A stretch of DNA of 64,000 bases from Rhizodiscina lignyota. Lineage: Eukaryota. The position numbers and the translations under genes were made by a program. The DNA is taken from contig ML978128.1 in assembly GCA_010015805.1 (NCBI GenBank), positions 868,001-932,000 of the forward strand, in the 5' to 3' direction. Position 1 is the first letter of the stretch; every line of letters begins with the position of its first letter. This document shows positions 1 through 64,000 of this stretch, piece after piece. The notes below the pieces were generated by a model. The model had not been told where the DNA came from and did no database searches. It saw only the letters and a list, made by a program, of their open reading frames with translations.

Positions 1-221
1 CTCCTGAATCTCTCTTGTCCTGCGGTATCCCATATCTGCAGCCTCACAACAGACCCAGTGTCGATATCAACAACGCGTTTCGTCAGGAAGCTTGCGCCGA
101 CAGTCGAGGCAGTATTTGTGGGGGAGACACCCTTGACATAGCGATGTACGAGAGAGGTTTTGCCGACGCCTTGGGAGCCTAGCACGACGATCTTCGCTTC
201 GAGGCTGTTTGAGTCGCTCAT
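1..221 (-). CDS. Rab-family small GTPase, 5' part (continues beyond window start)
   Basis: Manual translation from ATG 221: MSDSNSLEAKIVVLGSQGVGKTSLVHRY...STVGASFLTKRV...LQIWDTAGQERFR. Contains the P-loop GxxxxGKT, switch I TVGASF and WDTAGQE. Not present in the ORF track. Confidence 0.93.
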   Translation of the reverse strand, partial: MSDSNSLEAKIVVLGSQGVGKTSLVHRYVKGVSPTNTASTVGASFLTKRVVDIDTGSVVRLQIWDTAGQERFR

Positions 222-1110
222 GATTGAGCGGGAATGCCGGGCGACGACTTCATTGGGGAGCGTCCAAGGTTACTTAAAGAGGTCTCAGGAGTGTGAGAAA
301 GGATAACTATTCACGTATGTCGCGTGAGTAACTGCGCATGTGTCATGGGGGCGGCGAATGAGGGTCAGACGGGAGGAAGAGGCGGAGTACGGAGTTGGTA
401 GAAGGGAGAGGTTGAGCTCTAGTCGCGACTCATCATTGTTGTTGTGCTTGGTGCAGGTCGGACACGAACCCAATTTCGCGTCTTCAATATTGGCGCGCGT
501 CTTCTCGTGAGCCACTGCAAGGATGAAGGTTGTAGATGTCCGTGATCGTTGTTGTTTGGCTTGGCCGTCGGAGTACGGAGTACGTCACTTTAGTGCATCA
601 ACGCATGTGCATTTCACGCCGCGGAGGCTCTATCAATGCCGATGTTCCTCTGTACCTATTCCAGTTGCCGAACGGCAAGTCTCTTCGGCCCTAAATCTCT
701 TTCCGATGCTAAGGATCCAGATTCGATAGCCAAGCGGCAAATGTAGGAATTCAAGGTTCGGTGTGACTTGGTCCATTCAGCCGAGGACCATTCAGCATCC
801 GACAATTCTAGCTGTAGCTCCCTTCCAAATCATCACCGCATCATTTGTCCCGTCTCCCAGTCGCCTCATCATAAATTTTGGAGCGGCTTTCTTCCCATTA
901 TATCCACTATATTTCCATTCCTATCCTATCGTCATCAGCGAACTTCCTTCTTGTCTCCACTGTCTCTGATACCCCACGCATTGGCCATTCCCCACAATTG
1001 CGGCCTACCGTCCGACCTATTTTATTCCCGCCACCGCTATCACTGCTACCTCGATTGGATAACATCTCACCCATACCAGCAGGTGGTGATTAAGTGTATA
1101 CCCCGAAAAG

Positions 1111-2740
1111 ATGAATCATAAATCAAACAACACGCAAGCGGAGAAACTTTCTGGGGAGGATCTGGCGAAGCACAACTCGAAAGAGTCATGCTGGGTAAGT
1201 CTTTACTCTATGCACCACGATATGGAACAGGACATGTCAATTGACCCTCCTGCGCAGGTTATCATACACGGCCGCGCATACGACGTCACGGAATTCCTGC
1301 CAGAACACCCCGGAGGCCCGAAGATCATCCTGAAGTACGCCGGCAAAGATGCGACGGAAGAGTTCGATCCCATCCACCCTCCGGATACTCTAGACAAATA
1401 TCTCGACAAGTCTAAGCACCTCGGGGAGGTAGATATGGGCACAGTAGAGAAGGAAGAGAAGGAGGAAGACCCAGAAGAAAAGGGGAGGCAAGAGCGGATA
1501 AAGAACATGCCAATTCTGGAGCAATGCTACAACCTCCTGGACTTCGAAGCGGTGGCAAAGAACGTCATGAAGAGAACAGCTTGGGCATACTACTCCAGTG
1601 CAGCAGACGACGAGATCACAATGCGAGAGAATCGCAACGCATACCATAAGATATGGTTCAGGCCGAGGGTACTACAGGACGTCACGGACATTGATCTCTC
1701 AACTACCATGCTTGGAACTAAAGTCGACATCCCATTCTACGTCACCGCAACTGCGCTCGGGAAACTGGGCAATCCGGAAGGCGAGGTTGTCCTGACGCGC
1801 GGCGCGAGGAAACATAACGTCATCCAGATGATCCCGACATTGGCCTCTTGCTCTTTTGACGAGATTGTAGATGCCGCCGAAGACGGCCAATGCCAATGGC
1901 TGCAGCTATACGTCAACAAGAACCGCGACATTACGAAACGCATTGTACAGCACGCCGAGAAGCGCGGCTGCAAGGGCCTCTTCATCACAGTGGATGCGCC
2001 GCAGCTCGGTCGCCGTGAGAAGGACATGCGCAGCAAATTCAGCGACGTTGGCTCAAACGTCCAATCGTCATCTGGGGACAATGTAGATCGTTCGCAGGGA
2101 GCAGCGCGTGCCATTTCGTCGTTCATCGATCCTAGCCTGTCCTGGAAAGACATCCCGTGGTTCTTGAGCATTACAAAGATGCCCATTATCCTTAAGGGCG
2201 TGCAGTGCGTCGAGGATGTGATTCGTGCATGCCATGCTGGGGTGCACGGCGTAGTGCTCAGCAATCACGGAGGCAGACAGCTCGATTTCGCGAGAAGTGG
2301 TATCGAGGTCCTTGCGGAGGTTATGCCCGTGCTCAGAGAGCGGGGTCTGGAGAATAAGCTCGAGATCTTCGTAGATGGTGGTGTAAGGAGAGCAACGGAT
2401 ATTATTAAGGCCCTGTGCCTGGGCGCGAAAGGCGTGGGTATTGGAAGGCCATTCTTGTATGCTATGAGTGCATACGGCCTACCGGGCGTGGACAGGGCGA
2501 TGCAGGTTGGTCAATACTCACTTCATTTATGCGACGGATTGCTAACGTGTATCAAAGTTGCTCAAGGACGAGATGGAGATGAACATGCGTTTGATTGGGT
2601 GCCAAAATGTGACCCAGCTAAATCCCAGCTTGGTGGATACTCGCGGTCTGAGCATGCACACCGCGCCGATTCCGACTGACAACCTGGGCTTGAATGTGTA
2701 TGATCCGCTCGCAGGGCCGAAGATTCTCTCGAGGTTATAG
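1111..2740 (+). CDS. Flavocytochrome b2 / L-lactate dehydrogenase-like (cytochrome b5 domain + FMN alpha-hydroxyacid dehydrogenase)
   Basis: Heme motif HPGG; FMN-domain motifs SNHGGRQLD and DGGVRRATD. Introns 1195-1257 (in-frame) and 2506-2557; the last exon ends KILSRL*. Confidence 0.93.
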
Positions 2741-2991
2741 GCGAGCTTGGAACAGTTACAGTATGGAGACGGCGAGCTGAGACTGAAGATTTGTCCACTG
2801 CATCTTGGATGAGGACTACTGGGTTCAGATGTATTGTACATAAAGCCATGGCATACATGTACCGTAACAGCAAATTCCTGTATATCCACTTCTATTCATA
2901 TAATTCTATTATCCTATTGACTCGTTTAATATCATTAGTGGAGAGACCTGGCTGTATGCATATCTATCGTTTTTCTACGACCTACTGCACT

Positions 2992-4927
2992 CTAGAAATC
3001 CTTTCTGGCATGCTTGCTATAGTTCTTGCGTAGAGTTGCTCCGTACTATAACAAATGTTAGCACCACCCATGTTTTATAGAGCTCTCACCATTTGAGACT
3101 TACCCGATACAGAACAAAAGGAATCGGAATGAATGCGACGCCCAGGAAAGCAAGCAAAGAGCTTGCCCACCCAACGCCAAGGTTATGGTACATCGCGCCA
3201 GCAAATAATGGAAAAAAGGCGCCAAAGCTCGACCGAAACAGGTCGTTTCCAGCCAGGACGGACGCAGCATAATCAGGATATGCATCGGTGAGATAGTTCA
3301 GCACGGACATGAACAAGAGGAACGCAGCGACTGCGAAGAAGCCGGAGCCGATGATGGGCATTATCCAGTGGATCGAGTCCCGTGAGCTCCAACCGAACCA
3401 AAAGAGACAGATGGGAATAAACAGGGAGCCGACCATCGCGGGTGGGAGTCGCAGCTCTGGTTGGAGTTCGCCGTTTGCGTTGAAATTGGGCTCGGTGTAT
3501 TTCCATATATACCAAAAGAACGGCGGCACAGTCACAACCGCCCCCACTAGGATACCGAGGAAGGCAAGACCTTGCTGACCCAGGTCGAAGTGGTAGATAC
3601 CGACAAAGACTGGTGGGAAGGACTCAAACCAGATATACAAGATTCCATAGATCAAAGCGATGTAGAGGTTCAGCAAGAATACCATCGGTTCCGTGAAGTT
3701 GAGCGTAATTGGTCGGACAAGGGCAATCATCACAACGTCCTTTCCTGTCATGGATTCGGCCATCAGCTCCGCCTCACAGATGAGCTTCTGGTCTCCTGTC
3801 TTCTTGCGCAGGCGTCTCGTGCGGCGGAACAGAATGTTGTTCGCGCTCGTCTCCGGCAGGAAGAAAAATAGGAAGGCGAAACAGAAGCCAGACAGCCACA
3901 TGAGCTCCCATATAGTCCAGGTCCATCCTTTGGCTTGTGCCGCGAAACCGCCGATCAGAGGGCCCAGCGTAGGGCCACAAACAGCCGCCATTCCCCAGAT
4001 TGCGATACCATATGCGCGCTTGGCCGGAGCATACATGTCTGCGATAGTCGCACCACCGGTTGCGAGAACGGGGGAACCGAAGAAGCCTGTGAGGAATCGG
4101 AATGCTAAAAGCATACCAAAGTTCGTCGCGAGAGCAGTCGGTATCTGGAGAAGGACGAAGATGAGGAGCGTAATAATGTACACTGGATTTCGTCCAATCT
4201 GAGGGATTTCAGAGAGCGGAGCAAAAAGCATCTATGGGTGGTCAGCCTCCTCCGACGTCAATACAACGAAATGGGCTGGTAAGGAGTACCGGTCCCAATC
4301 CATATCCGGCAACGAATAGCGTGAGCCCCAGCGTAGCAGCGACTGAGCTGACATGAAAGCTCTGTTCTACACTTGGGATACCTGCAGTATATATTGCAGA
4401 TCCAATGTAGATACTGGTAGTCAAAAGACATATCTCAAAGGTTACAAAGAACTTCTTGCCCGTTGACCAATTGCGAGGATTCTGTATTAAAGTGTTCATC
4501 AGTGAAGGTTGGAGAAAGAGGAAGACGACATGATACTGACCTCTGGATCGCCGGGTGTGAAGTCTATCAAGTGCATATCACGACCTTTCTCCGGGTCTAT
4601 CTTCACACCACTGGCTTGATTATACATGCCTTCTTCGAGTGGCTGTCTCGTTCGTGAAGATTCGGTGGAGTCGGGAAGCCCTCCCTCGATTTCTTTCTCT
4701 TTGGCCTCTCGGGTTCTGATTCCACCCAAGCCTTCCTCGTCCTCAACATCGGTGTCCTCGCTATGAGGATCTGTTGTTCCATGGTGTGCCGCATAGCCAG
4801 ACTTCTTTTCGTTCACCCATTTCTTCCACAAGGTTGTGTCCTTCTCTTCGGGATATAAAAGCCATCTCCCGCCAGAGGCGAAGCGAACAATGTGGCCAAA
4901 GGCAGTATCCCTCACGAACCTTGACAT
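2992..4927 (-). CDS. MFS multidrug transporter, DHA1 family (FLR1/Caf5-like)
   Basis: DPENPRNW, PLSEIPQIGRNPVY, GPTLGPLIGGF and PELRLPPA motifs plus many TM segments. Exons 4927-4541, 4481-4290, 4231-3104, 3045-2992. Confidence 0.92.
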
Positions 4928-5119
4928 TTCCACCGCACAAAACGAGACGTAGACTGAAGTTTGAAAGGTAGGAAAGTGGGCAAAGACCGAACGGACAGAA
5001 CGCCCATAGTTAAGTCCCTTTCAATCTGGAAAAGAAAGCGCATCATGCCCGTCATTGTGGATACTTCCAAGTTCGGACTCACTCGGACTCCGGCATTCAA
5101 TCTACTGCATACACAGGCA

Positions 5120-5126
5120 TGACTAA
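5120..5126. promoter_or_regulatory. Candidate Yap1/AP-1 response element (TGACTAA) upstream of the DHA1 transporter
   Basis: Exact TGACTAA ~195 bp upstream of ATG 4927. Yeast FLR1 is a Yap1 target, but a single 7-mer could occur by chance. Confidence 0.3.
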
Positions 5127-6268
5127 AATCCGTAATAGCCATCGCAATTGTTTCGCTTCTTGGTGTGAGAGCGTCTCGTAGGTCAACTTTCGGCGGACCA
5201 GGAGCTGTCATGATATCACAATTTCAGACTCAGGTCAGCGCCATGGCGTTATGGTATCCACATGCTTGCCACCTTTGCCCGAGAGTGTGGAGCGGTCTGG
5301 ATAGATTCAAGGAGTTAAAGTCGACATTTCTCTCCGCCTGGCAGCTCCCCGTACTCCACAGAACGAGTTTAATGAGTCCTGATGACAAGCACGGCATGCT
5401 AAGCTTCCAGTTCCCGAGCAGGAGTAAGCTGGACGCGGATGCTGGATGTGATGTACAAAAGGAGGGTCGCTCACACGGGAAAACTGCGGGTATGCAATCT
5501 CAATAGCGACTCGCTGTGTGATTGGCCGCAATAATGACAATATAGCTCGCTCTAAGACTATACACCGACACACCGAGACACCGAGAGCACGGTTAGATAC
5601 CGGTGTTACGCAGTGATGAGGCGCAATACAATGTGAGGCATGTTACACGAATCTGCAGATAAGTCTAGAATACATTGTGCAAATCATGCAATGGCTGATA
5701 TCAAACCCTATAGGTCAGGTAGCTGTGGGTTCAAGAAGTCACAATAATGGTGGCCAGGTAGTTCATGTTCATCAATGGCCTTGTGGTTGGCATTGTCACT
5801 GGGCCTCGTACGCCATGTCAAATACCTGCAGGTGTCTGATAGTATTGGGCCTTCCATTGCTTGTAGGTTGGATCATCCGAACGTAGGTCATTAAGTCCAT
5901 TGCAAATGTAATGATAGAGCCGGAGAAAGGCTATGCTGAGTGAATAGGCTTCTGGCGGTACTTCGGACGAGCCTCTCAGATTTGGATGGTCCCACATGCT
6001 GCACGCAGCATGTCAGCCCTGGAAGGATCGCCGAGTGAGATAGAACATCTACCGTCAGGAACGCAAATATTCCTTGCTTAACTGACGAATTGGTAAGCTA
6101 GAGAGGTGTAAAATACGATGAACTGAGTTTCGGGACACAATCTCCGTGAGATTTTCCGATCGAGTTTGAGAGGTTGAGTAGTTGATGCTGAAAGTACAGT
6201 GATCTCTTATTCGCACCCAACTTTTACGAGTATCATATTATACAAATCCTCCTCATATTGACAACGCC

Positions 6269-6703
6269 TCAGTGATGGCCCGCTGCCTCCTCCTCCGGCT
6301 CTTCCTCGAACCAATCCTCCTCGACCGGCGGCGCTCCTGTGCTTGATTGACCCTCAACCTCAACTTGCTGACTCTCATATGCCTTCAGTTCATTGGCAAT
6401 ATCTCCCTCTTCGGGTGATGTTGGTGGTTTCGGCATTGTGAACTTCTGTACGTGGCCCTCGGAGTCGGTCGCTTTTACGGTTGGCTGCTTGTAGTTCTTC
6501 AATTCGCGGAGGTACATGTCTTGGACAAGCTCGGCTAGAGTCAATTGTTAGTATATTATGAATGTTGGAGCCATTGAGCTTGTCTACACACCTTGTCGGA
6601 CAGCCGTTGGGATGATGAGGGTGCGACGCGAGAGGGTGGCCTGTTGTTGCCGAGCCACGCGGAGAACCGCCGACCGTGACGCTCGTAGACTTGATTGGAA
6701 CAT
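6269..6703 (-). CDS. ATP14: Mitochondrial ATP synthase subunit h
   Basis: Arg-rich presequence MFQSSLRASRSAVLRVARQ..., one intron (~6535-6590), then ELVQDMYLRELKNYK...HVQKF and an acidic tail. Confidence 0.88.
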
Positions 6704-7664
6704 GATTGCGATGTCCTCGAAGTTGGTAGAGCGTGGAGCTCTGGTGAATTAGATCAAATCAGCGGTGTTTGTTGAGCCGTCAAGCTTCGGGCGTTTAAGG
6801 CAAGCTCTTCGATGTTCAGGAAAAGCACCCTCGCAGCATCTTGGCATGGAGCGACGCTAGTCTCAATATGGAACTACACCGTTAACTCTTAAACTACTCC
6901 GTAGGCACCTGTAACTTTCGGTTTCTTTTGATATCCATTTTATTATACATTAAGCTATCTTTTTAAAGAGGCCGGATTGGTGTCTTCCGGGTAGTTCCAG
7001 GCATCCCTTCTATTCTCACAAGAGAGTCAAAGCCGAACCAGGCGCAAGACGGGGGCGGCCGTCGGCCGTCAATGGGGCATTTTCTTCTTACCGTACCATT
7101 TTTGAGTTCTTATCACGATGATTTCTAAATTACCCCACAGAAGACTGTCAACTGTTTCAGGATGAGAAGAGATAAAGAGATACCGATCCCGTCCGTTCAC
7201 GCCGCAAGCTACGGGTCTGTTCAGCGTCCGGCATGTCTCGAACATCTTGCGAAAACATGCCGAAAGACGACAACGTCTTGTTCAACGTCGTGGTGGCGAA
7301 GGAATCTTTCCGGTAACATCCCAGGCCCTCTATGAATTGGTCTCTCGGCTTTAAGGTTGTCTGGTCACCGAAACATCCACAGTGCCAACAGTGAATAAGC
7401 TGTCGGACAGACGGTGGAGAGACATTCCCGAAAATCCGATGACAGCGAATGAGTCAGATTGCAAGGGATCAAGGCTTAAGGAGATATGCTAGACGTAGAG
7501 TTGAAGTAGGAAAGGATACGCAGACGGTTTGCAAAGCACATCTTTGAAGAGCCGTGTCTCGAAGTTAAACTGTCCCGTATCAACATATTGAATCTTCGCA
7601 GGAGTTACCTCAATACTGGTCATCACTTGGCCAAGTCTGACCAATATAATTATATAAGTGTGCC

Positions 7665-7708
7665 TGATTGCTTTGAACATTATGATTGCTTTGAACATTA
7701 TGATTGCT
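7665..7708. repeat. Perfect 18-bp tandem duplication (TGATTGCTTTGAACATTA x2 + TGATTGCT)
   Basis: Read directly from the sequence. Confidence 0.9.
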
Positions 7709-7994
7709 GTAAATTTTATACGGCGACTTGCACGTGGAGGTGGTCGCTATCCGAACGCAATCCTCAACTCCAAGGGACCCCAGCACTTCCCCACACCAAT
7801 GGCAGTTAGCAGAGGTTCAGCCATGCCTCGGTCCCGCATCTAAACGTCGAAACACATCCGGCGCAAAACAAGCTGTTGCTCTTCCACACTCAGCAACGCT
7901 TAGGTGAGGTTGTGCCTGAGATGCGAGGCCACCTTCGCGCTGCATCTAATCACCAGCAACCACCTGGCTGACGAAATCTCGTCGACGCGCCGAC

Positions 7995-9778
7995 ATGTCG
8001 TCCGTAAGCTCCTCATCGTCCTCCGGAAGTGGTGGCATCAGACCAGAAAACGTCGATCCGGTAGTACGAACAGCGTTGCGATACACATTGAGCGAGCGCG
8101 AATACAGGCTGCTACACCAATACCTGCTATCACGCGCGCCAGCCGTCCGGAGGAGAACTCCTGCGCCCCCGAAGTATGCCGCCATTGTCAAGAGCAAAGA
8201 CGACTACAACGCGGCCGCTATCCGCGCATCGTTCAGAGTGTTCGCATCCACATATGCAGCGCTGAAACTATGGGATACCATCAAGACCAAGATATTGTCA
8301 AGAGGCGCGCCCCAACCGTAAGAGCACTGAGTTGCGACGGAAATGCGAGTGTGCTAATTGCGATCACAGTTCCAAAACAAGGACGTCAATACTCAAGTCT
8401 GGCGCCTTCCGATTATCATCGTCTCTCGCACTCATCCTGCTGTTCCACCGTCTCCTCCATCGCTTCTTCACTCGACTCCGAGAGAGCCTCCTAACCGACA
8501 ATGCGCGCCCTTTCCGTCGACGCAATCCACGCGTTGCGAGGACACTTACCTCACGATTAACTCCAGCAATTGGCGCAAGCTTAGCTGGCTTCTTCCTTGC
8601 GATCAGCCCGGCTGATCAATTGCGCATCACCCTCGCGATATATTTCTTCTCACGATCGCTCGAGTTCATATACAACGCTCTGGAGGACAAGGGATACTTC
8701 AGCAATCGGCCATGGTGGTTTGGCAGTTGGATGCTTGTGCCTCCTGCATTTGGCCAACTGCTCCATGCTTTCGTCTTTGATCGAGATTGCTTCCCAAAAG
8801 ACTTTGGAGGCTTCATTATGAAGAATTCTGGCCCTTATCTCCAAGCGAAGCCGACAGACTACCCCGGAAACCTCGAATGGCCAGGAACATATGAGATAGT
8901 CGACAGCTTGGCTGAAATCTCTAGATCAAAATGGCCGTAGGTATACCTTGACGAAAAAACCCTTATTGGAGCTAATTGCAAGTCACAGTGCATTTGTATC
9001 GCCAATCCTCTTCCCCGCTGCAGAGACTCTTCCAAGGAGTCTTTCTGCCATATCACCCATCACTAGCCCAGCTCATCCGTCCATTAAATCGCTTTCTTGC
9101 GCCCTTCTTCATCCGTCTGATCCTTCTTGTCTTCGGACATATATAACATATTATATCCAAGTCTTCCCAAATATCGCCCGTTTCTTTGCCATCATTTTCA
9201 GCGCCGCCAGCGTTCCCCGATACAAAACTTTCTTGTCTGACCCTGTTGCTTCAATTAATCGCCTCAGCAAGGCCATCCTTCGAATGAGCTTGTTTGTCAC
9301 TGGCGCCATTGGAACTAGCTGGGGCTCAATCTGTTTCTTTCAACAATACCTGCCAAAGGGCTTTCTCGCAACGCAGCGTTGGTTTCTGGGCGGTTTCCTA
9401 GGAGGTTTATGGGCATTTTTGGAACGCAAGAGCGGCAGAGCAAATTTCTTTTACATGGCACGATTAAGTATTGATAGCTTCTGGAAGGTGGGCGTTAAGC
9501 ATGGCTGGTGGAGAGGGATCAAGAACGGTGATGTCTTGTTGTTTGTAGTGAGCCTGGCGATTATTAATGGCATCTATGAGAAGAGGCCGAGGGCTGTGAA
9601 CGGGCCGTCCATTAGAAAGAGCCTGGGTATGCTGAGGGGCGATGGGTGGGTGGATCGTGTGGTGGTTATCAAGCCGAAGTCGGAGAAAGAAGAGCAGGAC
9701 TTGGCTGAGAGAGATATCAAAGATGAAGGGACGGATTTAGAAAAGGAGGAATTGGCGGAGGCTAAGAAAGAGCAGTAA
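7995..9778 (+). CDS. Integral membrane protein, TMEM135-like
   Basis: Three ORF pieces joined by GT-AG introns 8318-8369 and 8937-8988. Motifs GQLLHAFVFDRDCFP and CALLHPSDPSC; multiple hydrophobic segments. Confidence 0.8.
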
Positions 9779-10147
9779 CTTTTCTTAATTCTTCTCAGCG
9801 CTTGATATGAGACATGTCGTTCACGGCGTAATGTTTGGTCTGCCTCCGAGCAAGGCCTCGTAAATTGTTCTCAACCTGTATTCCATACGATTTATGCAGC
9901 TGTACAAAATAATAAGCATTAAGGTTGTCTCATTGGCCTTCGGACGGACATCATGTGCCCAGAACTAAATCGGCAATGAGGCAATGGCGGGGCGCTCGGA
10001 ATCGTGGACGGAGACTAGAGCGGCGTCGCATCCTCCGTACGCCAAACTTATATAAGATAAACGCGCTCCCGATGTCGTTAATCTCAGATGAATTGAACGC
10101 GTTATCAATTGGAACTTCCGAATTGTCATAACTTTCATTGCACGATC

Positions 10148-11286
10148 ATGGCTTCACCCAAGACGCTCGCGGAGCCCAAACCTCCAGTGCCATTGAATAT
10201 CCCTAGCGGGAAAGCCGTGAAGGTTTCTTGTATAGACACGTAAGGCTTCATATTCTATTTAACCCCCGGTGAGAGCAAATAATTAACATTCCCTAAAGCA
10301 CTTCGCGTATAAAGCTCCCAACGCAAACAATTCTGATTCCATACATTGCCGATCACAAGTACTACCAATGCCCGGCTTTCTCTTTTCTCATCGAGCATGA
10401 ATCGGGCAAGAAATTGCTCTTCGACCTTGGCATCCGCAAGGACTGGGAGAACATGTCCCCGTTCTCGGTGTGGCGCGTGAAGAGCAGGGATTTCACGGTC
10501 GGTGTCACGAAGAACTGCTCTGACATTCTCGTCGAGAACGACGTGTCCCTTGACTCCATCAACGCCATTATCTGGAGCCATCACCATTGGGATCACCAAG
10601 GCTGCCCCAAACTCTTCCCGCCCTCCACCGACTTGGTCGTCGGCCCTGGGTTCAAGGGTGCATACACGCCGGGCTGGCCGATCGAAAAGGATTCGTCTCT
10701 AAGGGAGGACGACTGGGAGGGCCGCAACTTCTGGGAGGTCGATTTCACGAAGAAGCCGTTTAAGCTTGGTCGGTTCGAGGCCTATGACTACTTTGGTGAC
10801 GGTTCGTTCTATTTGCTGCACACGCCGGGCCACACCATCGGGCATCTCTGCGGTCTTGCGAGGACTACGAGCAACCCGGACAGCTTTGTCTTCATGGGTG
10901 GGGATGCGTGCCATCACGGTGCCGAATTCAGGCCTTCGGCGTGGTTGCCTCTCCCTGCTGAAATGACGCCTCATCAGCTCAAGACACTCAGCTTCCCCTG
11001 CCCTGGCTCGGACTTTTTGGACATCCACCCCCAGAAAGATGCAAGCAAACCGTTCTACACACCTGCACCGGGCTTCAGCCACGACCATGATACGGCTGTC
11101 TGGACGATTGAGGGCTTGGAGGAGTTTGACGGTCATGACAATGTGCTGCTTGGCATTGCACATGACGCCACGTTCTTGGGCCAGCTTGACATGTTCCCCA
11201 AGACGATGAATGATTGGAAGGAGAAAGGAGACAAGGGTAAAGTGCTTTGGCGGTTCTTGGAGGACTTTAACGTGAAGCCGTCGTAG
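10148..11286 (+). CDS. Metallo-beta-lactamase-fold hydrolase (AHL-lactonase/gamma-lactamase-like)
   Basis: SHHHWDHQG (HxHxDH), TPGHT, GGDACHH and C-terminal AHD metal ligands. Exon 1 10148-10239, intron 10240-10298. Confidence 0.9.
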
Positions 11287-11584
11287 GGCGAGACTTTGTA
11301 AGTTGAAAGACCGAAGTAGAAATATCAATATCTGTCACACAGCCACGTGCTTGATCCTAAATAGAAGTATGCAGGGCCGAACGTGTCCAGTAAGATGAAA
11401 TCTAAACGCACTCGCTACAAGAAAGAAAGCCAATGTCATTTCTACCTAAGCAAATTCAGCCGGTCGTTGTCCATAGAGGATAGAACTCCGCTCGAAATGC
11501 ACACGAACGCCGGCCAATGCTATGTCGCTCTCATATCATCATCATCTTGCCAGGCTCTATCTCCCAGGTTGTCTCAGACTGCAT

Positions 11585-12255
11585 CTATTTGCCCACAGCG
11601 TATTTCTTAGTCCACTCCTTCGCCGTCTTCTCGAACGACTTGTAGTCGTTCTTGTACACCTCCGCGATGCTCGACTCCACCGCGTCATCGGGGTTCGGCT
11701 CGATTAGCAGGTTGCGCGTCATATTGAGCACGGCGACGATCTTGTTCGGCGGCTTCCACTCGTCGGTGCGCAGCATGCCCAGGCACATAGAGCCCTTGCC
11801 ATCGTTGCTGATGTTGGGGTGGTAGATCTTCGTTTGGAAGTTGACGACGGGGGGCTTGAAGGGATAATCTTTGGGCAGAACGAGGATGAGCTTGAAGTGG
11901 CCGCCCTATGGAGTGTCAGTGCTTGAATGATAGCGCATTGCTGATAGCGTATTGAGGGCAAAGGGCTTAGATTGCGGTGTAGGTGGGCTTCTGCAGACAT
12001 ACCGCATAGACAGATTGCTCAGGACCATCCATCACGATCTGCCAGGTGTGAAGATCAGAGTCATCTTTGAGAGTGACCTTCATGCCCTCTGGAGGGTCGG
12101 ACTGAATCTCGCCCAATTCCTGGCGGTGAGTTAGCAGACGAGTCCAACAGGTTGCAGCGAGTGGATAACGTCGTGGAGCTCTGGAAATGAAGCCTCTACA
12201 TGACGATAAGAGAAGTTAGTACCTTGGTGATACGTTTTCCGCTGCCTGCCTGCAT
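11585..12255 (-). CDS. Ubiquitin-conjugating enzyme E2
   Basis: KRITKEL...GPEQSVYAGGHF...YPFKPP...KIYHPNI...MCL (active Cys)...PNPDDA. Exons 12255-12223, 12119-12003, 11905-11585. Confidence 0.92.
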
Positions 12256-13758
12256 GATGGAGAGTTGTGCTGTAGTACAAAGAAAAGTAGAGCTTTCTTG
12301 CGCTGAGATATATCAGTGGGTAAGTGTGGCGGTGCTAGCCGGGGGGATTCCAAACTTTTCGTGTTGGGTTTGATGAGTTCAGAAAGGAAATTATTGCATG
12401 AATTACAACTGACAAAGATGCCCTTTTATGCACTGCAAAGCGCCTGTTCTCCGGGCAAGTCAAGCGCAAGCGCCCCGTGAATGAGCGATTTGTTTCACTG
12501 AGTTCTACACCTGCAGCACAAGGCAGCGAATTGGTGATAATGGCCACACTGGAGGGCGATTCGGGTTTCACCCTTCACAGAAACCGCGGTATCTCAAATC
12601 TATCTGCTGAAGAAGATTTCATAAAGGCACGGATACACTCCTATATGTTTTCCGGTTTCCATAAGAGCCTTAGGTTGACTTATGGGGATTCCGCTCTATT
12701 TCCAAGCATTGACAAAGCTGCAATTACATATCAACCCACCGGGACATCCGCCGGTAGTGCATCGATATCTAGTTGTAGCACAACAGAAGCGCCTGCCTAT
12801 CCTCAGACGCTTCCATATAGAAGCCTTCCAGAAGCCTTGCGCCCAGCGGATATTGCAGCTGTGCTCCTCGCTGCAAGCCACCGACCAAGGCCGCCTTTAA
12901 AAAGCACTACCAAGATACGTCGATGCCCTTTCGATTTGATTTCTGCATTCTGCTCTCGGGCCTCAAGAGCAAATATGACTCAGCAAAGGATATATCGTGT
13001 CGACTCAAGAGAAATAGACGTAGAAATCAAGGCACGTGAGCCTTCGAGGGATACCGTGACATCGTGTGTAAGGATCCTCCTGCATCCAAAAAGTGCTTTT
13101 AGATGCTTCTCCTACCAATTCTGCGATTGGGCCCCAATTGGTGGTCCAATAAGCGCTCCTTTCCTACCCTTGAGACTCTTGGATCTTCTATGCGTTTCCT
13201 TGATTTTGGCGCTCCTGCAGCTATGCTTCGCGCGCGCGTTTGAGGCCGCTCTCCTCTCCGCCAGTCTGACATGCCCAATTCCTGACGTGGCATAAGACCC
13301 TGGTCGCTTTCGACCGTAAAAGGCATTCTGAGATTCGGGATCTTCTGGAGGATTCCAATGTTGTTGCCTTCCTGCGAGTCTGCCTGGCTTGTTGTCAGTC
13401 GCACGGCTACTCAGCCAACCACCATCAATAATGAGGCACCGCCCCAGTGCATTAGGCGCATACTGGGCCGTGCCGTGCAGGCAGACAGGGACACGGAAGC
13501 TTGGCCCAGGTACCGCATATAAATACAAGGCGCGCTCCCACCGGCGGCCTCTCTTCTTCCCCACGCCCTCCAACATACAGTCAGAGCCAGCCGAATATTG
13601 CGCTAGATTCGCTTGCGGATTCTAGCAAAGTCTCTCAGATCAACTCCTTCAATCCTCACGAATTGAAGAGTTCCTGAAGGCTTCCGGAGCTCCATGCACA
13701 ACGCGTCAAGCTAACTTACTTCGCTCCTTATAAGTCAACAACGTGTCGCTCGTTACGT

Positions 13759-14760
13759 ATGCGCCTTCGATCCATAATGTTCAAACGCTCTTTTGCCTCA
13801 AAGGATCGTGTGGGCAAGACAGCCAAACTGTCGAAGCGCTCGTTTCGAGACAACGTCAAGGAGAAGATGCTCGAGCAAAAGATGGACAGTCCGCTGATGG
13901 GAGAGTACGTGTATTCTACTTCGTCCACGCGCAGGCAGCAATCTAACTTCATTTCCTACAGCGCTTCGCCGCCTCTCACCAGCGCAATAATCACAGTTGT
14001 GGTTGGCAAAGATCAACGACTGTTCGCCGCACACGAAGACGTACTGTGCCATTCACCGTACTTTGCTGCGATGATTCGGGACCAGTTCTTCGAGAGCGGC
14101 ACTCGACGCATCCCTCTACCCAATGAAGAACCGGAGATCTTCTCGTGCGTTCTCGAGTATCTGTACAAGGGTGATTACTATCCGCGCCTGTTGCAAGACA
14201 AGCGACGTAACACCTGGATGCTCGAGGGCGTCGTAGGGACCCCGGACCTAAAACAACGCGGTCGCGGCAGTAGCAGCGAGGCGACAATCTTTCTTTCCAG
14301 CGTGGGCGACCTCATTCTTCGGGACACGGCCGTGTACTGTGCAGCTGGTCGCTATGGCCTTGACGAGCTCCAGAGGCTCGCCTTGCGCAAGCAAGGTCTC
14401 CAGAGCGGAATCGAGGTCGGCACCATCTTGCGCAGTGCTCGGTACGCCTACGAGAACACGCCGGACAGTGACTCGCGGCTCCGCGCTCATTATCTTGCTT
14501 TGATCATCCGCAGCCGGAAGACCTTCAAGCGCAGCGGAACCATGCAGATGGAGATGGAGACGGGCGGCAAATTGTTCTTCGATCTCTTCGTGGCGATGTG
14601 CAACCACATGGATGATATTGTGGAGATGCAAGTGCCTCCATCTCCTTGCTTCCCGCGCTGACTCTTTGAATGCTTTCGCTTTAGGCCGTAATCGTGGACG
14701 TGAAGTGTTTTACGCGTGATGCTAATGCGAAACAGTAACACGTCTCCCAAGACCATCTAA
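13759..14760 (+). CDS. BTB/POZ domain protein
   Basis: IITVVVGKDQRLFAAHEDVLCHSPYF...LPNEEPEIFSCVLEYLYKGDY. Likely in-frame intron 13905-13961 and GC-AG intron 14628-14735 giving ...EINTSPKTI*. The start may be ATG 13777. Confidence 0.87.
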
Positions 14761-15779
14761 AGTGGCTACCGCACGACATTGAAGTAGATTGGCAACAAAC
14801 ATGCTCGGAGTTACAGAATGGAGACAGCAACACCACACTCTCTCGTAATTGCAACCAGAATGAAGTCAGCGCAGGCCAGTCTGCAAGCTAAGGATAATTA
14901 CATGAGGAACTCTGAGCGGGCGTACCGGATTGCACTTACTCACCTTTCGCGATTCTCTTTCGCTCGAGGCTGGCTGCTACCCTTTGGTTTGGTTGCGTAT
15001 CAGTTACCAGTAGAGCTGGCGCACCTTTCCCCACTCTTTTTGGGCCGTCCAGCACGGTCTGGACTCCCCGCTTGTCTGTGGATGGCGTTATTTGCTTTGG
15101 CTACCATATTGCTGATCCTTAGCACCTAATCTGTCGGAGCGAACCTCGTATCACCCCCGATTCCCTGCCGTTCTTCTTCTGTTGACAGAGGGAGGGCCGG
15201 GAAACAGCATGGCATGCGACATCCTTCGCATATCTCCTTTGTTTGCTGCTGGTGGCGGATTGGGATGTGTGGTGGGAGGTGATGGAGAAGGGATGCTGGG
15301 TCGTGCAAAGGCACCAGATTGACGATTGAAATTGAGATAGACCCTCTCCCCTTAATCTCGTTTGACGTGGTCACGCGATGTGTCACTCGCTTTATCTGCG
15401 CGAGAAGCTAGTCTTGAGTAGTGTGGATGAGGATAGAGGGGCATGAGACCGCTTGAAGGAATGATGGCTGTAGGTTGGCAGAACTAGAATGAGAAATTCG
15501 GCCGCCTCAAAAACTGTGCTTGTGTTATGATTCACGGTGATGTTTGCGGGTGCTCTCACCTCCAATTGATGTTATCCAATTATACCGATTTCCTTTCCAA
15601 AACCTGAAAACGCAAGGCAAAATAGATACCAAATTGTCTCCTTAAGTGTTATTGTACATACGAAGTGCATACTTTAGTCCAAACGCTCGTAGAGTTCCAG
15701 GCAGCAGTTCAGACTGTTGCCACTGCGTGATTTGCAGTTTCGAGTGCACGCTGCTCCTGATGCTCCCTCAGAATAGCTC

Positions 15780-17546
15780 TTATGTCAAAGGAATCACTCC
15801 TCTGCTGAGGTGAATGTATCTCTTGATGAATGGATCAATCCGATCAGGCTCGTCTGGCGGCCTGTTTAATTGTGTGAGGGCGTGCAGGCGCCTTGTTATC
15901 GCCATACCCGAGCGGTCTTGGATTGAGCTTAAGACGTCAAGACACCACATGAGCTCCCGTTCATATCCTTTCCACATTGCGAAACACATCATTCTATTCT
16001 CTGGTTAGTGTATATACGGATCGGGGTGTAATCGCAAAGTGGAACTCACACTAGTCTCACAGGCAGAAGCAGGGAGAAGCAGCCAGCGTCCCGTTGGCCC
16101 TCGGATATCATGTACTCAACGCACCTGCATATCTCCATTGCGGAATCCAAGCCGGGCGTGAGGCAGTAGGGAAATTGAAGCGGGTTCAGTCGTGCTGGCC
16201 TGCGGTCTTCCGGCCACATTTCATTGAACGTAGATATGATCTCGACTGTCGGGATGACGCGTGAGAAACCTACTATCGCAATCACCATGGAGTCGTAGAT
16301 CATAATCTCCTCGGCGCGCTGAAAACTCGAAGTAAAAGACAGTGTCGTGGACTGGGTTGCCATGTTCATTGAGAGGAAGACCGTTGTATGTGAGGGGTGG
16401 CATCTCCCACATCACATTCGGATGCTTCATCTTCCACCGCATTCGCCAATCTAGTGTGGCTTTCGTGAGCTTAAGAAACTTGACTTTCAAAGCTTCGAGC
16501 TTCTCTGTCACGTCGCCCAAGTTTCCATCTCGTATGGCGTCAATCTGTCTCCGTTCATGCTGTAAGCCTGAGATGCGTGCGGCAAGATCGATAATGAGGC
16601 ATTCATCAGTTTTAGTCTCGGGGTGTTTGGCCCATGGTACCGTCGTCCATTCTTCCGTTTCCAAGAAGCAAGGCTCTCGAAGTACATATGCTCTCATGAG
16701 TATCATGATCCGAGAGAGGAGGAACGTGCCGTGGGCTGGGTATTCCTGGAAATACGCAGCGCCGAGTCTTTCGATCATCACGCCAACGCCTCCCGCATGC
16801 TGGATCCATCCTACGGAACCAGTGTAAGCCCATATCTCATAGAGATTGAGTGCGAATGCGGCCGAAACGTTGGAATGTGAGAAGCGCGTCTGTGGATTTG
16901 AAATGTCCTCGTTGAGCTGTCGTATCGCTCGATCGTATAATGCGAATGCATGGGCTAGAATCCCGCTATCGTTGCCATGCCGGCGTGCATGATAGATAGC
17001 TGCGAAGCATTGCACAGCTATATGAGCAGAATTGGAGTCGTTCTCGCTCAATGCGTTTGCAATCCAAGACTGATACGGATATGGCTGTCCAGGATGACCG
17101 CCGTCAAAGAATCGCTGGGTGAGATAGGTAGTGAGTATTGCTTTGCAAAAAGGCGAGAGATCTAGCTCTCTTGTGATGCCAGTCGTTCCGGCCGCAGCCA
17201 CCGCAGCCATGGATAGGCCAGTTTGAGACGTACTTCTGCCCGGTACTGGAGACGGGGACGCGGCGCCACGACCTCGGGATAGCCTTGGAACTAAGTAAAC
17301 GGTTAGGAAAAGGCGCACTGGCGAAAATTCCCTTGGTGACTGACCTTCGTCGACCCATTTAAGACGAAGTCCAGGATACCCTTCACATTTTATGGACGCT
17401 GCCTCACATCGGTGGCAGGTGGGCTTCCTCTCATCGCACTTCACTTTTCGGCGCCTACACGTCTTGCAGCCTTTAATGGGTTAGCAGACAATTGAAAAGG
17501 AGATCTTTAGGAATGCTCCACCTTTTGAAGTTTCAACTCCCACCAT
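15780..17546 (-). CDS. Zn(II)2Cys6 transcription factor with an apparent frameshift near 16322 (possible pseudogene or assembly indel)
   Basis: MVGVETSKGCKTCRRRKVKCDERKPTCHRC...C zinc cluster. The C-terminal EICRCVEY...LLLPVR block lies in a different frame; last exon 15993-15780. Confidence 0.85.
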
Positions 17547-17977
17547 TTTCGCATGGTTCTGATATGATTCCTTGTAAATGCTCGTAGAGATTGAATAAAG
17601 ATTATCGTTATGATAATAGGAAAGGTTCGAGAAAGAGTGGTAAATGAAATCAAGGAAAGGATCTCTCCAAAAGTACAGATTTCGGTGAGCCGTCGTAATG
17701 TCGTTGAACGAAATCCGCTAATCGACCATTCTGCCGGCTAGAGCAGTGAGTTGACGTAGGGGGTTGTTGGCCGGCCAATCAGAGACATTGGGCACCGCCA
17801 CAGGAAAAGCTCATAAGGTGCCATGGACTTTATTTAATTTGATCTGCAGATTAGCATTCAGCCTTAGAGGCAAAATGGATGCAAATCTGCACCAAGAAAT
17901 CAAGGTATTTCCAACTGTTTGGAACATCCCCATCTGCCGTTCCTAGCTTCTGACAGGGAAGGTTACCCATACCTAAC

Positions 17978-20002
17978 CTAACTCATCACTCTTTGCACCA
18001 CCTCCCGCAAGGCTTCATCGCCTTTCTCACGGGTCCACTCGACGCTTCCACTTGGCCCTTTCCCATCTCGTTTCCAGCGTAGCCGGAGACTTGCACTGCC
18101 ACAGGAGACTATAAATCGTGTGGTAGCCTTACGCTCGCCTCCCGTGGCTGGCGCAGTAACTTCTGCGTCTTGTTCTGTTGCTGTCCACATGTTGTCCATA
18201 GATGCAATGACATTGTGAGCAATGTCGAGAGCCAAAATGTTGTCGACATACGAGAGCAGCTCCTGCATGGAGTAGAAAGTGCGCTGCAACACTTTGGCTT
18301 TCGAACTTTCCATAGATGCAGTCAGACCCATCAAGGAAACGGCTGCTCGCGGGAGGAGCAGCTTGCATTCTGTTGATGTTTGATCAGCCTGGCGGTCCTG
18401 CGGTCGAAAACCAGGCTTTTCTTCATCCGTGAACGGTAGAGAAGTTCGCAACTCGACCTTAAGCTCCCCAACAGAGGATGGTAAAGGAACAGTCACGGTT
18501 GAGACACACCGCCGCGCCAAATATTCAATCAAGTCTCCGGCAGAGTTTTGTACGCTCGAAATGGATGGAGTCGATATGGAGGGTGAGAAGGAAATATTTG
18601 CGCGAGAAAAGAGCTGCTGCAACTTCGAGAGATAATCTCGCGTACTTCGAACAGCAGCAGAATGAATGTCCTGATTGAGTAGAGGCCGGATTATGGTCGC
18701 AACTGGTCCCCCCCGTCTGCGTTCCGTTATAGGAGGCGGGGGAGCCGAACGACGTAAGAGCCTTTGACGATAGGTGTGCAGCATGAGGACTTTGAATATT
18801 GTCGCAATACACTGAGCAGTCTCAACAAATCGCTCAGGCGATGTTGTGTTGTCAGCATCTTCGCGTGAAATCAAGTCCACAAGGATTTCCGTATCGCGCG
18901 ACTGCGAAACCATAGGAATATGTACGGTAGAGTCTCGCCATCGGACTCCGTACGACGTAAGCGACTGAGCCTCTATATTCATCTCGTGGAACAGCTCCTC
19001 GTCGAATAGGGAATCTCTGGCCCTGCTGATATCCTCCTCGATACCTCTCTCGCCTCGGAGTTCAGAACGTAGCCTGGCAGTTCCCACTATCTTTCCGTTC
19101 TGTGCAATTCGGATTCTGATCATCTTTTGTCGATTCGCAACTCGTTGGTGCAGGTAAAGTGAACCATCGTCGTTCGAATTGAGCACTGTGAAGCCCTGAT
19201 TTCTGAATAGCGGGCCAGCTGTCACAAGTGATTAGTAAATTATACGAGCGGAACTAATGTTAAACCGCACCTTCTGCGAACCCGAGTTGAACGCCTAGCA
19301 TCTCACTATTGCGCGACACACGGCAGACAGACCAGCCGGCGTCCGCAACAGAGAGAACTTCTTTCCAGTATGTTGTTTCCTTTCTGACTTCCTTCTCGAG
19401 TCTACCAGCGGCACTAAGAAGGTTGTCCGCAGCTGCTGTGAGGCCTTTCAATCTCTGGCCCTGCGCAACGAGCTCGTCGGTACTTTTCTCTACGTTGGTG
19501 GGCTCGCCGATGTCAAGTTGATCGTAAGCAAGAGTTCCTGGAGATATGCTTTGTTTGAGTCCATCAGACATCGAACTCTTTCCTTGCGTGTTGTATTTCG
19601 AGAGGAGAAGGGAGACAAAGTCGACTGTCAACATTGCTGTATTGTGCGCATCTCTGTAATACAAGGCCATTAGCTGCTGCTCCTATTGAGATACAGTGCT
19701 TTGACCGTTACAAACCCTATTATGGCGACCATTTGCTGCTTGACCTTCGTCAAGTGCTCAATTGTGCCTCGCTCGTCTCCAGCATCCACATCCTCATCCT
19801 CGATCGAGGGTTGTGCCTCGACCTTAATACCAGCATCATCAGCGACAATATCCGCGTCGAGAGACGTTTCAGTGACGGTTCTCAAATGGCCTTTCGTGGA
19901 GACAATCTCTTGAATCTGCCTCTGAAGCGACCCTTCGTTGTCTTTCTTCGCAACGGAGGGTCGCAAGAACAGAGGAAACGCGGTCGAGTTCGGGTCGGCC
20001 AT
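17978..20002 (-). CDS. SRB4: Mediator of RNA polymerase II transcription subunit 17
   Basis: AADNLLSAAGRLEKEVRKETTYW...GW...LGVQLGFAEA and ARDSLFDEELFHEM match the fungal Med17 pattern; two introns. Confidence 0.85.
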
Positions 20003-20306
20003 TGTGTACGGTTTGGGTCTAAATGGGATGCAGTTGTGTTTGCGAGGTATTTGGCCGAAAGAGCAAACGCATTATCATAATAAAGATTAAACTATCATCC
20101 TCATCACTGAAAATGAATCTTGTGAAGCGCATCCCTCCCTGTCACTCGCGAAGGGAACGCGTGAACTCAAGACAAATGCCGCTAATACGAAAGAAGTTAG
20201 CGCACTGTTATCGATAGTAACTTTACACTCGGTGAGCGATGTGGGATCTTCGCAGCTATGTAGCTATTCGTGGAGATGGAGTGACAACTCTCGCAAAGGG
20301 GCAACA

Positions 20307-22068
20307 ATGACGACAAGATATCGTGTTGAATGTGAGTTCAGCATATGTTTTAGATGAGTTCTAAACTGACAGGATATCTTATGTAGATGCTCTGAAGGTA
20401 TGTCTACAATTGGAGGACATGGGGTTTCGACGATTGATTAACCAAGTGTTGCGCTAGTCTCATCGACGTGACCAGTTGGTAAGGCCGGCTTTTGAATAAT
20501 TTCTTGAGAGTTTTCTATGCTTACTGGGCCCGATTGAAGATAGAATGGATCAAGGTTTGTCATAAGAAGAAATTACATGGACTGTTCAGAGCTTAACTAT
20601 CGTTAGGGTCTTTTGGCCGGCAAGCGTCATCACCAATGAACAAAAAACTCGATTTCTGACCTGTATCAGTTCCGTTCGTGCTGCATTCGCAGCCGACTGC
20701 TGTTTTCGAACCCCACCGACAGACCACCGACCAGATGGCCGCTATAGCCCATCGAAGATACGCGGAAATAATGCGTGATGTGGAAGAACTCATAATTGAT
20801 CACAGTATGTGTACAGATTCATTTTAACTTGTCCTGCTCTGTGCAGTTGTATGAACATGATCCCACATCGATCTATTTATTGTATGGACAAAACATGTCA
20901 TTTGGAAAACTGACTATATCAGTTGCACACCAAAATGCAGGTACTCATGATCGATCAAAATTGAAGCTTTTGGTTCCTTCAGTAGGGAGGTTCTTCACAC
21001 CACTCGCTCTTCATGAAGCCTTCCTTTATCAAGATTCAAAACGTCTCATCAGCCATCGCCGCTTCGTCCCGCCATCGTTCAATGATATTCGTCTCATCCT
21101 GAACACTGCTCAGGCGATGAGCCTAACAAGATCTGGACCTCTGGAGCTTGTGACATTTGATGGTGATGTCACACTGTATGATGATGGCGAGTCGCTCAGC
21201 GATGAGAATCCTGTCATTCCACGAATCATTGCTCTGCTGCAGAAAGGTACTAAGATCGGTATCGTAACTGCAGCAGGCTATGTGGAGGCCAGGCGATATT
21301 ACGAGCGTCTTCGTGGCCTTTTGGATGCCGTGAACGCATCGGAAGCGCTCACTTCTGTGCTGAAGCAGAACTTGATCGTCATGGGTGGCGAAGCAAACTA
21401 TCTTTTCCGATTCAGCGAAGGGGACCCGGATCGATTAAAGCTCGTCCCTCGACAAGAGTGGCTACTCCAGGAGATGCTACTATGGCAAGACAGCGATATT
21501 GCCGAACTTCTCGACGTAGCTGAGGTCGCCCTAACAGAATGTGTAGCCAACATGCGTCTCGACGCTCAGCTGTTGAGAAAGGAAAGAGCGGTTGGGATCA
21601 TTCCAAATGCTGGAAAGAAGCTCGCGAGAGAGCAATTAGAGGAAACGGTCCTTGTTACGCAAAAGATTCTGGTAACGCTAACACAACCTAGCCGGCGACC
21701 TGCAAGCTGATCATTGTTGTAGGAAATGTCTTCAGTTGGCCAGCGACTTCCATTTTGTGCTTTCAACGGTAGCTTCCTCCCTTCCCATCGAGTATGTTTT
21801 CACTGATATTTATGTTACAGGTGGAAACGACGTGTTTGTGGACATTGGTGATAAGTCGTGGGGTGTAAGAGCCTGCCAGCATTTCTTCGGCGGTATAGAG
21901 GGAGCAAAGACGCTACATGTTGGTGATCAGTTCCTATCAGCTGGAGCGAACGACTTCAAGGCACGCTTAGCATGCACAACAGCCTGGATTGCAAATCCAA
22001 TGGAGACTATGCAGCTTCTCGACGAGATCGCGGAACTGGATGCGTTGGTGCAGAGGAAGAATGTTTGA
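20307..22068 (+). CDS. ISN1: IMP-specific 5'-nucleotidase 1 (HAD family)
   Basis: Spliced N-terminus MTTRYRVEYALKSHRRDQLIEWIKGLLAVPFVLH matches Isn1. Motifs TFDGDVTLY, FNGGNDVFVDIGDK, HVGDQF...ANDFKAR; about nine exons. Confidence 0.93.
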
Positions 22069-22265
22069 TCGCCGAGAGCGCAGAGTGGATCGGTAGTGGC
22101 AAAGGCAGGCAGGCATCGTGATCCAAAGTTCGATAGGAGGGGAGATAGTTGCCTATGTTATCGAGTCAACATTAGATACCAAGCTATGCATACATCAATC
22201 TCACTCTAAAGGGCATAAATTGCATGAGAGAGCGATGACGCTGGCCCATCCACCAATCCGTGCAA

Positions 22266-22676
22266 TCATAGAATGCCATCGGGCTCCCCAGGGAGCCGTT
22301 TTACTCGGCGCTGCTCCCAGTCGTCCAAGTCTTTGGCTGCCAGTTTCTGTTATTCATTAGTGATGCCCTTCAGGAGTCTTGAACATAAGCTCAACGACAG
22401 CCGCCTTACATAGTATTCTTCCCGCATATCCACCTTTCTCCGATCCTTTCCAAGACCCATTGCTTCCTCCTTCGACATTTGCTTGACCTTGCGATCGTAT
22501 TTCTCATATCTCAGAGCTGTTGCTGGAGTCAAAACGAAGCTTCCGGCGACCATAATGGTGATGAATGGCAGTCCAAATAGAAGGAAAGGATGCCGTTGTA
22601 ACGCAACCCGATACCAGCCCTCGACGCCACGGGACGCGGAGGCAGGACGATATTTCTTACTCGTAAAGGTCGGCAT
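22266..22676 (-). CDS. COX16: Cytochrome c oxidase assembly protein Cox16
   Basis: HPFLLFGLPF TM segment, RYEKYD, DMREEYY|KLAAKDLDDWEQRRVKR; one intron. Confidence 0.92.
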
Positions 22677-22790
22677 GCTTCTCTGCTTGATGGTTGGCGT
22701 TCAGAGAGTCTCCAAGTCAGGCAGAGATACGACTAGAATTGGAGGATCGGATGGATCGAAATCTCTTGCCGAAGTCGGCCCGTAATTAAT

Positions 22791-22830
22791 CACGTGATTA
22801 CGCGTCTACCTTACAGTCACGCTTTTCGCG
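22791..22830. promoter_or_regulatory. CACGTG + MCB (ACGCGT) + TTTCGCG cluster in the 228-bp COX16/MEC1 divergent promoter
   Basis: CACGTG 22791-22796, ACGCGT 22800-22805, TTTCGCG 22824-22830, all upstream of the MEC1 ATG at 22905. Confidence 0.5.
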
Positions 22831-22904
22831 ACTTCAAGGAGGAGAGACAGAAACACCAACAACAGTCACAATGCCATGAACCTAGCCGAAGCGAGTCGTG
22901 CAAC

Positions 22905-25900
22905 ATGGCTCGCCGACCTGGAGGAGGAGTGCCAGGAGCTACTCAAGCTGGACCGGGTTATGGGGATGGAGATATTCCTCCTTCAACGATTGCCGCGAAA
23001 ATTGTCGACAACCGCTCTAATGCTCAAGCACGACAACAGCCCGAAAGTAAGGAGCTTTTCAGCAGGCTGCTCCAGGAGTACTTGAAGGACCCTGGTGTCG
23101 AAGAGTCAAACCTTGAAACCAATGCAAAGCTTGTTATGGTCGTAGCAGAAGCCGGACTGGATCCATCTCAAAAGCATGACCCATTCTCCCACGATATCAG
23201 AATCGAACAAGCTTCAGCGAGTCTGGCGGTCATACGCCTGACGATAGAGCGTGTACCGGAAGTCTTGTTATTTTGCAACGAAGCTGCTGGAGCTCCGCTG
23301 AGACTACCTCTTTTCCTTTCCTTACTCTCTAAGATTTTTACTCTTCTGGGACAAGAGCACTTAGACGCCATTCAAGATGGCCTTATTGAGCTTCTTGAAA
23401 CGTGCCTTATGGCACCACGAAAGCGCACTGTCTCCTGCCAGACGGTTGAAAGTTTCCTTCGGGTTATTGACATTTGCATCGACGGTAAATGTTCACGAGA
23501 ACTCAATGATAGTGTTGAGCTAATGAATGCTAGACATCGTCTTTGAGCTGAGCCGACTCGCCGAAGCTCCTACTACACCTCTGCCTCGATTAGACGTCTA
23601 CCTGCCGTCAGTACAAGCAATTTCTTGTGTTGTACCTTCGCTGCAACAGACGATCGTTATCCCTCGGACTGCACAAGTTCACTTTGGAAGCATCTGGCAT
23701 GCTTCAGCGGCAGCAGTGGCCCTTGCAAAAGTCAGTTACTATGCGCGTGCAAAACTCTCGGCACCTTTAGGGGCGGCAAATGCGTTGACGAAGAGCCTTG
23801 GTCATTGTAACCAACTTTGTTCTAATTTGGCGATGCTGTTGGGACAGAGGCCAGATGTGCAGCTCGAGAGAGCTGTATCCCTAAGCTGCCACGCTATAAA
23901 GCAAATCATAATGGTTCGACAACCTTTATGTTTGATGCAGTCTGATATTTTAATGATTCTTCAATCGATCGACACGATTCTGGCCCTGCATTATCTTCCT
24001 AAGAGCAGCATACTACAGGATCGCGTCGCCGTGTTACTGGCAACCATCTCTGAGGAAGGTAGACGATGTACCAAATTACGCCGGTCGATCGTCGAAATTC
24101 TACTACCTAGGATCTCTGAGCTCGCCGAGAAAGACGAGTCATTTAGCAGACTGCACCAAGATTTGCAGGTATGCCTAGAATCTCTATGTTTTTTCTTCTC
24201 TCTCTTGACAGAATGCTAACTGGCCCAGCTGACTCTGTGCTTTGTCCATCGTGAAGCGCTCTCCACGACGGAATCGGCCCCTCTTGCTAAGCAACTTTTA
24301 CCGGACACAGAGTTGAAACAAGTGTCATTTGCAAGCGAAGAGTTGCAACAGATGTTCAAGCTGATGAATGTTAGCCACTTTGCGGATGAAGGAGTTGAGG
24401 ATTCGCGGCCTTTCAAGCGGCGTCGCACCGGAGACACAACGTCCCAATCACATGCTCCTTCACAATTCGAGCAAGCGAAGTCTTACATCTGCGCGAAACT
24501 CGGACAAGCAGGTAGAACGGATCTCTCGGGGATCCACGAGCACGCGTTGTCCCGGTTGCAGGAGCTGAGTGCTACCGATCAAGAGTCAATCTTTGCACTG
24601 CTGGTCGAGCTGCCATGTGTAGCAGATAACGCGCACCTTGACCAGGAGTCCTACCACTCGAAGCCTTGCAGGACTTGTTCCTCCTCGAGCTTAGATGATC
24701 GAATTATGACTCCAAGTAAAAATGGCCAAGCGATAGCCCCCATCCTAGCCAAACTCATCGAGTGGCCTGGTCTCCATCGTGCAAAGAGACTGCGTGTGCT
24801 TGCTATGTTAGCTGCTCAAAGGGTGATCAATCATCTTGACGATCATGCATTCTTGGATCTGGCCATGTCTCCGCTTGGCCAATGGTGTCTTAAATCAGTC
24901 CATAGTTCATTGAGGGAACTTCGCATTGCGGCTGGCCATACCTTAACGGCGTTCCTACAACCTGGCATCCCACCCAACATTCGACGAAGCAACACGGTCT
25001 ATGCTGTCAACTTTCTCAAAGCGCTTTCAGAGAGGGGAGTGCTGAAGGAGCAAGAGACCCTTGTAATAGCGTGGGCCCAGGTTGGGCGCGTCTGCGGAGA
25101 AGAGGAACTGAATATCGTCCTTGTCCAACTTGTGGAGTACCTGGGGGATAGTCATCCTATGATCTGCGCTGTGGCTTATGATGAAATTGCCGGTCTTGCG
25201 GAGCACAAGAAATGTTCCATCGAGGATCTATTTCGACCATTTTGGCACACTATCGCAGTCAGTGTCGTGAAAGACTTGCATTCAAGACCGCAGAAGGCGC
25301 AACAGTTGTGCGAGCTGCTTGGTATCAGTGTGGGAAGATTTCTCCTTCAAACACAAGCCGAGACCATACCGTTCCTAGTCCTGACGCGGAGCATAGAGAT
25401 TCTTCAACGAGTGGCCACCGCACGTAATATGGATGTCCGGGACATCTGTTTGCAACCACCTAGACACCTCGCGTTGATTCTAGCCGGTCTATTACTGCAA
25501 AATTTTCCAGATCCGGAGAGGTCGATCATGGACATACTTTGCGCAGCTGCTCCAGAGTTTCAAGAGGCAGATCTTCCAAGTTTAGTTCAGCTGGAACCTA
25601 TTCCTATCGCTTGCGAAATGCTCAAAGTTGCCGGAGCGCAAAATCTATCGAAGAAGGCACCGACTCATCAAGCAATCAAGACTTTTATTATGATCGCAGA
25701 GCGACGGCCTGGACAAGGCAAGCAATCGTCAAAGACAGGAAAGCTTCTTGCACAGTTTCTGGACTCTCACATTCTTGGGATTATGACACATTTCTCTGAG
25801 ATAATCGACGCCCCGAGAGACGTTCATCCCCTTTCGGAAAAGGTGCGAAGCATTCGGGCGATTACGGAGATGCTATTACTCTCTGCAGCGGACTTTCAGT

Positions 25901-28900
25901 TCACCATTGCCATTCCCCAAATGCGTGCCTGCCTTCAATCTGCACTGAACGAACCCGACTTGTGTGATGACGCTTTTGTAGCTTGGACAAGGCTTGTCAT
26001 GTCCGTCGACAAAGAAGATACCGAAAATCTTATTGAGTACACATTCACTCTCATCGTACGATACTGGAACACATTCTCGCCGGCCTCGCAGCAAAGAGCG
26101 CATGATCTGATCTCTCAAATCATCAAAGACCACAATGCGGAAATCAAGGACAAGGTTTTGAGCCTTCCATCATTGAGCTCGATACCATTGATGTCGAAAT
26201 ATGACACGGAATTTGCCAAATTCAAAAATGCAGAGCTACCTTTGAGACATTTTGAAGCGTTTGCTCGACGATGCAACGACGAGAATGCGCTTATCGTTCG
26301 ACAAGCCCTCCTCGAGCTGTCACCCTACCTGGAAGATAATCAAAAGTTTATTCACGATTCAGTCATGGCAGCACAGCCAAATGCTGTCATTGACACACTA
26401 GTACGTGCCATCCTGGATGCATCGATCCGGTTTTTGGAAGGCCATATCGAAATCAGCATGCTATGTGCGCAGTGTCTGGGCCTGATCGGTTCACTGGATC
26501 CCAACACAGTCGAAGCTACAAGGACGAAGAAAGAGGTCATGGCATTGTCCAATTTCGACCGAGTCGCTGAGGCTGTGGATTTCGTTGCGTTTTTTCTAGA
26601 GAATGTGCTTGTCAAAGCTTTTCATTCTGCGACAAATGGCAGAGTTCAGAACTACCTTGCCTACGCAATGCAGGAACTCTTGAAACATTGCGAATTCAAA
26701 ACTGCACTGCAACGGCCAAGATCATCTCCACCCAGTCCGCAATATCAACGATGGCTAGCGATGTCGGAATCGGCACGTAGCACGCTCGTTCCGTACTTTC
26801 ATACAAAGTACCTCATAGCTCGTCCTGCAGATCCCCCAGGATTAAGAGAATATCCAATTTTTTCCCCGAAGATAACACATGCTACTTGGGTTCGAGATCT
26901 CGTATCGGACCTTCTTCAAAGGGGCAAGGGAGAAAACGCCAAACTCTTCTTCCCTGTACTCTCACGGATCATTAAAGGTCATGATCTGTCTATCCCGAAC
27001 TTCCTCCTGCCATTCACTGTCCTCAATGTCATTCTCGGTGGCACGGAGACGGAAGTAGCTAATATTCAAAAAGAAATGCTCAGCATTCTCGATTACGATC
27101 TTTCAGCACTTGAGATCCAAGAACAGGAAAATGTTAGGCACTGCAGCGAAGTGAGTTACGGAAGTTTTGTGCCCCCTCATTACAAATTCAGCTAATCTCG
27201 ACCAGAACGTATTCCAAGTCCTCGATTATCTCTCCCGGTGGCTACAGCAAAAGAGAAAATATATCAATGAGTTGCGAGCAGCTGGTTCGCGTGGAACTGT
27301 CAATTCCGTGGATTTCGACGAGGTCCATGAGATTGCCCATATCTCCAGCGTGGAGCGAATATTATCGACCATTCCGCCTGGGATTCTTGCGAGGCGAGCG
27401 ATGGAATGCCATTCGTTTGATAGAGCTCTTTTCCACTGGGAGCAGTACCTTCGGGCGGAGAGAGAAAAGGGCCGTATCGAGGAAAATTCACCCGATCATG
27501 AAGACATTCTTCTTCGCCTTCAGGATACCTACGTTCAGATTGATGAACCGGATGGAATACAGGGAATCTCTGCTCACTTGCACATCCTCGACCCTGAACA
27601 GCAGATCCTGGATCACAGGATAAATGGTAGATGGGCTGCTGCGCAGAGTTGGTACGAGCTTGAACTGGAAGATAATCCACATGATGAAAAACTCCAAATG
27701 GATCTCTTAACCTGCTTGAGCGATTCATGGCAACAAGGTGAGATCTACACGTTCTTCTCGCGTTAATAGCTAACCCTTGCACAGATATACTGTTAAAATA
27801 TGTTCAAAACCTACGTCATACCGGAAGACCGCTAATACCCCAAGCATGGGGTCTTGCCGCCGAAGCAGCTTGGACGATGGGTCAGTGGGATACACTGCAA
27901 GACCTCATGTCCAGCAAACCAGACTCGGTTCCGAAAGGCTTCAGCATTGGAGTGGCTTCGTGGTTACTTGCCCTGCGGCAAAGGAAAGATGAAAAGGAGC
28001 TCACGCGCATCCTATCCGGCTTAAGAGAAGACGTCGTTTGCTCATTCTCTTCAACCAATACCGCGTCTTTAAAGGTCTGTAGTGGGCGCTTATTCGAGTT
28101 GCATGTGCTATACGAGCTCGAGAAGATTGCTGGCCCCATCGGATCCGACGCAAAACCAAACGACAAAATCGTGGACATCCTTGATACGCGCCTTGGTATG
28201 CTTGGACCGTTCACAGCGAACAAACAATATCTTCTAGCAGTTCATCGCGCTGCTATGGAATTATCAAGGCACGTTTCCTCGATCGCTCGAGACTTCTGAT
28301 ATTAACTTTTAGTAGCGTTGCATTCACGGATAAGCAACTCGCGGCTGCGTGGCTGAAAAGTGCTAGACTTGCTAGGAAGGAGAACCTAATCAATGTTGCT
28401 TACGATGCAATACACCATGCTAGCAAGCTTGACGCAGACTCGGCTATGGTTGAGCAATGCCGACTGCTTTGGAAGGACGGAAATCACAAGAAAGCCATTC
28501 AGAGTCTTCAGGGAGCGATTGCAGACAACGCTTTCCATTCATTCGATACTGTCAGCACGACAGAACTCAGCATGTTCTCAGAAGATCAGCAACAAAAGTA
28601 TGAGAATGCCTTGCTTGCAAAGGCACAATTGCTACTGGCAAAATGGAACGATCAGGCAGGTCAAATGGGTTCCAAAGATCTCATCCCCAAATATCAAGCT
28701 GCAGTCCGAAACAATCCGCACTGGGACAAGGGCCATTATTACCTGGGCAGGTATTACAACAAGATGCTCGAGTCTGAAAAGACCTTACCGTTGGCGAAGC
28801 AAAGCAACAGCTTCAAGACGGGCGAAACTGCAAAGCTCGTCATCGACAACTTCACACGCTCCCTAGGATTTGGCGCAAAGTACTATTACCAGACAGTACC

Positions 28901-30572
28901 AAAAATTCTCACGCTCTGGCTTGACTTTGGCCAAGAAGTCTATCACGAGCAAATGACAGGGCGGTGCGCGTACGGGCAACAGATTGCTAGCCACAGGGCT
29001 GATCATCTCGATCTTATGCATCGGCAACTGCGGAAATACCTGGAGCGATTATCGCCATACATCTTTTACACAGCATTTCCACAAATCATCAGTCGCATCG
29101 GCCATTCACACGAGGATGTTTGGGACTTGCTCGGCCACCTTATCACAAAGATTGCAAGTACATACCCACAACAAGCCCTCTGGAGCCTCTTAGCCGTCGC
29201 AAAGTCCACATCAAAGGACAAAGCAAGCCGCGGCCAAAACTTGTTGAGTAGACTGAGACACGATTCCGGAAAGAAGGCAAAGCACGAAGTTCCCGCTGCC
29301 CAGCTCAGAACCCTCATTTCACAGGGCCTGAAACTTACGGAAGCTCTGTTACATGCATGTGAAGCTAGTGTTGACTCCCGTGCTGTCCATGTCAGCCTTG
29401 CAAGAGATCTTCATTTCAATCACAAGCTTGCTCCGTGCGGATTGGTGGTGCCGATCGAAAAGACGATGACTGCTGTCTTGCCGACATTGGTAGGAGCTCC
29501 AAACATCCGAAACCACAAACCTTTTCCGAATGGGCACATCACGATCGAGGCATTCACAGATGATGTACTTGTTCTGAGCTCACTTCAGAGGCCCCGGAAG
29601 CTAACCGTACGGGGTACTGACGGGCAGCTGTACGGCCTGCTATGCAAGCCGAAGGATGACCTCAGGAAGGACCAGCGACTAATGGAATTCAATGCAATGA
29701 TTGATCGGTCGCTGAAGCGAGACGTCGAAGCTAGCAGACGACAACTTTACATCAAGACTTACGGTGTCATCCCACTCAATGAGGAATGTGGAACCATTGA
29801 ATGGGTTGATGGTCTGAAGCCAATGCGAGACATAATCATCAACAGCTACAAGCAAAAGGGTGTTCGCATCGATTACAACGAAATCCGCAGTCTCTTGCAA
29901 GAGGCATGCTCAAACCTTCCAGCGAGTGTAGCTGTTTTCAACGACAAGATACTTCCAAAGTTCCCGGCCGTCTTACACGAATGGTTCATTGAAATGTTTC
30001 CCGAGCCAGAAACCTGGCATGCTGCGCGCCTGCGTTACGCAAGGTCTTGTGCTGTCATGTCCATTGTCGGCCACATGTTAGGTCTGGGCGATAGGCACGG
30101 CGAAAACGTATTGCTTGAGTCGGGTTCTGGAGGTGTATTCCACGTGGACTTCAATTGCTTGTTCGACAAGGGCCTCACCTTTGAAAAGCCTGAAATGGTC
30201 CCCTTCCGCTTGACACACAACATGGTCGATGCATTTGGTCCCTGTGGTGTCGAAGGACCGTTCCGGAAGTCAGCAGAGGTTACGCTCAAGGTACTTCGTC
30301 AGCATGAAGACACGCTCATGACGATTCTTGAGACGTTCTTGTACGACCCGACGGCTGATTTCCTCGGAAACGGAAAGAAGAAGCGAAGCGTTCCTGGCGT
30401 ACCGGAGACGCCGCAGGAGGTCCTGGACAGCGTTAGGGGCAAGCTGAAGGGCTTCATGCGTGATGAAAAGGTGCCATTGAGCGTGGAGGGCTACGTGGAT
30501 ACACTGATTCAAATGGCGAGGAGTCCGCGAAACTTGACGGAAATGTACATCGGATGGTGTGCCTTCTTCTAA
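22905..30572 (+). CDS. MEC1: ATR/Mec1/Rad3 PIKK checkpoint kinase
   Basis: HEAT/UME and FAT regions (WLKSARLARK); kinase motifs KPKDDLRKDQR, LGLGDRHGEN, HVDFNCLFDKG; FATC MYIGWCAFF*. Five introns at ~23485, ~24168, ~27151, ~27738 and 28269. Confidence 0.96.
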
Positions 30573-30646
30573 GGATCCGAATGAGAGACAATTGCAAATT
30601 CGAACGAATGTTGAAAGCTTTTTCAAAATGACTTATTTCAATTACA

Positions 30647-33631
30647 TTATTGGCTGAGTTTGAGTGGAGCCATCTCACTGATTACATCTTCGTCTCGCAG
30701 TCCCATGGACTTGAGAACGGCTATTGCCCATTGTGCCAACTCTTGGTACTGATCTCGCATAGCGTCCAAGTCTTCCCAGCTCATGCGCTCAATCTCGGTT
30801 GCAGCCCCCCTTATGATGATTTGAATGCTGGTGAGGTTTGGCATTATCCGCCCATAGATGACGTAAGGTTCAGTCTCAGGAGTCCAATTTGGTACAATGA
30901 TCAGGTTATCGTGAGCATCGTAACCCCGGCCGCGACTCGGCACAAGTCGATCCATCCGCTCCATGCCAAAGTCATGTTCCCGCTGGTGCGAGGTAGACAA
31001 GCCATCCGCACCGTCTAGCGGCGTGCACCATTTCTTCCATATCTCGTGGGCCCTGAAGCAGCCGAAGCGATCTGCGACGCCCTGGAGGAGGTTATTAAAC
31101 GAGTGTATATTCATATGATGTGGATGTGGGGCCGATCGACGTCGACCCATTTTGCATAGCCTCGCCCACTCGGGGCTCAATGAGGATAAGAATGCAAGAA
31201 TAGAGTCCATGGCAAAGACTTTCTTAGCCCAGCCATTTTCCTCTTCGCGACGGCGAATGGGGGTATAGAAGCCTTGGCACAGACGCAAAAAGATTTTCGC
31301 CGGAGGAGACTCAGACTCAGGTACAGCATCCATTCGGAGCATCTCCCGTGCTAGAACTGCGAGAGTGTTGACATTCCACGTAGCATCTGGTCGTGATCTT
31401 AGCTGGTCAAGTGTGTTTTCGACGCTCTCCCATCGCCTAAACTCGATTTGGCTTAAAAGAAAAGCTCTCATCACTCGTCCATTAAGTTGAGCGTGGCCGT
31501 GTCGCAGAGTGCTGGCGCGACTTTGAGATTCAATAACGCGTGATAACAGCTCCTTGTCCCTAGTGGCAGTCCCGAATCTTACCAACGCTGCCGCAAAAAC
31601 GTCGTCAGCATACGATGAATTGGTAATCAGCGGGCCATCCACATCGTCTGAGTATAATAGCCATCGGCCAAAGTCGTAGGCCTTGGATGTCGTAGTGAGG
31701 TTGAGAAGGTCGGCAAGTACTCGCGGCGGAAGTTGAGGGTGGAAGCTTGGATAGGTCTTAGCCAGTTCGGCGACGTTGCTGGTGAAGTCATCAACAGGCA
31801 TCGAGAAGAAGTCTGCATGTATTGAGCTTTGCGACGCATTCAGTCTTGTTGGCTCTTCGTGATCCTTCAACTGCTCAAAGAAATTGCGAATAGCTGCAGT
31901 CTTGTTTCGATCTGTGAAATTTTGCAGCTGCTCAAACGTCTTCAGTGCACCAGACGCGTCTCCCCGCGTGACAAAGCCCCGAATAGAACGATGAAACAGG
32001 CCAAGAGCAGATGCGGAAGGATCGAACATGTATGGAACACGTTTGTGGGAAACATCAATCGCTGTTGGAGTGTTCTGGAGTTTGACTTCGCGGGTAAACG
32101 GTTGCGCAAGCTGGAGAATCCCTCGCAAGAGCCCAGGGTTCAACTCAGCGTTGACACCCTCTGATTCAAGGAATCGAACGATAACAGCATCCCAAGACAT
32201 GACTCCTAGGCCCATGTCATGAGCATCGAGCATGCGCTTGAAGTCCTGTATGTAATGCAAGGCCACACTCGCTTGCACGCCGCGGTTCCCAACACCTACT
32301 CGTATGTGATTCAACATTCCGTCCACAAAGGCGGTCACAACTTCGGTGCTGATGGTCTTCTCAACCCTGTCCGAACCAAAGTCATCCTTATCCTCTCCAC
32401 TCATACCGAGCAACCGGGCCAGAGGACTAGCTTTTTGAGCGGTCAGCGTCTCTTCACTCTCGACGACTTTTTGCGTCTGACAGATCAGGGACCAAGGGCT
32501 CTCCTCAGATTGAGCCTCAGTATCGCGCAAGATAGATGCACCTTCTTCGATCCAGCGACCGTGAAGACAGGACCAAAGAATCAATTCCAGCCAAACTTCG
32601 TGCCGAAGGGTAGGGAGTTGCCCTCTAAATGCGAGACCAGGCATTCCGCGCCCTAGGAAGCGGTATTGCGCTCCAGTTTCTTTTGATCTGGCAGCATTGG
32701 TACTCTCTTGGGCTTTCCACGCCGCGTCTGAAAGGGAGGTAAGGATAAGTGATGACAACATGTGCAAGAGGGGTGGCTGATGCACCGAAAATTGATCCCC
32801 CGGAGGCGCAGATCTGTATATGGAGGCCGGAATAATGTCGTTGTGATGCAGGATGGCCAAAATTTGCATCACATAGGGCATGATCCTTTCCGACTCTGCT
32901 TCGTCGGCACGGGCAGCCCTTAGAATCATCGTCCCTAAAGCTCGCCAGACTTTCCCGAGCGCTCCTTTGTGAGAAGTCCATCCTTGATTCGCGATACGTG
33001 GGTTGTATTGCAGTATCTCGCGCAATCTCCGTCCGTTGGACTGCAAGGAAAGATCGTTAATGGATATCGACGCCTTTGTCAGTTTATCCAGAGAGTCTGC
33101 GGCATGCCATGAGAAGCTAGTAGAAGATGTGGGAGAATCAGTTGCAATCTCTGCCGGGTCACCTTGCTCGGCAAGCTGATTGACAATCCAGACCACAGCA
33201 TCCCAGCGCTCTTGCTCGACTCCAAGATGAGTCAACAGATCATGCCCATCTTCATAGGCCAGAGAAATGTGGCGAGCTATGCTCGAGCTTATATATTCTG
33301 TCTCGTCTGTGGTATCTTCTGGCTGCGTGGTACGGAGATGAGGTGGAAGGGCTAGCTCAAGGGAGTCGATCCATGCTTCAGTGTCGAATCGCGCGCTTGG
33401 GACGGGTATTGGCTTCCCCTGGGCTTTAATGATCCGGCTATCCGTTTCTCTTGGGGTTTCTGGGCCGGTATTCGGAGACGAGCGCAAGAAGCTTCTATTC
33501 GACGCGAAGGGGCTGCCATTGTTCGGGCCTTGGACGGGAGTTGCGAAAGTTCTAGCTGCTACTGTTTGTCTGCGGAGACGAGCAGCTTGCTGGAAGGCGC
33601 GTGCAAAGGGAGAACGCCAGCACGTATGCAT
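30647..33631 (-). CDS. Large hypothetical protein, probably mitochondrial (helical-repeat/PPR-like)
   Basis: Uninterrupted 994-aa ORF with an Arg/Ala-rich, acid-free N-terminus. Function not recognised. Confidence 0.75.
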   Translation of the reverse strand: MHTCWRSPFARAFQQAARLRRQTVAARTFATPVQGPNNGSPFASNRSFLRSSPNTGPETPRETDSRIIKAQGKPIPVPSARFDTEAWIDSLELALPPHLRTTQPEDTTDETEYISSSIARHISLAYEDGHDLLTHLGVEQERWDAVVWIVNQLAEQGDPAEIATDSPTSSTSFSWHAADSLDKLTKASISINDLSLQSNGRRLREILQYNPRIANQGWTSHKGALGKVWRALGTMILRAARADEAESERIMPYVMQILAILHHNDIIPASIYRSAPPGDQFSVHQPPLLHMLSSLILTSLSDAAWKAQESTNAARSKETGAQYRFLGRGMPGLAFRGQLPTLRHEVWLELILWSCLHGRWIEEGASILRDTEAQSEESPWSLICQTQKVVESEETLTAQKASPLARLLGMSGEDKDDFGSDRVEKTISTEVVTAFVDGMLNHIRVGVGNRGVQASVALHYIQDFKRMLDAHDMGLGVMSWDAVIVRFLESEGVNAELNPGLLRGILQLAQPFTREVKLQNTPTAIDVSHKRVPYMFDPSASALGLFHRSIRGFVTRGDASGALKTFEQLQNFTDRNKTAAIRNFFEQLKDHEEPTRLNASQSSIHADFFSMPVDDFTSNVAELAKTYPSFHPQLPPRVLADLLNLTTTSKAYDFGRWLLYSDDVDGPLITNSSYADDVFAAALVRFGTATRDKELLSRVIESQSRASTLRHGHAQLNGRVMRAFLLSQIEFRRWESVENTLDQLRSRPDATWNVNTLAVLAREMLRMDAVPESESPPAKIFLRLCQGFYTPIRRREEENGWAKKVFAMDSILAFLSSLSPEWARLCKMGRRRSAPHPHHMNIHSFNNLLQGVADRFGCFRAHEIWKKWCTPLDGADGLSTSHQREHDFGMERMDRLVPSRGRGYDAHDNLIIVPNWTPETEPYVIYGRIMPNLTSIQIIIRGAATEIERMSWEDLDAMRDQYQELAQWAIAVLKSMGLRDEDVISEMAPLKLSQ

Positions 33632-33977
33632 GAAGACATTGTCTCAAGAGCAATGGTGGTGAGAGAATTTCGAATTGCGAGTGAAAAAAAAGTAGCGTGA
33701 ATGACGTCTCGAAGTCAAGGCTTGGCGCGTCGCGCGCCTGCCTTCGTTCTTACCAACCGACCAACACACGACACACGACTTCCAGGCAGACATAAATCCT
33801 CCACGCCTTGATTTTCTTCCGCTTTCTTTCAATTTCCATTCTGCGACAATCAACACTGTGTTTCTGTTTTGCTATTAACAGGAAACTCCTCTCAAACCTG
33901 TCACAACCTTTTTTCAATCTAATTCCCCATTCCACAAAAACACCCCCACCTTCTCACCGAACCAAAGTTCGATCAAA

Positions 33978-35034
33978 ATGCCAGCATACCGTGCAGGTAA
34001 ATATACCTCTCTATTCTATTGCACAGTTGTTCATAACTAATTAATTTTACAGAGATCTCCAGCACGAACCGCGCTCTGTGCCAGAACCAAGCGTGCAAGG
34101 ATGCGAAGGTGAAGCTGCAGAAAGGTGAATTTCGATTTGGTACCTGGGTCGAGGTCAATGAGGTGGCGAGCTGGAGATGGCGTCACTGGTTCGTTTTCTC
34201 TCGCCTCTTCTACCTTATACTTTTGTGCTTATTGATGCAGGGGCTGTGTCACTCCAAAGGTTCTCCAAAACGTCAAGGAGTTGACCGAGGGGGACATGGA
34301 GCTCATGGACGGCTATGATGAGCTCCCGGAAGAATGGCAGGAGAAACTAGAGGAGGCTATCGAAGTAGGACACGTCCCGGATGAGGACTGGAATGGCGAC
34401 GTGGAGTTCAACCGGCCTGGCAAAACGGGATTCCGCAAGAGAACCCCAAAGAAGAAGGCTGGCGATGATGAGGTGAGTCATTTTTTGTCCTAGTTGTATC
34501 GTCACTCTAACGAATCCTCAGAACGATGAGGAGAATGCTCCTCCGACCCCAACTCCGAAGCCAAAGAAGCGAGGACGGGGAAAGAAGGACGATGATGACG
34601 ATGCAGAAGAAGCGAAGCCTGCCGCTAAGAAGTCGAAGAAGAAGACTACTAAGACTGAAGAGGAGGACGACGAGATGCCTGCACCGGCCGCCGCGACTAA
34701 ATCCAAGAGGAAGACTGTTAAGGCCGAGGATGAGGACGACGAGATTACGACCTCGTCTCCAAAGAGGGCAAGGAGAAGCAGGACGAAGCCTACCACCATT
34801 GCAGCGGAAGAGGATGAAGAAGAGCCAGCTCCCCAGAAGAAAACTGCTAAGAAATCTAAGAAGGCAGCAACCGGCGGTGCTGCAGACGACGGTGCGGGTG
34901 AGATCGAGAAACCAGCCAAGCGTGGCCGCAAGAAGAAGTCAGCTGAGGCTATCGAAGAAGACGATGACGACGACGCTCCCGCCGCAGAGAAGCCTAAGAA
35001 GGGACGCGGACGTTCAAAGAAGTCTGCAACCTGA
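33978..35034 (+). CDS. PARP-type zinc finger protein (Hpz1-like) with Lys/acidic low-complexity tail
   Basis: Spliced MPAYRAEISSTNRALCQNQAC...KGEFRFG...WRWRHWGC gives zf-PARP ligands C-C-H-C. Introns 33997-34052, 34189-34240, 34473-34521. Confidence 0.88.
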
Positions 35035-35604
35035 TCGTCTCGCTGTGCCTATCACGACACTGATAATGCGCCCGATCGCTTTATCGCACCCCTCGGAATC
35101 TGCTTCAATCGGAAACTTCACTGCTCTTTCTCTACAATGGCGTGTTCCATATACATGCTTCGATGCTGTTGATGGACCTCGCAACCTCATCTGTTTCGGT
35201 CAATTCCCTTTTTGCGTGCAAGGATCTGTCTCTTCACCTGCCAGTATAGCGTCTACTTCTGAACACCACTAAGCTTCATTACGCTCTAAACCGAGATGTT
35301 TTATGGATTTGCCCTTGCTTTGATTTGCTGATACCCAATATGCTTCTGTCACCAAGAATGGTCTCATGCGACACATCTGCTTCATAGTCCTTCGTTTACA
35401 ATATTCCCCTTTAGCTAGATGATGCACAATAGTGGCTTGTGGATCATGGAAACAGCTCATGTTACAATAATGCCTAAAGTTTTCCTCACTGTCTTGCATC
35501 AACTTAATGAATGCCCGCCTTTCCTTCCTTGCAATAATGACGGATTGTGTGGGAAGACATCCCATCAATGATGGAACTCCTATTCACCAAACTGTGACAA
35601 TCTC

Positions 35605-36045
35605 CTACTTTCGAATTGCAGACGTGCCATCATCAGCGCCAGGCAAGCCCTATTCTCAGGCGTAAGTACATGAACCCGGAGTAATCCAGATCCGCTTACC
35701 TCTTCATCACCAGGCTCGGCATAAGTTCCTGCCTTCTTTGCCGCGCCGCGAGTGCGGCTGTCGATGATATTATCCTTGTCAATATCTTCTTTGTCGTCCT
35801 GGGCTTCAGCATCATCAGTGAGTGTCAACGACATAGTAGGTAGGTCGATCCAGCATACCGAGGTATTCGTCGGAGTCAGCACGACCATCAGAAGGAATGT
35901 TGTCTTCCGTAGGAGCATTGTCGTTTATGACGGGGATGTGGGACTGGCCGGTACGGCTCTGGTAACTGTTATCGACGGTGTCGCCCGTTGGGGCATCATT
36001 GCGGGGGATGTCGTTCTGCGCTTCGTACTGCTCGTCGGCGGACAT
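35605..36045 (-). CDS. Small acidic protein with histone-chaperone CHZ-like motif
   Basis: DIDKDNIIDSRTRG motif. Exons 36045-35859, 35803-35700, 35649-35605. Confidence 0.75.
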
Positions 36046-36749
36046 TTTGGGATTTTAAAGTTCTTATTCTTTGATTGCAGGAATTGTGATTTGAAGCTCA
36101 GAAGATGGTTGTAGGCATAAAAGGAGAATAAGGAGACGTAGCGGTACTTGTATCCCTACCCGCTCCCAGAATATGCTCAGAATCACGACGTCAGAGTTAA
36201 GTAAGTATCAATTGAATCTGCACAACAACTTAAGAAATGTGACGAAGCACCCTAAGTTGCAGAATATGACCACGAAATAGCGTATGAGATCCGCTTCTGG
36301 GACTTTGCACGCAATAATGACATAACCAGCGCCGCGGCCGACTGCGAAATCAGAAGATCGCGTCACATCAGCACGCGGTCAATTACATTTCGAAATTAAG
36401 AAAGTGATAGTCTAAGACTATAAATGGAAATGAGAGACAGGGGCACTCGCGGTATGGTGAGGTCGGTGGAGGATCAGATCGTGAAACTGGCATCATATAC
36501 TTGACAAATGGAGCTAGCGTTGCCAGGAAGGGCGTCTCGGAGGCATGATGGGGCCTTGAACATAGATCTTGTCGAGATATCCTGCAGGTGGGTAGATCAG
36601 AAAGAGGGTAGATCAGAAAGAGGAGATGATAACGAATATGATCACGCTTGTCACATTTCAAGGCGAAGCATCGGCGGAGAGAGAATATTTCAGCCGGCCA
36701 GTTGTGATACAATTACATAGGATGTATCCACGCAGCGAGGTTGCTAATT

Positions 36750-38630
36750 TTAAACATTGCTAGAGAGAACATTGAATATATTATTAGGCGTACTGCCATT
36801 GCCCTCCCGTCCAGCCTGCGTTTTAGCTTTCTTGCGCTTTTTCTTCCCTTTTTTCTCTGATTCTTTCGACGGCTCATCTGGCACAGTCTCGACTACCCCA
36901 GGGAGACCGTATATCAGACTTATGACGGCCTCATGTTTATCTGTCTCCAGAAGCGAACTGGAAGAGAAAAGATCTCGAAGGCTCGGTAGATCGGAGAGGA
37001 AATCCTCCAGGCTTATCATCCACTCAGCTCGAGTAGTCTCTACCGTGAGTGGTCTTTTCCAATAGCCGAGAAGCTGCTTCAGTATTCGGAATGAGTAAAG
37101 TTCTGCCTGTACCAAAGCTGAAAAATGGATAAATGCCCAGTCTGAACCTATCCATTGGCCTTGAAGTATGTCTTCAAGGTGATCTTTTGGAACAAGTGGC
37201 TTTCCACCGGCTACGATGTCTTTACAGACGAGCAGAATCGCGAATGACATCCAGAAGTAGGCGGAAGAGGAATGGGCAAGCTCATTTCGCCAATTGCTTG
37301 CATCTTCTAAAAGCGAAAGCGCGGCTTTTTTGCATTCTACGGCTCTGAGATGTGGAACAGATACCTCAGCCATATTTGGTCCGCGTCTTTGCACTTCTAC
37401 TGTAGTGCGGTCGCCGGCTTGGCCGTCAAGGTTGTAGCCGAGGCGACGGACGGCGGCTCCGGATGTCCATGCTGCGAACCGTGTCGGATCGTCTACGAGA
37501 AATGGGAGGTAAATGACTCGTTTGGAGAGGCTTTCTTTCGTTCGATGAACGTATTCTGCGACCCTTGGATCTAAGCTGCTCTTGTCTGTCCCCGTTGGAG
37601 AGAGACGCACTTCGCTGAAAGCGGATGGGAGGTCAACTTCAAATTCATACTCTTCCTTGAACTTCAAGTACTCTTTGTTCGCGTTCTGCAGGTTCTGAGC
37701 CAAGAGTTTGCACTCGTTCAAGCTCTTGCCCCTGTTGCGCATCACAATAAATCCAAGCTTCAATAGACTCCCAAGATGGAGTCTGCGTGCAATTACAGCA
37801 GGCTCATATCTCTTGCTTCGGAGCTTTGAATCTGTTAAAGCATTAGCGGTCAAGCTGGCATCTTAGCACGATACTCACCGAGTGAGAAGTCGCTGAAGAA
37901 TGTCACTGAACCCTTCAAACCAATATCGTACACGAGTAAGTCAGTGTCGCCGGTGATGACAGTGCCGCCAGATCTCTTGACATATCTGGCACAATAGGCA
38001 TCTGCTTCGCCTGGAACAATACTGGTAATGCTCGCATATTTGCTCTGAAGCAAGCTCTCTATTACAGCAGGAACAAGAAATGGAGAAGCAGGCAGTGCTT
38101 TAAGCTTAGCGGGCACATGTTGGATGCGAAAGAGTTCAGATTGATCCGCAGGCTTATTTTCATGCCAATCACGAGGAGTGAGAAAGCCATGAGGGTAGTC
38201 TCTTCGAAACAAAATCAATTGATTGAGATAATGTTGCAGTCGCGAAATCCTGACAGGAGTTTTGGCGTGTGGAAGAGCTCCGTCGAAGAAAATCGCGCGT
38301 CTGGCTCACCCCCATCAGCATGGGTCGCGTTTGACAGATGCCGTCGGGGTATTACATCGTCAAACCATTGCTTTCCAGCGCATCGATCCAATTAAGCACG
38401 ACTGCACAAACTTCGTGGTAAGGCGGAATTGCTTCCAGCGCGTTGCGTGCATCTTTTCTCCGTGACAAGGCGTTGTGATACGCGTGATAGGCTAAGCCAG
38501 GACCGTCAATCACAGCCAAACCTCCTGAGTCGTGGAAGCGGCCATCCGCACTTCCTGGAAATGGCGCTGCTGGAAAGGCGGCGGGCGTGGCGAACGGCTC
38601 GAGGAGTTTGAGGAGATGAGGAATGCCCAT
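36750..38630 (-). CDS. XPG/asteroid-like PIN-domain nuclease family protein
   Basis: MGIPHL, VIDGPGLAY, FFDGALP, VPGEADAYCA and TGDTDLLVY motifs; two introns; basic NLS-like tail. Confidence 0.85.
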
Positions 38631-39255
38631 AAGCCTCGGATACGTCGCATCTCCCAGGCACGGAGGATGCGTCGCAGGCCTGTCGCGTGGATCGTAGAAA
38701 AGGAAAAATCAGAGTATCGAATCTAAAATTCGCGTTGCCGAATCGGATGATGGTGGTGTTTGTTGCTAGCTGCATGCGGAATGGCTGGCTGAACGTCATA
38801 TCAGATGGCTAAAGCGCGTCTCAGACATCTCGCGTCTGGAGAAAAGCGCTGCACAGCTTCATGCCCCCGACCGCTATGCTGCGACATCATCGCGTCCCAG
38901 ATCTCATCCTCACCCTCCCCGCATCTCTCTTCGCACTGAATTTTAATTCTTGACAATCTTTTGCACCACCGTATAGCCTGGAGCACCGCCATCTGTCGTT
39001 CGCGCTAGCGCTTAATTTCAGCTTCATATACACCTTCCCGCCTCCGTCCGCCGCAAATATAAGGCTTCGACAGCCACGTCCTTCCTTTGCCATTCGAAAC
39101 GGTCGATGCGAGTCCTTTGCCGAGAGTCGAATCCACTACTTCTCGCTATTCTGTGTATACATGTTGGAAGGGGCAAGGGTGATTGAGGACCGGATGACAT
39201 TCAGGGACCGCGCCCCCATTCGCCGTGAAAACGTCCCAGGACGACGCGGGGGCCA

Positions 39256-42240
39256 ATGCCTCCAGAATACGTCGATGGCGTTGGGATTGGAGTTGCTTTG
39301 GACCATGGGATTCCAAGAGTTCAGGAGACGAGCAGCGATCGCGTAGTTGGCGGAATTGAAAATGATTCCGAACGCGCAAACAAGGTGCCACACGACTCGG
39401 TCCTCGACTCGAATTTCGTTTCGAGAAATTCTTCTACCGGCTCACCGCTGGGTTCACCGTTGAGGAATGAGATGCATCAAGACATTCGCACAACAAATTT
39501 GTGGTTGGAGGATCCCGCAGCAGAAGAAGCCTGGGCGCTAGGAGGTCGGACTCCGACGGCGATGCGTCCACCACGACACGAGTCTCTGAAGCATCTTCAG
39601 GCGACGTCTCCCTTGGCACAATCAAGTCCAGTAAACGACGAATTTCCTGGCAATCCTTTGTCTCCTCCTATGCGAGCTTCCACAAATGGTTCCCCAAACC
39701 TGCGTCCGGACTCGTGGTGGCGGTCTGAAAGTAGACCGAACTCTGGACAGCCATCACCAACACTTGCGAGAGCGGTGGAACAACGCAATTCAGCGTCGAG
39801 TGGCCTACATAGTCCCATGCTGGCTGGGGTTCCCAACCCACGAGTACGTGGCATGACGGCGTCTTCGGCACAGCAGCCCTCACTTCACAGTTCGGCGTCA
39901 ATACCTGACCTGGCATCCTTTCGTATGAGCAATCGGACCTTACCAACCTCTATGTATAGACCTGAACGAGTGCCAACGATGATGAGGGACAGCGGACACT
40001 CATCTCTAAGGCGCGACCCCTTCGCGCTGCCATTTGCGGAAGAATCCAGGTCGAGTGTTCGTTCTGCATGGACTGCCGCGTCCTCTGGGTTTCTGGGAAG
40101 CGATCGCAGCAGCGTTGTAACTAGGGCCAGCTCGACCAGTGATCTGGTAGGGATGACGAAGCGAATGGATGATCTGCTACTGAGCGTTGAGGATGCAATT
40201 ACCATGTACTCAAACGGCTTCACGGACGACGCTCCTCCGGATCTGCCCTCGGAATTTTCTGACGAAGACCACAGTCAGATGGAGCGTCCAGTGTCTGACT
40301 TCCCAGCCAGGAACAGCTCTCGTTTACAGGAAGTTACAGTCTACGACGACCAGACGCACTCCAACGAGCTAACCCCAATACCACCTAATTCCCAAGGGCC
40401 ACAGAGATTCAGCGATCAATTATTATCGCCGAAGGAGCAACTGTTGTCACCGTCACCCAAATCGCCTTTGCATAACCAACAACAATATCACGAAACTAAC
40501 GGAGAACCTTTCGCTGAAACCGATAGGCAATCACAAACCTCGCCTTTCGAAATCAGGTTTTCAGGACCCGAATCTCCCTTCGATATCAAAATGTCATCAC
40601 GTCCTGCTACTCCTTCCTCCGAAAACGTATCCGAGCAACATCAGCTTTCAAGACGACAAAGTGACGAAGACCTCGACCGCAGCACCTTTGACGACGCGCC
40701 ACCCGCATTTACTAGATCTCCTATGTCACCAGATTCTCCATCTCAGCCTCCTACACCTCTACCAAAAGACGATCCATTCAAGCCACAGGAACTGGACAAG
40801 CCCTTGCCCGAACCTGGAAAGCCGTCGAAACCATATTTGCCTCTCCCAACCGCGCCAGATATGCATCGACAGAAGGCTATCAGAGCATCCGAGACCGAAT
40901 TTATTAATCCAAGATCCCCACCCTTACGGCCACCGATGCCTGTTCCACGTGACCGGTACGGGTTCAAGAAAGCCAGCCAGTACATCAAGACTGAGCAGTA
41001 TGATGAGTGGAACGAAGGCTACTCTGAATACCTGGACCGTAGACGAGGAAAATGGATGCTACTGATGAAGCAATACGGATTGGCCACCGAAAATCCAGTA
41101 CGATTTCCTCCGAAGACTGAAAAGGTCAAACGATACATCCGAAAGGGCATCCCACCTGAATGGAGAGGCGCTGCGTGGTTCTGGTATGCCGGTGGCCCCG
41201 GGCGACTCATCCAAAATCCAGGATTATATCGAAGCTTGATCGAGCAGCTCAACCAGGGGATGTTGAGCGATTCTGACCGCGAACACATCGAGCGCGATCT
41301 GAATCGAACGTTTCCAGACAATATCCGATTCAAACCAGATGTCCCTCCCAAAAAGGAATCTCAAGACCACATCGATATTGACGAACTACAACTCCCAGAT
41401 ACCTCAATGATCCGCGCGCTTCGCCGAGTCCTATCAGCATTCGCCATACACAATCCTAGTATTGGCTACTGCCAATCACTCAACTTCCTTGCTGGCTTAT
41501 TACTTCTCTTCCTAGATGAAGATGAAGAGAAGACATTCATTCTTCTGAACGTCATCACAGGAATTCACCTCCCCGGCACTCACGCCAAAATTTTGGAAGC
41601 CAATGTGGACATTGGCGTTCTAATGATGTGCATCAAAGACTCTATGCCCGCAGTGTGGAACAAAATCGATGACAATGACGAAATCAAGTCAACGAATCCC
41701 TCAGGCTCTGTGTCTCGCCTCCCTACCGTATCCCTCGCAACAACAGCATGGTTCATGTCCTGCTACATCGGCAACCTGCCCATCGAAACCGTTCTCCGCG
41801 TCTGGGACGTGTTTTTCTACGAAGGCTCGAAAACGCTCTTCCGCATCGCACTTACCATTTTCAAGCTCGCCGAGGACGACATTCGCGCCGTTCAAGAGCA
41901 CATGGAGATCTTCCAACTCGTCCAGACCATCCCGCGCCGCTTGCTAGACGCCAGTGGCCTGATGGAAGCGTGCTACAAGCGTCGCAATGGCTTCGGTCAC
42001 ATCAGTCAGGACGCGATCGAAAAAGCCCGTGTGGAGCGACGGAAGTTACTCGCTGATGAGCGGGCAAGGAAGATGGGCGCTAAGAGCGCGACTCAAGCAA
42101 ACGGAGAGATTCCAGTGGACGATGAGGATGGACGATCTCGGCTGGCCGTAGGCATGGGCAATTTGAGAAGGGCGGCTAGTAGAGCGAGGATGAAGCGGAG
42201 CACATCTAAAAGGCGGGCGCCGAAAGCTGGGCAGGGATAA
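39256..42240 (+). CDS. Rab GTPase-activating protein, TBC domain (Msb3/Gyp3-like)
   Basis: IRKGIPPEWRGAAW, IERDLNRTFP (R finger), GYCQSLNF (Q finger), LRVWDVFFYEG; long S/P-rich N-terminus. Confidence 0.92.
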   Translation: MPPEYVDGVGIGVALDHGIPRVQETSSDRVVGGIENDSERANKVPHDSVLDSNFVSRNSSTGSPLGSPLRNEMHQDIRTTNLWLEDPAAEEAWALGGRTPTAMRPPRHESLKHLQATSPLAQSSPVNDEFPGNPLSPPMRASTNGSPNLRPDSWWRSESRPNSGQPSPTLARAVEQRNSASSGLHSPMLAGVPNPRVRGMTASSAQQPSLHSSASIPDLASFRMSNRTLPTSMYRPERVPTMMRDSGHSSLRRDPFALPFAEESRSSVRSAWTAASSGFLGSDRSSVVTRASSTSDLVGMTKRMDDLLLSVEDAITMYSNGFTDDAPPDLPSEFSDEDHSQMERPVSDFPARNSSRLQEVTVYDDQTHSNELTPIPPNSQGPQRFSDQLLSPKEQLLSPSPKSPLHNQQQYHETNGEPFAETDRQSQTSPFEIRFSGPESPFDIKMSSRPATPSSENVSEQHQLSRRQSDEDLDRSTFDDAPPAFTRSPMSPDSPSQPPTPLPKDDPFKPQELDKPLPEPGKPSKPYLPLPTAPDMHRQKAIRASETEFINPRSPPLRPPMPVPRDRYGFKKASQYIKTEQYDEWNEGYSEYLDRRRGKWMLLMKQYGLATENPVRFPPKTEKVKRYIRKGIPPEWRGAAWFWYAGGPGRLIQNPGLYRSLIEQLNQGMLSDSDREHIERDLNRTFPDNIRFKPDVPPKKESQDHIDIDELQLPDTSMIRALRRVLSAFAIHNPSIGYCQSLNFLAGLLLLFLDEDEEKTFILLNVITGIHLPGTHAKILEANVDIGVLMMCIKDSMPAVWNKIDDNDEIKSTNPSGSVSRLPTVSLATTAWFMSCYIGNLPIETVLRVWDVFFYEGSKTLFRIALTIFKLAEDDIRAVQEHMEIFQLVQTIPRRLLDASGLMEACYKRRNGFGHISQDAIEKARVERRKLLADERARKMGAKSATQANGEIPVDDEDGRSRLAVGMGNLRRAASRARMKRSTSKRRAPKAGQG

Positions 42241-42893
42241 CGATATACGATTCTCGTCTTCATGTTGATTGTCTTTGAGGGTGGAACTTTGATACCAGCG
42301 TTGCGGGACAGAAGCCGTGCTGTCTCGTTGTATATAGGCATAATGATAACATCTAATCGCATTCCACCCTTAAAATTCACTATTTTCCCAAGATGCTGTT
42401 TCGCAGATAATGGATCCAAGTGAGGTGTGCTACTTCCTCTATGTCCAAGCGACGGATAGCAACTTCCCACGAGTAATTAAAGGTTTCTGTCAGTGCAAGT
42501 CCAATTTGAGAAAACTACTCTTCGATAGTCGTCTACTGGAACGGGTAGGCACGATCATCTCCCTGCTTGCAATCTCATAGCTGGCTCTGCGTCAATGATC
42601 AGCATTTGCTAAGACCAGCATCTAGTCCCCACAAAGTACGGCGTCAGAGCAAGTTGAAGATCAACTTGATTGTTGCTGGGATCCACTTATGCTACAGGCC
42701 CAGATCTGCGAAAGTATTGTCTGTGCTATAGAGAACAATTGATCTTTAGCAATGTATGATGTACGAAGATAATTGGGTATCCAAGGAGCGCAGAATTGAA
42801 AACGGCCACATAACACAAACCGATCGACGAGATGGCTGCAGCTCATACGAAGTATCAATGGAAACAACACTTTCTAGAACTCGTCCCTCCTCG

Positions 42894-44094
42894 CTACATC
42901 ATCTGAAGCCACTCCGTGCCCTCTCCCCTCCAGCAAACCACAGATCTGCCGTGACCGGATCCTCTGACCGGGAACTCCCCACGGCACTTCTCAAGATGGG
43001 GACCCTTCCCTCTCGGATGATCACGCCAGATCTCAATGCCATCCCAAACAGATGTATCACTGGCCAACGCCGCTACCCTCGAGGCTTGTTGGAGATCCGC
43101 GACTTCCATTAGAACTATCTTGGCTCCGACGTCTTGAGCGATCTGAAGCAGACGCGGGTAGAACGTATCCCCTTCGTCCAAATCTTGGCTCGTCCCTGGA
43201 TCTGAAGAGCCCGGACGAGGAGGAACGAGAGCGGTCTTGGGCTCGAAGAGGCGTACTGAGCGCTGGGTGTCTCTGTGGAATGACTGGGAAGAGATGTATG
43301 GCGGGTTCGATATCAGAATGTCCCACTCAGGTACATCGATCTGGCGTAAAACCGTCATTAAGTCGGGGATCCCTTGAGGATTTGGGCTTTGCTCAGGACG
43401 CAAGACATCTGCTTGGAAGAATGCCGTGCTGTCCAAGGCATGGCGGCTTGCCCACGTGGAGCCAGCGTTTGACCTGCCAGTTAATGATTGCTGCAGAAGC
43501 AGCCTGTTATGCTCCGCAAGCTGAACGGCATCTGCAGAGATGTCTGCTCCAACGAGACTCAGATGCGGAGGATCCCTAGCGTTTGGCCAGTTCTTCGCAA
43601 AGACGTGTTGGAACAGTAAAGGAATACATCCAGTGCCGCAGCAGAGGTCCAAAACGCGAAGCGTGGAGGGCAGCTTCCTCGCAGCCGAACAGAGCCTCTC
43701 TGCGAAGTATGTGACAGCTGCAGCTGTTTCCGGCCTGTCATATGCAACATTAGTCTAGTGACTTTAAAAGTGGCATTGATGGAAGTATGTACCGCGGAAT
43801 CAAAACGCCAGGTTTGCAAGCGACTTCGATATCGCCAAAGAATTCGCTTCCCAACAAATACTGCAGTGGTTTGCCCGAAGCTCTTTTAACACACAGAGAC
43901 CTCAATAACGGTTTCCACGAATCATTGCGTTCGTCTCTGTGACCTCCAGCATTCTGTACACTAGAAATGGCGTGCTCGCGGAGCCAGCGGAGTTCGTTAC
44001 GAGCGGATTCGAGATCGCGGCATTCTCGAAGCAGAAGTTGTAAAAGAGGACTCTTGGACGTTAGCCTCAGTAAATGATATGGCAACCGAGGCAT
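42894..44094 (-). CDS. MTQ1: HemK/PrmC-family release factor glutamine methyltransferase, mitochondrial
   Basis: GKPLQYLLG, VLIPR|PET, DLCCGTGCI (SAM motif I), ISNPPYI; one intron at ~43736-43792. Confidence 0.85.
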
Positions 44095-44512
44095 ATGCCT
44101 CAACGCCTTAGCCTTGTCTTGCTAAAGATAGTTGTCCGTTATGAGTTGTCGGGACTCGGGTAGTGGGAAGGGTTGAACAATATGTAGGGTTAGGGGTTTT
44201 GATCAGGGGTTGCCATCCAATGCGACAAATCATGGCAGTGGACATGCGATGTAATTGCTACGTGGATTCCCTTGATTGATGCAAATGAAAAGTAAATTCC
44301 TAAGCCCCATTAATTCCCGTGTCCATTACTCCATCGAACTGAGATAACCTTCAAAGGCTAACCAGCCGCAACCCTAAACGCCGTAAGGAGTCCAGTCTAT
44401 TAGATACAGCAGTGCTAATAATGCCGTCCTCTCTAAGAATGACATGCGCTATAGTTAGATGGCCTAACTTTTGCCTCCCAATGCAGTTAAGAAATTCGTA
44501 TATTCGTCTCTT

Positions 44513-45350
44513 TCAACCTTCCTTCGTCCAGTCAAGATCGAATCGGCCTTCCGCATTCTTGTAGTTCTTCAAGAAGCTGACCACGTCGTTTGCGGTCAAT
44601 GCTTCGACTAGAATATTCGCGTTGTTCGAGGCGATGAAGCCTTGGTTCACAGCCGTTTTCACCCAGCTGATGAGACCGTCCCAGTAGCCCTCGACGTTGA
44701 ATACCACGACGCCCTTGTCATGGATGCCCAATTGATTCCACGTCGTAACTTCCATGAGCTCTTCCATTGTTCCGTATCCTCCGCTTAGCGCAACGAATCC
44801 GCCTCCAGGTCCACCTGATATGACTTCCTTGGCCATCATCTGCTTCCGAGTATGCATATCCGGCACGACAGTCGTCCGACCGAAGATCTTCTCATCGATG
44901 GCTTTGCCGGCATTATCGGGATCGCTCGCATCCCAGCCCTGTTCGTAGCGCATGAGAGCAGCAGGAATGATACCGTGGACGGATTCAGGGCCGGACAAGG
45001 AGACGAGTGTTTTTGCAAGCTCGCCCATTATGCCCACCGTGCCTCCGCCGTATACCAGGTTAATGTTGTTCTTGTGGAACGCATCAGCGAGATCACGAGC
45101 CGCTGCAAGGTGAACCGGGGAGGAACCGTCTTTTGCGCCGCAACTGGAACAATTCGTTAACACTTTCCACGAACACGGTGATGGCAATGGTGGAAGAGTC
45201 GTCGACTTACAATACGCATACTACCGGCCCCTGCTTCTTGACTCCGTTAAGTGTCGTAGAAGTTCCGTTCGTACCACTCAAGTGTTTCGTCGGGGACAGT
45301 GTCGGTGTTCCTGTCACCGGTGTCGCGAACTGTGACTGTGAAGTAGCCAT
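44513..45350 (-). CDS. LOG-family (lysine decarboxylase-like) nucleotide phosphoribohydrolase
   Basis: VCVF|CGA, LVYGGGTVGIMG, MHTRK, LSGGYGTMEEL, WNQLGIH motifs; one intron. Confidence 0.9.
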
Positions 45351-45724
45351 TGCGATGCAGTTAGCTTACTTACGCGCCGATTGAGGAGAGAATACGTCAA
45401 AGCCCTATTATATAGGCGATTCCTTGTCGTGAGCCGGAGTTGCACGCGTCTCAACAAGTGACACATCGTTGTACATAGCTTCATGTGACTCGATCCCGAA
45501 AAGTAGAATGACGTTTAGTTCCGCCCGCAAAACCCCTGCAAAGCCCGTCGCTCGCAGCTCGTGTTCGTGCTCGTGGCTTTTGATAGCCGACATTGAGCCG
45601 ATCAATCGCAGAGTGCATGCGAATCGTTTGGATACCTAATCTGTCCGCATCACCAACGGCCTCCTCTCATATCTCCTCTACTCAAGGCCGTTCCTACAGC
45701 TTTTAGCTGTAACAACCCGCCAAC

Positions 45725-47753
45725 ATGCCTGAGGCAGCGCCAGCACGGCAAGAAGAGCAGCAGGGGAGTGGAGTAAGTGCTTTCTCTCCGCCGAAATTGC
45801 GCCATAGATTAACGAATGGAGCAGATGATGTGGAAGATAGTCCAGAGCGTGGGCATGTTCTTCTTGATTCAGTTCGCGATGAAGCAATTCATGCCCTCCT
45901 CCCAAAGCTCCAACTCGACATCGTCCGGCGCCGCTCCGAAGGCCGCCGTCCCAGCCTTCGACAACCGTCCGGCTGCACTCGATGAGGGCGCGCAGTATTA
46001 CCAAATACCGCAAAGCATTGCGCCAATATGGCCTCAGGGAACATCGCTCGATATCAGCATGTACATCTCGCCAAGCATCGTAGTACCCAGCTTGAAGAGT
46101 ATGCCGTCAGAGTGGCGGATTACAGAGGAGAAAGAAATGAAGTTGGGCGACTACTCTGACAAGCGCGTAATTGATGCCGTATTCCCAGTTCCAAAGGAAG
46201 TACAGCACAATGGCACGCTCTGGGCGCACTTCTTCGTTGCCCAGTCAGGTTCGCAGTTGGATCCATCCGCTCCAGACTACAATGTCGGGAAGGCCTTCCA
46301 CTACTTCCGCCCGCTCACCCAACACCTCAAAAAGAAGAAGGTAAAGAAGGTTCGAAATCTACTGGCTGGAAAGAATGACCTGGCCGAGGAAGAAGAGCCG
46401 GAAGAGGCGGACAAGGGCCCGCAGGTCGTTTCGTACTATCATCCGAACTTTACCATCTCCCTCATTCCGGACAGCGGGACTGTCAACTACCCCGCCATGC
46501 AGCCTGCTCTTAGGCAGTTTATCGTCCTCGAGCGCACAGGAGCTCGCGACGCTAGCGGAGCCAATGGCTGGTACTATCCGATCGTCTATGTGAATACATT
46601 CTGGCAATTGCGCGATCACATGACGGAACTCAACGATACGGTCAAGGAGCTTCCAATTCACATCGACCTAAACAACCAAGCAAACTGGAAGTTCAGCCTC
46701 TTTGCGAGCATTGATGAAGGCATGAAGATGAACGCGCACAAGGCGGCCGCCGAGGGCACTACCTTGCCAGGAGGCGGTGACGGCAGTGAGTTTGAAGAAT
46801 TCAAGCGCATCCTCCTCGACAGCAATCCGATTCTTCTCTCCACGACCTTCGTGGTCAGTATCCTCCACACCATTTTCGAGATGCTTGCCTTCAAGAACGA
46901 TGTTTCCCACTGGCGGAAGAAGAAAGACAACGTCGGCACATCTTTCCGCACGATTCTCGCCAACGTCTTCATGCAAGGTGTCATCTTCCTGTACCTTATG
47001 GACAACAACGAGAACACGTCTTGGATGATTCTGTTCGGCCAGGGCATGGGCATCGCTATCGAAGCCTGGAAGATCACCAAGACCGTCAACGTGCGTATCC
47101 GCCAGACAGAGCCGAGCTGGAAGACGCTGTTCCTGCCTTACGCGGTGGTATTCGAGGACAAGCACGTCTTAAGCGAGACGGAGAAGAAGACGCAGGAGTA
47201 CGACGAGATCGCGTTCAAGTATCTGTACATGGTCGCCGTGCCGCTGCTGCTCGCGTATGCGGTGTACAGCTTGAACTATGAGAGCCACAAGAGCTGGTAC
47301 AGCTTCATCATCACCACACTAGTCGGGTCCGTGTATGCGTACGGCTTCCTGATGATGGTGCCGAGCTTGTACATCAACTATCGCCTCAAGTCCGTTGCGC
47401 ACATGCCCGGACGCGCGATGGCGTACAAGTTCCTCAACACTTTCATTGATGACTTGTTCGCATATACGATTAAGATGCCCACGTTGCATCGGCTGGCCAC
47501 TCTCAGAGATGATGTCATTTTCTTCATCTACTTGTATCAAATGTGGGCTTATAAGGTGGATTACGGCCGTGTCAATGAGTTTGGCCAGGGTGGCGACGAG
47601 GAAGAGAGTGAGGAGAAGACGGCCAACAAGCCACTGACCGCACCGCCTGACGCTGATGGGAAGGTCAAGGAGGCCATTGAGGATATCAAGGAGGCGGATG
47701 CTAAGGCTACGGGAGTTGCAAAAGGCCAAGGCAGTAGTAAGAAGAGGAAATGA
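45725..47753 (+). CDS. CLPTM1 family ER membrane protein (putative lipid scramblase)
   Basis: FEMLAFKND, PSLYINYRLKSVAHMP, YKFLNTFIDDLFA, RVNEFG motifs; intron 45773-45824; KKRK C-terminus. Confidence 0.92.
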
Positions 47754-48259
47754 GTTTTATCACGGCGAGGGACCGGGTGGCTATGAAGGCCAGAATATTG
47801 CATGAGTTGACCAGATGCATTGGTCACGTCCTCTTAAACTTGAGCATCGTATTGGCGCTGGGTGTATACCGTTCGCATCTGCGGCTCGGTCTGGAGTAGA
47901 TAATGAAAAGTTGGTTCTGAGTGCGAGTATCAGCTGGACTATTGCTCTAATACATCTAAAAGAGTCCTCTCTTCATCAGTCATCTTCGCGCTCAGCGAAG
48001 CTAAAGCTCGCCTGAAATGGCTGCGGTATCGTAAACCCGAAGGCTTTCAAGACTGAGAATAAGTCTCCTGCAGGCACGACTATTTGCAAGCCCCTGCGCC
48101 GTGCTCGTCCTCTCTCGAAGCTTCTAAAGCCGTAGAGCTCTGAGCCGGAGGCCGATTCGATTGCGTCGACGCCAAAGTATCTCTGGGAACGTGACAGTAG
48201 TTGTACCTGATGCTGCCCAGGAAGTGAAAGACAAAGACGCCATCATATCGTCCAGATGT

Positions 48260-51009
48260 TCAAGTAAACCCATCCACACCAACAAGAATATCTGCCTCCG
48301 CCCCGGATCCTACACTCGCCGTGCTCAGTCTGGCGCATAAGCTCAAGAACACGACTGTCTCGGTCGCCGCAAGATAATTCAACGTGTCTAGAAGAATCTT
48401 GAGATGCTTTGAGAAGTTGTCCTCATACTTCTTTAACAGGTCGAAAAGCTTAGTGATCTTCGTCGGGTCATGAGCAGGAGGAACCTTGCCAGTCGTTGCT
48501 TTGGACAAAGTGGAGTTGACAGATGCTGCGGTCGATGCGTCTGTGGGGGCAGACAGATCGGGATCGGCCGCGACGATATGGCGAGTTAGAGAGGCGGTGT
48601 ATTGGGCGAACATTGTGCAGGTAGATATAATCCTGGAGTTGATCTGTTGTCGTTGTCAGTGGACTGGTGTCATCAAAAAAGTTCTGTCTAGCCAAGTACC
48701 TTGAGAAGCTTTGAATTGGTCAACATGCATTCCTTCAAGCACGTTGCCAGAAAATCGACATGATCTTTCATGAGCTCGTCCACCGTTCTCCTAGGCGTAT
48801 TCGCGTCCTCATCCTGTTCAGCCGTGCTGCTCAATCTCCCCATTAGCGCGACCCAGTTCGGTTCGATCACTTCGCTGGTCGAATAGTAGAGAAGCTGTTG
48901 GACGAAGACCAGCATCCGAGCCCTGAGCGTCCATGCTCTTCGTTTCCACCGCTCTATGCGCGGATCACGGCTTCTGTGTCTCCAGCTCTGCACTTTCGAG
49001 TGATCGAGCCAGCTATTGGTGAGCAGAGTCTCCAGGTGTCGAAGGTTCAACAGATAGCGAAACAATAATTGGTATCGAGTCAGGGTGACCCGGCTCACGA
49101 CCAGCGATAGTGGGAATGGCATTGCGTAGTCGAGGACCAGCGCATCGAATCCAATGATGTCTTTGTCGTCGGTGACGATCGCAGTAGGGGCTGGAGTAAG
49201 GTAGTTACTTGGATTTCCAATTCCTCCAGCGGCATTTGCTTCATCCACGTCCATGCCTTGCACGTTGACGATTTTCATTAGCCAGTTTGCCAGATGCGTC
49301 TCGTTCATGTCGACCTTCACGTCCTCCTTGTATGGATCTTCGGCTGCTACACTTCCGGGCTGTCGCAGAACAATGTCCAGCAGGGATTGCAACTTGCCAA
49401 TATTGACGTTCTTCGCTGGCTTTTTCAGCTCAGAAGCTCCTAATTCTAGGAAGTAGCTGAAGAAGTCGGACCGATCGAGGAAGAAGTAGTGCTTTAGACT
49501 CCTTAACCGAGCTGGAAGCGCATGAGTGGTGAGGAGCAATCTCATCAAGCTGCTATTTGCAAATGCGTACGCGCTGTTGACGTTGTCGAGGAATCTTGGG
49601 TCGGAGAACGTAGTTGGAACGTCGTGGAGGTCCTGTGAGATATCGACACCACCACACTCGCGTACTACGTTCAGGTACTTTCCCGCTAGAAGTACCTTGT
49701 CTGTCACAGCTTCTAATTGAGGCGGAACGACATCCTTTCGGATCGTGTAGCGCTTCTCCCAGTACTCATCAGTATAATCCTGATCCAGCCTTTCTCTCTT
49801 GATCGACTTCTGCTCCTTAACTAGGAATTCTGCATGAGGATCTTTGATGCCGCCATGGTGCAACCACTCATTCAACATTGCCATATAAGGCCTGCTGGAT
49901 TCTCTCAGCAATGTAGTAAGCAGTTCTCTGGCTGCAGGATCTCCCGACATTGCTGCCAGCCGCCGGGTGATGAGCCCAAGTACACTGCCACCTTTGCAGA
50001 CTTTCTTCCCTGGTATGCCTGTCTGCGGATTGCCATCTCGTAGCGATTCCAATATGTTCTCGAAGTTTTCGGTATCGGAGAGGGAATCTGATTCGTCATC
50101 GTCCAGTATTGAATTTGCGCGGAGAACTTCGAGACCAAGAGTATAAAGCTGAAGAAGCATATGCGAGGTTGGCTTAGTGTGGAGATTGAGAACATGGAGC
50201 GTAAATGTGGGATTGGTGAGGTCCTGATGCTCCAACTGCGCGATGAGGATGAGATAGTCTTTGAGGAGCTTCCGTACAGCAGCGCACAGCGCGTGGTTGA
50301 CTGCTCCGTACTCTTCTCTGCTCTGAACCTCTAGGAAGGTCTCAATTGCTATGTAATGCGTCGCCATCTTGAGCATGGACGTCGTGAGGTCTCGCAAACT
50401 CGGATCAAGGCCAGGGAGTATTTGAAATGAGGGGCCCACAAGCCTGTCCTTCTCTTCCAGAGGGTTGTATATGTCGACATAACGGATATATTGCCCTTCA
50501 AATCCCATGAAAACGAACAACAGATCCTCGAGTATAGCCGCCTCTTGCGCTTCGAGCGACAGCTGATTCAGAGGCTGGGGTTCGAGTGTCTTTGGTGCAG
50601 TGGACGCCAGTGGAGGGACAGATATTCGAGGCGCAAGAGGTGCAGAGGTGTGAGAAATGAGCGAGGCTTGTGGCTCCCATGGCTCTAGCAACTGCCGTCA
50701 GTATAAGGTATGAGCAAGACAAATGAGCACAGTACTTGGTGGCTCCTCAATGTGAGACTCTTTCTCGTCCGACTTTGGAATTGCCTCTGGCTCACGACTT
50801 CTTTTGCGATTGACGCGACTGTCCGAAGAATGTTTCAACGGACTTCTCGTCCTGGTCCTTACGGTCACCGTTTCTCTTGTCGTGGTATGATTGCGGTCCG
50901 TCCTCCGCTCAGAAGTCGTTGCGCCAGACTGTTTGCGCGCATGTGTCCCCGAAGAACTTCTCCGATCGCCATTTGTTGACGGCGCACGATGAGGAAATGA
51001 AGAAGACAT
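48260..51009 (-). CDS. SPC97: Gamma-tubulin complex component GCP2 (Spc97/Alp4)
   Basis: QEAAILEDLLFVFMG, DPHAEF, DEYWEKRY, AGKYLNVVRECG, FPLSLVVSR...YQLLFR, CLKECMLT motifs; two introns. Confidence 0.9.
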
Positions 51010-51114
51010 GACTGCCTTCAAAATGGTCCATGAAGAATCAGTACTGTTCTAATGTGCCAACGTTTGTTGACGGTATTCCCTTAGAGGAAGCCGGGATAAC
51101 TTCGGTCAGCTTCA

Positions 51115-51131
51115 ACGCGTCCGCGACGCGT
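51115..51131. promoter_or_regulatory. Tandem MCB boxes (ACGCGT x2) upstream of GCP2
   Basis: ACGCGT at 51115-51120 and 51126-51131, ~110 bp upstream of ATG 51009. Confidence 0.6.
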
Positions 51132-51353
51132 CAAAATGGCTCCGTCTGTTGGAGCAGAGCCTTTCAACGTTCGCGGCCAGAGTCGATTCCAACTGCTCAG
51201 TCTTCAGATGCAAATGGTTTCTCTAATATAGCCTTGCGCCAAAAGCCAAGCATTGAATGTGAAGGCATCTTAAGCAAGTGCACTGCTAAACGTTCTTATA
51301 TTCTCTAGATTCAAGCAGTATTTCTCAATATGTATGTCTATCTCTAATTCCGT

Positions 51354-52758
51354 TCAGTAGCCTCTCCTCCGGTTCACGACGTTAACCAATGGCTCTCCTT
51401 TCTGCCTCTTTTCCAAATTCAACTCCAAGACCCCAAAAGCACGCTCAATATACGAGCTGGCATTTCCACTGACATGCGGCGTCACAATCGTGTTTGGCGC
51501 ACTCCACAACGGATCATCATCCGGCAATGGCTCAGGATCGGTCACATCAACTGCTGCTCCCCGGATCAAACCCTTCTCCAAAGCCGCGATCATCGCTGGC
51601 TGATCGATAATGGCACCGCGGGAGATGTTCGAGATGAATGTATGCTTGCGGGAGAGGATCTCAAACTCTGGTGTGCTGATCATATGTCTCGTGTCATCCC
51701 TTAGGACAGTGTAAGCTTCATCCGGAACAGAGACCGATCTTACTCACGTGAGCGGCAGCGTCAGTACAAGGATGTCTATATCTTGCTTCAAGAATTCATG
51801 TAGGTCCTCCTTTCCCAGGCCGCTGTACCACTTGGATGGGATTTCTCCATCCGGATCGCCCGTTCCTGGGACAATGTACCCGTTGTCTGCACGCTTTTCC
51901 GGCGTATCTTTCGGCGTGGCAGTGTACGCAATCACGTCCATGCCCAATGCCTTCGCCAAACGAGCAACTGGAGAAGTGTCAGTGGCGAAAACCGAATGCT
52001 GTTACTACATACCCTGCCGTCCAATACTGCCATAGCCGAGGACACCTAGTCGCTGCTTGACGAGATCATGAACCACGTATCGACGGCCCTCCTCTTTCCA
52101 CTTATGCTCCTTTTGGCGTTCATAGAGATTGTAGAGGTTGTGGCTGTGTGCCAATGCTGTTCCGATGACCCATTCTGCTATCTGGGGACCATGGACGCCG
52201 GAGCTGTGGTTTGGTGTCAGCAATATGCTTAAAATGTATTGTAACGTTGCTTGCAACGGGACCGTAGCTCGTGGCCCCACAGCAATTGTAGAGTGGAAAT
52301 GAAATGGCCTAACTCCGAAGCTCCACCTGGGCATTCAACTTTGACGAAATGGTAAATGACAGAAACGCGGAATTTATACTGCATATAATTCCGACGAACG
52401 ACAGCTACGAGACACTCTGAATTGAATTGGCGTACCTGGTTGTCAACGTGATATCGGTATCTTTGTATATGGGGTGATCGACCACATGATTTGTCCCTGC
52501 AGAGAAGAAGTGAATCCAGTCAAGACTCGGTGCATCTTCTGGTGTTGGCGGAAGCGAGAAGAATGTTACAAGTATCGTCTTGTCTTTGAATATTGAGATT
52601 GGGAGATTCTTGGAATCCTTGAAGGTGAAATCGGGTGCTGGTGAGACGAACGTGATCTCGATATCCGGGAACTTTTTCTCAAGATGCTTAATGATCTCAG
52701 TAGGTTCTTTGCCAGGGATGGCGACAAGAATCTTGTCTTTGAGCGGACCGCCTCCCAT
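51354..52758 (-). CDS. D-isomer-specific 2-hydroxyacid dehydrogenase
   Basis: FSAGTNH, SGVHGPQIAEW, LGYGSIGRQ, NISRG, DVTDPEPLP, TPHVSG motifs; three introns, the first 232 nt (52204-52435). Confidence 0.92.
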
Positions 52759-53503
52759 TGTTGGAGTAAGATGGTGAAGATGGTGAGACGGTGCCCCTCT
52801 GGCGATGCTCATAAAACGGGGAGTTGACGTGATTACGATAGGCGAAGAGACAACCTGCAGGAACCCACACAACTTCTGACAGCTGAAATGAATGCCAAGA
52901 TAACTGACCAAAATTGGGGGAAGGATAAATATTGTCGCGGAACAAAGGATTTGATAAATACGCTCGCCGATTACCTATATCTTAGCAGGTTCTGTATTGG
53001 TTTCACGTCTCGCGCTCCGCGGCGCTAACCCCGAGAGCCGGCTTTAGGCGTTGCTTGATTACTCCGCAAAGGGATGTGTATATGGCTCCCCGGATTACTT
53101 ATTGATGCCTTCCCTCCCTCTTTATGGAGCTGAGCTGCCCACAAGACGCCGCCAAAAAAATGCAAATGCACCTTCACGCCCTCTGGTCAACAGGGATTCC
53201 TCGGGAGATTGATCATTGTCCCTTTGTCACAGTTCCTAGTGTCGTTCAATGTCATGACCGCATCATCGGATAATGGACCCTTCGACATCTGCATTTTGAG
53301 TCTCGAGGCGTAATAGATCTTCAAAAAGGATCCTAGATTCTGTAACTTCGACATCATGACTCTTATTTCAGAAGATATTCTCAGGCGGTAGAATACTATA
53401 TTAGCAATCGTAGGTTTGTGAGCTTCATGTTTTCCTTAAAGGTCTTTTTATGAATCAATTCATCAATCTCCTTCACAAACTCCCAGGACTGGAAACTTGC
53501 AAA

Positions 53504-54556
53504 ATGGATACTGTGAAATCGAAAATTGATACCGTAAAGTCGACTTTTGCCGAGAACGTCACCGGAAGCCATAAACTGGCCTCGAAAGATGACCGATTTT
53601 CGCTCGACGCCGTACCCGACCAATCCGGAAAGGTTGCAGTCGTCACTGGTGGATCAGAGGGAATTGGTTACGGCTGTGTCCACACGTTGATCCGGAAGAA
53701 TATTTCAAAGACCTTTATCCTGTCGCCTTCGAAAGAGGTTGCTGAGAGTGCCCTCAAAGACCTGAAGGAAAACTTTGGCGATGACAAAGCCAGCCGTGTA
53801 ACATGGAAACAGTGCGATCTCACCGATTGGAAAGCTGTCGCAGACCTCGCGTTCGAGATCCGGAAAGAGACCGACAGACTAGATGTTTTGATCAACAATG
53901 CCGCTCGAGGCATCATGTCGGCGCAGCGCACAGAATATGGTGTGGATCGCCATATGGCGCTTAACCATATGGCACATGTCATTTTGACTTCGCATCTGCT
54001 TCCACTGCTGAAAAAGACTGCATCCGAGCACAATACGAAAGTCCGCATCGTCAATCTCGCGTCCAACGCCCATCAACAAGCACCGCCAGATACCAAGTTC
54101 GCCAACCTGGAAGAGCTGAACAAGGACTACGGCCCAATGCCACAGTACGGTCGTGCCAAACTCACCGGCATCCTCTACGCCAAATACCTAGCTCGCCACT
54201 TGACATCGCAGCATCCTAATATCCTGGCCAATGCGACGCATCCAGGCTTTGTAGAGACGAAAATGAGCAGCAAGGATATCCATGAGCCGTGGCCGATTGC
54301 AGGGTACGCGATGAGCGTGGGCATGGTGCCGCTGAAGAAGGATCTTTTCGAAGGCGCCGTGAGCACCATGTTTGCTGCGACCGCGGCGGAACAGAGCGGG
54401 CAGTATATCTGTCCGCCTGCGATTGTAGAGAGTGGGAATGACCTCGCCAACAATGAGGAGCTGGAGGAGAATCTAATGAAGTTAACGCGGGAAGTGATTG
54501 AGGAGAAGACGAAAGGGCATAGCAGTGAGAAGGGGTGTCCTTTCAAAGATTTCTGA
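53504..54556 (+). CDS. Short-chain dehydrogenase/reductase (retinol dehydrogenase-like)
   Basis: TGGSEGIG, NNAA, YGRAK and HPGFV motifs; intronless. An upstream in-frame ATG at 53450 is also possible. Confidence 0.92.
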   Translation: MDTVKSKIDTVKSTFAENVTGSHKLASKDDRFSLDAVPDQSGKVAVVTGGSEGIGYGCVHTLIRKNISKTFILSPSKEVAESALKDLKENFGDDKASRVTWKQCDLTDWKAVADLAFEIRKETDRLDVLINNAARGIMSAQRTEYGVDRHMALNHMAHVILTSHLLPLLKKTASEHNTKVRIVNLASNAHQQAPPDTKFANLEELNKDYGPMPQYGRAKLTGILYAKYLARHLTSQHPNILANATHPGFVETKMSSKDIHEPWPIAGYAMSVGMVPLKKDLFEGAVSTMFAATAAEQSGQYICPPAIVESGNDLANNEELEENLMKLTREVIEEKTKGHSSEKGCPFKDF

Positions 54557-55391
54557 TCGTTATTTAAGTACTTGAAGAGAAAACGTACTTGCGACACATT
54601 CAGACGCCGATTAGAGATACTATCAGAACGTTGTTTCTCAGCTCCTTATACCGAATATTACTTGCATAATGGGCTTCCGTCGCGAATCTGCAACTCTTCA
54701 AGATGCACGAGCGCAGGGAAGACAGTTACAGCAGCCCGACGGAAGGAAGATAAAGGATAATAGCTACAGCTATAAGTTCTAGTAATAACATCATAACCGC
54801 TATCGCTTCTTAAAGCTTTACATTTACTAGGGTTAGTTTTACTGAAGTATCACTCTAATCGAGTACTATATATAGCGGGAGAGACTATGGTTTGTATGGC
54901 AGAGAGGACAGCTAGATTGTTTTGGTTCGGAAACCGCGCGATTTTCTGTGATAAGAGGGATTGAGTCAGGCATACAACTTGATAGGATAAGATTGGATCT
55001 AGAAATTAATATGAAACCACTTGAAAGAGCGAAAGCCCTTCCTCCCTTGTGCCTAATTTTATTGAGTCCGCCCTCAAGGAAGCCTACGGTAGTGACAAGA
55101 CCATCTCGGACATCTCTTACGCAATGTCAATACATTGGAACGCCAACGCCAGCGTACGAGATGCAGCATAACAGCGGCAGCAATACACCAGATGCAAGAC
55201 GATAGCAGCATTAGAATAGCAGGCTCCAGAGCTTCCTCCCTCATCTGCTCAAAGCGTCGACTCTCGAGACACCATGGCCTTTTCCTGATCATCTTCCCAC
55301 CACCTTCCTCCGCCAGCAACTGGCTCAAACTCCCCCAGCGACGAGCGAGCTCCACCTCAATCCATCTGTAGTAGTTGCATTGAGCAATCGG

Positions 55392-56966
55392 CTACCAAAT
55401 GTATACAGGATTCCCTTGATCTGCATATTATGAGAGACTCGGTCTGGTTTGCAGGTTTACACGCACTTACCGTTGAGACCAATGGAGTAGTGTCGCTGGA
55501 ATGTCCTGCTAAAATACCTGTCGTTGCCGGCCCACTGACCATCAGCGTGATCATGCAGCTCTTGAGTCTTTTCTGCTCGTAGCCTTTCTCGCAATGCGGC
55601 ATCATCTTCCGGAGCTTGATATTTGTTAGACTTGAACCGTAGAAAAGTGTCTTGCTGAGAATATACTTGTCTTAATTCTTGGAAAGTCAATACTAAGAAA
55701 AAAACGATTCCGGGGTAACACTTTATTCTCTTTGAGAAATGGTTGTCCGAGAATGGCATCCGCGACTTGGTTTTTAACAACGTAGAAAGTTTCGTGGAAG
55801 TACTTTGGCCAACCTTTTATGCGAAACTGTAATCGTATCTTTCCGCAAGATGCAAATTGCATGCCCCCAGCAGCATCAAATATTTCAACGCCCTGTGAAC
55901 AATATGATTCGAAGCCAAGTGACCTGACCTTCGTTAGAGAAATCAAGTTCCCCGGCACCGCTTGCGTGTCAAGCAGAGCCCGAAGGTAAACTTCGTCGTC
56001 GCTCTTGTCCCGGATGATCATGTCCACTTCAAAATCTTCGTCATTTGAGCTGGAGGTTGATGTTGCTGCCGTGTTCAGCTCACCGCTGTCCTCTTCTTCC
56101 CTTGGGGCAAAGCCGTATTGCACAATTGCGTTGCGAAATCGATTCTGATCTTCAGCTAACTTTCCGAATTCACATACCGGAACGTTGTACTCAATCGTGT
56201 ACATACTGTGAAAGTCGATGTAGGCAAGGGAATGTAGGGAGGAGTCACGCTTGCGTCCTTCGACTCGAATTGGGGGTAGCAAAGGTGTGCCCAGTCCGGT
56301 GAGCTGCACCTCGGGTGCCTTGCGACCTGTGTATACCCTTGCATATCGACAATTTTGGGCTTCGGATACAGGTAATGCTGAAGCTGTGTGGAAAAGGATC
56401 GGTCTGCATATAGAGGCTCCAATTAAAGTGTGTCCGTTACAATCTGAAGGCGGAGGTGGTTGAGAACTCGACTTACAGGCAATACACAAAATCATGTTCC
56501 TGCTTCCACGCTACGAAGTAATGGATGCGAACTTGCTGTGCGTTCGGTAGATCGCGTGGTTTAAACGATGCGAAAATCTCGAGGGAGGTTTAGAATAGCT
56601 CTGATCTAATACGATTGTGTCACTGACCTTCCCAGGTTTGAAAAATGCCCGGTCTTTTTTGCGAAAGCGATCATCTCTCGTTCGAGATGGGCTTCTGGAG
56701 CTGGAGATAATGCCACCGACAATTTCGCTTTGGGGTATATTGTTCGCTGCATCAGCCTGGTCAGAATCATCGTCCTTGTCATCCTCATTGAGCGTTGACC
56801 GAGTCCCTTGAGGGTTCCCCTACTCTGGAGAACATGGGTCGTAGGAATGGTTACTTGTATTGTGCAATCTTGTTCCATCCTCAAGAACCCACGCCTTCTC
56901 ATCTGCGGACCAAAAGCGATTCTGCTCATAGCAGCCGTCCCATACGGCCTCTCCCCATCGAGACAT
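55392..56966 (-). pseudogene. DUF6590-like domain + retropepsin-like aspartic protease fusion; in-frame TAG at 56822-56820 (pseudogene, null allele or readthrough)
   Basis: CACC-ATG at 56966. Domain 1: DDRFRKKDRAFFKPGK|IF...YFVAWK...YCL|PIL...PPIRV...AYIDFHSMYTIEYNVPVCEFGKL. Domain 2: RALLDTQA..NLIS...ETFYVV...DAILGQPFL. Predicted introns 56578-56627, 56404-56476, 55615-55666, 55421-55470. Confidence 0.7.
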
Positions 56967-57352
56967 GGTGTGCAAGCCTTTGAAACGTTATGCGAGCGGC
57001 AGCGGAAATAAATGAGGCTTCAAGGGACAGTAGTTTCACTGTGTGAAGGTGATATTCAACGTTCTGGAGATCCAACGTTCTGGAGTTGCTTCAAAGAACA
57101 AGAGCATTAAGGAAAGATACTGCGACAAAGGTGAAGTAGTAGCAGGCTTGGGCAGCCTAATTGCTTCGACTCTGCAACCCCGCACAAGGCTGAGGGCTCT
57201 GATAGAGACCAGGTACTGTACTTTAGACATTCCTCATCTCGGCCACATACAATTTATCATTGTTGTGCTCGACGCTGAACATTTTACAACTTGCTGCAGC
57301 ATCCAGGTGATTACCTAGTTTGCAGAAGGATCGACAAACACTTACAGCAACT

Positions 57353-58362
57353 ATGTCTGGCTGCGAACCTAGTTATGTTGGACTTGCCAAGTTCTTTGGC
57401 CTTGCTGACGGGCTGGCAATCTTCAGACGGTTCAAGGAACTGAATACACGCAACTTGCTATACCTCCAAGCCGAGCTCATTCATCTGGAGCAGAAGCTGT
57501 ACACTCATTCGAGCCAAGATTCGACCTCTTCTGACCCAAACTGCCGGCAGTACTCTACATATGCATTGCGGTTGATTATGTCTCCAAACTCTCCAGGCAG
57601 CACTGATGGTGCACAGTGGCAGACAATCCTTGACATCAGAGAGAAGTTGAAGGAATATAGTAAGTGTAGCAAATGATGAACGGTATCTCCACTCAAATCA
57701 CTAGATGTGGCTTTGTTACACCAAGCCGAGCTCCACTCCTTACCTCGTCCTACCCCGTATGATCTTGAACTGGTCCAACGTTGGCTGAAGCATCCAGAAG
57801 GGGGAAAAGACTTTCTCAAAGGCTTTGAGAGTGATACCTGGCAGAATGAAAATGCGACCGATCTTGTCACAGTCTCTTCAGGACGTAATTGGGATCCTTT
57901 CCTCAAATGGGTGGCAGAGCGTCTGGTTCCGTTCCTTTATCATCGCGGTTGCTTTCGTTGGAAGGTCCGTAATAACATGCACAACTGCTATGATCATCTC
58001 CATTTAACTGGTCTGCCTAGAAACCATTGGTCGGCCACGAGGAACTCGGCATCGTCCAATGGAAAGATTCTCGTTACTCCATGGCAGCCCGCATGCTTGG
58101 AGCTGCGGCAGCGACAATTCTTCTGATTGTCTCCGTTCTGACTCTGTATTTCATTCGTAAGCTCATCAATAGACTCTTTGCTGTGATGGGGTTTTCGGTA
58201 GCTTTCTCCATGGCACTTACGTTCTTCACAACGGCAAAACCTATCGAAATATTTGCGGCAGGGGCAGCGTAAGTTCTGTGGAGTTCGCCATCGTCCAGTA
58301 GAGCTGATCATGCTAGTTTCGCTTCGGTCCAAGTTGTTTTCATTGGTAACACGCAGGCTTGA
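57353..58362 (+). CDS. DUF6594-like protein with C-terminal transmembrane helices
   Basis: AIFRRFKELNTRNLLYLQAELIHLEQKL, IREKLKEYNVAL, DLV, TM helices and EIFAAGAAFASVQVVFIG. Clean GT-AG introns 57660-57704, 57965-58020, 58269-58316. Confidence 0.85.
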
Positions 58363-59882
58363 AGCGCACATCGAGTTTGTTAAGTTAGCGCTATATCAGC
58401 AAATTATCAACACGGTAATAGATGAGCTTCATCGGGTTCGCCATGGCTCCCGCATGGCCCTAGGTGGCAAATTCCGAAGCGTCCAATCTTTTCCTGACGG
58501 TTAAAGAGTCTATATCGGGCAAAGTTAAATAAAACGTATGGTGATCTGCCAGGGAATTGTTGCGGCTTTGCTACACACCATATCAAGAATTGCATCAATT
58601 ATTGATATGGTATGATCCTTCCGGTGCAATTGTATGTTCGGATGCCTTTTGGAAAAGAAACGAGATTGGCGGAGCCTGTCGCTTGCTTGAAATTACTCCT
58701 ACTGATCTGAACCGCCTTGTCATAGTATATCAGCCAATCAAGTCACTATCGACACCGAGCGGCCTCGAATGCTGGAGCAGACCCACCACACGAGTGCCGC
58801 ATTTTGATGAGGCCGCCCTGTAGATTGACAGCTAATCGGTGAACATCATTGGGCGAGCGTACGACCAAAGAGAGCGGCGCCTGACTCCAAGGGCAGAGAG
58901 AAGCACGTTGACTTTCCAAAATTGGGTTGTCGTGGAGGGTGGATGCTCTCAGCTCATAATGCCCCCTGCAGCAGTACACAAAGGCGGCATCCAATAGTGG
59001 CTTTACGACTTCCAGCAACTGTGGGACAAGGTGCTTCTTTCGAACACGTTTCAGCTCCCCCAATACCAAGCGGAACGGCATGCGATTACCGAGATCGTCC
59101 CATCTGGATGGTCGGGAGTGATGAGCGGATAGACATTTACACTCTGAAGCACAAGGCCAAGAAACAGTTGATGAACCAACACCAAGTTCCGACTTCATTG
59201 ATTAATCTAGAAGGTGAAAATGGACTATATGGACGGAAATAGCGCCCAGCAGGCGATGAGAATGTCCTTTCGTTGGTTGACATCGGGAACGAGATTGGAC
59301 TCCTTAGACCTCGAGATCAAGCCAAGGCTGGGCTCTGCGATTTCTTGGCATTCACGAGATCGCCGAAAAGGGCAAGGTGCCACTACCGGTACGCATACCT
59401 AGCTCCGAAATCACCACCTTGCACACCAAGGTCCTCGCCCTAAGAATCGAGCTCAACGAATTGCAAGCCAGCGAGCACGGTGACTTTGACGAGCCCTCCT
59501 ACGATCGCGACCTCTACCAAGCAGGACCTATTACAGGTACTTAAGCATACAGCACCAAAAGCCTATCACCACTTCATATTTAGGACGCAGGCCAACCACA
59601 AGCTCTTTTCGGTATTTATGAAGGAACACAGGCACAGAGGTGAAGTAGGAAAGGTTATGAAGTCATATAGGGCAAGAGTCATCTGTTTTGAAAGGGAAAG
59701 GCACTGTGGAAAGCTCATATCAGATAAGGAATTACTGAATGCATAATGAGACTTTCAAGGTCTATCCTTTTGCGCATATTCACAAGCATTTAACTAGCTT
59801 CATATATCACTTTGTATAGTTAGTCAACTACGATAGTTACCCCCACGTGGGCCAGCCATGGCCTAAAATGGTGAATGAAAAT

Positions 59883-59900
59883 TCCTCCTCCTCCTCCTCC
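59883..59900. repeat. (TCC)6 microsatellite
   Basis: Read directly from the sequence. Confidence 0.85.
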
Positions 59901-60180
59901 CAGGCTCCTCGAAGGCTGGATCTCTACACCGTACGCATCCCCTGGACAACGACATGGAGAGGGCCCAGCTGGGCTCGCACTCGCTTAAAGCTTCTGCGCG
60001 TGGTAGGTAATCGTCAGGACACTCACCCGCTTCTTGTTCGAGAACTCGATGCCTTCGAGCTGAGTGATTTTGTTCCTGTTACCAGTTTACAAGCCCCCGG
60101 AGTGGCAATGTCTTGGAGAAGAGATGCTCTCCGCACATCTTAAGTATGTTCTGTTGTATTCATACAATCTACTTCGACAA

Positions 60181-61956
60181 CTAGTTCCCGGCCTCATCAC
60201 TTTTCCCGAAACAAGGGAACTTCTCTTTCGAGTCCGAGACCTTAAACCCGATACATTTCCAGCAGCTAAGCAATCCATCCGGATCATACCGCTTCTTGAT
60301 CTCCAAGAGCCTCATGTAGCTGCTCTCACCCCACCAGTCTTGCTGCCAGTCCACAGTCCACGGGAATGCTTCGTTCATGTAGGCTCCGCTATCTGGAGCT
60401 AGCTCTTTCGCTTTCTCCATCAGCGAGTTCTGGGACGCAATGGCCTTCTGTTTCTCCTCCACAGTACTATTCCACGGCCAAACCCCTGGCCAACTGAGCT
60501 CCCAGATCGAATTGCGCCATGACGGCGTGATGGAAGTATCGTTGCCAAAGCTCTTCCCTTCCCGGGAGGAGAGGTAGTAAGGCGTGTCCATCGGTATGTA
60601 CGGCAGAGCGCCCTGGGCAACGATTTCGCCGAGGAAGTCCATGAGTTTAGCCCGTCCTTCTGTTGTCTCGAATAGAGATGCAGGCATGAACCGAGCGGCA
60701 ATAATCAGGCCTTGTCCAACGGAAGCCGTGTTTGGCACGACATATTTCTGGTAGAAAGCGTTCCATGATGGGAGCATCTCGATGACCACCGTGCCGTTTT
60801 GGGACTTTACGAACTCCGTGGCAGGTCCCATCGACTTCTCTGCTTCTTCCAGCGAGAGTAAGGGGTTAACATGGATCAGATTTGTTGTCATGAATTGGAT
60901 GTGTCCGCCCCATCCTTCCTTCGCCCAACGCAACGAATTGTTAACGCACATGTTGAGAAACGGGAGGACGTTCGACATATCCGGCGCAATAGGATAACTC
61001 ATCGACGCAACCGCAAGTGGGATAACGGGTTCCACCTTGTGTGTACTTTCGATCACGACGCCGAAGGTCCCACCTCCGCCGCCTCGTAGCGCCCAAAACA
61101 AGTCCGGGTTTTGGCATTCATTGGTCGTGCGAAGGACGCCATCTGGCGTGACTATTTTGTATTGTAATACGCGGTCGACACCAAGGCCGTAAACAGGGGA
61201 CAAGACGGAGTGGCCGCCCCCCTGTGTAAACCCTCCGGAGACGCCGATAGTCGATCCGTATCCACCGATATAAGTGACTTTGTGTTTGTCAGCGAAGGTG
61301 TATGCCTCGCCCATTGTGACTCCAGCGCCGACTGTCATTGCCACTGTCGCCTGCTTATAGGTGTGCCCACAGCTATCGGGAACGAACGCATCCGTTAGCG
61401 AAATATCCTGGAGCCAACGCATCCAGAGCGCTAGTGAACCCTTCAAGCTGTTACGGGTCAAATAGTCGTGCCCAGTCGCCTTGATGGACAGCCTGGTCCC
61501 AGTTCTGCGCGAGAATTCGAATGCCGCTCGTATATCTTCCGCCGTCTTGATGGCAACGTAGTATGGAGAGACGCTCCCCTGGTTGCAGGACACATCTGTG
61601 TATGCGAGGGGATCGAGAGGATTCATGCTATCCAGAAGGCATTGATTCGAAGCATTCGAAGCGCATATTTCGTCTTGAGAGTTCATGAATCCGGCATAGA
61701 GATCTATCCGTATGTCTGCATCCGTATAGTTCTTCTGCAGCGCGGCACATGATGCAGGATCACGATCGTGTGGATGTCCTTCGTAAAATGAAAAGCAAGG
61801 CAATGCGAGTGGAGTGCCACGGAAAAGGCGTCCACCGACAGTCTGATTCAATTGCTGCCAGTTGTCATTCGGTCTTTGAGCATTTTTGCACAAGACGAAA
61901 GGAAGGAGACAGAGTAGATAGAAGAACAGAGAACCCATGAAGTTGACGCCGAACAT
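60181..61956 (-). CDS. Secreted FAD-linked oxidoreductase, berberine bridge enzyme/VAO family (isoamyl alcohol oxidase-like)
   Basis: Signal peptide (LFFYLLCLLPFVLC), IKATGHDY flavinylation His, GGGHS, WALRGGGGGTFG, GAYMNE...KKRYDP. Intronless; the start could be 61956 or 61938. Confidence 0.92.
   Translation of the reverse strand: MFGVNFMGSLFFYLLCLLPFVLCKNAQRPNDNWQQLNQTVGGRLFRGTPLALPCFSFYEGHPHDRDPASCAALQKNYTDADIRIDLYAGFMNSQDEICASNASNQCLLDSMNPLDPLAYTDVSCNQGSVSPYYVAIKTAEDIRAAFEFSRRTGTRLSIKATGHDYLTRNSLKGSLALWMRWLQDISLTDAFVPDSCGHTYKQATVAMTVGAGVTMGEAYTFADKHKVTYIGGYGSTIGVSGGFTQGGGHSVLSPVYGLGVDRVLQYKIVTPDGVLRTTNECQNPDLFWALRGGGGGTFGVVIESTHKVEPVIPLAVASMSYPIAPDMSNVLPFLNMCVNNSLRWAKEGWGGHIQFMTTNLIHVNPLLSLEEAEKSMGPATEFVKSQNGTVVIEMLPSWNAFYQKYVVPNTASVGQGLIIAARFMPASLFETTEGRAKLMDFLGEIVAQGALPYIPMDTPYYLSSREGKSFGNDTSITPSWRNSIWELSWPGVWPWNSTVEEKQKAIASQNSLMEKAKELAPDSGAYMNEAFPWTVDWQQDWWGESSYMRLLEIKKRYDPDGLLSCWKCIGFKVSDSKEKFPCFGKSDEAGN

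Positions 61957-64000: not shown

Follow-up and report, generated by a model that had tools for sequence, protein, structure and literature searches.

Do the two divergently transcribed genes NA57DRAFT_77565 and NA57DRAFT_77566 of Rhizodiscina lignyota form a functional unit, and if so, of what kind? A first-pass annotation of the window, i.e. the whole stretch of 64,000 nucleotides analysed here, had placed the two genes head to head across a 386-bp spacer and proposed a protease-effector unit. The arrangement, the coordinates and the family assignments were borne out by the spliced gene models (Table 1), and the spacer presumably serves both genes as promoter. The block had also been described as unlike its flanks; however, its GC content (0.45-0.50) is not distinctive when compared with the adjoining 500-bp bins (0.40-0.59), so that a compositional island at the gene pair is ruled out.

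Table 1. Positions of the genes, domains and other features of the divergent pair within the window
Feature	Position	Strand	Basis
CDS, DUF6590 + retropepsin-like protein NA57DRAFT_77565, 426 aa	55392..56966	-	spliced translation identical to P0001, letter for letter
Predicted Ddi1-type retropepsin-like domain, residues about 246-370	55613..56039	-	phmmer relatives, profile against PDB, AF2, Foldseek, ESM Atlas
Putative active-site triad codons D269-T270-Q271, D-T-Q replacing D-T/S-G	55962..55970	-	alignment A1 and hmmalign
DUF6590 domain, residues 85-210, split by introns 2 and 3	56145..56645	-	PF20233, 58 bits, E 1.4e-15
Second "in-frame" TAG, within exon 3 (56577-56477), other reading frame (..YFVAWKQ..)	56511..56513	-	spliced model
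First "in-frame" TAG, 3'-terminal triplet of intron 1 (56888-56820)	56820..56822	-	spliced model
Divergent spacer between the two ATGs, 386 bp	56967..57352	.	ATGs at 56966 and 57353
CDS, DUF6594 membrane protein NA57DRAFT_77566, 286 aa	57353..58362	+	spliced translation identical to P0002
Three C-terminal hydrophobic (membrane) segments, residues 208-282	58075..58347	+	Kyte-Doolittle scan

The minus-strand gene consists of six exons (56966-56889, 56819-56628, 56577-56477, 56403-55667, 55614-55471 and 55420-55392), and all five introns (50-73 nt) are of the GT-AG type. Splicing extended the coverage of the DUF6590 profile from positions 57-146 to positions 3-146 of 152, and a Xylaria homologue (P0015) aligned with P0001 across the exon 4/5 junction. 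The start of the gene depends on intron 1, which has a weak 5' site (GTTCTT) and for which the database annotation is the only source. The gene had previously been read as broken, with a TAG to be repaired before expression. Both TAG triplets lie where they do no harm, one at the end of intron 1 and one out of frame within exon 3, and the gene therefore needs no repair. With the spliced model open and the N-terminus of DUF6590 restored, a pseudogene with premature TAGs is ruled out, and both genes of the pair are intact.

The DUF6590 domain (PF20233) of P0001 scored well above the curated cut-off of 27 bits, which makes the protein a member of this family, and it is the sole Pfam match of P0001 at E<=10. 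A Kyte-Doolittle scan detected no membrane segments in P0001. Among the pairs compared, the DUF6590 part is unique to the Rhizodiscina lignyota copy.

The retropepsin-like region itself has no Pfam match at E<=10, and its similarity to Ddi1 by phmmer was weak (E 0.19), though the relatives retrieved by phmmer (E 1e-6 to 1e-4) are recognised as Asp_protease_2 or gag-asp_proteas. A profile of the retropepsin-like family searched against PDB sequences revealed yeast Ddi1 (2i1a) over the whole domain with an E-value of 1.8e-7. An AF2 model of the domain with a 43-row alignment reached a pLDDT of 86.9 and a pTM of 0.77; the single-sequence model of P0001 had a pLDDT of only 29.8. The best Foldseek matches of the aligned model were RVP domains of Ddi1 proteins (E 2e-6, prob 1.00, TMq 0.56-0.62) from Toxoplasma, Leishmania, yeast and human (Ddi1/DDI1/DDI2), followed by Rickettsia APRc and then by the RSV, HIV, SIV and FIV proteases. 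The neighbours of the domain in the ESM Atlas were likewise RVP_2 or Ddi1. P0001 is thus predicted to contain the one-lobed retropepsin fold, about 100-120 residues long, in agreement with the aspartic-protease fold that had been suggested for it.

The plus-strand gene has four exons (57353-57659, 57705-57964, 58021-58268 and 58317-58362). Matches to DUF6594 (PF20237) on the three large exons scored 63.6, 35.7 and 54.2 bits at a curated cut-off of 30 and covered positions 1-231 of the 238 profile positions, which places P0002 in this family. DUF6594 is a fungus-only family that occurs in several copies in some genomes, with at least five copies in Phialocephala subalpina. The predicted topology of P0002 comprises about 205 soluble helical N-terminal residues followed by three membrane helices, consistent with the C-terminal TM bundle noted previously. 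An alignment of the family (A3) showed that its most conserved stretch (..EIFAA..AFASVQVVF..), with nearly invariant columns, falls in this C-terminal membrane region. The ESM Atlas neighbours of P0002 all belonged to DUF6594 (0.97). A test for similarity to gasdermins likewise returned DUF6594 only: the family profile gave 0 matches to PDB sequences at E<=10, and the Atlas model of P0002 had no structural neighbour beyond the family (TM <=0.35).

To analyse the linkage of the two families beyond Rhizodiscina, metagenome contigs were scanned with a DUF6594 pattern, which gave 188 confirmed loci; the best 80 of these 188 were taken, and removal of duplicates left 57 loci. All 3578 ORFs of at least 60 aa were then searched with an HMM of the retropepsin-like domain, with hits counted at E<1e-3. 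The search revealed 31 hits, the strongest with 109 bits, which belonged to 28 of the 57 unique loci from this best-80 set and all lay within 2572 bp of the DUF6594 match. Of the flanking sequence, the near part (205,505 bp) held all 31 hits and the far part (223,857 bp) none (binomial p 1.2e-10). No further hit appeared in the flanks of the 57 loci even at E<=1, and no match was found elsewhere in the 64-kb window. The remaining 29 unique loci showed no partner, the flanks of most of them being too short to judge. Among loci with at least 2 kb on both sides, a partner was present in 17 of 20 (absent from L024, L040 and L058), and among those with at least 3 kb in 16 of 18. When DUF6594 was clustered at 60% identity, the well-flanked loci fell into 15 clusters, 13 of them with a partner, and at 50% into 13 clusters, 11 of them with a partner; these counts refer to best matches to one DUF6594 subfamily in metagenomic contigs of unstated species, so that related lineages are perhaps over-counted despite clustering. 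Nearly all hits (30/31) lay on the strand opposite DUF6594, with 16 loci arranged head to head, 10 tail to tail and 2 with a partner on both sides. An all-versus-all BLASTP of 1342 flank ORFs, which is independent of the HMM, revealed retropepsin-like groups (in 11, 6, 5 and 4 loci) as the sole widely recurrent neighbours.

The pairing is far beyond chance. Since a retropepsin-like gene is the immediate neighbour in most well-flanked loci and absent from the farther flank, we regard the pair as a conserved two-gene module. The neighbourhood enrichment suggested by the first-pass annotation is therefore strong for the retropepsin-like partner. It does not extend to DUF6590, which had been named together with the retropepsin as a partner: DUF6590 was absent from all 439 flank ORFs of the 60 loci scanned (12 duplicate loci had been dropped beforehand and 8 had no qualifying ORF) and from the 30 partner ORFs, and a DUF6590-DUF6594 association is ruled out in this set.

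The sequences of the two families have changed together. Their identity matrices are correlated with r 0.71, a value reached in 0 of 5000 permutations, and with r 0.37 when pairs of at least 60% identity are removed, which indicates co-divergence. The dN/dS values of partner genes in six pairs of diverged orthologues (0.05-0.27, with dS saturated) show purifying selection. The partner evolves faster than DUF6594, e.g. with identities of 0.2-0.4 versus 0.6-0.7 within one clade, and in two pairs of near-identical contigs the differences are concentrated in the partner gene (8.3% versus 0.24% in L066/L067; 2.7% versus 0% in L005/L008). Orthologous loci share flanking genes: L002 and L066 both have an HLH gene, L052 and L063 both have RNase PH and RING-SAP genes.

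We consider it probable that the Rhizodiscina pair represents a two-gene module conserved among filamentous ascomycetes, in which the DUF6594 protein is engaged by the retropepsin-like partner and, in members with D-T/S-G, cleaved by it. Both genes would be co-expressed, in Rhizodiscina from the divergent spacer. The retropepsin-like domain would dimerise like Ddi1 and the retroviral proteases; some relatives carry two such domains per chain, as expected of a domain that acts as a dimer. The dimer would contact the DUF6594 protein, anchored in the membrane, on its cytosolic portion, and family members with D-T/S-G would cleave this protein and thereby release or activate it, whereas D-T-Q copies, including that of Rhizodiscina, may serve in binding or regulation only. 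Such a logic could be likened to the action of DDI2 on ER-bound NRF1 or of proteases on gasdermins, and proteolytic control of the DUF6594 membrane protein is our best guess. Of the protease-effector reading proposed at the outset, the conserved pair, the protease fold and the membrane topology are retained, while DUF6590 as partner and the broken gene are not.

The triad sets the Rhizodiscina copy apart. Its catalytic Asp is present, but the Gly of Asp-Thr/Ser-Gly is replaced by Gln, and one extra residue is found in the loop behind the Asp. In retroviral proteases this Gly is required for catalysis. Ordinary proteolysis by the Rhizodiscina copy is doubtful, given that D-T-Q stands for D-T/S-G. 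The same D-T-Q-C/A motif was found in five database homologues from three fungal classes and in three partner genes, a conserved subclade. Left out of the alignments of the partner family (A1 and A4) are three repeat-protein or spurious matches (P0007, P0009 and P0024) and the long two-domain proteins P0013 and P0020. The catalytic Asp is retained in 27 of the 28 partner rows that cover the site, one partner being without it, and D-T/S-G in 15. As the other 13 rows deviate (besides D-T-Q, with the variants DPQ, DPH, DAG, DTT, DTA and DNS), roughly half of the partner family is doubtful as regards classical catalysis. The pair might accordingly be a functional unit whose retropepsin-like protein is no protease at all but a dimeric binding module, i.e. 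a pseudoprotease, by which the DUF6594 protein is held, chaperoned, inhibited or neutralised in the style of a toxin and antidote or an effector and guard. The D-T-Q subclade, the further triad variants and the faster divergence of the partner gene would all suit this possibility, which we nevertheless regard as doubtful: the retained Asp, the D-T/S-G rows and the DTG kept in both halves of the tandem relatives are more easily explained if some family members, at least, depend on catalysis.

A more ambitious reading, of a new conflict system widespread in filamentous fungi (regulated cell death, allorecognition or a selfish toxin-antidote pair), would have the fast-evolving retropepsin-like protein sense or license, the DUF6594 protein act as membrane executioner and variable N-terminal domains, here DUF6590, serve as sensors. 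We judge this unlikely, and a cell-death or allorecognition role of the pair is speculation. Searches of PADLOC and NCBIfam gave no match at E<=1 for P0001, P0002, P0015 and P0030, and a review of regulated cell death in fungi, published in 2025, does not mention the terms aspartic, aspartyl, retropepsin or DUF.

Engagement of the DUF6594 protein by its partner, which we favour, is argued from coupling evidence that is all genomic, and such evidence would also fit a linkage that is regulatory or historical only (a shared promoter or a co-duplicating block), with the proteins never interacting directly. This is improbable because the linkage persists where DUF6594 sequences are no more than about 33% identical, is seen in at least 12 of the clusters formed at 50% identity, and occurs amid unrelated flanking genes and in both head-to-head and tail-to-tail arrangement; a shared promoter fails as a full explanation because tail-to-tail cases exist. 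That the pair is the remnant or cargo of a mobile element (a retroelement gag-protease with a membrane gene) spread by transposition would fit the retroviral-type fold and the many copies at many genomic sites, but is highly improbable given that the 439 flank ORFs contain no reverse transcriptase, integrase or gag domain, that the two genes lie on opposite strands, that the closest structures are those of cellular Ddi1 and not of retroelement proteases, and that orthologous loci retain their flanking genes and partner genes are under purifying selection.

The module is apparently undescribed. Our literature search found no paper that names DUF6594, DUF6590, PF20237 or PF20233, and nothing on a fungal retropepsin-like/transmembrane gene pair or on Asp_protease_2 or gag-asp_proteas in such a pair; one paper (PMC10799480) merely counts TE-derived protease domains. 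The partner family is too divergent for standard domain models, with only 1 of 30 partner ORFs passing the curated Pfam cut-off, so that domain-based neighbourhood surveys would miss the pair. The constant Ddi1/retropepsin-type partner gives DUF6594 its first functional context. The pair could reveal a new pathway of regulated proteolysis at a membrane or, alternatively, a new module of cell death or conflict in fungi; if a conflict system, it would add a third protease-type logic to the control of fungal gasdermins by S8 and caspase-like proteins. The natural series D-T-G, D-T-Q, D-P-Q and D-A-G within one family also lends itself to the question at which point a retropepsin ceases to act as an enzyme.

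Comparison with known systems shows partial likeness in each case. Both window proteins are members of Pfam families, DUF6594 (PF20237) and DUF6590 (PF20233), that carry no function. The bacterial Rlo operon likewise combines genes for a retropepsin fold and a membrane protein, but the RloA structures (9g58, 9g59) appeared in the Foldseek list at E 1.3e-3 to 1.8e-3, far weaker than Ddi1. The Rlo system is either periplasmic or associated with an ATP-grasp ligase, and its operon lies on one strand. The known partners of fungal gasdermins are S8 or CHAT proteases, whereas the protease here has a predicted retropepsin fold and its neighbour is not a gasdermin; the earlier comparison with gasdermin death effectors and allorecognition is not supported. 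What is shared with the HET-Q1/HET-Q2 clusters of Podospora, a filamentous ascomycete, is the conserved adjacency of a protease-type gene and a gene for a membrane-acting protein, as described in excerpts of PMC8851545, although the gasdermin of those clusters is replaced here by DUF6594, which already has predicted membrane helices. The RVP domain of Ddi1/DDI2 is the best match to the P0001 domain both by sequence profile and by structure. In Ddi1/DDI2 it is surrounded by UBL, HDD and UBA domains, none of which was detected in P0001, and its triad is D-S/T-G instead of D-T-Q. To our knowledge, DDI2 and its substrate NRF1 are not encoded side by side, and the candidate substrate DUF6594, in contrast to NRF1, has no bZIP or other DNA-binding domain. 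The substrate of DDI2 is nevertheless a protein bound to the ER membrane, which this Ddi1-type protease cuts according to excerpts of PMC7369636 and PMC10502413.

DUF6594 genes on metagenome contigs were compared with the gene pair in the window. From 237 pattern matches 188 loci were confirmed, and the best 80 of these 188 collapsed to 57 unique loci. A Pfam scan of 439 flanking ORFs (at least 80 aa, no more than 5 kb away, 60 loci after prior removal of 12 duplicates) revealed a single Asp_protease_2 match, in locus L066. A tblastn search with P0001, the product of the minus-strand gene in the window, detected weak matches to its C-terminal domain beside several DUF6594 genes. A domain HMM, built on the corresponding columns of an alignment of retropepsin-like relatives and run on 3578 ORFs (at least 60 aa) of the best 80 loci, gave 31 matches at E<1e-3, spread over 28 of the 57 unique loci. 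None of them lay farther than 2572 bp from the DUF6594 gene, with 31 found in 205.5 kb within 3 kb and none in 223.9 kb beyond (p 1.2e-10). Such a partner gene was present in 17 of the 20 loci with at least 2 kb on each side and absent in L024, L040 and L058. The neighbourhood enrichment that the first-pass annotation proposed as a test was thereby found for retropepsin-like genes.

The pairing withstands correction for relatedness: when DUF6594 was clustered at 60% identity, 13 of the 15 well-flanked clusters had partners, and at 50% 11 of 13 did. The linkage also holds without the HMM: in an all-versus-all BLASTP of 1342 flanking ORFs, retropepsin-like groups were the sole widely recurrent neighbour. 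Partner and DUF6594 gene were on opposite strands in 30 of the 31 matches, and the 28 loci showed head-to-head (16, as in the window) or tail-to-tail arrangement (10), or partners on both sides (2). The two families co-diverge (r 0.71, as high in 0 of 5000 permutations), which shows an old, maintained linkage and is by itself no proof of co-evolution. Partner dN/dS was 0.05-0.27 between diverged orthologues, for which dS is saturated. The fetched loci nearest to the window pair shared at most 46% identity in DUF6594 and 33% in the partner; judged by sequence, the window pair represents a further independent instance of the linkage.

The two loci with partners on both sides, L019 and L034, belong to one DUF6594 clade. 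In each, the DUF6594 gene lies between two retropepsin-like genes that belong to different subgroups and are both on the strand opposite to it. This points to a three-gene arrangement as the ancestral state of the clade. L058 carries tandem DUF6594 genes, and no retropepsin-like partner was detected there. Other flanking genes varied among loci (HLH, kinases, Nop14, fungalysin, RNase PH and others). Heterokaryon incompatibility (HET) ORFs were seen a few kb from DUF6594 in three loci, one of them sharing its open frame with a Ras-type GTPase domain, and L030, L073 and L074 share a conserved downstream Clr5 + ankyrin gene. Four unique loci have a protein kinase gene downstream of DUF6594 and on the strand opposite to it; as kinases are common, this may be chance.

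Coordinates of genes and open frames in the window and, by locus handle, in the metagenome loci
Feature	Sequence	Position	Strand
P0001 exons (GT-AG intron search script)	window	56966-56889, 56819-56628, 56577-56477, 56403-55667, 55614-55471, 55420-55392	-
P0002 exons (spliced translation equals P0002)	window	57353-57659, 57705-57964, 58021-58268, 58317-58362	+
Interval between DUF6594 and oxidase genes (1.8 kb)	window	58363-60183	
BBE-type FAD oxidase gene	window	60184-62094	-
998-codon open frame	window	30650-33643	-
Asp_protease_2 match	L066	2353-2979	-
Partner 1	L019	8447-8821	-
Partner 2	L019	11988-12524	-
Partner 1	L034	5794-6171	-
Partner 2	L034	10004-10801	-
DUF6594 gene 1	L058	5211-6082	+
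DUF6594 gene 2	L058	7673-8732	+
HET ORF	L009	5566-6129	-
HET ORF	L026	864-1481	-
HET ORF	L030	5085-6422	-
Kinase gene	L040	6231-9872	-
Kinase gene	L051	2732-4419	-
Kinase gene	L055	11558-13150	-
Kinase gene	L066	6242-8002	-

In the window, the minus-strand frame, translated through its stops, matched a sole protein, NA57DRAFT_77565 (P0001, 426 aa), and exon 1 of the plus-strand gene matched NA57DRAFT_77566 (P0002, 286 aa). The head-to-head orientation with 386 bp between the start codons was confirmed. Neither of the two TAG codons by which the minus-strand gene had been thought broken is a defect: intron 1 ends in one of them, and the other falls in exon 3, which is translated in a different frame. 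The P0001 sequence was recovered exactly from six exons with introns of 69, 50, 73, 52 and 50 nt; intron 1, and hence the start codon, is based solely on the database annotation. After splicing, DUF6590 matched over profile positions 3-146 with 58 bits, as against 57-146 with 43 bits before, and an alignment to a stand-alone Xylaria homologue spans the exon 4/5 junction. The fusion of DUF6590 to the C-terminal domain is real, as one 294-codon open frame covers both. On these three lines of evidence the gene is predicted to be intact.

P0001 contains no hydrophobic segments. DUF6590 covers residues 85-210, and the Pfam scan gave no match in residues ~246-370. The aspartic-protease fold claimed for this protein gained consistent support: Atlas features and structure neighbours pointed to RVP_2, gag-asp_proteas and Ddi1, and phmmer against 1.84 billion representatives revealed 21 proteins at E<=1e-3, of which 19 were Pfam-scanned and 11 matched Asp_protease_2 and/or gag-asp_proteas (E<=0.01). 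A 16-sequence profile of relatives matched the entire yeast Ddi1 protease domain (E 1.8e-7). An AF2 model of the domain (43-row alignment; pLDDT 86.9) found Ddi1 domains as best Foldseek hits (E 2e-6), followed by bacterial APRc and retroviral proteases. By structure and profile the C-terminal domain belongs to the retropepsin fold class. Six relatives (P0008, P0012, P0013, P0020, P0022, P0023) have two domain copies per chain, like a single-chain pseudo-dimer, and DTG is kept in both halves of P0008, P0012 and P0023.

At the position of the catalytic triad P0001 has D269-T270-Q271. D-T-Q-C is common to five database homologues, including P0015 (Xylaria), P0018 (Flavoplaca) and P0025 (Pyrenula), and on this comparison D-T-Q is not private decay. 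The motif varies widely among the 28 partner rows covering the site (D-T/S-G 15, DTQ 3, DPQ 2, DPH 1, DAG 3, one of DTT, DTA or DNS 3, Asp lost 1). Since the P0001 domain lacks the canonical triad and the accessory domains present in Ddi1 are missing from it, P0001 is not to be classed as a Ddi1 orthologue or an active peptidase.

DUF6590, originally regarded as part of the pair, was found in 0 of the 439 flanking ORFs, 0 of 19 scanned database relatives and 0 of 30 partner ORFs; partner ORFs with long N-terminal extensions matched no Pfam family. It is therefore a lineage-specific fusion, and the conserved module does without it. P0002 is an ordinary DUF6594 member: a soluble stretch of ~205 residues precedes three hydrophobic segments (208-282), the last being the best-conserved portion of the family. 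No sequence relative was found among solved structures, and the structural neighbours of its Atlas model came from its own family only. The ORFs of 100-151 aa between the DUF6594 and oxidase genes, and the long open frame between an ATR/Mec1 kinase gene and an XPG-like gene, matched no Pfam family at E<=1e-5.

The retropepsin-like and DUF6594 genes very probably form a functionally coupled pair. A soluble, predicted dimerising retropepsin-like protein would work with a membrane-anchored DUF6594 protein, whose large N-terminal part would face the same compartment. The two genes have been kept side by side across deep divergence. Most simply, the proteins would be enzyme and substrate, or regulator and target. 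Cleavage of DUF6594 by its partner is a tentative proposal for the family. It is less probable for the D-T-Q copy in the window, which may just as likely bind without cleaving.

A role in cell death or allorecognition appears unlikely. The only support comes from three weak signs: genomes hold many copies, the partner evolves faster than DUF6594, and in three near-identical contig pairs the differences gather in one member of the gene pair. Between L066 and L067 the partner ORF differed by 8.3% (27 amino-acid against 4 synonymous changes), DUF6594 by 0.24% and the rest by 0.67%; L005 and L008 differed by 2.7% in the partner versus 0%, and L017 and L021 by 2.25% in DUF6594 versus 0% elsewhere. 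Most changes are located in disordered or low-complexity tails, and the differences may arise from strain mixing in metagenome assemblies.

The literature searched contained no paper naming DUF6594 or DUF6590, and the words aspartic, aspartyl, retropepsin and DUF are absent from a review on regulated cell death in fungi published in 2025. The pair itself appears undescribed; its general type, in which a gene for a protease fold is coupled to one for a membrane protein, is known. For the fold, DDI2 offers the closest precedent, with its reported cleavage of ER-bound NRF1 (PMC7369636, PMC10502413); for the way the genes are arranged, the closest one in fungi is the pair of gasdermin and protease genes (PMC8851545); the pair described here is not a gasdermin cluster.
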